64,000 bases of DNA from Eledone cirrhosa (Eukaryota). Position numbers and translations under genes: made by a program. The stretch is taken from assembly GCA_964016885.1 (NCBI GenBank), contig OZ024742.1, positions 179,180,001 through 179,244,000 of the forward strand, in the 5' to 3' direction. The notes beneath the pieces are model-generated. The model was not told where the DNA came from. It searched no databases and saw only the letters and a program-made list of their open reading frames with translations. Position 1 is the stretch's first letter; every line of letters starts with the position of its first letter. This document shows positions 1-64,000 of the stretch, piece by piece.

Positions 1-273
1 TTTCAAATTATTTTTACGAATTATAAAGGGTGAGGGGTAAATATACCATACAGTCACGAATGACCATGCATTTTTCACATAGAAAATTCCTCTCGGAGGC
101 ACAAGACCGAGAAAGGGGTTTTTGTGGAAGACCAGCTGTTGTTCATGCATACCAGTCTCAACTCTCCACGCCACCGTTATTGTCCAAAGGAAAGACAAAG
201 GTCAATAGGGCTCGGCAACACTCATACCATATATACATAGACATATACATATATACATATATATACATATATA

Positions 274-385
274 CCTGGGACGAGGTGATAAAAAATGATC
301 TTGCCCACCTACACCTCTCTAAGACAATGACACTGGATCGAGACCTTTTGGCGCTATGCAGTTGTACAGAAGACCCGACTACCAT
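274..385 (+). mobile_element. RTE-clade LINE 3' coding remnant
   Basis: Reads TWDEVIKNDLAHLHLSKTMTLDRDL, resembling the RTE C-terminal 'KTW.E.VK.DL...DR..W' pattern; frameshifted and truncated. Confidence 0.55.
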
Positions 386-559
386 TGCATACAAACCTAC
401 AGTCAGTAGGCTCCTCTTAATTCAATGTACACCCCACCTCCACACCCTACCCCACCATCCCTCTCCCGTTCCGCCCACTGTGTCGATGACACAACAGTTC
501 ACACTATAAGGTGGTCGTGTAGGAGACACGATGAAAAGGCTCTCAGGCCACACTGTAAA

Positions 560-726
560 TGTGGATGGTGTTAGGAAGGTGTAAAATAAAACCTGCCAGA
601 GACACTTCGGTGCGAACGAGACATGGTCTCCCGACCATTCCCGTATCAAATGGAACAAAACCGTCTAAGTCATGCTAGCGTGGAAGATGGACGTTAAACG
701 ATGATGATGATGATGATGATGATGAT
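560..726 (+). mobile_element. SINE/RTE-type 3' portion with (GAT)n tail
   Basis: ggtgttaggaagg...ggacgttaaac followed by (gat)n at about 699-726. Confidence 0.55.
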
Positions 727-736
727 TATATATATA

Positions 737-769
<33 letters not shown>

Positions 770-774
<5 letters not shown>

Positions 775-940
775 GTTTCTACTTTTGGCACAAGGCCAAC
801 AATTATCCCAGTGCATTATTGGAACTTCATTTAATCGACCCCGTAAGGATGAAAGGCAAAGTTAACCTCGGCGGGATTTGAACTCAGATCGTAAAGGCCC
901 GAACTCCATGATACAAAGCATGGCGTTCGACCCTCTATCG
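770..940 (-). mobile_element. tRNA-derived SINE with Meta-like central domain
   Basis: Reverse complement has B-box GAGTTCAAATCCC then TTTGCCTTTCATCCTTACGGGGTCGA..., matching many copies in the window. Confidence 0.85.
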
Positions 941-942
941 TT

Positions 943-1033
943 AAGTTTGCCTTTCATCCTTACGGGGTCGATAAAATAAAGTACCAGTAATGCACTGGGT
1001 AATTGCTGGCCTTGTGCCCAAAGTAGAAATAAT
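943..1033 (+). mobile_element. Partial copy of the same SINE, inverted relative to 770-940
   Basis: tttgcctttcatccttacggggtcgataaaataaagtaccag...gtagaaataatt. Confidence 0.85.
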
Positions 1034-1304
1034 TTTATATATATAGTTTTGAAATAATTAATATTGTTCCTTGAATTCCAACAACCATGGTTGAGCTACT
1101 ATATGAGTAAAACTGACTTATTTTAGTCGAGCTAGCTATCCCTCCCCAAATCGAGATTTTGGCTTAGGTTTAACATATATATATATACACAAATATAAAT
1201 ATATGCATACATACATACTATTTATATGTAAATATATATATGTGTGTGTGTGTATGTGGCTGCATGTGTGTGAGAGAGAAAGAGAGAAAGAGGGAGAGAG
1301 AGTG

Positions 1305-1362
<58 letters not shown>

Positions 1363-1719
1363 AAGTGAAAGAGAGAGCGTATCTCTGTGTGTGTTATCAA
1401 CCAATTACTCTTATCTAATTTTCTGGTTCCCAACCCTTTTATATAAAATGAGTTAAAAATTGGCGTTTTATTATCTTACGATCGCCGGATACTTTCAAGA
1501 ACACCGCTACATCACCGCCATACCTTTTAGAAACATCAAAGAGGAAGCTACGAAATGGAGTGAGGTGTGTAATGTTGGTAGAGGGCAGGTCTGGTAGTAG
1601 AATCATACGTTGGTACTGGTAGTAGGGATACTAGTGTGTTAAGTTCTTTGCTGCCTCAAATGTTGTTAAGGCATATGTGTGTGAACGTATAGTATATATA
1701 TATTACTGAACCCCCCACT

Positions 1720-1768
<49 letters not shown>

Positions 1769-1772
<4 letters not shown>

Positions 1773-2005
1773 TTAGTTATACTATTTATGGTTATGTAAA
1801 TACAAAACCTTATGCAGTTATAAGTATTTTTTATATATTTTTTATATACACCCTAAATAGTGGTAGGCAGTAATGTATTACTACCTTATTACCAGTAAGT
1901 TAAGTAGCTCAATGTAAATAGATTGCTCCGAAGAATCCAAACTTCGGTTTGGAGGAAACAGCTGTAAGCACAATAATGTTTTGAACAGTTCTTTGATTCT
2001 TATAT
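1769..2005 (+). mobile_element. PLE terminus relic, family B (inverted tail joined to hammerhead segment)
   Basis: 1769-1917 resembles 13143-13268 and the reverse complement of 36548-36680; 1920-2005 resembles 14460-14540; (TA)n on both sides. Confidence 0.7.
1924..1970 (+). ncRNA. Minimal type-I hammerhead motif, CCGAAGA variant core (family B)
   Basis: tgct CCGAAGA a tccaaac-ttcg-gtttgga g GAAA cagctg TA agca; palindromic helix III ACAGCTGT. Confidence 0.7.
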
Positions 2006-2483
2006 TTCATATATTTCATATATATATATATATATATTTAGGTTTGTTGGTTCACCACTGGATAGAACTGGTCATTCCGTATGGTCAACCTTGATATACT
2101 ACTAGGGAGAGCACTCGACGTAATGCAACTCACACGTCTTCGTTTGTATTGTTGGTGGTGCGAGTACGGAGTTAATTATTATAAAATAACACCAGGCTGG
2201 ACTAGTGTAATTCCTTAAAGGTTTATTATACTATGAAAATTTGAATGACAGGGTTCAGTATGAATCGGGTGACATCATCAGGTATTCGAAATTTAACAAA
2301 GGGATATAATAAACACAATCAAAGGGGTTGAAAAGCAGAGAGAGACGCCCAAGACGAGAAGGCGGCCAATAATTAACAGTTGCTAGACGGGTAGCCGCCT
2401 TCCAGTGAAGACTCTACTTAGTCTTGTCTTGTCGTTCTGATCAGTGGCCGTAGTTTATAGTGTATATTATCACAACCACCCCG

Positions 2484-3391
<908 letters not shown>

Positions 3392-3405
3392 TTTCGTTTC
3401 TGAAT

Positions 3406-5415
3406 TTGTTTAGCAAGATTCTTTATCTGAAATCGTGTGTTGAAACCGATATTGTTATACTTTGGGAGGGTCATGTTGCCAATAAGAAACACACGCACCA
3501 GTTGCTTTCACTTCAATTTGCGTTGTATGGGCTTCGTAAAGACCATAAAACGGGCTGGGACCCTGTCGCGGGACCACCAACACGGCCAGTCTGTGGGGCT
3601 AACATTGCTAGTAACTACAGACTGTCCTACTTCCTCTCTCTGATCATACGCCCCATCATTGAGATGTCCCCAGATGTGTGTGACAGCACGGAGGACCTCC
3701 TCAGCAGAATCGGCGCGGGTAACCGATCTGGGGACCTAACAAACTGCATAATAGGCAGTATGGATGTTGTGTCCCTGTATCCATCTATTGACGTGGATTT
3801 TGCTGTAGAGAAATGCGTCGAAATGATCAGCGAGAGCAAGGTTGAGTTCCGTGGGATTGATACCAGTGAGCTGGGACTTCTACTTAAGCTTACCCATAGT
3901 AATAGTTACCTAGACACTTATGACCTTAGCAACCTGTGCCCTACAAGACCAGCAAGAGGCAGACCACCTACCATTACCTCAATGGCCAAGAAAACCCACA
4001 CAGATAGATGGAACGGGTGGACCAGAGCCATACGGACACCCGAAAACCACGATGAACTGAAGAAAATGATTGCACATGCGGTAGGGGCCAGCATAAAACT
4101 AACCCTTAAGGAACATATGTTCAAATTTAATGGTAAAACATATGCCCAAGAGGAAGGAGCAGCCATTGGTGTTAGCATTGCAGGCGACATAGCTAACTTA
4201 TTCATGGTATGGTGGGACAGTAGACTTAAACAAAAACTTAATGAACAATTAGAAGACAGCTTAACCCTGATAATGTACTCCCGCTACGTAGATGATATAA
4301 ACATCGTAGTTAAGACACCCCCACTAAAGAACAGTCAGGAACTAGAGAAAAACACAATGGAAAGCATCCAGCAAATAGCAAACTCCATCCACCAGAGCAT
4401 TAGAGTTACTATAGACTACCCAAGTAGACACCCCAACCATCGATTACCTGTACTAGACACAGAGCTCTGGTTAGATACTATTAACAACCAAAAACAAATC
4501 CTCCATTCCCATTATGCCAAACCCATGACTTCCAAACATCTGATCCACCGAAACTCGGCCATTTCGGACCATACCAAAATCAACATACTGATTGCGGATT
4601 TGGTACGGGTGATGAGAAATGTGTCCCGCATGTGCAACCCCGAAGAACTAGAGAGACACATACAACACTTCATCCACCGTATGCAGTTCTCTGGCTACAA
4701 TCAGAGAGATAGAATCAGAGTGTATAAAGGAGCCAGAACCAAATGGGAAAAAATGGTAAATAATGACATAAATGGGACCTGCCCCTTGTATAGGAGCAAA
4801 TTTTGGAATAGAATAGAAAGAACTAAGAACAAGGCCAATAGAATAAACTCATGGTATGATAGCAATAAATACCAGAGTGTAATGTTCATCAATACAACCC
4901 CTAGAGGCGAACTAGCCTACAAATTTAGAAGGGCCCTAAAGAAACATAATCTCAATATTAAGATAGTAGAAAGACCTGGTACCTCCGTAAAAACACTTAT
5001 TAGCAAGACATACCCGTTCCAAAGACCCTCATGTATAGATAAGAAATGTATAACCTGTAAAATAAGCCCCCATATTAACTGTAAAACTAGAAATGTAGTA
5101 TATAGCATAAGATGTACTGAAGGACAATGTAGAAACAAAAATGTAGTGTACATAGGTGAGACAGCTCGTAGTATAGGGGAACGAATAAATGAACACTGGC
5201 GAGACCTCCAAGATAGTAAAGAATCATCTGTGCTCTACCAACATGCTAAGATAGAACACAGGGGTAAATTAGAGAGCATAGAAATAAAAATAGAATCCAC
5301 ACACAAGAAAGACGCAATGTTTAGGCAAATTACAGAGGCAGTAAGCATAAAAGAATTAAAACCAAAATTAAATAGAAAATATGAGTGGAACAGCAACATC
5401 ACAACTTACAATTAA
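3406..5415 (+). CDS. PLE reverse transcriptase + Cys-rich linker + GIY-YIG endonuclease, N-terminally truncated (first ~38 codons derive from the inverted pLTR)
   Basis: RT motifs [59 protein letters not shown]; linker C..KKC..C...NC; endonuclease VVY..C...[16 protein letters not shown]...ITEA...LN. Start is TTG; first in-frame ATG is at about 3664. Confidence 0.93.
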
Positions 5416-5720
5416 GGACAAAATGAAAACACACACACACATAGAACAAACAACTTACAATTGAAAACACACACAAAATGAAAACACACACAAGACAAAA
5501 TGAAAACACACACACACATAGAACAAACAACCAACCAACAATAAATAAATAAATAAACAAACAAATAGAAAAATATAAATAGAAAAATAGAAAAATGAAC
5601 ACAAACACACACAGACACCCGGATGTGGCGCATGCACAAACTGAGCACGCAACCCACACACAAACAAAATGGCGTAGGATAGAAGAAAGGAAAGACACAG
5701 AAACGAAGAACGAAATCCCC

Positions 5721-5765
5721 AGTCACTGAAGAGGTCACAGAGTGTGTGACGAAAGAACTATGACT
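5721..5765 (+). ncRNA. Minimal type-I hammerhead ribozyme in the PLE-A pLTR (family A)
   Basis: agtca CTGAAGA g gtcaca-gagtg-tgtgac GAAA gaac TA tgact; stems I and II pair perfectly. Confidence 0.85.
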
Positions 5766-5916
5766 ATATATATATAAACAACTATCTGGTTGTGGAACCA
5801 ACCAACCAACCAGAAATTTATAAATTTGTAAATTTATAAATATTTAATAAATTAAATTGAAGTGAAAGCAACTGGTGCGTGTGTTTCTTATTGGCAACAT
5901 GACCCTCCCAAAGTAT

Positions 5917-7156
<1,240 letters not shown>

Positions 7157-7200
7157 CCATATAGAAGGATTTAAATGGATACAGTTTAGTTAAAAGGAAT

Positions 7201-7321
7201 TTATTGACACGTGTTTCAATAACAGTTACATAACCTGAAAACACCTGCTATCTACAAAGTATTAGTTATGCAGACATTCATTATTTCAATGTGATTATCA
7301 ACTGTAATTTCATCAGAATAA
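7201..7321 (-). ncRNA. Hammerhead with long loop II (family C), inverted copy
   Basis: Reverse complement of 7930-8050. Confidence 0.75.
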
Positions 7322-7929
7322 TTTTATTGGGGACCTGTTTGGTTTTTATAGAGAATATTAGGAGGCAGCTGTTTTCAGGTTATGTAACTGTTATTGAAAC
7401 ACGTGTCAATAAATTCCTTTTAACTAAACTGTATCCATTTAAATCCTTCTATTTTCTCCGGATTACTTTTGAAACTACAACTGGAACCGTCGAGCAAACT
7501 CTACGTGAGCTGTCCATCTACTGTGTGTAATATTCATATTACAACACTACGGAAAATACTGTATATTTACCTCCTGTAAAGTCGAGCAACCCACACAGCA
7601 AACGCAACCACAACAATGGAAAAACACTACCTGGATATGTCACTCAAAAACATACCAACCCAAGGTAAAAGGGAATACTTATTGAGTATGATTCAAAAAA
7701 CTAATGAATTCGACGTGTCAGGTGGAAAACGCTCCACTATGATAGAAGCCGTATGAACTCACCATCAGAAAGTGGTGTAAACAACAAATTTGGTTTTAGA
7801 ACGTGTAAAAGCCCACCCACTAATCCACTATTGGATGCATTTGAGCAGGACCTTATGGACTTAATCCTTAACAACTTCACCCCTCCCTCCTAATATTCTC
7901 TATAAAAACCAAACAGGTCCTCAATAAAA

Positions 7930-8050
7930 TTATTCTGATGAAATGACAGTTGATAATAACATTGAAATATTGAATGTCTGCATAACTAATACTTTGTAGA
8001 TAGCAGGTGTTTTCAGGTTATGTAACTGTTATTGAAACACGTGTCAATAA
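7930..8050 (+). ncRNA. Type-I hammerhead with ~72-nt loop II (family C)
   Basis: ttatt CTGATGA aatgacagtt [7952-8023] aactgttatt GAAA cacgtg TC aataa; palindromic helix III ACACGTGT. Confidence 0.8.
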
Positions 8051-8207
8051 ATTCCTTTTAACTAAACTGTATCCATTTAAATCCTTCAATTTTCTCCAGA
8101 TTACTTTTGAAACTACAACTGGAACCGTCGAGCAAACTCTACGTGAGCTGTCCATCTACTGTGTGTAATATTCATATTACAACACTACGGAAAATACTGT
8201 ATATATA

Positions 8208-8298
<91 letters not shown>

Positions 8299-8306
8299 AT
8301 ATATAT

Positions 8307-8358
<52 letters not shown>

Positions 8359-8366
8359 ATATATAT

Positions 8367-8406
<40 letters not shown>

Positions 8407-8407
8407 T

Positions 8408-8489
<82 letters not shown>

Positions 8490-8490
<1 letters not shown>

Positions 8491-8721
8491 TTCATTTCTG
8501 AATTTGTTTAGCAAGATTCTTTATCTGAAATCGTGTGTTAAAACCGATATTGTTATACTTTGGGAGGGTCATGTTGCCAATAAGAAACACACGCACCAGT
8601 GGCTTTCACTTCAATTTATTATAATAAATTTAAAATAAATTTATTATAATAAATTGAAGTGAAAGCAACTGGTGCGTGTGTTTCTTATTGGCAACATCAC
8701 CCTCCCAAAGTATAACAATAT
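8490..8721. mobile_element. Fold-back relic made only of two PLE-A termini
   Basis: 8547-8630 and 8636-8721 are near-perfect inverted copies of the PLE-A end; the left arm has an extra tail (8490-8546) matching 3392-3448. Confidence 0.9.
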
Positions 8722-8750
8722 ATATATATATTTATATATATATATAATAT

Positions 8751-8817
<67 letters not shown>

Positions 8818-8819
8818 CA

Positions 8820-8900
<81 letters not shown>

Positions 8901-10270
8901 CATATGAAAATGTTCAAGACCCCGATGGCAGAGCTCGAGCAGTTTCGACGGCTATTTCTGGACTAAATTAGATTTTTAACGTGGTAATACATAGTCGAAC
9001 TTTTCAAGGGGTAATTCCATATATGGGAAGATTGTAGTTGTCAAAAGGATTGGTCAAAATTTCTTGTAAACACAATTAAATCTCCAACAAAGCCTATATA
9101 GGATTAATCGCTTGTGACTTTAAGACGCTGCTCTACCAACACCGATATACGTTCAGAAACCCGGCCCGGCGACATGCCACCTCACTTTCGGGCCACATCT
9201 GGGACCTCCAAGATAATAACATCACATACCATCTTACTTGGTGCTTACTTTCCAGGGCTAACTCCTACACGGGAGAACGCCGTCCGTGTAATTCATGCTC
9301 GGAGGAAACAATACAAATGCTGTTTACGAAGGACCAATTCCTAAACAAAAAAGACGAACTTGTAACCGCATGTAAACACCGATTGCGAGGACTTACCTCG
9401 CCCTCAAACCCCCTCATGAACCGAGTGGGTAGACAATCGCTGTAACATACTTCTTTTCCCCAATTGCCGAACAAGATAGGGGAAACCCCAGCATACATAG
9501 GTAGATATACTTCTTTTCTTTTTTCCCTTTATCTCTTCTTCTCACTTCCTTCCACTCCCTCTCCTCTTCCGTTTCCTTTTCCCTCTTTCGCTTACCCTTA
9601 GGCAGCTCATCGGGCTCTTGTAGCCTCAGTACCCCCACCCCAGTAAATTCTATATAGCATTGGCCGAAAACGCTATACCGGCTAAAAATATAGCAGCGGT
9701 TTTAGACCCTAGTTTTTAAAATTATTTTTATTATTTAATTTTTTAATATTATTTTTATTTATTATTTTAAATTTTTTTAATTTCAATTTATTAACTTTTT
9801 AATTTTTTTATTTTTCTATTTTATAACTTCCCACTCTCAGATTCCTCTAGAATTCTTTTTTCGCCTGCTTTCTAGCTAGCCTAATTTCTTCCACACTCCT
9901 TAGAATTTGCTGTATAGATTTCACTTTCAACGCTTGACCGGCTCCACCCACTCCCTCATTGTTCTACAGGCAAGTTCAGCCACCAAAAACCTCTAACCCA
10001 CCGCCATGAAAGATTTAATTGTGTTTACAAGAAATTTTGACCAATCCTTCTGACAACTACAATCTTCCCATATATGGAATTACCCCTTCAAAAGTTCGGC
10101 TATTTATTATCACGCTAAAAATCTAATTTAGCCCAAAAATAGCCGTCGAAACGGCTTCAGTTCTATCGTCGGGGTCTTGAACATTTTCATATTACCCATT
10201 CTACTAACCTAAGTATTGAGTACTCTGGTGCGTTATGGTCCACCTTGTTCCTTACCACACTTCCTTCGTT
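8901..10270 (+). mobile_element. 5'-truncated Naiad-like PLE with inverted pLTR and GIY-YIG C-terminal remnant
   Basis: 8901-9082 is an inverted copy of about 10010-10192; 9088-9390 reads KAYIGLIACDFK..ATSLSGHIWDLQD..FLNKKDELVTACKHR across frameshifts; tail shared with 28148-28230, 38440-38522 and 59445-59530. Confidence 0.75.
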
Positions 10271-10280
10271 ATATATATAT

Positions 10281-10562
10281 CAGGGGCGAAGGGTGCGTGT
10301 ATGGAACGCATGCAGTGCATGCGTTATAGAATCTTGAGTTGATCAATTGCGTCGGTTGAAGCAAGCAGAATTTTGGCTGCTTACTAAATCGTAGACACAT
10401 AAAAAGATAACACACACACACACACTAGATAACACTACATGCGGCTTTGACCGGGAGGGTCATTTAGAGGGATTTGGGGGAGGGGGGGGTAAGGCTGCAC
10501 AGCCCCACTTTCCGCCATGGGGATTGGACTACATGCCATGCTTTCCAGGTTACCCCTCGCCA

Positions 10563-10565
<3 letters not shown>
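10281..10565. mobile_element. MITE-like DNA transposon with hAT-like TIRs, in (TA)n
   Basis: Left end CAGGGGCGAAGGGT; right end reverse complement CAGTGGCGAGGGGT (12/14 match); TSD cannot be resolved within the TA repeat. Confidence 0.6.
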
Positions 10566-10631
<66 letters not shown>

Positions 10632-10636
<5 letters not shown>

Positions 10637-11405
10637 ATAAAGAAATACAGATACATGCGAACACATACATATACATGAATATATCCACATATATCCATGA
10701 ATTTGTGGTGCCAGCCTTAAATGTTGTTGCTCTATGAATAACTGGGACAAAATAATCCGAATGGATTAGATTGATTCAGTATCAGAGCTATATAATACAT
10801 TATAAAGAAAGAAGAAACATTAGATATAATTAATAATCTAATCCATTCGGATTATTTTGTCCCAGTTATTCATAGAGCAACAACGGTTAAGGTTGGCACC
10901 ACAAATTCAGGGATGTATGTGGATATATTCATGTATATGTATGTGTTCGCATGTATCTGTGTATTTCTATTTTTTTTAACTCCCTATGGTAGAGTAACCA
11001 CTGAAGTGTAATGACTGCTGGATAGCTTTCATTACTCATCAAACTTCTCGCCATCCTAGCCATCTCTTCTACGGCTTTGATATAAATATCCCGTCCGCCT
11101 TTTGTGGTATTTTTTTCTTGGTTGTAACAGGCTTAGCTCTGTTTCTTGACCGCTGTATCACGTGATTGACTCCCCCTCCGCCTTTCAGGATTCTATCTCG
11201 CGTCCTACGGATGTGTTTTGAAACTCTAAATGAGGTATCCTCTTGATAAGTCGGCAAACCTCACAAAAATACTGTATCTCTGCGATGTAGTGTTTTTGCA
11301 TAATATGCCACGAAACTACGTAGTCGAGGAGTAATGTAGAAATTTGGGTATGGTATATCTTATTAATTATATCTAATGTTTCTTCTTTCTTTATAATGTA
11401 TTATA
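10632..11405 (+). mobile_element. PLE terminal relic (family D) with double inversion
   Basis: 10641-10771 is inverted against 10836-10968; 10789-10836 is inverted against 11359-11405; related to 47155-47625 on the minus strand. Confidence 0.7.
11238..11330 (+). ncRNA. Hammerhead with U3-A8 core (UUGAUAA) and long loop II (family D)
   Basis: tcctc TTGATAA gtcggca...tgccac GAAA ctacgtag TC gagga; palindromic helix III; GUC cleavage triplet. Confidence 0.8.
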
Positions 11406-11541
11406 TATATATATTTCTTTTGAATTGAGTTTGAATTATTTTCCCACATCTTATGTTAATTATTTTCCATTTTGACGTTATAGTCACTTATATATTATAA
11501 AATACTGTTGGATCCTTGCTCACATTAATTTATATATTTTC

Positions 11542-11595
<54 letters not shown>

Positions 11596-11829
11596 ACAGG
11601 GAGAAAGAGACGATTATTAGGAAGAAAAATACTTTTTTTTCCTTTTTTGTTTCTCTCTAGTTTTTCTGGGTTAGATAATGATTAAAACGAAACGTTTTAC
11701 TTTGTGTGGAGTGTTAAGGTATTAGTTGATTTATTTAAAAATTAACAATGACATTTATTTATCTATTTATATATATATACATATATATATATCCTAACTC
11801 GTGTGCTTCCTCTCCACATTTTATTATTA

Positions 11830-12533
<704 letters not shown>

Positions 12534-12678
12534 ACAGTCAATGGTAAACATTGAGGACCGAATGAATTAACTGTGAATATATATAAAACATACAGAACTG
12601 AAAACCAACCAAACAGTGAGTGTCTTCTGTTATTATTTCTGGCAATACTATTACAACAATATGACCATCCCCAAGTAT

Positions 12679-12716
<38 letters not shown>

Positions 12717-12799
12717 ATAATAATAAATTTGAAGACTAAAATCCAAAGAGGGCTCGATAAGGATAAATATATATCAAATATATAAGAACCATAGAGCAA

Positions 12800-12944
12800 A
12801 TATTTATTAAAATAACAGATTAAAGTTTAAGCAAAGAATTGCTGCTTTCACCCTTAACGGGATCTTCTGAGTTTCAGAAGATCCCGTTAAGGGTGAAAGC
12901 AGCGATTCTTTGCTTAAACTTTAATCTGTTATTTTAATAAATAT
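12800..12944. repeat. Near-perfect hairpin, ~71-bp arms with a 3-nt spacer
   Basis: 12800-12870 versus 12874-12944; the right arm runs into (TA)n. Confidence 0.9.
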
Positions 12945-13339
12945 ATATATATATAGATACATATATACATATATACAGCTGAAGCCGTATATTATAATCA
13001 CTTATAATATCAATCGGATATTGTATTATAAAAGGCTTCATCCTTGAGTGATCACAATGAGCATCTTCTTCTATGTGTGGATGTAGGTGCAAACACGCAC
13101 ACGCACACACACACATATATATATATATATACATATATATATAGTATTAAGGATACTATTTATGGTTATGCAAATACAAAAACCATTTGTAGTTATATAT
13201 ATTTTTACCAACCCTAAATAGTGATAGGCTACAACCTTATTACCAGTAAGTTAAATAGCTCAATGTAATAACATCAGATGTTTTACAGAGCAGTTATATA
13301 TAAGTTATAAGAATCAAAGTTCTGTTCAAATCATTTATA

Positions 13340-13386
13340 TGCTTACAGTTGTTTCCTCCAAACCGAGGTTTGGATTCTTCGGAGCA
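13340..13386 (-). ncRNA. Hammerhead family B, inverted copy
   Basis: Reverse complement of 14463-14509. Confidence 0.7.
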
Positions 13387-14462
13387 ATTTATTAATGAAT
13401 GAACACTTATATGACCTCCTTTTCAACCCAAGAGACATACAGATACATATGCAAACATTGTTGCTTAGTGGGTCGACATCCATTATAACATTTAGTGTGG
13501 CAGTATACATTTAGAGATTACATTCATATTAAAAGAGGATACAATCAAAAATTCAGGTTAAAATACAACATGAAATTAATGCGAAAGGATAGTCATAAGC
13601 AGTTATTGAGTGCAATAGTTACACATGTGGCAAGCACGTGTGTCTTGTTTATATAATGCTATAGTGCAGCAGAGTGTTACATGTAATAGAAGCACTTAAA
13701 CGGGTGATCAAGAGTGTTAAGGGGGTTGAACTGGTAGTGAATCCTTTATATAAATGTTATGGAAGCCTGTGCGTGGAGAAATAATATAAACATTAAAAAT
13801 ATTGGAAATGCGTAGCAAAGCGATGATATGGATTTCATGTACAGCACCATTTTCATAGTCCGGGGAGCGTATTATTCAGATTATGTGCCCCTCACATAAT
13901 CCACGACGATTCGATATTGGGCGTTTGACGAATATCGAATCGTCGTGGATTATGTGAGGGGCATATAATCTGAATAATACGCTCCCCGGACTGTGAAAAT
14001 GGTGCTGTACATGAAATCCATATCATCGCTTTGCTACGCATTTCCAATATTTTTAATGTTTATATTATTTCTCCACGCACAGGCTTCCATAACATTTATA
14101 TAAAGGATTCACTACCAGTTCAACCCCCTTAACACTCTTGATCACCCGTTTAAGTGCTTCTATTACATGTAACACTCTGCCGCACTATAGCATTATATAA
14201 ACAAGACACACGTGCTTGCCACACGTGTAACTATTGCACTCAATAACTGCTTATGACTATCCTATCGCATTAATTTTATGTTGTATTTTAACCTGAATTT
14301 TTGATTTTATCCTCTTTTAATATGAATGTAATCTCTAAATGTATACTGCCACACTAAATGTTATAATGGATGTCGACCCACCAAGCAACAATGTTTGCAT
14401 ATGTATTTGTACGTCTCTTGGGTTGAAAAGGAGGTCATATATGTGTTCATTCATTAATAAAT

Positions 14463-14509
14463 TGCTCCGAAGAATCCAAACCTCGGTTTGGAGGAAACAA
14501 CTGTAAGCA
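14463..14509 (+). ncRNA. Hammerhead family B (CCGAAGA core)
   Basis: tgct CCGAAGA a tccaaac-ctcg-gtttgga g GAAA caactg TA agca. Confidence 0.7.
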
Positions 14510-15429
14510 TATAAATGATTTGAACAGAACTTTGATTCTTATAACTTATACATATATATATATATGAAGTTTATAGAAAATGTAGGAAGCTGACGCAGAA
14601 AATAACTAAATACGTTGGCTGCTATAAATAGCTTTGAAAACCGAGTAAAGACCCCTTAGAGACCGGAAAATGTGTAAAGTGGCCGCTACGAAGAGTGGAA
14701 CATCATATTTTACAGATACAGACTCACTACTCTAAATATTTATAGCAACAAACTGTAATTGCAATTATTTTTGTGTCTGACTTTCTTATAATTTCATAAT
14801 CACCCAGCGCCCCAGCGCTTCGAAAATTTGAACTTAATAGATGTATTATATATTCAATGTGGTGCAGTGATCGTTGAGAACATTTTGAGGATATTTCGCT
14901 TCTATTTCCAGCAGGTGTTTTGCCAGAGTCTTAGAGTGTATAACAATATATTTTGCAGTATTTGTTCCGCCTCTCTGTACTCAGAGTACAAATCCAGCTG
15001 AGTACAACTTAGCATTTCATTCTTTATACGTCTATAAAATAACTTACTATACCAGTAGCTGAGCATTCCACAGACACGTGTACCCCTAACCTACTTCTCA
15101 AAAAGATTCGGAATGACACAGTATGCGTCAAGACTGATGCTTTGAATTACAGGTACGACTCATTTTTGCCAGCCAAGTGGACTGGGACAATACGAAATTA
15201 GGTGTCATGTTTAAGGACACATCGCACCGGCGGGAATCGAATTCGCGATAGTAAGTCGTGAGAAGAATACATCAATTAGTAAGTTACGTGCCTCTGAATA
15301 AACAGTAAAAAAGAAATGAAAGAAAATTAAATCACAGAGAGGCTCCTCACAATGCCTTATGGTATGAGATCTTGCTTGGATGTGTTGAGAGCATCCTTAA
15401 ATCCATTTTTAAGAGTTGTGTATTGCTAG

Positions 15430-15640
15430 TATTGGTAGGGCGTTGGGCAACATGCTTTGCGGTATATAGTTTCTGCCCTTTACGTGCTGAGTTTAAATCC
15501 TGCTGAACCGAGGTTGGCTTTGATTTTCGTCCTTACGGGATCGAGATTAAATAAAGTACCAGTAACGCACTTGGGTAGAGGTAATCGACTCCCCCCCCCC
15601 CACAAATTGTTGGCCTTGTGCCTAAATCAGAAATCATTAT
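15430..15640 (+). mobile_element. Diverged tRNA-derived Meta-like SINE
   Basis: gagtttaaatcc B-box-like; tccttacgggatcga...aaagtaccagt...ggccttgtgcc. Confidence 0.65.
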
Positions 15641-18277
15641 TAAGAGTTGTGATTAATATTAATGTTTTACCTGAACTGTTATGCTTTCATTAGTTGATCC
15701 TCGACTTTTTAAGCATTGACCTGGGCACGAACTCTCTTTGTCACGGCTAAAATAGAATTCAGTACCAGCCATACTAACTGTGGTATTGTTTAGATTCGCA
15801 CCCCTTCCAAAAACCTGTCTATTCGAATCAGATTTTAGAACTGAAAATACAAAAAAAAAAAAAAGAAGAAAAATATTGATTTATTTAATAACGAAGTACA
15901 AAGATTGTATAATATACTAACACCAGTGTGGTCGAAGTGGCTAAGAATCTCGCCTTCACTATCTCGATATTCCGGGTTCGATCCCACTGCATATATAATC
16001 CCACAAGGCGGAAGTTGTGTGGAGGGCCATCGGTTGAATTGTACCTGTAATTCAAAGTGTCAGACTTGTGATACACTGTGTCGAGCCAAATCTTCCCGAG
16101 AATTATGTTAAGGATATAGATGTCTGTTGAATATTCAGCAACGTATACTATAATACAAAATGGATTGCACATTTAATTCAAAAAGTCAGTCTTCTCACAC
16201 ACTCGGTCAATCTGATTCTCTCTATGAATTACGCTAAGGTTATACATATCTGTAAAATACCTAGGCTGGCACCTTATTTATCAACCCCGAGAGGTTAGGA
16301 GGCAAAGTTGATCCCTGCAGAGAGCCAGAATAAATATGAAGCCATATACTCCAACGCTTTGTCACCCAAAAGGACCTTAATGCTTAGACTACTTGAATGG
16401 CTGTAGGATGCGTGATTTGAGGGTTGTGGGTTTGTTATTTCATATAATCCATTAGCCTCTTCGGGTTTATCCCACAAATAAACCCTCTTAATTTTTATAA
16501 CATCACGCTTAGATATCTTCAAATCTTTATATTTCTATACCCATTTCTATGCTGGAGAATGGATCAATAGTAAAATATTCAAAAGAACAATCCGACTATC
16601 TACATGACCCTCTTTAGTTTTAATCCACTAGACACATCTGATTCAATTACACATTATGATAAATAATTCTTCAACTTTCCATACATATTTATATATAGAG
16701 TTGTTTGTTTATATTTCCCCCTCCTTCCTTAGTCATATACTTTGTAAATCTTTCCCATTCTTTATCTATTTGTCCTTCACTTTCGCTCTCTGACCACCTA
16801 AGGGAAATAACTTTCTCCTAACAATAATTATATATAAGGAGTAAAGCCCTCTACATCTTTTTTTACTCAAAACGCTGGAAACCCATATAACTACGGAATA
16901 GTTATAAACTTAAGTTTATAATCTAATCATTTCTTGGCATAAGCTTAGCATGAAATTCTTTACGATGTATTATCACTACCGGACTATATGATTGCACACA
17001 CACACACACACACACACATACACACACATATACATATATATATATGTGTGTCTGTATAAATATATATACATACATATATATGCATATATATACATAAAAC
17101 ATACATACAAATATAAAGATATGGGGTGTCTATGTGTATGTGTGTATATGTGTGTATGTGCACGTGTATGTGCACGTGTGTTAGTGTGCGTGGTTTATGT
17201 CTGTGTGTAATCATTAAAATCTAAAACGTTATCCCTGTGGGCCTACTACTGCTCGCTTGACGTAGAAACTTTTAACAAATTATATTTTAACAATTGTCTT
17301 GTTTCTCACAGTGCATATTGGCGTTGGCAGTTATAACAAATTGCCGGAGTCAAGGATATATCACTGTGCCTTTAGCGAGTATGAAATACTACACAACGTC
17401 AAGAATGTGTTAGTATACATAAGAAAAAATAATTTATTAATATTTGTTACTGGCTCCTGTAAGACGGAATCAAGAAAAATCATTCTCAACAATTTCACTT
17501 CGCCGATACTTTTTATGCGTCTAGTCAGATTTCTCTGCCCTAGCGGTTAGGCTGTTGGTATCATAATCATAACTGAGGTCACCTTACATTTTTCCCTTCT
17601 CGTCCTCTCTGTCACCATTGTCGATGACCCTTAACCTTCCCGTCCTCTCTGTCATCCTTGACGGTGGCCTTTAAAAGTGTCTAAGGCACTGCTTTTATCA
17701 CTATAACTAAACAGTTAAAAAACCCTTGGCCAAACTTGGTCAAATTTGCTTTTCATCCTTACGGTGTTAATATGAGTAACAGGATAAGTATTGGAAAGCA
17801 ATTCAAATTCTCCGATTCTAGCGTCTGGTTGATCAATGCCTTGTGAATCAAATTTGGGAGACGGAACTCTTTGGAAACCTGTGTGCATGTTTACGGTTTG
17901 TTTACATCCAATAACTTAACAACTTAGTGGCTCACCAAAAAGAAATCGATAAGTCTTAATCTTTTAAAAAGTAAATCTTGGAGTCGATGTGATTGACTAA
18001 ATTCGTCAAAAGCAGTATTACAGCATGGTCGTAATCTAATGACTGAAATCAGTAAAAGAAATAAAGAATTATATCTACAAAATGCAGTTGTTTGAAAATG
18101 TCTAGAAATTCCCAAACTCTAGAGTAGATTGATGGAACTGTCCAGCAAATCGATTGAATTTTTGAGGCAAAGCCTAACATATGTATAAGAAATGTAAATA
18201 CATAAAGTGATAAAATGATATAAAATACAATACTTATACAGGTTTCTTATTTACCCACACACACACACACATATATA

Positions 18278-18311
<34 letters not shown>

Positions 18312-18344
18312 CATACTGTCGTCGTTTTTGTAGCAGTTTTAATT

Positions 18345-18530
18345 AATTATTTCTACTTTTAGCACAAGGCCAGCAATTATCCCAATGCATTACTGGTACT
18401 TTATTTTATCGACCCCATAAGGATGAAAGGCAATGTTAACCTCGGCGGGATTTGAACTCAGACGATAAAGGGCCGTAACTCTGTGCTGCAAAGCATGGCA
18501 TCCGACCCTCTACTGATACTGCCAATGGAG
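18345..18530 (-). mobile_element. tRNA-derived Meta-like SINE
   Basis: Matches the family consensus on the reverse strand. Confidence 0.85.
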
Positions 18531-19440
18531 GTAAGCTTGCTAGCCTCGCATTCTATGCCTTCGTAATTCACATCACAGGCTGAAAACTAATCTAGAGTTT
18601 CGAATTCAAGTTTGGGGGTGCGCATAACTAAGTGATACTGTCAGCCGGAGCCAGCTAAACTTGAGAATCCAATCACTTCACTCTGTTTTCAAAGGAACAG
18701 TAGATAACGCTATGTCCAGTATTGAAATTATGTTTCAATAAATCGTTTCAATTTACTATCAAGGATATATATAATTTGTCTTTATTGTCTATTTTATATT
18801 ATTTTTACTAATTTATTTATTCTTTTATTCTCTTGCAGGTTTCAGTCATTAAAGAGCGGCCATACTGAGGCACCGTATTGAAAGGGCTTAGTACATCATA
18901 TCGACGCCAGAAGAATCTTTTTTAACCCTGATGCATATTTTATCGATATGCTTTTGTCGAACCACTAGTAAAAACCAACAGCGATGTGAAGACATACACA
19001 CACACGCACACATATGTATATATGTATGTGTGTGTTTAACGGGCATCTATACAGTTTCCCTCTACATTTTACTCACAGGACATTCGTCAGTTCGAGGCTA
19101 TAGTAGACGACACTTACCCAAGGTTACTCGCAATAGGACTTAAACCGAAGCAATACTTTGGTGAAGTAAACTCCTTAACCATACAGCCATTTACTTATTT
19201 CTTTTGTGCATGTCTGGGGTTGATGGTTAAAAACCGTGGAATGACGAAAATCTACGGGTTTCATTTGTTGTAAATTCCCGTATTCTTTACTATTTCTTAG
19301 AAAAGTGACGCCTGAAATATTAATGAGCCTTCAAAAATACGACGAACAAGAAAACCCTAGATGTAGTATGTGAACGGATTCAGTAAAACGTGATTGGACT
19401 TCCGTTGTAAAACTGAAATTCATGCAGATAAACATACAGA

Positions 19441-19512
<72 letters not shown>

Positions 19513-20489
19513 CACGCACACACGCACACACACACACACACACATACACACACGCACACACGCACACACACACACACACAATTGTACGTACATACACACT
19601 TACATACGTACATACATACATACAAACACACATATATACATATATACTAAGGAATGTAGTTTTTTTGTTTTTGTTTGCATGAAAGGAGCATTGTTATATA
19701 TCCTACAGTTTTTCGTAAGTCAGCAATCTTTTTTTCTATTTTAGTAATAAATGATGGTATTTTTGTTGGCGTTTTGTTCTTGTTAACATCTCTGTTATCA
19801 CCAAGATTCGCTGTTGTTGCCAGGGCATATAATCAGACGTTGATCTGCCAGAATGTTTGGGTTTTAATTCATCGTAAATATTCACCTCCAATTTCATCAA
19901 TAGCACGCAGGATTTTATTATTTGGTTTCATTTTGTTTAGTAATGTTGTTTTATTACGTTTAGCGAGAGAAATATTTATATAATTTCTCTCTGGAAGGTT
20001 TCTCTGAGGGTAAGTTTCAATTGTATATACTCTTGATTTTCCAAGCTAATGGCAGATGTATTATTATTAACAGTGTTTTCCACTGTCTGTCTGTTTGTCT
20101 GTATGTCTGCCTGACTCTCTGTCCGCCTGCCAGCCTGCCTGTCTGTCTCTATCCATCCATCCATACCTCCTGATAGAGCCATGGGGGAACTGTAGTGACA
20201 TACAGCGTTTCTTGGGCATGTTTTAAACATGGTCGTATCTATCTCACCACGTCTGAACATAGCAGATTCCTTCACAAGAAACAGAGAGAGAGAAAGTGAT
20301 AGAGAGGAGGGAGAAAGAGATATGTGAAAATACAGGACTTCTTTTATTGACGTCGAATGGATGAAAGGCAAAGTTGTCCTCGACAAAGATTTGAAATCAG
20401 AACTCAGAGAGCCGGAACGACTACCGCAAAACATTTTATCCGACGTTCTAACAACTCTGGAAATTTGCAGCCTGTTACTTAACATCAAC

Positions 20490-20675
20490 ATAATTGTTTC
20501 TACTTTAGGCACAAGGCCAGCAATTACCCAGTGCATTACTGGTACTTTATTTTATCGACCCCGTAAGGATGAAAGGCAAAGTCAACCTCGGCGGGATTTG
20601 AACTCAGATCGTAAAGGGACGTAACTATGCTGGAAAGCATGGCGTCCGACCCTCTACCGATACTGCCAATCCACT
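20490..20675 (-). mobile_element. tRNA-derived Meta-like SINE
   Basis: Matches the family consensus; an older related copy lies at about 20180-20470. Confidence 0.85.
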
Positions 20676-21138
20676 ATCTTCCCATTCTACCTTTTGTAAT
20701 GATTATATATATATTTTTAAGCACGAGATTCTGCAATGATTGGTGATATGTGTTACATTCAAAGTCCCGAGAGGGGTTTTAATTTGAAATTGACTTTGAA
20801 CAAGCAACAATAAAGCCCAACATGTATGTATGTGCATGCATGCATGCATGTAGGCCCTCGTGCACTGCAAGCAGAGCGTTGAACTGGTTTCGTAGTGTGA
20901 AGCGACTGAGAACAAGACAGGACGCCAGGTTAAACCCTCAGCTATTGCTGGTACTCATTTTCAGCTGACTATAGTGAAGCAACATGAAATGAAGTGTTTT
21001 GCTCATTATGCAAGCCAGCCTAGAAATCGAACCCACCACATTACGATCTTACCACTAGGCCATGTGCCTTCACACACATACAAACAAACACACATACACA
21101 AACACACACAAAAACACGCACACACACAGACACAAAGG

Positions 21139-21215
<77 letters not shown>

Positions 21216-21236
21216 GTATATATATATATATATATG

Positions 21237-21267
<31 letters not shown>

Positions 21268-22225
21268 GTAGATAAATCTACCAAGAGTTTACGGTAGTGT
21301 CCAATCCGTATGAAGAACTCAATGTAATCCGGATATCATGGAAAGAAGAGATGCAATGAAAAATCACTTTCGGTGAAAGATAAACGGAATACAGAGTCAA
21401 GATAAAATATTAAAAAAAATAACAAAAAAAGTTCATTATTTAACGATCGTTTCTAGGATATATATGTGTTAGAATTGGCATGCATATTCAACAGATCTAT
21501 GTACAAAATTATACAAAATTATACAAACTATCAAAATTAAATATACATACCAACACATATATATGCCGTCTTCAGAAATAATGAAATATATTTATTGATA
21601 ATAACAACAATTCAAAATTACAGGTCTGTTTGGGAACAGAGTTCAAATTGACCAATGAAAACACAAAAAGTTTATACAGTTAAGTGTGTGTATATATGTA
21701 AGTAACTTCGTTCACAGATATGCATAAAAATATATGTTCACATGCATACGCATGCCGAAAAGATGTATGTAAATACAAAAATTCAGGGCTAATGTCTCTG
21801 TATGTTTATAATCTACAGATAAAATACATATACGCATATAAACATATAAATATAAAAATAAATATATACACATTCATATACTCACACATATACATACATT
21901 CACACACACACGCGCGTATACGCATAAACATACACACAACCACGAACATACATACACACACACACCCCCACACACATATATGTGTATATACTATTATCAT
22001 AAGCATATGGACATTAGTGCGCGCACATAAACACTGCCACACATATTTAGATCCAGATACAGAAAGTAGGTGGGGGGGGGAGAGGTCAGTATTTACTGGT
22101 GTCAGCAAACTGCCTATTTATAAATGTATCTATAAATTTAGAAATAAAAAGAAAAAGAAAAAAGAAAAATATTAAGAAAATATATATATATATATAAACA
22201 AGTAAAATATAAAATATACATCGAT

Positions 22226-22445
<220 letters not shown>

Positions 22446-22456
22446 GTATATATCTA

Positions 22457-22487
<31 letters not shown>

Positions 22488-22689
22488 ATATATATATATA
22501 TAAAGGAGAAAATTGAGATTGTGTAACACTCAACTTATCAGATAGGCAGTATATGGTTAGCTCAATGTCTGAAGACAGAGCCGTAATACAATTAACAACA
22601 AAGAGCGCTTAGAACATAGGTATATCTTTAATTGCTGACATATATATATATATGTATATATATATATTGTTATACTTTCGGAGGATATA

Positions 22690-24848
<2,159 letters not shown>

Positions 24849-24849
<1 letters not shown>

Positions 24850-25565
24850 GGTGGCGACAGCATGTAGACGATTCGCTGGCTGGATCTTGAGGACTTTCCT
24901 TACAAGAGATCGAGACACCATGTTGACACTGTGGAGGACTTTTGTCCTAAGCCGCCTGGACTAGTGCTCCCAGCTGTGGTCACCCCATAGTGTCGAACTA
25001 ACCACGGAGCTTGAGGCAATCCAGCGAAGCAACACCAAGAGGATTGCCAAGATTTGGGAGACAAGCTACTGGGATAGGCTGAAGGAACTGAACCTCTACT
25101 CCTTGGAACGAAGACGGGAGAGATACGCAGTGATCTACATGTGGAAAATCCTGGAGGGACTAGCACCAAACTTTGGCATTGGGAGCTGGACCAACCGTCG
25201 AACAGGACGTCACTGTGTGGTGCCAAAGGTCCCGTCTTCCACATCTAGAATAAGGAGCAGGTATTGCAATAGCCTGGGATTCAAGGGCCCTCAACTCTTC
25301 AACAGGCTGCCGAGGCATCTGCGAGACTTGCATGACGTGGAGGTGGATGTCTTTAAGAGACATCTCGACACCTTGTTATCCAGGATCCCGGATGAGCCCA
25401 CAGCAAGACACGAGGGAAACCTAAGGGCAGCAGCAACAAACTCCCTCCTACACCAGTGCCAACCTATACAGGCTGGAGATAAAATGTGTAGCAACAAGGG
25501 CGGTGCCCCAGCATGGCCTCAGCCGGATGGCTTAAACAGGTAAAAGAGTAAAAGAGTAAAAGAGT
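24849..25565 (+). mobile_element. 5'-truncated CR1-group LINE (RT thumb/C-terminus) with (GAGTAAAA)n tail
   Basis: [68 protein letters not shown]; one in-frame stop; tail gtaaaagagtaaaagagtaaaagag. Confidence 0.85.
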
Positions 25566-25570
25566 ATATA

Positions 25571-25641
<71 letters not shown>

Positions 25642-25666
25642 GTGTATATATATATATGTATATATA

Positions 25667-25920
25667 GTTAAAAGAATAGAGGTGTAACACACAAGTTATT
25701 ATATATTGGTAAACGGAATAGAAAATGCTGACAAATTGGTCACAGTTGAAAAATGGTTTAATTAGAATAAAAGAGTATTAGTAATTGTATGGGTTAGTAT
25801 TCAGTTGTGGTTTTAAGTTTTTAAGTTTTTACCGGTTGCGCATTTCTAAATGCTTTTCAAAAATAATTTTGAGATAGAGTGTCCGTGTTGTTTGAACACG
25901 GACACTCTATCTCAAAATAT
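25667..25920. mobile_element. Probable PLE terminus relic ending in a hairpin
   Basis: Similar to 46225-46440; ttttgagatagagtgtccgtgtt / aacacggacactctatctcaaaa hairpin at 25868-25917; flanked by TA repeats. Confidence 0.55.
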
Positions 25921-26007
25921 ATGTGAATATATATATATATATATGTATATGTGTATATATATATATATGTGTATATATATGTATATATATATATATATGT
26001 GTGTATA

Positions 26008-26056
<49 letters not shown>

Positions 26057-26228
26057 GTATATATATATATGTGTATATATATGTATATATATGTGTATAT
26101 ATATATGTGTATATATATGTATTATATATATATATGTGTATATATATGTATATATATATATATGTGTATATATATGTATATATATATATGTGTATATATA
26201 TGTATATATATATGTGTGTATATATATG

Positions 26229-26297
<69 letters not shown>

Positions 26298-26356
26298 GTG
26301 TATATATATATATATGTATATATATATGTATATATATATATATGTATATATATATG

Positions 26357-26387
<31 letters not shown>

Positions 26388-26428
26388 GTATATATATGTA
26401 TATATATATATATGTATATAAATATATG

Positions 26429-26497
<69 letters not shown>

Positions 26498-26498
26498 G

Positions 26499-26557
<59 letters not shown>

Positions 26558-26565
<8 letters not shown>

Positions 26566-27510
26566 ATACTTTGGGAGGGTCATGTTGCCATTAAGAAACA
26601 CACGCACCAGTTTGCTTTCACTTCAATTTATTATAATAAATTTATAAACTTAGGAATATATAAATATCCGGTTGTGCCTCCATAAAAACGCTTATTAGCA
26701 AGACATACCTTTTCAAAGAACCCGTTGTATAGATAAGAAATGTATAACCTGTAAATTAAGCCCCCATATTAACTGTAAAACTAGATATGTAGTATATAGC
26801 ATAAGATGTACTGAAGGACAATGTAGAGACAAAAATATAGTGTACATAGATGAGACAGCTCGTAGTGTAGGGGAACGGATAAATGAACACTGGCGAGACC
26901 TTCAAGATAGTAAAGAATCATCTGTACTCTACCAACATGCTAAAATAGGACATAAGGGTAAATTAGAGAACATAGAATAAAAATAGAATCTACACACAGA
27001 AAAGACGCAATGTTTAGACAAATCACAGAGGCAATAAACATAAAAGAATTACAACCAAAATTAAATAGAAAACATGAGTGGAACAGGAACATCACAACTT
27101 ACAATTAAGGACAAAATGAAAACACACACGCACATAGAACAAACAACCAACCTGTAACATGTAAATAAACAAATAAATATACGAATATAAAACACACACA
27201 CAGACACCCGGATGTGGCGCATGCGCAGACTGAGCACACAACACACACAGAGAAACAAGATGGCGTAGAACAGAACAAAGAGGAGGCACAAAAACAAAGA
27301 AAAGAATCCCCAGTCACTGAAGAGGTCACATAATGTGTGACGAAAGAACTTTGACAATATATAAACAAACATCTGGTTGTGAAACCAACCAACCAACCGG
27401 AAATTTATAAATTCCTAAATTTATAAATTTATTATAATAAATTGAAGTGAAAGTATATGGTGCGTGTGTTTCTCATTGGTAACATGACCCTCCCAAAGTA
27501 TAACAATATC

Positions 27511-27512
<2 letters not shown>
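26558..27512 (+). mobile_element. Second PLE-A-related copy: inverted pLTR + decayed GIY-YIG fragment + pLTR
   Basis: 26675-27106 aligns with 4980-5415 with stops and indels; 26558-26668 is an inverted pLTR; hammerhead at 27312-27355. Confidence 0.9.
27312..27355 (+). ncRNA. Hammerhead family A
   Basis: gtca CTGAAGA g gtcaca-taatg-tgtgac GAAA gaac TT tgac. Confidence 0.8.
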
Positions 27513-27591
<79 letters not shown>

Positions 27592-27617
27592 GTATATATG
27601 TATATATGTATATATAA

Positions 27618-27683
<66 letters not shown>

Positions 27684-27704
27684 GTATATATAAATATATA
27701 TGTT

Positions 27705-27805
<101 letters not shown>

Positions 27806-27818
27806 GTATATATACATG

Positions 27819-27855
<37 letters not shown>

Positions 27856-27892
27856 GTATATATATGTATATATTTATGTGTATATATATATG

Positions 27893-27999
<107 letters not shown>

Positions 28000-28005
28000 G
28001 TTTAC

Positions 28006-28149
<144 letters not shown>

Positions 28150-28265
28150 CGAAGGAAATGTGGTAAGGAACCAGGTGGACCATAACGCACCAAAGTACTC
28201 AATACTTAGGGTAGTAGAGTGGGTAATAGGAACCAGTAAGAACCCGACGGGGTCTTACTTGTTCC

Positions 28266-28304
<39 letters not shown>

Positions 28305-28377
28305 CTGAAGAGTCCGGTGCTCCAGATGTCCAAAGCTATCGGATATCTTAAAATGCGGACGAAACCATGGTAGAGGT
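28305..28377 (+). ncRNA. Hammerhead (family F) with extended stem II; 5' strand of stem I lost at the TA junction
   Basis: CTGAAGA gtccg...[agatgtcc/ggatatct]...cggac GAAA ccatgg TA gaggt. Confidence 0.7.
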
Positions 28378-28714
28378 AACCAAATATGTTCACTTTTCTC
28401 CTAGTTTATTTTACACCTAATTCTGTTTAGTTTACTGTATATCTGGTCTATTTATACACTCTGTCGAAATACTCGATAAATACTCCCTCGCAACCGCCGC
28501 GAAGGGCTGCTTTCGGTTATTTGTCGGAGATTTCTTCATAGAAGCCTTTATTCTTATAGCTTGGTCTAATCGATTTTTTATATGGTTAATTATGCTAATT
28601 GGGAGAGGAAACGGTATATATTTTAACTGGTGATTCTATAGACATGTTTTATGATATATAGCTCTAATTATTTAATTTATTAACTCTTCATTGAGCCACA
28701 AAGAGACCCGTTGC

Positions 28715-28770
<56 letters not shown>

Positions 28771-28906
28771 CGTTATTCCGGGTTGAGTCGGAGGTAACCA
28801 CAGTAAGTAAGGTACTCAATACATTGCTGAGTATTGCAGGGATTCCTGATGATTTCTAAAGAATGAAACAGTTCTCGTCCTGTAGAATCTCATCTATATT
28901 AAAACT
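28771..28906 (+). mobile_element. PLE terminus relic (family G): inverted tail + hammerhead
   Basis: 28771-28825 is the reverse complement of about 31052-31106; 28881-28906 matches 31013-31038. Confidence 0.7.
28840..28890 (+). ncRNA. Hammerhead (family G) with monomeric 4-bp helix III
   Basis: ggattc CTGATGA t ttc-taaa-gaa t GAAA cag-ttctcgtc-ctg TA gaatct. Confidence 0.65.
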
Positions 28907-29318
28907 ATATATATATATGTAAACCTTTATATATATATATATATACACATACATACATTTATATATATATATACACATACATACATTTATATATATATAC
29001 ATATATATATATATACACATATATATATATACACACATATTTACACAAATATATATATATATAAATATATATATAAAAATATATAATTAAATAAATACAT
29101 ACACAGATATATACATATATACATACATACACATACATATATACATATATATATATGTATGTATATATATATATATGTATATATATGTATGTATATATAT
29201 ATGTATATATATGTAAGTATATATATATGTATATATATGTATATGTATGTATATGTATGTATACATATATGTATATATATTTGTGTATATATATGTGTGT
29301 ATATATATATATATATAT

Positions 29319-29390
<72 letters not shown>

Positions 29391-29439
29391 ACACATATAT
29401 ATACATATATATATACATATATATATACATATATATATA

Positions 29440-30056
29440 TTAGAATTGGTGCTCTGAAATAGCTATATATATATATATGAATGTATATATAGTGTATTTT
29501 GCAATACACTGTATGCTTAATTAAAACCATTTCGAAGACCTTATGCTATTGTTTTAGAGTAGTGACAGACTCACTTACTTTAATTTTCAGCAAACAGGGG
29601 AGATAAAGCTGACAGGGCCCTGTTTCGATTTTTTGATGCTTATCAAAGCCAACTACTCCTCCTATTTGCTGAAATGATGGATGTTTGGATCTTATAGAAT
29701 TCTAGTAAATAATTAGGAACTGATTATACGGAGCGGTTGCCGGTCAAGCAGAAATTGAAAATTATAATTGGTGCTCTGAAATAGCTATATATGTATGAAT
29801 GTATATATAGTGTATTTTGCAATACACTGTATGCTTAATTAAAAGCATTTCAAAGACCTTATTCTATTGTTTTAGATTTCAGCAAACAGGAGGAGTAGTT
29901 TAATAAGCATCAATAAATGCGAAAACGGGCCCCGTCAGCTTTATCTCCCCTGTTTGCTGAAAATTAAAGTAAGTGTGTCTGTCACTACTCTAAAACAATA
30001 GCATAAAGTCTTCGAAATGCTTTTAATTAAGCATACAGTGTATTGCAAAATACACA

Positions 30057-30060
<4 letters not shown>
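29440..30060. mobile_element. PLE terminal relic (family E): partial tandem plus inverted copy
   Basis: 29445-29557 is repeated at 29766-29876; 29880-30055 is inverted relative to 29490-29665; related to 37590-37990. Confidence 0.75.
29607..29650 (-). ncRNA. Hammerhead with U3-A8 core (family E)
   Basis: Reverse complement: ggct TTGATAA gcat-caaaaa-atc GAAA cagggccctg TC agct. Confidence 0.7.
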
Positions 30061-30127
<67 letters not shown>

Positions 30128-30216
30128 CACATACATATACACATACATATATATATATATATGTATGTATATATATATACATATATATCTATATCTATTT
30201 ATATATATATATATAT

Positions 30217-30247
<31 letters not shown>

Positions 30248-30309
30248 CATACATATACACACACTTAATCATATATAAATACACAAATAAGTACTCATAA
30301 ATATGCGCA

Positions 30310-31005
30310 TATACAGAGGCACATAAAAACAGCTCTACAAGCAGAAAATGCAGATAGGTAAGAGGTACTCACATAACCATAGTGGCCGTATTTCAGGTTC
30401 AGGAGGGGTAGGCGTGGGGTGGGAAGGAGGTAGACGGGCTAAAAGGACGAAGTCGTTTTTAAACATCGGACATTAACACTGGCTTAAGGTATTTGAAAGT
30501 TGCAAAGTTCTTGTGCATGCAGTTCGGGCAGTGTTCAGAGAGTGTGTTCAGTAGCGGGCCCTTGGCGAATAAAATTTCATAGCTCTCTGAGATACACATG
30601 TCTGAGCCCTTGTGTCCTCCGTTGTAAGAGCACGCTTTCTGGTGTATTTTCCATTTAAGCGTGAAGGGGGTGGAGTTCCTTTTGAGGTCCCAAACATAGG
30701 AGGCGAGTGATGTCTCGTTTGATTTGTCCGGTTTCCTGAAGGAGTGGGTATGGGCACACCAACGTGTCTTAAAGTTATTGGAAGTCATGCCGATGTAAGT
30801 CTTTTTGTTATTGAAATCATCGGTGCCTGAGATGACATCGCATTTGTATACGATATCATTTGTCAGGCATTTGTTTATTTAGGCAATTACACACGGCCCC
30901 AGTCCAGGGATTAGATTCGGGTTATTTAATCTTTTAGAATTGTGGTTGGCTATATTCCTAGCTAGGTTAGGTGTGGTGGAGTAGGAGAGTCTTATTGTGT
31001 TCTTC
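30310..31005 (-). mobile_element. Decayed Naiad-like PLE, GIY-YIG region
   Basis: Reverse strand: LSYSTTPNL..CNC..IVYKCDV..YIGMTSNNFKTRW..H..SF..ETSLASYVWDLK..WKI..C..E..LLN..C.HK. Confidence 0.8.
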
Positions 31006-31106
31006 TAAAGTCGTGTAGAATCTCATCTATATTAAAACTTTTATACTCTGCTATGTGTTGAGTACCTTACTTACTGTGGTTACCTCCGATTCAACACGGA
31101 ATAACG

Positions 31107-31137
<31 letters not shown>

Positions 31138-31248
31138 ATATATGTAGGAGGTGAGTTTTATTGTAGTACAATAAAGCAATGCAGATATCGGATAATAAGC
31201 ACTCTACAGTTTGTAGGACTGGAGTATACATATGTTCTTATATATATG

Positions 31249-31475
<227 letters not shown>

Positions 31476-31737
31476 GTAAAAAAATGAAATTTTATTTCTC
31501 ACTCTTAGTACGGCTGTTAATTAAATATAAGTATGTATACGTACATACATATAGGTATACAGACGTACAGTAGTATGTATATATATATACATACATGCAC
31601 ACATATATATATATATGTACTAATTGATTCACCGAACATTTATTATAATGCCCGGTGTGTTTGTAAACAAACATCCCGAATTAAGCCGTACAGTGTCTAG
31701 CAACCATCGTTGCTCATTTGTTCTCACTGATAGAGGA

Positions 31738-31780
31738 ACGCTGTACAAGTTTCAAGCTTATTAGCTATCGTCAGCAACGT
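31738..31780 (-). ncRNA. Hammerhead family H
   Basis: Reverse complement: acgttg CTGACGA t agct-aata-agct t GAAA cttg TA cagcgt. Confidence 0.75.
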
Positions 31781-31949
31781 ATACCTTCCTGCCAGATGGT
31801 TGAACGTCTGAAAGTATATACTTTCTTTATTCATATTAACGGCTGAGCAGCCTAATTTGCATATCGAGTGAGTTAATCGGCCGGGGTACCGAAAACGATA
31901 AACGGAAAGTATATACTTTCAGACGTTCAACCATCTGGCAGGAAGGTAT

Positions 31950-31992
31950 ACGTTGCTGACGATAGCTAATAAGCTTGAAACTAGCACAGCGT
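31950..31992 (+). ncRNA. Hammerhead family H (U16.1 changed to C)
   Basis: acgttg CTGACGA t agct-aata-agct t GAAA ctag CA cagcgt. Confidence 0.65.
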
Positions 31993-32355
31993 TCCTTTGT
32001 CAGTGTTGAACAAATGAACACGATGGTTGCTAGACACAGTACGGCTTAATTCGGGATGTTTGTTTACAAACACACCGAGCATTATAATAAATGTTCGGTG
32101 AATGCATACGTACATATATGTATGTGTGCATGTATGTATATATATATACATACTACGGTACGTCTTTATACATATATGTATGTAAGTATACATACTTATA
32201 TTTAAGTAACAGTCATACTAACTGGATATGCAAATTAGGCTGCTCAGCCGTTAATATGCATATATATACATATATATACATATATATATATATATGTATG
32301 TACATATATATACATATATATATACATATATATATATATATGTACATATATATAT

Positions 32356-32426
<71 letters not shown>

Positions 32427-32433
32427 TATATAT

Positions 32434-32498
<65 letters not shown>

Positions 32499-32642
32499 CA
32501 TATATATACATATATATATACATATATATATATATGTACATATATATACCTATGTACATATATATACCTATATATACATATATATATATATATATGTACA
32601 TATATATATATATGTACATATATATATATATATATGTACATA

Positions 32643-32826
32643 TTTCGTTTCTGAATTTGGCGTAGGATAGAAGAAAGGAAAGGCACAGAAACGAAGAAAG
32701 AAATCCCCAGTCACTGAAGAGGTCACAGAGTGTGTGACGAAAGAACTATGACTATATATATATAAAAAACTATCTGGTGCGTGTGTTTCTTATTGGCAGC
32801 ATGACCCTCCCAAAGTGTAACAATAT
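32643..32826 (+). mobile_element. PLE-A mini relic: ~15-bp inverted tail + hammerhead pLTR with internal deletion
   Basis: tttcgtttctgaattt joined to ggcgtaggatag...; hammerhead at 32709-32753 matches 5721-5765; deletion between ctggt microhomologies. Confidence 0.85.
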
Positions 32827-32868
32827 ATGTACATATATATATATATATGTACATATATATATATGTAC

Positions 32869-32901
<33 letters not shown>

Positions 32902-32948
32902 CATATATATTAATACATATATATATATACATATATATATACATATAC

Positions 32949-33030
<82 letters not shown>

Positions 33031-33034
33031 ATAC

Positions 33035-33103
<69 letters not shown>

Positions 33104-33111
33104 CATACATA

Positions 33112-33161
<50 letters not shown>

Positions 33162-33195
33162 CATATATATATATACATATATATATATACATATA

Positions 33196-33243
<48 letters not shown>

Positions 33244-33256
33244 CATATATATATAT

Positions 33257-33291
<35 letters not shown>

Positions 33292-33343
33292 CATATATGT
33301 ATATATGTACATATATATATATATGTACATATATATATATATA

Positions 33344-33453
<110 letters not shown>

Positions 33454-33577
33454 GGAGGCGAGTTTTATTGTAGTACAATAAAGCAATGCAGATATCGGAT
33501 AAGAAGTACTCTACAGTTGTAGGACTGGAGTATAAATAATATATCAGATCAAAAGATGGTTAAAAGAGTTCCATGAA

Positions 33578-33644
33578 TTTTATTATGCGCATTTCAAAAA
33601 CAAATATCATCATGCGATGACATTTGCGTTTTCGTCAGATAAAA
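33578..33644 (-). ncRNA. Type-I hammerhead (family I)
   Basis: Reverse complement: ttttat CTGACGA aaacgcaaatgtcatc-gcat-gatgatatttgttttt GAAA tgcgca TA ataaaa; palindromic helix III ATGCGCAT. Confidence 0.85.
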
Positions 33645-34689
33645 TAGGGAGACATAATATGAAGGTTAAAAAACACTTGTGAATAGTGCAGTTTTAAATC
33701 AACATATGAAAAGTAGTTTTAGATTGATGTGTGATATTGGGAAAAAAATTGAGGGGGTTGGAAAGGATGAAAAAGAGGAGGAGATGAGAGTAAAGAATGG
33801 GAGAGGAGGAGTATAATAAGAAAGGATGAGATAGGAGGAGAGATGGGGATATATAGAGAGAGATAACTTTTATAACTGAGAAAAATGTATTGTTTTACAG
33901 AGAGAGGTTAAAAAACCGTTGGAAGATAATATATAAATTAAAAGAATTCGAAAATTAACGAAGAGAAAAATTTAAAAATAATGTTAAATTAAGGTTTTTA
34001 TATTGAAGGGTTTAATAATATGTGCGATGAAAAGAAATTGTTTATATGTATTAAGAATAATATTAAGTTATGGTTTGAATATTGAAGGGTTTAATAATAT
34101 GTGCGATGAAAAGAAATTGTTATGTATTATTAAAAAAAAAAAAAATAGTAACGTAATTAAGGATATATTGTGAAAAGAAGTAGAAGAGTGAATGAATATG
34201 TGTAATATGTAGAAGTTAGATGAGCATGAAAGGGAGGAAAAAATAATGAATTGAGGATGTTTATGTTTATGAAGGATTTTTCAAGGTGATACTATAAAGT
34301 GTTTAAAAGGTTAATAGTAAATTTTATGGCCAGTGATAGGATGGAAGAAGGAACAGTGGATATATTGTCGTGAGTAATAATGAGAATTGAGAAGTATCTA
34401 GGAAGAAAAGGTACAGATTAGAGATTAGAAATTAAAAGAAAAAAGGAAAAAAGAGGAAGAAAGGGAAGCGATAAATAGGAGTGATATAGAATGAGTAACT
34501 TGTATTATATAATGTATAATAAATAACATTGAAATAAGGTAGAAATATGGGTATATTTTTAAAGAAATATATATGTATATATATATATATGTGCCTTTGA
34601 GATAAAAGGATTTTAAATTGGTAAAGTATTAGATATTAGCTGTATACTATATGGAATGTTCTGTGGAATCTATGCAAGCAGAGACAAAA

Positions 34690-35893
34690 CAAGTCAGTGC
34701 GTCTATTTATTATAGAATCTAAATTAGATATAATGGTAAATTTCTCACATAAATAGAGATTACATGTCTTGGATAGAGAGGCATTCAAGTATGGAGAAGC
34801 AGAACAAACCTTCCTCTAAGAGATGTTATAGTTAATATTTTTGTCTTTCAAGGACCATATGAGTTCTGAGAGTGCCGTGTTGGTTCTTTTAAGTTGGTAT
34901 TATGATGATTATAAAGACGTTCTTTAAAGGAGGTGCAAGTGGATCCAAAATAGGTAAAGGAATTGGTGTCAGTTATAACTTTACATTCATAGATTAAGTT
35001 TTTTTCAAGACAATGGTTGTTGAGAGGACATTTATTTTTAACAGGGCAATTACAATTGCGATTAGAGAAATTAACAGAGTTATTAACAAGTGACCTAGTG
35101 TTATCTATAGAAGGAATTGGATTGGAGGAGTTATTTACGATAGGAATAATAGTTTCTTGATTTAAATTGGGATTAAGAACATTTAACAAAGTTGCGTTTG
35201 ACGTTGTATTTGGGTTTGCAGAAATTAGCCTAGAGTTAACAATGACGTCGGGAGTACTATTACTATTATTATGATATTCAGTGTTGGAAGGAAGAGATTT
35301 AGTATTTAGTATTTTATTGTTGTGTTTAGAGATAATGTTGGAGATGTTGGAGGAGGTCGAATAGGAAAATGTTATAGTGTGTTTGTTAAATATTTTACTA
35401 TAGATATGTGAGGGAGGGAAGCATTTATTTAAGGCACTAAAGAATAATTTAGGAATATTATTATTAAGAGAGACGAAGAAAGGAGCATTATACCAGATTA
35501 TGTTTTTGTATCTAGGTCTTTTATTAAAGTTATTGGAATGATCATGATTAATTATTCTACTGTAAGATCTTCTGGAATTTGTTTCTTTACTATATTTGAT
35601 TTTATCAGGATAACCGGCTTTAGAAAGCGCGTTTTTATAGTAATTGGCGTTAGCATCAGAGATGTTTTTATTAGATGATAGGTTGGATATTCTTTTTCCA
35701 ATATTACTAACTATAGCATTCTTAATATTAGTGTGGTGGTTAGATTTAAAATTAACATAATTTAGATTCTCATTGTTTTTATGGTAAAGGTAATATAGGC
35801 CAGTGTCAAGATTAAGTGATACATCCAAGAAATTAGTTAGTTTGATGTTGTTATCAAATTTAATTTTTAAGTTATGTTGGTTAAAGTGATTAC
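34690..35893 (-). pseudogene. PLE RT C-terminus/thumb + CNC-CPL-C linker + GIY-YIG (Naiad-like), frameshifted near 34880
   Basis: NFLDVSLNL..YVNFKSNH..RISNLSS..Y..AL..AGY..IIWYNAPF..FPPSH..IFNKHT..SYST..CNCPVKNKCPLNNHCLEKNLIYECKV..YFGST..FKERLYNH. Confidence 0.88.
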
Positions 35894-36135
35894 GCCAAGA
35901 TGGCGTAGGACAGAACAAAGGAGAGGCACAAAAAACAAAGAAAAGAATCCCCAGTCACTGAAGAGGTCACAGAATGTGTGACGAAAGAACTTTGACAATA
36001 TATAAACAACCATCTGGTTGTGGAACCAACCAACCAACCGGAAATTTATAAATTCATAAATTATAATAAATTGAAGTGAAAGTAATTAGTGCATGTGTTT
36101 CATATTGGCAACATGACCCTCCCAAAGTAAAAAAA
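35894..36135 (+). mobile_element. PLE-A-type pLTR with hammerhead (35953-35996)
   Basis: Aligns with 27256-27500. Confidence 0.85.
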
Positions 36136-36157
36136 TACATATATATGCATATATATA

Positions 36158-36208
<51 letters not shown>

Positions 36209-36221
36209 TATATATATGTAC

Positions 36222-36252
<31 letters not shown>

Positions 36253-36390
36253 TATGTACATATATATATATATGTACATATATATATATATGTACATATA
36301 TATATATATGTACATGTATATATATATGTATATATATATACACATATATATATATGTACATATATATATATATGTACATATATATATATA

Positions 36391-36444
<54 letters not shown>

Positions 36445-36458
36445 TATATATATATATA

Positions 36459-36521
<63 letters not shown>

Positions 36522-36694
36522 CTGCTCTGTAGAACAACTGATGTTATTACATTGAGCTATTTATCTTACTGGTAATAAGGTAGTAATAAATTACTGTCTT
36601 TCACTGTTTAGGGTTTAGAATATACATAACTATAAAAAGTTTTAGTATATACATAACCATAAATAGTATCCTTAATACTACATATATATATATA

Positions 36695-36764
<70 letters not shown>

Positions 36765-36812
36765 TATATATATGTATGTATATATATATATATAAATATT
36801 TATATATATATT

Positions 36813-36843
<31 letters not shown>

Positions 36844-36847
36844 GAAC

Positions 36848-36879
<32 letters not shown>

Positions 36880-37044
36880 GTACATATATATATGTACATA
36901 TATATATATGCACATATATATATATATGTACACATGTATATATATGTACATATATATATATATGCACATATATATATATGTACACATGTATATATATATA
37001 CATGCACATATATATACATATATATATATATATTTACACATGTA

Positions 37045-37094
<50 letters not shown>

Positions 37095-37178
37095 ATATAT
37101 ATATATACATATATATATATATAATATATATATATAATATATACATATATATATATAATATATATATATAATATATAC

Positions 37179-37209
<31 letters not shown>

Positions 37210-37216
37210 ATATATC

Positions 37217-37308
<92 letters not shown>

Positions 37309-37376
37309 CATATATATATACATATATATATATGTATATATATACATATATATATATATATACACATATATATATA

Positions 37377-37479
<103 letters not shown>

Positions 37480-37491
37480 AGACATATGTGC

Positions 37492-37544
<53 letters not shown>

Positions 37545-37719
37545 TATATATATATATATACATATATACATATATATACATATATATATATATGGATGTA
37601 TATATAATGTATTTTGCAATACACTTTATGCTCAATTAAAAGCATTTTGAAGACCGTAAGCTACTGTTTTAAAGTAGTGACAAATTCACTTACTTTGATC
37701 TCAGCAAACAGGGGAGATA

Positions 37720-37763
37720 AGCCCACAAGTCTTGTTTCGCTTTGGTTGAAGCTTATCAAGGCC
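37720..37763 (-). ncRNA. Hammerhead family E, diverged copy (GUG triplet, likely inactive)
   Basis: Reverse complement: ggcc TTGATAA gctt-caacca-aagc GAAA caag-a-cttg TG ggct. Confidence 0.65.
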
Positions 37764-37983
37764 AACTACCCCTCCTGTCTACCGAGATCACTGATGTTAT
37801 ATTCCTATAGAAATCTAGTAAATAATCAGGAGCTGATTATGCAGAGCGGTTGTTGGTCAGGCAGAAATTAAAAATTAGAATTCTAATTTTTAATTTTAAT
37901 TTTTAATTGAAGCATAAAGTGTATTGCAAAATACATTATATATACATCCATATATATATTGCTATTTCAGAGCTCCAATTCTA

Positions 37984-38023
<40 letters not shown>

Positions 38024-38321
38024 TTTTGTGTGTGTGCAAAGATAAATTAATATAAAGTAAATAGAAATGAATATATAACACTAGGAGAAATGATACCAAC
38101 ATGAGGCACAACATGGGGGCTTCTACACTGTCGTTTGACCTTGTAAAACAGCAGCCAAATCCCTCCATATTTGCCTTCATATTACAGAAACCCTAATTGA
38201 CAGAAATACCAGCTAAGTCTTCCTTGAAAGTGACAGACATGATGAGAAGAAGAGAAGGTCGGAGGAAAGGGAGAAATCAAAAGTACAGAATTGATTACTT
38301 CCGATTACCACCGGGTATCCA

Positions 38322-38360
<39 letters not shown>

Positions 38361-38365
<5 letters not shown>

Positions 38366-38520
38366 AACGACCAGGATCCCCACGGTTGAGCTCAAGCCGT
38401 TTCGACGGCTTGAGCTCAGCCGTCGGGGTCCGACTCGTTCCTATTACCCACTCTACTACCCTAAGTATTGAGTACTTTGGTGCGTTATGGACCACCTGGT
38501 TCCTTACCACATTTCCTTCG

Positions 38521-38522
<2 letters not shown>
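38361..38522. mobile_element. Short fold-back relic of the 8901-10270 PLE family
   Basis: ataggaacga...gagctcaagccgt-ttcg-acggcttgagctc...tcgttcctat followed by the family tail. Confidence 0.75.
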
Positions 38523-38558
<36 letters not shown>

Positions 38559-38647
38559 GTTTGGATTCCCGGTGGTAATCGGAAGTGACCAATGTTAAAA
38601 AAGGTACTCAATACGCTAGTAGAGTATAGGCTATACATATATTTATT

Positions 38648-38693
<46 letters not shown>

Positions 38694-38694
38694 A

Positions 38695-38791
<97 letters not shown>

Positions 38792-38796
38792 AATAT

Positions 38797-38875
<79 letters not shown>

Positions 38876-38880
38876 AATAT

Positions 38881-38949
<69 letters not shown>

Positions 38950-39058
38950 TATTTATATATATATATATATATATACATATACATACGTTATATATGTATG
39001 AGAGAGAGGAGAGAGGGAAGGTGGACAGAGATTGAAAGGAAATTAAAACCACACCCAC

Positions 39059-39257
39059 CTATAACGTTATCTGTTGGTGCCTGCTCTGTGATGTTGATGC
39101 GACAGGAGTGTGGTGGAATGATTATGACAATATGAAGTCCTGCAGATGTGGGCTGCTTCTGCTTTGACACGATCACATGACGGCATTCCTTTTCGTTGGT
39201 GCTGTTGTCATCTGACGGATAATCACAACAGCTGGCGGAAGTTTCGTGTAACAATGC
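39059..39257 (-). CDS. Candidate host internal exon (199 bp), product unknown
   Basis: Non-repetitive open frame [66 protein letters not shown], bounded by ctttatatctattgacAG and GTgggt. Confidence 0.45.
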
Positions 39258-40509
39258 CTGTCAATAGATATAAAGATGACAAGATCTAGTAAATCCACAT
39301 AAAAATATACAGTAGCAACATCTCATATTTCTTGCTACGGTGTAAAACATTCAAAACTTGGTTCATTGGGTCCATGGAACAACTTTCATTTGATATTTTG
39401 CAAAGGATAAGAGATGGTAATTTTATCAATTAAATGTTTCGTAATTGTTTTGATTTATTTTTACAATTTTCTTTTAGATATAAGTCATTTACTTAATTGA
39501 TAATTTAATATGATATTCAAAATACGGCAATGTAGCGGAGTCGTGAGAACGTCGAATAGAATATTTTTGCGGTATCCCTTCCCGTTCCCTGTGCTTCGAG
39601 GTCAACTTCGTCGTTCATCTTTTCGAGGTTAATAAAAGAAGTACCACTCCGATATTTCCTCTATATATTTTTCTCGATACTTTAGCATTATTTTCTCTTT
39701 CTCTGGAATACATAGGCTATGCTCAGATATGGAGAGGAGATGTCCCAGATTTAAAACGCGCAAGAAACGCCATATGTCACTAGGCAGTCATAAGAGTCGA
39801 TCAAGTGTTATGTGTCCTTACATACATACAAACAATATGATATTCAACAGTGTTCTAATGTCGTATGTACATCTATTTATGTAAATAGAAACTATGCTGT
39901 GAGTGCTAAACCGCCGTCGGCTCCGACGATAAATATTCCAGTTGATTAGATCAACAGAACAGTCTGCTCGGGAAATTAACGTACAAGTGGCTGGGCCTTT
40001 CATAGACATCACCTTTAAGATAGTTCTCCAGATAATCCAGTGTGACACAGAATGTGACAAGGTTGCTTCTTCTAACTACAGGTACAACACATTGTTGCCA
40101 CCTGAGTGAATTACAGCAACGTGAAATAAAATGTTTTGCCGAAGGACACAAACCGTCACCTGGAATCGAACTCACAACTTCACAGACTATTACGCCACGC
40201 ATCTTCAACTAAACCAAAACTACCAGTAGCTGAACTAACTGGTAAATAATTCTACTAGTGTCCCTATGGCAATTACTTGGTAAAACTCTATTCCTAATCA
40301 TTTCTTTAAATGAATGAACCCATAAATTCTAGAGAACTCGTAGGGCGCCGTAGTGTCATACAACATTTCTTGGGCATTTTAATCTGGCGGAGTCTATCTT
40401 CTCTCTAGGTCTGAACACAGCTAACTTCTTCCAAAGAAGGAGAGAGTGTGTGTGTGATAGAGAGAATGCGAAAGAGAGATATAGGAGAAGTAATGACCAC
40501 AGTATTAAT

Positions 40510-40735
40510 ATTGTTTCTACTTTGGGCATAAGGCCAGCAATTTTTTTAAGGGGAAGGGAAAGTCGATTAAATCGACCCCTAGTGCTTTAGTGGTGCTTTA
40601 TTTTATCGACCCCATAAGGATGAAAGGCAAAGTTAACTTCGGCGGGATTTGAACTCATACCGTAAAGGGACGTAACTCGATGCTGAAAAGGCATGGCGTC
40701 CGACTCTCTACCGATGCTGTCAATCCACCGCCCTT
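40510..40735 (-). mobile_element. tRNA-derived Meta-like SINE
   Basis: Matches the family consensus; older related pieces lie on either side. Confidence 0.8.
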
Positions 40736-42727
40736 GACCTCAGTATTATTATCGCGCCCGAAAGGATCTATAGCAAAGTTGAACTTGGCTGTATTTGAAG
40801 TCAGAGAGCTGGAAGGAATACCGCAAAGCGTTCTATCCAACGTTCTTTACGACTCTCCCAATTCGCCGCCTGTGTCTCTGAATATTATATTTTAAAAAAT
40901 ATTTATAACTAACAACATATATACTGTTGTCTCCATGGAATATCTAGAGATGTAGCAGAATGAGAAGAAAGTTATGAGTTCAGCGTATATTTACTTTCTG
41001 CCATGGTTGATAAAATAGGTATCTATAACTTGTACTTGTGTACATTATATTGACTACACGCCCACCCCATCTGGAAATATCGGGTTTTGTCTCTGTGTCG
41101 GTGTTGTTCAAAAGGAGTTCTGAAATATCTCGGAGTTCATCGAAAATAATTCTGAACTTCCTTGAAACTCAATTTCAATAAAGTTTTGTGCAATTTCATT
41201 CTATATATTTTTTTATCTCAATAATTCTCTCTGTTCTTCCATTTAGTGTCTTATTAGAAATAAAGTTATAAGTACTATCCTTAAATATATAGGGGCGGAA
41301 TTTCGCGCTATAAAGTATATTTTAATAAAACATTTTATTACGTTTTTTTTTTCTTATCAATATATTTTTGAAAACAATTTAATTTAATTTAATGTCTTAT
41401 TTAAATCAGAGCCGGGTTGTCCGTAACATATAAATATGGGTTACGCGATTTTTTTTATAGTATAAAGATTCTAAGACAAAATAAGTCGGAGAACAAATGG
41501 TATAAAAATATATTGGAATTGCTTAAGCGTTCTGCGTTCAAATCCCACCAAGGTAGATTAAGCCGTTTATCCTTCCATAGGCGTCAATAAAATATGCACC
41601 TGTCAAGTATTAGCTTCAACATTAATTACTTTTCTTGTGCTTATGTTAGAAATTATTTTTGGAAGTCTGGCCAGTTGACAGAATCGTTAGAGATTCGGAT
41701 AATATGTCGTGCGGTATTTACTTATGGCCCTTATGTTCTGATTTGAAATCCCGCTGAGGTCAAGTTTACTATTCATCCTTAAAATAAAAGACAAGTAATG
41801 AACTCAATATTAGTAACTGTTCTTCCACTAAAAGGGCTTTGTGCTCTTATCAAAAATCCTTGACTGGCAGAAACGTTAAAACGGAGGCGGGGGCACTCCT
41901 TTATGTTTCAACAGGCGTTTCTGATATCTGTTTATCTCACAGCAAAACTATCATGACCCTATACATATATCATATCAACAACATTTGAAACCACTATCTC
42001 TTAAAGTGTGGGTGGCTTTTTCGAACTCTCTAAAGACAGACTTTCTTCAGTAATCATCACTAACCTCACAGATACTGTGAGGGATCTATCTCGAAGCCCT
42101 TATGACACAACGTAGTCATTTATTAGAGAGATTGGGAATGGAGGGAGGGAGAGAAGAAAGAATAATCGACTCTAGTATTTGATTAATTCTTTATTTATTA
42201 ACCTTGAAAGAATAAAAAAAACGAAGTTTATTTCGGCAGGATATGAAATCAAAGCGCACGGAAAGTCGCAAGGTATTCTGTCACGCCTTCTGGCAATTCG
42301 TTGCCTATGCACATCATACATGCTACAGAAATTTCTACATCACAGCAACAATACTGAATCATAATAACAACAACAGCAACAGCAACCACAATTATCACAG
42401 ACAAAACAGCAACAAAAGTCACAGCCACCCATACCAACAACAACAACAACAACAACAACAACAGCAGCAATATGAATATGTACACCATCATATAAGTATG
42501 TCAGAGATATCTTTACATCTTTTTTTACAACCACAGCAACATTGACAGCCACAATTACATAACAACAACAACAACAACAATAACAACAGCAGCTACATGA
42601 CCCTGTACACCCTCATATATGTAACAGAAATCTCGACAGTTCAAGTATGATGTCAACAAATCTTGATAATTCTGTAAAATAAAACCGAGTCATTAATTTG
42701 AAGCAGTGAAACTAACTTTAGATAAAC

Positions 42728-43175
42728 AAACAACACCAACTACAATAACAACAACAACAACTGTAACAACACCAACTACAATAACAACAACAACAGCAAC
42801 TGTAACAACACCAACTACAATAACAACAACAACAGCAACTGTAACAACACCAACTACAATAACAACAACAACACCACCACCACCACCACCAACAACAACA
42901 CCAACTACAATAACAACAACAACAACAACAACACCACCACCAACTACAATAACAACAACAACAACAACAACACCACCACCAACTACAATAACAACAACAA
43001 CAACAACAACAACACCAACTACAATAACAACAACAGCAACAACACCACCACCACCAACAACAACAACACCAACTACAATAACAATAACAACAGCAACACC
43101 AACTACAATAACAATAACAACAGCAACTGTAACAACACCAACTACAATAACAACAACAACAACAACAACAACAAC
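42728..43175. repeat. (ACA)n/(CCA)n-derived minisatellite
   Basis: Recurrent ccaactacaataacaacaac units. Confidence 0.9.
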
Positions 43176-43488
43176 TCACTAAAACAAGATTAGTGAAACA
43201 TCTGGGACTTATAGCTAGAGATGTTTTATCTCTCTCTCTCTTTATATGTTTTTCATTCAATCTGCTTTCTCTCTCTTTCTCTCTTCATCTGTTGTTCTTT
43301 CAACTTGTTTCTCTCTCTCTCTCTCTTTTTTCTCTCTATCTCATCTCTCTCTCTCTTCATCTGTTGTTCTTTCAATCTGTTCACTCTCTCTCTCCCTCTC
43401 TCTTTCTCACCCCTCTCTTCATTTGTTGTTCTTTCACACTTTTTATTTTCCATTCTCTCTGTTTTGTCGATTTGTTGTTCTTTCACTC

Positions 43489-43559
<71 letters not shown>

Positions 43560-44079
43560 TGCATTTATTGTTCTTTCCCTCTGTTTATCTCCTTCCTTTC
43601 ATCTCTCTCTTCATTTGATGTCTTTCACTCTGTTTATCTCTCTCTCGCCCTCTGTTTCTCTTTCCTTTACAATTCACAAATCCTCTTCCTCCACAATCAA
43701 GTCTATACCCACTACACATTGTTACTAGTGAAATATGCTACTTGTGGTTCTAAGGGTGAAGTGGCTGTGCTAGTGCATGACATACGAATGTCTGCTTGCA
43801 TCTATGGAAACAAAACAAAAGTAAATAAGAAGACAAACCGAGAACCACATCTCGCAGCTCCCTAACTATCCTCCGGAGAAACGTCTTTTCCATTCTGTCC
43901 GCCGGTGTTGTGGGGAGGCCAGCACGTGGGACCCCATTTGCTCACCATACAGAGAGATGGGGATGGCGAGAGAGATGGGGGCGATGACAGTGGGGAGTTC
44001 GGCTCTTCCACGTTCGGACCATATCCTTGTGGTTGCGTTCATTATCCATAGCGACAAGTTATTCTGATTCTCCACACCA

Positions 44080-44211
44080 TTATGACTCTGTTGACTTTAT
44101 GACGAGGTTGACTTTGCCTTTCATCCTTACGGGGTCGATAAAATAAAGTACCAGTAATGCACTGGATAATTGCTGGCCTTGTGCCTAAAGTAGAAACAAT
44201 TATGACTCTGT
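44080..44211 (+). mobile_element. 5'-truncated SINE with target-site duplication
   Basis: attatgactctgt occurs on both sides (about 44079-44091 and 44199-44211). Confidence 0.75.
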
Positions 44212-44229
44212 CTATCAAGATATTGCGTA

Positions 44230-44490
44230 CAACAACAACATCCAGAAGAAGAGCCACCCAAGCAGGTATTGTAGGATCAACGGCACGACATGGGAAAAGA
44301 TAGTGGACGTCTTGTTACATATATTGACAACCTGATGTAGGATATGGGCTTGGAATGTTTCTAGGAACTGAAGATGGTAATGGCAGCCAAAAGAGAGTGG
44401 TGGATATAATGTCAAATACATTGACAACTTGATGTAGGATACGGGCTTAGAATCTATCCAGGAACTGAAGATGGTAATGATACCCAAATA
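44230..44490 (+). mobile_element. Decayed RTE/RTE-X-like LINE C-terminus with internal duplication
   Basis: HPEEEPPKQVL..RHG..GR..TYIDNLM*DMGL..ELKMVM..REW. Confidence 0.5.
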
Positions 44491-45334
44491 AGTGTAGAAA
44501 AGGGCTTTCGTTGCTTTGACCTAGGTTCGATAGAATAGGGTAACAGTCAAGGCTCTTTATTTATGATCCAGATTATTTTATCTCGCCCCCTCCCTCTCTC
44601 TCTAATGGTTATATTGTAAGAGGTAGCATAGGGAACCGTCCAATACGATCTTTTCTCAAAATAAAATCGAGAAAAATCGAGAGAGCCACTGACATCTTCC
44701 CATGGAAAACAAAAAAAATGATATGCTATTGAAGCTACTCATGGTTCAGTTGATGTACAGTACAGCACTGAAGAGAAATAAGATAGATCCAGTAGGAAAT
44801 GACAGATTCAGTGGGGATAAAAGGAACACATGTAAGACCATTGTTGTTGTGTAGCCCCATCTCAGCCTATATCGAGTGTCAACCAGAATAGATAGGTAAT
44901 AGGCCAAAATGACTAGGTGTGACACAGTAAAACGATATACCGCTGAACAGATTCATCGATGTGTGTTTCAGTTGTTAGATCAAGGAACATCCTGCTCGTA
45001 AATTAAGAAGTAATTGTATAAGGATTCAACAAACACATGCATCCTTAGCGTAATCCTCAGGGTGATACAGTGTGATACAATATGCGATGAGGCTGGCCAT
45101 TTGAATTATAGGCACTACAAACAATTTCCATCATCCCAATTTTACTAACGAAGCTTCAATTGCTCCAATGACACTTGCTAAACATGTCACGCAGTGGGAT
45201 CAAACCCATGCCCAATGATTGCGAAGCAAAGCTCTTAACCATTTGACCATATTCCGTCCATGCTTAAATGGTAGCCGCTTACTAATCAATAGAAATGAGT
45301 GAAGAAAATACAAAGGAAAGGAAAGAAGCCGGTC

Positions 45335-45820
45335 GTCAGATCTGACCAACGAAATAATGATTCCATTGAACTTTCCATTGCTGATATTATCTGCCAATTA
45401 CAACTCTTGTCAGAAGAAAAGAACTGATCTGACGAAATAAACAATGTTTCCATTGAAATTTCCATTGCTGATATTATCTGTCGAGAAAAACACCTTTCCA
45501 TTGCTGATTCTGTATGTCAATCACAATTCCTGCCAGACGAAAGGAGCTATTCATCAGATCTGACCAAGGAAATAATGTTTCCATAGAAATTTCCATAGCT
45601 GACACTATCTGCCAGTTACAACTCCTTGCAGAGGAAAAGGCTGATCATAAGATCTGACCAAGGAAACAATGTTTCCATAGAAATTTCCATAGCTGAAACT
45701 ATCTGCCAGTTACAACTCCTTGCAGAGGAAAAGGCTGATCATCATCTGACCAAGGAAACAAGGTTTCCGTTAATCTTTCCATTGCTGATATTAACTTTCA
45801 GTTACAGTTTCTGGCAGAAG
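45335..45820. repeat. Tandem repeat, unit roughly 90 bp, about 5 degenerate copies
   Basis: Recurrent atctgaccaaggaaacaatgtttccatagaaatttccatagctga... Confidence 0.8.
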
Positions 45821-46512
45821 AAACAAAATAGAATACAATCTTTTATTCAAGACACACATTCCAAAATTAAACCCACACCCTTACGATTATGAGTGACCTT
45901 GATCACTTAGTCACGGGCATTTACAGGATTCAAACAGCTAATCACGTAGCTCATAGTATAATTTGAGGATTTAATATTTACATCAACATATTACGCCAAC
46001 AATGAACGATTGGGTGACGGATCGATAGAATATCAACTCATTTAACATTATTAGCGATGGATCAAGTTAATAAAAGACGCCTACTACAAGTTGAATCTAC
46101 CAGTTTTAATGTTTTACTGTATTGTGTTGCAAGCAAGTACTATTCGCCAACATATACATACATATATACATATACACATATGCACACACATTCGCACATA
46201 CACGTATATATATATATATATATTTAAAAGAATAGAGGTGTGTCACACGAGTTGTGGTATATTAGTAAAAGGAAAAGAAAATGCTGACAAATATTTCCCG
46301 GTGAAAAATAGTTTAATTAGAAATAAGTATAAATTAGTAATAAGTATTGGTTAGTATTCAGTTTTAGTTTTAAGTTTTTACCGGTTGCGCATTCTAATGC
46401 TTTTCAAAAATAATTTTGAGATAGAGCGCCCGTGATGTTTGCTCTGATCTGGATTACTTATTCCTAATTAAACTATTTTTCACTGTGAAAAATTTGTCAG
46501 CATTTTCTTTTC

Positions 46513-46567
<55 letters not shown>

Positions 46568-46619
46568 GGGGAGAGGTAGAACACTGGAAGGTAAAATTCG
46601 TCCATGGGACGATTTTGGT

Positions 46620-46856
<237 letters not shown>

Positions 46857-47107
46857 TATATCAGGAAGCTATCCAGGAGGCTCCAACCGCTAAGGTTGTC
46901 TTTTTTCCGGGTATGTCAATATTTATTTATAAAACAAATCTGTATTTTATCTAATGAAAGCGTACCATAATTTGACTTGGTTGCCCTTGAAATATGTATA
47001 ATAAAATAAATATGGTTTTATAAATATAGTTTCCATTTATTAATATATTGTATATATATATATATATATATATATACTTGTATAGTTACATACACATATA
47101 TATGTAT

Positions 47108-47159
<52 letters not shown>

Positions 47160-47228
47160 TATGAAGAGAGAAGAAACATTTAGATATAATTAGTAATAAA
47201 ATGTATCATACCTAAACTGTTCCTAAAT

Positions 47229-47316
47229 TCCTCGACTACGTAGTTTCGTGGCATAAACAAAAACAATATATCAAAGATATAGAGTCCTTGCGAGGTCTGC
47301 CGACTTATCAAGAGGA
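47229..47316 (-). ncRNA. Hammerhead family D (U3-A8 core), diverged copy
   Basis: Reverse complement: tcctc TTGATAA gtcggca...tgccac GAAA ctacgtag TC gagga; loop II differs from the 11238-11330 copy while core and stems are identical. Confidence 0.8.
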
Positions 47317-47625
47317 TACCTCATTTTACTAGTCTCAAGAACGCGTCTACACGACGTGAGAAAGAATCCCAAAAGGCGGAGGGGGAGATAGTCACGCGAT
47401 ATAACGGTCGAGAAACAGAGCTAAGCCTCTTATAACCACGAAGAAAATACCACGGAGGCGGAGGGGGTATTCATATCGAGGCCGCAGAAGAGGTAGTGAA
47501 GAAGGCGAGAAGTATGAGTAATGGAAGCTTTCCAGTTGTCCCCAGGTGGCACCCTTAACTCACAGTTGGGTGCGGATGCATTCATGTATATATGTGTGTG
47601 TCCGCATGTATCTGTGTGTTTCTAA

Positions 47626-47707
<82 letters not shown>

Positions 47708-47713
<6 letters not shown>

Positions 47714-47945
47714 ATTATAAAGTGAACAACACAATATATAACTACTCCATTACCAAAGGTTTCAGGACACTGAGGTTAACCTCTCTGTCTGAGGAACGAT
47801 CTAGACGTATGTTAAAAATGTCTAGGGTCCTGAAACCTTTGGTAATGGAGTAGTTATATACTGTGTTCCTCACTTTATAATTAAATATCTCTGTTCTATA
47901 CATAGAGCACTCATTTTACTTTGTTTTTTCTTCGGAAATACTTAT
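47708..47945 (+). mobile_element. Fold-back PLE terminus relic (family J)
   Basis: 47708-47768 is inverted against 47827-47888; flanked by TA repeats. Confidence 0.75.
47784..47849 (+). ncRNA. Hammerhead (family J)
   Basis: tctgt CTGAGGA acgatctagac...gtctagggtcct GAAA cc-ttt-gg TA atgga. Confidence 0.65.
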
Positions 47946-48594
47946 ATATATATATATATATATAAGCCTAAGAAAATATCTATATGCGTGTGCAATTTAT
48001 ACAAGCATATATTTATTTTTTTTATTTTCAATTGAGTTCTTAAACACGTTGGATTGATAATGTTTTCAAAAAAACTAATTAACCCGCGTGTATATTATTT
48101 TTTTCCCCTCATTTCGTGGATCGTGGGTTGTCTCCCCTTCCCGCTTCGGGTCGCTATGATACTTTCTCAGTCAAAAACTGCTGGAATTTCAAACTTGGCG
48201 GTCATTCGAGGTGAGAGAGAGCAACTTTACGGACACGATTTTTGACAGCGGTAAGAAATTGTTTTCTTATATCAATGTTTAACGGGCTTCCACTGATGAT
48301 TTATAAGTGCCCACCTAAATATATTCTTACATGAATATATATTAGGCTTCTACAAAAACTGGAAACCTTCTCCCAACTTGTAGAAAACTTATAATGAAAC
48401 AATTGTTTGGAAAGAGAGATATACTTTAACTTTAATTATATCTCATAAAATAATACAACTGGTTTTTCCACATTATACATATTGTTAGCACCCCAAACAC
48501 TTAAATTGGGTTTATATTTTAATATAACCTAATGTTTGTTGAGTGAGATGGTTACCAGTCAGAGTTTAGCTTTAAACTATCTCTGTTATTGTAT

Positions 48595-48636
<42 letters not shown>

Positions 48637-49085
48637 TAAAGTACATTGGCATATGGTTGGACAATACATGTGTCCCTGGACGCTTTTTGCGTGTAGGGAT
48701 ATATACTTTATTATTATTAATCTCCTCTTGGTCGAAATAAAAATTTGGTCGTTTTGACTGCTGCTATTTATAGTGGTAGTAGACTGATCTCCCTGCCTCC
48801 GCTTCTATCTTTACACACGGCACTGGACAGAATTGCTTCCACATCATTCATTCTCATCTCGGGAACAATTTTGAATAGCGCCAGTTCGTAATTTGAACTC
48901 GGGAATTTTATATTCTCCGAGTGAAAAGAACCTTCTGACGAGAGTTTATCTTTAAAATGGAAGGCCGCAAGGACTGTCCATTTATTTTTGAGACTCGAAA
49001 CCAATTCGGTAAAGGTAACCATAGTGAGTACAGTGAATTTTTTGAAATTTATTTTGAAACATTTTCTTATTTGCTAAACCTTGAT

Positions 49086-49117
<32 letters not shown>

Positions 49118-49435
49118 TATATACATATATATATATACATATATATATACATATATATATATATACATACATAAAGGATCGATCGACTTTCGTCAAATCG
49201 GACCGAGGAAACAATGTTTTCGTCGGTCTTTCCAGTTGCTAATACTATCTATCAGTTGCAACTCCAGGTAGAAGGAGCAACGTGAAATAAAGTGTCTTGC
49301 TCAAGGACATAACGCATTGCCTGGTCCAGGAATCGAACTCACAATCTCAAGATTGTGAATCCAATTCTCTAACCACTCAGCCACACGCCTTCACTATATA
49401 TACATATATACATATATATATATACATATATATAC

Positions 49436-49596
<161 letters not shown>

Positions 49597-49621
49597 TACA
49601 TATATATACATATATATATAC

Positions 49622-49796
<175 letters not shown>

Positions 49797-49827
49797 CATA
49801 TATATATACATATACATATATATATAC

Positions 49828-49858
<31 letters not shown>

Positions 49859-49859
49859 C

Positions 49860-49956
<97 letters not shown>

Positions 49957-50557
49957 CACACACAGACAAACACACACATCAAAATACCCTCCTCGGTATC
50001 ATGTTTAGTATTCTGTTTCCCATTTAAATATATTCTGCCTAACAGCTGTAAACGATTTATCCACGTATTTTCATGTGAACCTTAGATAAAGTAACAATGT
50101 TTATCCGCTGCACTTCCTTCGCATGACTTAACACAACGGGCTTTATTTTGATACCAAAACCCGTGAAATGACCCCTGCTTCTACAACACAAAATTGCTTA
50201 TTTTAAAGAGTTTATATTTATCTAAAACCTTCCATCATAATTTTATGTAATAGCCTTTCTTAAGTTATGTTCCAAATACAAGCATAACAGTGATATTGTA
50301 ATCTTACTATATCAATCCATATATTTAATTATTTTCAAAATGATTTGAAATTCTATGCAATGTATTTCATTAAAATATAATAATGGTATGATTAAATTGT
50401 ATACATATATCTAAAAATCTTCCACCATAATTTTACGTAAGGACATGTATTAAGTTATGTTCCTAACATCAGCTTAATAATGCTAAAGTTACGTATATTA
50501 CTAAATATGTCCACATATTTCATTATTTCCAAAATGATATGAAAGTCCTAGGTAATA

Positions 50558-50961
50558 TCTATATACTACTAAAACTCTGGGATTGCTTGCTTGCTTGCTT
50601 GTCTGTAATGTAATACAGCCGAAAGGGCGCATAATGTGAAAAATGCTTTGAAAGGAAGTTGACCCTGAAATGGGAATACAAATGGAATAAAACAAGTTTC
50701 ACATAAATCGGAGCCCGTGTTCCCGAGATTTGGGATTTTTCCGGGTACCTTCATAAATAAAGAGAGAGAAGGATAGAGAAAAAGAGATAGTGGTTTTGAG
50801 AGAGTAGATTGAAAGAGAGACATAGAGAGAGGGAGAGGAGACAAAGAAGGAGGATGGAAGAGAGAGAGATGGTGGTGTTGTTGTGTGTATATATATGTGA
50901 GTGTGTGTGTGTGTGTGTGTATGTGTGTGTCTATGACCAGTGTATATAGATAACAGACACC

Positions 50962-51014
<53 letters not shown>

Positions 51015-51184
51015 TTAAATATATACATACACACACATATATTTATATGGGCCTTCCAGTTTAATTTCACATTATATACATGTCTGTGTATATTTTAATT
51101 ATTTAAACATTATTTTTAAGTGAACATGATTGTTAAAAAATATTTTGAAATACTAGACCCGTTGGGTTACGGGTGGTCTACTAT
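50558..51184 (+). mobile_element. Non-autonomous Helitron-like element
   Basis: A|TCTATATACTACTAAAA start with nearby (GCTT)n; 3' hairpin acccgt-tgggtt-acgggt followed by ggtctaCTAT|t (imperfect CTRR). Confidence 0.5.
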
Positions 51185-51648
51185 TTAATTAGAAGTATTA
51201 ATGGGAACGAAAGAGTTAATAAGGAATGAGAAGAAAAAATAGAGAAAATGAAATTCAAATAAAGGAAAAATGCGTAATCTATGGAGGAGTGAGAGCCCCC
51301 GGTGACCGTCAAGGCCGGTGTTTGTGTTGCTGTATGACATACACCATGATATTCGTGTACCCCATGCAAACTGATGTTTGCTGCCCCTGGCGCCCCAAGC
51401 ACACTTACATATAAAACGTTTCACCAAAAGTTTAAAGCTGCAAAAGCCGCCTTACTTTAACATCACCGACTAGCCCCTGAGTGTATTTAGTCTGGTTCGA
51501 TAATATCTCCCTCCCTTTCTTCCACAAGTCTCTAGTCCACTGAAAGCATTCATGTGTACTACTCTTCTAATCCTGAATAAACGTGAAATATATACAAAGA
51601 GAAAAATCTGAACAACGCATCAGAGGTCCAATACTTTCATTAATATAC

Positions 51649-51692
<44 letters not shown>

Positions 51693-52033
51693 ATAGAGGG
51701 ACCCTATCTAGGCGTCGGAGCTACGAATATCTGGTTTTTACGGTTAACATCTCTCTTGTTGAAAGACATCATGCGACTGCATGAAAGAGTTTTGGCTGCT
51801 ATTATTTAGGGTATGTGTCTCTTGGTGTATATTTGTGTATATGTGGCATGTCTAACATAGACACAAGACTCTCTCATTGGAATGTACACAACATCAAATA
51901 GGTAGATATGTATGCATGTCTGCATGCATGCATGTGTAGGTATGGATGTTATTGTATGTGTGGATGTGGATATTTTGAGTTGTAGGTGTGCATGTGTATA
52001 TGCTTTGTATCTGTACATGCGTATATACAGTTA

Positions 52034-52510
52034 TTAGATGTAACATTTTTGGAATGTTTTACATATATTTACTGTTCCATTAATGGATTGTATTTGTAAT
52101 TTCTTAACTAGTTGTGTTCTTTCTGTTTCTGTGAAGCTCAGCTTCTCAAGATGTGTATTGAGGCAGTTACTAACATATCCCAGTGCCCCAATAATCACAG
52201 GCATAAATCTGAAGGTGTAATCAGGGTGGAGTGTCTGCATATTTCTCATCAGTTATGCATAAATATTCTCCATTTCGTTAACCTTTGATATTATATGGGC
52301 ATCTGCTGGGCAGCTAACTTCCACTACTGTGCATGCCTTCTTTAATCTGTCCCATATCATTATATCTGGTCTATTCTGCCTGCATTTTATTGGGTTTTTT
52401 ACTGAAACATTCCACTAGTACTCATTTATATTATGTATATGTATGTCTTCCACATTGCTGTAGCTTTTAACGTGTTTATCATCGAGGCTATCTTTTCTAC
52501 GGATTGCATT
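52034..52510 (-). mobile_element. Decayed Dong/R4-clade non-LTR fragment (restriction-like endonuclease)
   Basis: NRPDIMIWDR..VVEVSCPAD..MRNMQTLHPDYTFRFMPVIIGALG..ICKTF. Confidence 0.8.
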
Positions 52511-52526
52511 GTACGTACGTATGTAT

Positions 52527-53745
52527 GTTATCTCTTTCTCTTATTTTCGAGTATATTATTTGACCGGCCACCTTCCTGGTAGCAAGGTTGTAAAAGAAAA
52601 GAAATTGTCATCCCTTGAATCGCAAGAATGTTTTGCAAATTTTGAAGGTGCCAGCTATCGCAGCCATTTGTAGACTGTGAATTAGGGAGCTGCGCTCTTT
52701 GTCCGCAAATCTAAGTTCAGTCATACTTTGGTCCAAGCGGGTTGGTATATAACCCGTAGCTCCAATAATGATGGGTATAAAACTAAAGGTGTATCTTGGA
52801 TACTGTATTTGTAAACTCCTCATCAATGGTCCGTAGATGTCCTCCTCCTTCTCCTGTATTTTTCTGACAACGTTTACATCAAGTGGGCAGCTGATCTCAA
52901 CAACAGAACACGTTTTCAATGTGTGGTCCCACACAACAATATCAGGCCGGTTGTGCTTTAATTTGGTGGCAGTTTTTATTTTCAGGTTCCACCAGTATTC
53001 CTTAGTACCATCTATCTCAATATATTCTTCCTCGTTTGTTGTTAATTTTGTTTTCCGAAGAGCATTCCAGATAGTTCTAGCTATCCCATCGTGTCTCATG
53101 GGGAGGTAGTAGCGAGATGACATTCTTTCGCAGCTGGCAACAATGTAGCTTACATCTTCGATCTTTGTTTTACATAGCCTACATTTATTGTCAGCTGATG
53201 GCCCTCCTCTTTTGTGCAGCAGATATTTGGTAGGGAGTTATTTTTCCTGTATTGCATAGAGATATCCTTCAAGGTGTGATGTCATAAACTTGTCGGAACT
53301 CCATGCCAGGCTTTTTGAGTGGTTTATACCCTCTATGGTCTGTGGTTTACGTCTCAAATATCCATGCACAACTTTTTCTGTAAATTGGTCAATTTTTTCA
53401 TCTTGTTTGAACATTGAATAGGATCTTCCGATTTCTCGGGATGAGATATTTATATCAGGCTTTATTCCATATCTCTCCTCCAGATCAGTGGCTATTCCAA
53501 TGATATTTTTTTTTCATGCTCATAAACCTTGGAAAGATGGTTGCCAATCTTTTTCCACTGTTGAAGATGTTGCTTCAGTGTTACTATTCGGGTCTCATAT
53601 GATGTTAATATGGATTTTAGACCCCGGCCTTGCGTGAGAAGTATAGCCTATCCACATCACAATTTATGTTAAAGTTCCTAGTAACACTGAGAAGTTTGAG
53701 AGTTCTAACATCCATCTCACTTAGTTCTTGCAATGACCAGTCAGC
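52527..53745 (-). mobile_element. Dong/R4-clade non-LTR fragment (thumb, CCHC-like knuckle, RLE)
   Basis: DVDRLYFSRK..CRLCK..EDVSYIVASC..RHD..NRPDIVVWD..VEISCP..K..Y..PIIIGATG..ICKTFL; bounded by (CATA)n/(TATG)n. Confidence 0.85.
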
Positions 53746-53788
53746 ATGTATGTATGTATGTATGTATGTATGTATGTATGTATGTATG

Positions 53789-53819
<31 letters not shown>

Positions 53820-53835
53820 TGTATGTATGTGTCTA

Positions 53836-54470
53836 TGTCAGGTCACCAGTTGGTGCTACTGGTAACATGTATCCCAATACAACCTGTCTCATGGTCGGGT
53901 CGTTGGCGACTAAACTGGCAACCCCACCAAGGTTTCTTGGTGAGGAGGGTGACTTTGGACATCCTGCAGGACTAAAAAAAAAACCTCTCAAAGGGCAAAG
54001 GAGCTCTTAAGAGTCAATGGCCATCCAAAATCACCGGGAGAGATGACCCCTTAGCCTTTGTCAAGGCAGAATTCTAGGAGAAGGAAAACTCTGATATAAC
54101 ACTTGCAACCCTGATGGTATCCAATGATGTTGACTTGTTCTTCTTTTTGGTAAATATCATCTTGGTTAAGAGTGTGGGACTGGCTTTGTGCAGTGCCTTT
54201 GCTCACTATAAAAGCTTCACGGCACAGGCATTGCTTTATATCTGGAGATCTCTCTGCACTTGTCATCACATGGTACCAAGGGCCCAGCACAATGTGTCAA
54301 TAATTGTCACAAGTGTAGTGTTTGTACCAGAGTTTTCAAGTCGCTGGCTGGACTAAAAAGTCACACTCGTACAGCGCATCGGTAGGGGTTCTTCTACATG
54401 GATATAAAGTAGTGGCCGTACTCGAAAACGAGTTGGCAGCCACCATGTATTATGTATGCATGTTTATGTA
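53836..54470 (+). mobile_element. Bipartite RTE-derived non-autonomous element (5' UTR + 3' end)
   Basis: RTE 5'-UTR-like CTAGGAGAAGGAAAACTCTGAT at about 54074-54095; C-terminal C2H2 HKCSVCTRVFKSLAGLKSHTRTAHR* at about 54308-54385; 3' hairpin actcg-aaaa-cgagt and (ATGT)n tail. Confidence 0.65.
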
Positions 54471-55163
54471 TATGTATGCAAGTAAGACTGTTGATTTCCC
54501 TAAACTTTAAACATAACACTCAGAAGATACTGTAAATTAAAAGCCGACTTGCACTTATAATTCCCACTAAACCAAACCCTGAACCGCATCCCTATATACC
54601 GTAAATCAACCATGGACCGCACCAGTCACCGGAATGGGGAAGACAGATGTTATCAAGCTGCAGTTATCATGTTAAGTAGTTTCTGTAGAAAAACTATTAA
54701 TATGTGCAGCGTCTACAACCCCATTACATAATAGGCGGTGCTCTCCCCTTCCTTTGAATCCCTGAAATATAAACTCCCATATGTATGTATGCATGCATGA
54801 CCACTGCTTGGTCGAATGTTTAAGAAGTTTGCTCCACGCCCAGGATGTAACGTGTTCGATCCTCCTGCTTGACATCTTTGGGCAGTGTCTTTTGCCATAG
54901 CCCTACCCGACGAAAGTCTTGCAGGTGAAATTAGACATGCGGAAACAGTGTAAAAGTCTGTTAGTTGTACCGTACCTGTATTTCATTGGGCTGGCCTTTT
55001 TATACACCCTGTATCACTTTGAATCTCTCTAAAAATTACGTTATCGGTATTTGTGACGTGGGGTGAAATACCCAAACACTTTCACGATAATTTTATCAGT
55101 AGCCCATTTCGTTGATCGAACATATGACACTCTCATCGGCGAAACCGATGGACGTTAATTTAA

Positions 55164-55230
<67 letters not shown>

Positions 55231-55431
55231 TATGTACACGTACATACATACATGTATACAGACGTACAGTAGTATGCATATATATATACATACATGCACA
55301 CATATATATATGTACGGATGGATTCACCGAACATTTATTATAATGCTCGGTGTGTTTGTAAACAAACATCCCGTATTAAGCCGTAGTGTCTAGCAAACAT
55401 CGTTGCTTGATTGTTCAACACTGACAAAGGA

Positions 55432-55474
55432 ACGCTATACTGGTTTAAAGCTTATCAGCTATCGTCAGCAACGT
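55432..55474 (-). ncRNA. Decayed hammerhead, family H
   Basis: CTGACGA retained; GAAA changed to TAAA. Confidence 0.5.
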
Positions 55475-55597
55475 ATACCTTCCTGCCAGATTGTTGAACG
55501 TATATACTTACCTTATGCATATTAACGGCTGAGTAGCCCAATTTGCATATTAACAGTCGTACTAAGAGTGGGAATGAAATCTCGTTTCATTTTTTCC

Positions 55598-55640
<43 letters not shown>

Positions 55641-56129
55641 ACATGGTATGCAAATTCTCGAAATTTCGAAGTGCTGAGGATTTAAGAAGTTCATAGAAAA
55701 TATAAGAAACTGAGATGCAGAAATTATCTGTGAACAGAGTTAGTTGCCATAAATTGTAGCTTAGAAAATTGGGTAAAACACTTCTGTATGTATGGTCCCG
55801 TAACTTCTGATAGAGTAGTAGGGGCGCCGTGTTGACATACGGCGTTTCATGGTCATTTTAAGCCTGGCGGAGCCCATACCTCTCCAGGCCTGAGTACAGT
55901 ATATTTCTTACAGAAAGAGAAAGGATCGACTCCGGTACTAGACTGGTACTTTTTTATGGACCTCGAAAGGATGAAAGGCAAAGTTGACATCGGCGGAATT
56001 TGAACTCAGAAAGCAGAGAGCCGGGACGAATACCATAAAGCATTCTATCCGACGTTCTACTTCACCGCCTAAAATACCCCTGTAGATGGAAAAAATCGTT
56101 ACCAGCTATTTTATAGGCTATTATTAATA

Positions 56130-56540
56130 TAGCAGCCAAGGGCGGTGGATTGGCAGTATCGGTAGAGGGTCGCAAGCCATGCTTTCCACCATAGTTACGC
56201 CCCTTTACGATCTGAGTTCAAATCCCGCCGAGGTTGACTTTGCCTTCCATCCTTACGGGGTCGATAAAATAAAGTACCAGTCATGCACTGGATAATTGCT
56301 GGCCTTGTGCCTATAGTAGAAATAATTATTAACATAGCAACCAAGGGCGATGGATCGGCAGTATCGGTAGAAGGTCGCAAGCCATGCTTTCCAGCATAGT
56401 TACGCCCCTTTACGATCTGAGTTCAAATCCCGCCGAGGTTGACTTTGCCTTCCATCCTTACGGGGGTCGATAAAATAAAGTACCAGTCATGCAATGGGTA
56501 ATTGCTGGCCTTGTGCCTAAAGTAGAAATAATTATTAATA
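56130..56540 (+). mobile_element. Tandem dimer of Meta-like SINE
   Basis: Two ~205-bp units sharing private variants (gcaagccat, gccttccat, gtcatgca). Confidence 0.9.
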
Positions 56541-57093
56541 TACCAACCAAATGTTATTTTCTGCTTTTGAATTTCTACATTTTCTATGTAATTTATATAC
56601 GTATGTTTGCCTGTACAATTATGCAGGTTCATTTACTTTTATAAATAAGTATGTATGTCTGCATATCTGTATGCAGGTCTCTGCTTGTGCATGCTTGTGT
56701 ATGCATGTAAGCACGTTTACACAAGGCATGCAGGTGTGAGCTTTTTTGCATGTGGCAATTAAAATGTATCGTTCAAGATATAAGCTAGTGCCGCCCCCTT
56801 CAACCACCCAGGTCACAGCACCGACAACTCTTGTCATATAACATTTCCTTTACATGTAAATCGTGGCAGTAAAGGCGATAAGCGATGTCAGACATTTGTT
56901 TGTGTTTCATTGACCAAAGAAAAGAGAGCGTTGGTAATTTCTTTCTTTAAGCATTCTGATAAAAAATACAAATAATATCAAAAAATAAAACAGTGAAATA
57001 ATTATAATTGGTCATAGTTTACATATTTTATATAGTGTATATATACTATATGCTTTGTATTAGTGGTATTGAGGGAGTGAAACAGATACACAC

Positions 57094-57124
<31 letters not shown>

Positions 57125-57168
57125 TGTATGTATGTATGTATGTATGTACCCACACAAACACATTCATT

Positions 57169-57266
<98 letters not shown>

Positions 57267-57397
57267 ATGAGTGAAAGAGAAAGAAAGAAAGAGTAAAACA
57301 TATGTATATATGTACACACATGTATACATATGTGTATCTGTCTGTTTATTTGTCATGTATTAACTATATTTACACATGTGCATATATATGATACACG

Positions 57398-57431
<34 letters not shown>

Positions 57432-57577
57432 CGCGTACATTATAATACATACATACATACATACATATAGAGATAGGCAGAAAAACTAATGTAAATCGGT
57501 CCTCCATCGGTTTCGGCGATAACACTTCCAGTTTTTCGATCAATTGAAATACTAACACATTGAATTATTAGGTAAAT

Positions 57578-57772
57578 AGGGCGGTGGATTGGCAGTATCG
57601 GTAGAAGGTCGGACAGCATGCTTTGACTCATAGAGTTACGGCCCTTTCCATTCTGAGTTCAAATCCCGTCGAGGTTAACTTAGACTTTCATCCTTACGGG
57701 GTCGATAAAATAAAGTACCAGTAATGTACTGGGTAATTGCTGGCCTTGTGCCAAAAGTAGAAACAATTATTA
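57578..57772 (+). mobile_element. tRNA-derived Meta-like SINE
   Basis: Full-length match with A-box-like TGGCAGTATCGG and B-box GAGTTCAAATCC. Confidence 0.88.
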
Positions 57773-58176
57773 TGTAAATGGTTGAGAATTTCAAAGTCCC
57801 TATATACTTCACGGAATTCTTATGGAGATTCCACGTCACAGTGTACAACATGGCTGGCCTTTTGAATTCCATATAAAATCCATCCAACAGGCTTCCCTCA
57901 CATTTCTCGCCTACCTAACTTCAATCATGATATTTAGGTTAACTTGTGGCTATGCTGAAAGTTAGCTTAAGATGCCACCGAGTGTCTCGGAACTGGGATC
58001 TCATGATTGAAAACCGAATGTCTTACTCACGCTGCCATGCCGACACCTATATATATACACATACACTCTCTCACACACACGCACACACACACACACACAC
58101 ATACACACACATACATACACACAAACATACAAACACACACACACACACATACACACACATACATACACACAAACAT

Positions 58177-58208
<32 letters not shown>

Positions 58209-58288
58209 CTATATAGATATACATATGTATTTGCCACGCTGCCATGCCGACACCTATATATATACACATACACTCTCTCACACACACG

Positions 58289-58351
<63 letters not shown>

Positions 58352-58694
58352 ACATACACACAAACATACACACACACATATATATATGTCTATATACACA
58401 TACATATGTATACGCACTAACAATAATACAGCTTGCCGGAGACACGTGTGTGTGTTTTGCCTTTCAACCTTTCGAGGTCGCTAAAATAAAGTACTAGTCT
58501 AGCAGTGGGGGTCGTTTCTTCCTCGAAATCTATTTCGCAATTCCTCTCCCTCATTCTCAATCCTTCTCTGGAAGAAATTTGTTCAGGCCTGGGGAGAGTT
58601 GGGCTCCGCCAGGCTTTAAAAGGCTCAAGAATCACAGTATGTCACTATAGCACGCCTACGACTCTACCAAGATTTACGGGACGAGAAGAAGAAT

Positions 58695-58751
<57 letters not shown>

Positions 58752-58759
58752 CATATATA

Positions 58760-59283
58760 TATTATAATTGTTTCTACGTTAGGCACAAGGTCAGCAATCA
58801 CCCAGTGCATTACTGGTACTTTATTTTATCGACCCCGTAAGGATGAAAGGCAAAGTTAACCTTGGCGGGATTTGAACTCAGAATGGCAAGGGCCGTAACT
58901 CTATACGTCAAAGCATGGCGTCCGACCCTCTACCAATACTGCCAATCCACTGATTATAATAATATATAATTGTTTCTACGTTAGGCACAAGGTCAGCAAT
59001 TACCCAGTGCATTACTGGTATTTTATTTTATCGACCCCGTAAGGATGAAAGGCAAAGTTAACCTTGGCGGGATTTGAACTCAGAATGGCAAGGGCCGTAA
59101 CTCTATACGTCAAAGCATGGCGTCCGACCCTCTACCAATACTGCCAATCCACTGATTATAATAATATATAATTGTTTCTACGTTAGGCACAAGGTCAGCA
59201 ATCACCTAGTGCATTACTGGTACTTTATTTTATCGACCCCGTAAGGATGAAAGGCAAAGTTAACCTCGGCGGGATTGAACTCA
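58760..59283 (-). mobile_element. Tandem array of about 2.6 SINE units (period about 202 bp)
   Basis: Near-identical repeats starting at about 58765, 58968 and 59170. Confidence 0.9.
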
Positions 59284-59444
59284 AGATTATAATAATATAT
59301 AATAATATATGTGTGTGTGTGCGCGCGCAAGAAGGAAATTGTACGTTATCAGGTCGCCGATGAGGTAGAAATGCTGTTGTCCGTGTTCGCCTTATGAAAT
59401 AGTGTTTTGTTTGTGAGTGTGCGTGTACATATATATATATATAT

Positions 59445-59620
59445 AACAAAGAAGGTGTGGTAAGATACCAGGTGGACCATAACGCACCAGAGTACTCAAT
59501 ACTTGGGGTAGTAGAGTAGGTAATATGAAAAGATTCAGGGCCCCGACGGCTGAGCCCCGGCCGTTTCGACAGCTAGATCCGTCGAAACGGCCGGAACTCA
59601 GTCGTTGGGGTTCTGAATCT

Positions 59621-59628
<8 letters not shown>
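59445..59628. mobile_element. Fold-back relic of the 8901-10270 PLE family
   Basis: 59524-59571 is inverted against 59581-59628. Confidence 0.7.
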
Positions 59629-59713
<85 letters not shown>

Positions 59714-59892
59714 AATTGAGTGAGAAAACCCCAGTACTATTCAGATTATTGATTTATCGATGCTGAAAGTATGAACGGTAAAGTCAGCCTCGGTAAGATT
59801 TTAACACAGTGCAGAGAGCCAGAATGAATACTGTAGAGTACCACGTCATATCAACCCGTACGTATTTCTATCTGTAAACATACGTAGAGTGG

Positions 59893-60152
59893 GGGCACGT
59901 GACCTACTGGTAACGGTGTTGGACTTACGATCATAATGTCTTGGGTTCGATTGCTGGATTGCGTGTTATGATCTTGAGCAAAACACATCATTTCACGTTG
60001 TTCCAGTATACTCAGCTGAAGATGAGTACCAGCAATAGCCGGGGGTTTATTCCTGCGATGGACTGGCTTCTTGTCCAGATGGGAGTCTTGCTCTCAGTCG
60101 CTTCACGCCATGAAACCGGGATAAGCACCGGCCAAAAGAGCCTTCTGGCTTA
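59893..60152 (+). mobile_element. tRNA-derived CORE-like SINE (second family)
   Basis: GGTTCGATT B-box, then tcttgagcaaaacacatcatttcacgttg..cagtatactcagctg..atgagtacc; related minus-strand copies near 20890-21070, 40080-40200 and 49270-49390. Confidence 0.65.
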
Positions 60153-60608
60153 AGATAGATTTTAGACTAGACATACGTAGACATGTATGGATCCACAACT
60201 GCTGGCGGATTCGCAGGGGGTACCGTTGTGATATATGACATTTCTTGAAGGCTTTAAACCTGGTGGAGCCCTTTCCCTCTTCAGCTTTTGATACAGGCAA
60301 TTTCTTCCGCTGAAAGAGAGAGTGACTAAGACAGGAAGTGAGAAAGAGATATAGAGGAAGAATCAACCCTAGTATTGGGCTGGTACTTTATAACCGACCT
60401 TGAAAGGATGAAAGGCAAAATTGACCTCCACATGATTTGAACTCAGAGCATAGATATCCAGAGTAAATAGAGTAAACAGAGTAAACAGAGTAAAAAGCCA
60501 ACGTTTTTACGACTCAGCTAATGCGCCGCCACATACACACACACACAGAGACTTTTTTTTCCAATTCCAACCCACCTGCCCCCTCAATCTATCTTATTTC
60601 TCATTCTT

Positions 60609-60644
60609 TCTTCTGATGAAGGACTACCGTCCGAAACGTTAAGA
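60609..60644 (+). ncRNA. Canonical minimal hammerhead (family K)
   Basis: tctt CTGATGA a ggac-tacc-gtcc GAAA cg TT aaga; helix III ACGT can form only as a dimer. Confidence 0.8.
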
Positions 60645-61189
60645 CCCTCTTCCTGCTATTTCAAGCTTTAACCTAATATATTCCATCCATATACTGTACT
60701 GATTGTGCTTTTATTTCTGTTTACCTTTTACACACACACACACGCATATGTATACATATATATATATATATATGCAAATTTATACTTATACACCTATACA
60801 AATACCGACACGCTAATAATCTTATAAAAAGAGTAAAAATAGGTTACAGTGAATACAGAAAAGGCAAACAGAAAAAGAGAGGCAGGGATATATATTTATA
60901 TATGCCAAGGGAGTTAAAACTAGGCAGACTAAGATAATATTTTCTTTAATAAATGATTTGTCGTTTCGAAGTTTTAATTCCCGACATTGTATCCTAAGGT
61001 TCAGGAAGTGCAAGTAGAGCTTGTCTTTTTTTTTCCTAGGTTATTTTTAATAGGGGACTGTAATTGCAGGTGTGTAGACAGGGCATTAAAAAAATGTGAA
61101 ATAGTGTAACAAACCAATATTAGAATGGTAATTGGGTTCGTTCTGGGGTTTTCGGGTGCCCAACTCGCAGAATTGTTATAGATATGCAA

Positions 61190-62118
<929 letters not shown>

Positions 62119-62444
62119 TGTTATAAAGCTCCACTTGATGTATTTTTAATGCTGTATTTACATAATCTAGTTGTCTGTCTTGCTAGGATGGCTTAATGGT
62201 TATGTAGTTGTTTCCACTGTATACTTACTGGCAATGAGTTGTATTTCCTGATGTTTCAGCTGGACACGAACATTAAGTCTCTTTGTTGTAGAAACAGGAT
62301 ACAGTCTGATAACTATTCATCTGGTACACCACCCAACCATGACCCCTATCACAACTAGATTAACATGAATGAATTTACATGACTAATTTACCGTGAGTGA
62401 AGGAGTGTGTCTGAGTGGTTATGGTGTTCAGCTTACGATTGTAA

Positions 62445-62616
62445 TATTGTTTCTACTTTTGGCACAAGGCCAGCATATACCCAGTGCATTACTGGTACTT
62501 TATTTTATCGACGCCGTAAGGATGAAAGGAAAAGTTAACCTCGACGGGATTTGAACTCAGATCCTAAAAGGCCGTAACTCTATGCGTCAAAGCATGGCGT
62601 CCGACCCTCTACCGAT
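62445..62616 (-). mobile_element. tRNA-derived Meta-like SINE
   Basis: Matches the family consensus. Confidence 0.85.
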
Positions 62617-63608
62617 CCCTAGGCTGAGTGACAAGTTGTGTTCTTGCGCAACATACTTAATTTCCCATTGCTTAAGACAACTCGACTAAAAATAAGTACC
62701 TGCCACACCTAAGGGGTGGGGGTGGGGTGGGTGGGGGTGTTGGAGTATCTCTGTTATAGATTGGTGTCTTGTCCAGTGGAGTGGTGAGTTTTATATTCTC
62801 AGTTCGCTTAAAATCAACATAACTGTGATTGGTTCCGTCTGATAAACCCCGGAGATCAAGACACTCTCTAACCATTAACCTTTAAATTTGTTTTTAATTT
62901 ATGATGAGTAAATCGGGCCAACAAGGAAAGTCCCTCTACATGATCGCTTGACCTGCCACTATAGCAGTCAAATTTCTCTAAAATCTTCTTTTTTTAATCA
63001 CACAATGAATAGTGTAGCCCTGCACATACACAAAGATGGGTTAGTCGAAGCTTGAACACATTTTGTACTCCACCATACGGAATCGACAAGCAAATGAGAG
63101 GAGCCTCTTCTTGATCATTTGATCCGTATACCCTCAATTAATAGGGCACAGCTTCGGGGTAGCCTATGGACTTCGAGAGTCATTAAGATTGGATGTCGTA
63201 TCCATAACGTCCCACCTCTTGGTCACTTTGTCACATCGCCTAATGTGTTTGTGTGTTTTTATTTTAGTCATGGGTGTAACGGCAGTGTCCTCAACCTTTT
63301 TCAGGGACTGCTGGGACGGAAGTAGAGGGGAACAAATTATCCTCAAATCGGAGACCTTGTCTGTATACTTACAATAGAATGAACTCCACTGAAGCAAACA
63401 AAGGGCCGGGTTGTGTGGTCTGCTAAACCGTTTAACCAAATTAAGTCTACAACACAAAACTCAGAACACAAAAAGCTGTATTAAATACTGCAAAGCATTT
63501 CGTCTGAACTTTTAACAATTCCGCCAAATTACCACCAGTATAGATTGCTTTAATCAATTTATCAGAATGAAGGGCAATGGCACATGACTTGTGGGCCTCC
63601 TAGATAGG

Positions 63609-63661
<53 letters not shown>

Positions 63662-63680
63662 ATGCTTGCACCTCTGTGAC

Positions 63681-63761
<81 letters not shown>

Positions 63762-63774
63762 CGTGTGTGTGTGT

Positions 63775-63841
<67 letters not shown>

Positions 63842-64000
63842 CCCGTAAATCCTGAGAGAATCGTAAGAGCACAGTGGTGATATGCAGTGTTTCTTGGGCC
63901 TCTTTAAACCTGGTGAAGCCCATCACCTCACCTCTCCAGGTCTGAATATATCCAATTTCTTCCAAAGAAGGATAAAATGTGATTGAGAGAAAGTGAGGAG

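What the first reader, a model, noticed from the sequence alone, without database searches (positions are those of the whole stretch)
3392..5924. Asymmetric inverted ends suggest priming from both ends of the self-complementary (TA)n target
Seen: in PLE-A the 3' end stops at an internal ...taacaATAT that merges with (TA)n, while the inverted 5' copy continues about 57 bp further (3392-3448). The same short-arm/long-arm pattern recurs at 8490-8721, 8901-10270 (tttcATAT), 12944, 13143-14552 (acTTATA), 28148-28268, 28771-28906, 38361-38522, 47708-47945 and 59445-59628. Known: PLEs often have inverted pLTRs and a tail extension. Inference: because (TA)n reads the same on both strands, both cut ends can prime cDNA on the RNA 3' region, one at the tail and one at an internal AT microhomology. 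The two cDNAs then join head-to-head and routinely yield fold-back insertions.
Basis: partly seen in the sequence, partly recalled or inferred. Interest (0 to 1): 0.78.

Follow-up and report, generated by a model that had tools for sequence, protein, structure and literature searches.

The report
Retrotransposon primed from both target ends
Copies of a Penelope-type jumping gene sit inside TA repeats with two outward-facing ends that almost always stop at two different fixed points, which likely means the element copies its RNA from both cut DNA ends in one reaction.

Summary
3392-5924 is a 5'-truncated EN+ Penelope-like element (Neptune/Nematis type) in (TA)n, in a 3.0-Gb animal genome. The family has two fixed 3' ends 57 nt apart: short (S, 14,086 exact copies) and long (L, 13,165). 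Both lie inside the transcript; 487 copies read through L. Two-ended head-to-head inserts pair one S with one L in 101 of 107 cases (50% if independent), whereas single-ended copies use either (12 S, 10 L). In 47 of 84 the S arm reaches further 5' than the L arm, so neither arm contains the other and fold-back of one cDNA cannot make them. About 22 families show the same offset ends. Best reading: one ribonucleoprotein primes both target ends, one at each start site (0.65). No asymmetric-target family was found here as a control. Tail, inversion and two start sites are published; the near-strict S/L pairing and the case against fold-back were not found in print.

The parts
2486..3391 (.). (TA)n target array, left flank
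3392..3519 (-). Inverted L arm (128 nt), 3' end pointing outward at the long start site L
3392..3448 (-). 57-nt tail between sites S and L; in the master it is ORF codons about 9-28 and continues past L
3519..3521 (.). Inner head-to-head junction of the two arms (0-1 nt)
3521..5415 (+). 5'-truncated ORF (about the C-terminal 630 of 1265 aa): RT with YVDD at 4285-4296, thumb, linker, endonuclease
5032..5058 (+). CX4CxxC linker (Neptune/Nematis type)
   Evidence: translation; definition in PMC8557442
5095..5367 (+). GIY-YIG endonuclease with CCHH
   Evidence: Pfam PF01541 E=2e-4, just under the curated cut-off; motif
5652..5666 (+). Recurrent cDNA stop zone (about -311 to -329 from L)
   Evidence: 28 of 168 arm stops in -300..-339; 7 of 61 single-ended or other copies
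5721..5765 (+). Hammerhead-like motif (CTGAAGA, stem II, GAAA, stem I); predicted cut after 5760, not tested
5765..5776 (+). Internal (TA)6 box, almost never used as a 3' end
5816..5854 (+). AT-rich near-palindrome, frequent inner junction
5899..5901 (+). First ATG of the next tandem unit's ORF, inside the pLTR
5921..5924 (+). Short start site S (ATAT shared with the target)
   Evidence: 140 of 291 ends exactly here
5925..7155 (.). (TA)n target array, right flank
8490..8721 (.). Family A mini insert, L/S, junction in the AT palindrome
32643..32826 (.). Family A insert, 16-nt L arm plus S arm to -311 (no arm overlap)
26558..27513 (.). Family A exception with two short ends
8901..10270 (.). Family B (Hydra-type EN fragment 9080-9445), S/L offset 78
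28148..28268 (.). Family B mini insert L/S
38361..38522 (.). Family B mini insert S/L
59445..59628 (.). Family B mini insert L/S
12714..12944 (.). Another family, offset about 87, junction at a hammerhead-like core
13143..14552 (.). Another family, offset about 160
28771..28906 (.). Another family, offset 68, arms not overlapping, hammerhead-like core in the short arm
47708..47945 (.). Another family, offset 58

Best explanation
This is a Penelope-like retrotransposon whose copies end at two fixed internal points 57 nt apart, and the one-short/one-long inverted inserts are likely made when one protein-RNA complex cuts both strands of (TA)n and primes reverse transcription from both cut ends, one at each start site. 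SHOWN: two precise ends, both inside the tandem transcript near the ORF start; equal use genome-wide; near-strict S/L pairing in two-ended inserts; either end in single-ended inserts and on the long arm; arms that overlap in sequence, share a haplotype and stop at variable places; 0-3 nt joins in about half. KNOWN FROM A RELATIVE IN VITRO (PMC11167929): a PLE protein nicks and extends both strands and starts at two internal sites that bound the tail. INFERRED: two RT active sites (a dimer) are loaded at S and L before extension, so the two primers cannot use the same site. Each cDNA runs 5'-ward until it stalls (AT palindrome, hammerhead edge, about -320) and is released. The two cDNA 3' ends join by short microhomology or end joining, and fill-in gives a head-to-head insert. 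If only one primer succeeds, an ordinary 5'-truncated copy results. The start sites would be set by RNA-protein geometry; the ATAT match and the symmetry of (TA)n would help both primers anneal but do not choose the sites. Unresolved: one RNA molecule read twice (strand displacement), two pLTR copies of a tandem RNA, or two RNAs from one locus.
For: S+TA 14,086; L+TA 13,165; read-through 487. 281 of 291 TA-abutting 3' ends at S or L. 101 LS, 3 LL, 3 SS of 107. Chromosome-1 anchor sample: 81 LS, 2 LL, 1 SS of 84; single-ended 12 S and 10 L. S arm further 5' in 47, L in 19, within 20 nt in 18 of 84; L arm ends inside the tail in 17; both arms enter the ORF in 7. Own partner is the best-matching arm in 25 of 32. 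Cross-family joins do not show the rule (about 9 S+L and 5 L+L by hand; P=0.42), so the rule belongs to same-template events. In L090 the inverted arm matches the upstream tandem unit (7 differences in 951) and not the terminal one (70 in 963). 22 recurrent families with fixed offsets of 34-168 nt, including Hydra-type and Poseidon-type ORFs. Strand-change joints and direct L-arm-to-S-arm joints in raw Illumina reads of two samples.
Against: No biochemistry on this element. 6 of 107 inserts break the rule. In vitro, PAc showed no difference in start site between strands (PMC11167929), which neither shows nor explains pairing. L arms do not pile up at S, as they would if the leading cDNA blocked the trailing one, and arm lengths in bp do not differ (S longer in 44 of 84). 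Arm identity could partly come from later gene conversion. L090 is a single case and may be a secondary insertion; the 20 further tandem loci fetched gave no informative difference. 61 of 151 events were single-ended or unresolved. The 107 set mixes samples, 20 loci having been picked for long ORFs.
Confidence: 0.65

Rival explanations
1. One reading: the self-complementary (TA)n target plus AT microhomology is the cause, since both cut ends have the same 3' sequence and can pair with AU words in the RNA.
For: Both family-A sites carry AATAT^CG. 124 of 479 TA-TA segments have terminal inverted arms against 0 of 46 CA-CA or TG-TG segments (loci were picked for TA elements). S microhomology is 3 nt or more in 10 of 19 families.
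Against: No significant enrichment (P=0.067 at S; P=0.38 at L; the null takes the better phase and is conservative). The internal (TA)6 box ends at most 5 of 291. Symmetry alone predicts 50% mixed pairs, not 94%. Inverted pLTRs with tail and 8-10-bp TSDs occur in A. vaga (PMC3846280). PAc starts without homology (PMC11167929).
Confidence: 0.15
2. A double-stranded or hairpin DNA intermediate is made first, and the GIY-YIG endonuclease cuts it with a stagger, one strand at S and one at L, before joining to the target ('EN-mediated resolution', PMC8557442).
For: Gives one S and one L automatically. S and L share an AT-rich word like the target.
Against: In 17 of 84 the L arm ends inside the tail, so the arms share no sequence to pair. 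The offset is 34-168 nt depending on family, unlike a fixed nuclease stagger (inference). RT start sites measured in vitro fall on the tail ends (PMC11167929).
Confidence: 0.12
3. One cDNA (or an antisense RNA) folds back and copies itself, giving the inverted arm (self-priming, PMC3846280).
For: 13 of 84 junctions have 10-30-nt palindromic overlaps. 18 of 84 stop within 20 nt of each other against 6.1 by permutation, partly an effect of the palindrome. The 19 L-longer cases are compatible.
Against: In 47 of 84 the S arm has 5' sequence that the L arm lacks while the L arm has the tail that the S arm lacks; the window copy is such a case. Inner junctions are mostly unique, so a pre-inverted master is not being recopied.
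Confidence: 0.05
4. Two independent insertions in one TA array, later fused by deletion and homogenised, or chimeric long-read assembly.
For: TA arrays are insertion hot spots, and cross-family joins exist.
Against: Predicts random S/L pairing and unrelated arms; seen 101 of 107 mixed and 25 of 32 best-matching partners. Family-fixed offsets. Joints in raw short reads of two samples.
Confidence: 0.03

Closest known systems
Poseidon PLE of Anolis (PAc), in vitro (Frangieh et al. 2024, PMC11167929)
   Same: RT plus C-terminal GIY-YIG; hammerhead in the pLTR; both strands nicked and extended; two internal RT start sites early in the ORF that bound the tail; AT-rich cut sites; a dimer predicted by AlphaFold2.
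   Different: The paper does not treat inverted inserts or pairing of the two sites in one event. Its tail is 30-40 nt and its sites lie in an AC-rich stem-loop without target homology. Here the tail is 57 nt (34-168 across families), both sites read AATAT^CG, and no strong fold was found (z -1.3).
Canonical EN+ PLE insertions: Penelope/Poseidon, Neptune, Nematis, Hydra, Naiad (PMC8557442, PMC3846280)
   Same: [quoted passage not shown]
   Different: There the pattern is described in words and put down to EN resolution or antisense self-priming. Here it is the majority product, S/L pairing is 94%, and arm content excludes self-priming for over half.
LINE-1 twin priming and proposed dual priming (passages of PMC2837659)
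   Same: Both target strands prime cDNA; inverted pieces are joined with little or no microhomology.
   Different: L1 uses the poly(A) end plus a variable internal site, and its pieces do not overlap; it is described as a variant of TPRT. Here both sites are fixed and internal, most arms duplicate the same RNA stretch, either site can carry the long arm, and it is the main route.

Membership tests
EN+ Penelope-like element | Single ORF with RT and C-terminal GIY-YIG endonuclease | tested here: met
   RVT_1 and GIY-YIG at E 2e-4, both under the curated cut-offs, on the window ORF; no Pfam hit on the 1265-aa full ORF; DKSG, YVDD and VVYSI..YIGET motifs conserved in 34 homologues
EN+ Penelope-like element | CCHH motif with two Cys between GIY and YIG | tested here: met
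   CTEGQC ... EH ... QH in the translation
EN+ Penelope-like element | Partial tandems forming pLTRs, 5' truncation, inverted 5' copy | tested here: met
EN+ Penelope-like element | Optional tail at one end (30-40 bp in print) | tested here: met
   57 nt in family A; 34-168 across families; longer than published
EN+ Penelope-like element | Hammerhead ribozyme in the pLTR | tested here: inconclusive
   Core and stems I and II present by pattern and fold; no hammerhead among the 150 of 350 Rfam rows shown; cleavage not testable
Neptune/Nematis clades | CX2-5CxxC linker between RT and EN | tested here: met
   CIDKKCITC at 5032-5058
Neptune/Nematis clades | RT tree placement among reference clades | not tested
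   No named PLE references among 71 homologues; Neptune versus Nematis left open
Hydra clade (family B) | CxxC and CxH around the EN's E and N, no CCHH, (TA)n target | tested here: met
   Read by eye on the 9080-9445 translation against PMC8557442; no tree
L1-type twin priming | Two inverted pieces of one RNA lineage primed from both strands | tested here: met
L1-type twin priming | First primer at the RNA 3' poly(A), pieces not overlapping | tested here: not met
   Both ends internal; the L arm reaches past S in 67 of 84
L1-type twin priming | Target-site duplication around the insert | not testable with these tools
   Cannot be read inside (TA)n

The most novel reading that the evidence does not exclude
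Two-ended priming is the default way Penelope-like elements integrate. An asymmetric RT-endonuclease dimer holds one transcript at two start sites and primes both target ends at once, so the 'inverted pLTR' and the 'tail on one side' are simply the second cDNA, and the complex needs no separate second-strand step. This would hold across Neptune-, Hydra- and Poseidon-type elements.
Probability: 0.4. Interest if true: 0.75.

Novelty: new variant of a known kind. Interest (0 to 1): 0.56.

Why it matters
How PLEs form their inverted ends and one-sided tail is stated as open in PMC8557442 and PMC11167929. The pairing rule links the two start sites measured in vitro to the genomic structure, and gives a sharp prediction for an assay that already exists: paired ends should be S/L, not 1:2:1. 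It would make twin priming a main route rather than a side product. It also explains thousands of short palindromes in this genome that repeat-annotation tools could file as MITEs.

Tried and rejected
Genome-wide counts of LS, LL and SS pairs were not obtained; pairing rests on fetched loci. Coordinate-only pairing gave 40 of 45 mixed, but 4 of its 5 exceptions were not single two-ended inserts, so sequence-level counts are used. In-genome control with an asymmetric target: none found. A scan of 725 inverted pairs (output cut, 334 not TA-abutting, seen in part) and a search with a distant PLE protein gave only TA-flanked PLEs. A race on one RNA (S always ahead): 47 vs 19 is largely the 57-nt head start, and the stop correlation (rho 0.31) is confounded by long-selected loci; not used. 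RT stuttering as the source of (CT)n or (CA)n next to ends: 15 of 667 ends, in the same polarity as background TA arrays; dropped. RNA structure at S-L: z -1.3 to +0.8. Rfam: TA noise only. Complex prediction for two copies of residues 30-250: no verdict. No RNA holder listed. The window's own junction was not among the joints shown (235 rows not shown; the reads come from other, diverged samples). Earlier-findings look-ups were empty. In family counts I dropped low-complexity or mis-typed clusters (F12, F40, F43, F55, F71; one cluster of 7).

Full report
WHAT IT IS. The window lies in a 3.0-Gb animal assembly (G000:C3). The nearest named protein is a predicted Octopus vulgaris RT at 67% identity. 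3521-5415 is the 3' half of a single ORF with RT and GIY-YIG. A full copy encodes 1265 aa with DKSG, YVDD, a CX4CxxC linker and CCHH. A hammerhead-like motif lies at 5721-5765. By the features in PMC8557442 this is an EN+ Penelope-like element of Neptune/Nematis type; no tree was made.

TWO FIXED ENDS, BOTH INTERNAL. Tandem copies show that the master runs on past the long end into the ORF (7 of 20 long loci). The first ATG is 82 nt upstream of L, so S and L lie in the first 28 codons, and both read AATAT^CG. Exact genome-wide counts: S then TA 14,086; L then TA 13,165; L read-through 487; reversed-pattern controls 0. Of 291 3' ends abutting a TA array in the fetched loci, 145 are at S (140 exactly), 136 at L and 10 elsewhere. 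The perfect internal (TA)6 box accounts for at most 5, and 70 copies read through it.

PAIRING RULE. All two-ended family-A inserts in loci up to L262 plus the window: 101 S/L, 3 L/L, 3 S/S of 107 (P=1e-23 against 50%). This set mixes samples. The cleaner sample is 192 exact anchors on chromosome 1, which collapse to 151 events plus 4 internal tandem junctions: 84 two-ended (81 S/L, 2 L/L, 1 S/S), 22 single-ended abutting TA (12 S, 10 L), 39 ending in other sequence, 6 unresolved. The two-ended share is a floor: three 'single-ended' copies carry a few bases of an L arm, and some unresolved rows are second anchors of S/L pairs. Either end can sit on the long or tandem arm, so the rule is mutual exclusion, not a fixed order.

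ARM CONTENT. Among 84 clean non-tandem S/L inserts the S arm reaches further 5' in 47, the L arm in 19, and they stop within 20 nt in 18; in 17 the L arm ends inside the tail; in 7 both enter the ORF. In S-longer inserts, including the window copy (128-nt L arm, 2404-nt S arm), each arm holds sequence that the other lacks, so two primings on RNA are needed. Inner joins, read from BLAST boundaries and so approximate: 1-3 nt overlap in 34, 4-7 in 8, 10-30 (palindromic) in 13, flush in 6, extra bases in 23. The partner arm is the closest match in 25 of 32 tests. In L090 the inverted arm matches the upstream tandem unit, not the terminal one; 20 more tandem loci gave no second informative case. 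Joins between different families exist (window 33450-36137, L133, L155, L185, L195 and others) but run about 9 S+L to 5 L+L (hand count); they are best read as nested or deleted neighbours.

GENERALITY. Family-blind, 217 of 1008 TA-flanked segments are self-inverted at their ends: 193 offset by 25 nt or more, 20 symmetric (several artefacts), 4 between. 22 recurrent families have fixed offsets of 34-168 nt. Family B has Hydra-type EN motifs, ends at 0 and -78, and a third end at -304 in 2 of 20 loci. L283 has a Poseidon-type ORF without the linker and a tail of about 45 nt. Raw RAD-seq reads of two samples, laid on 3392-5924, show the same strand-change joints and direct tail-to-S-arm joints such as 3422>5888 and 3470>5886. 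These are other copies in diverged individuals, often with one read start; they show that the structure class exists outside the assembly, not this locus.

THE CLAIMED CAUSE. Microhomology to (TA)n averages 2.4 nt against 1.8 by chance at S in 19 families (P=0.067), and 1.9 against 1.8 at L in 10 families (P=0.38). Target symmetry alone predicts 50% mixed pairs. All PLE families met here are in (TA)n, so the (CA)n control could not be run. A. vaga elements have inverted pLTRs, a tail and 8-10-bp TSDs (PMC3846280). Chlamys target (CA)n or (C)n and are said in general terms to share the tandem/inverted structure and tail (PMC8557442), but no rates are given. Symmetry may raise the rate; it is not shown to be needed.

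MODEL. See Best explanation (0.65). The ends, pairing and arm content are shown. Both-strand priming at two internal sites is published for a relative. The dimer, simultaneous loading and cDNA-cDNA joining are inferred.

LITERATURE SEEN. PMC11167929: parts 1-2 of 4 of the whole text; its three text supplements had no hit for my terms, and its supplementary figures, which I could not see, may bear on novelty. PMC8557442: passages and section 9. PMC3846280: passages and Discussion. PMC2837659, PMC13282606, bioRxiv 2026.07.22.740005 and bioRxiv 2024.12.14.628481: passages only. Searches found no paper stating the S/L pairing rule or twin priming for PLEs. [quoted passage not shown]

VERDICT. A real feature of a known element class. 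New variant of a known kind; interest 0.56.

Noticed in passing
window 33450-36137; L133, L155, L185, L195, L226, L231: Inserts with one end from family A and the other from an unrelated family, joined without a TA spacer; nested events or two-RNA priming.
   Followed up: partly
window about 5652-5666 (-311 to -329 from L): Strong recurrent cDNA stop in both arm types and in single-ended copies; may be an RNA 5' end or a structure.
   Followed up: partly
L085 ORF residues about 250-470: Long Asn/Thr/His-rich insert in frame before the RT, like the N-rich inserts of A. vaga Penelopes.
   Followed up: no
L135, L161, L163, L164, L228, L240, L241: Minimal two-ended inserts of 37-60 bp (L arm of about 11-20 nt plus a short S arm).
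   Followed up: partly
window 9966; L184, L194: Family B uses a third 3' end 304 nt upstream of its long end, once paired with the -78 end.
   Followed up: partly
G000:C1:132947049-132947576: Tandem array with a 46-bp period containing the L read-through motif, 12 copies listed.
   Followed up: no
all loci: TA arrays have polar edges: (CT)n or (CA)n before, (GA)n or (TG)n after (CT-then-TA 50, GA-then-TA 1).
   Followed up: partly
window 55941-60447, 58763-59283: Many copies of a repeat of about 200 bp, partly in tandem and in both orientations; SINE-like by recall, not tested.
   Followed up: no
window 24965-25543 and 52608-53237: ORF fragments resembling non-LTR retrotransposon C-termini (recalled; no Pfam hit).
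   Followed up: no
   Followed up: partly
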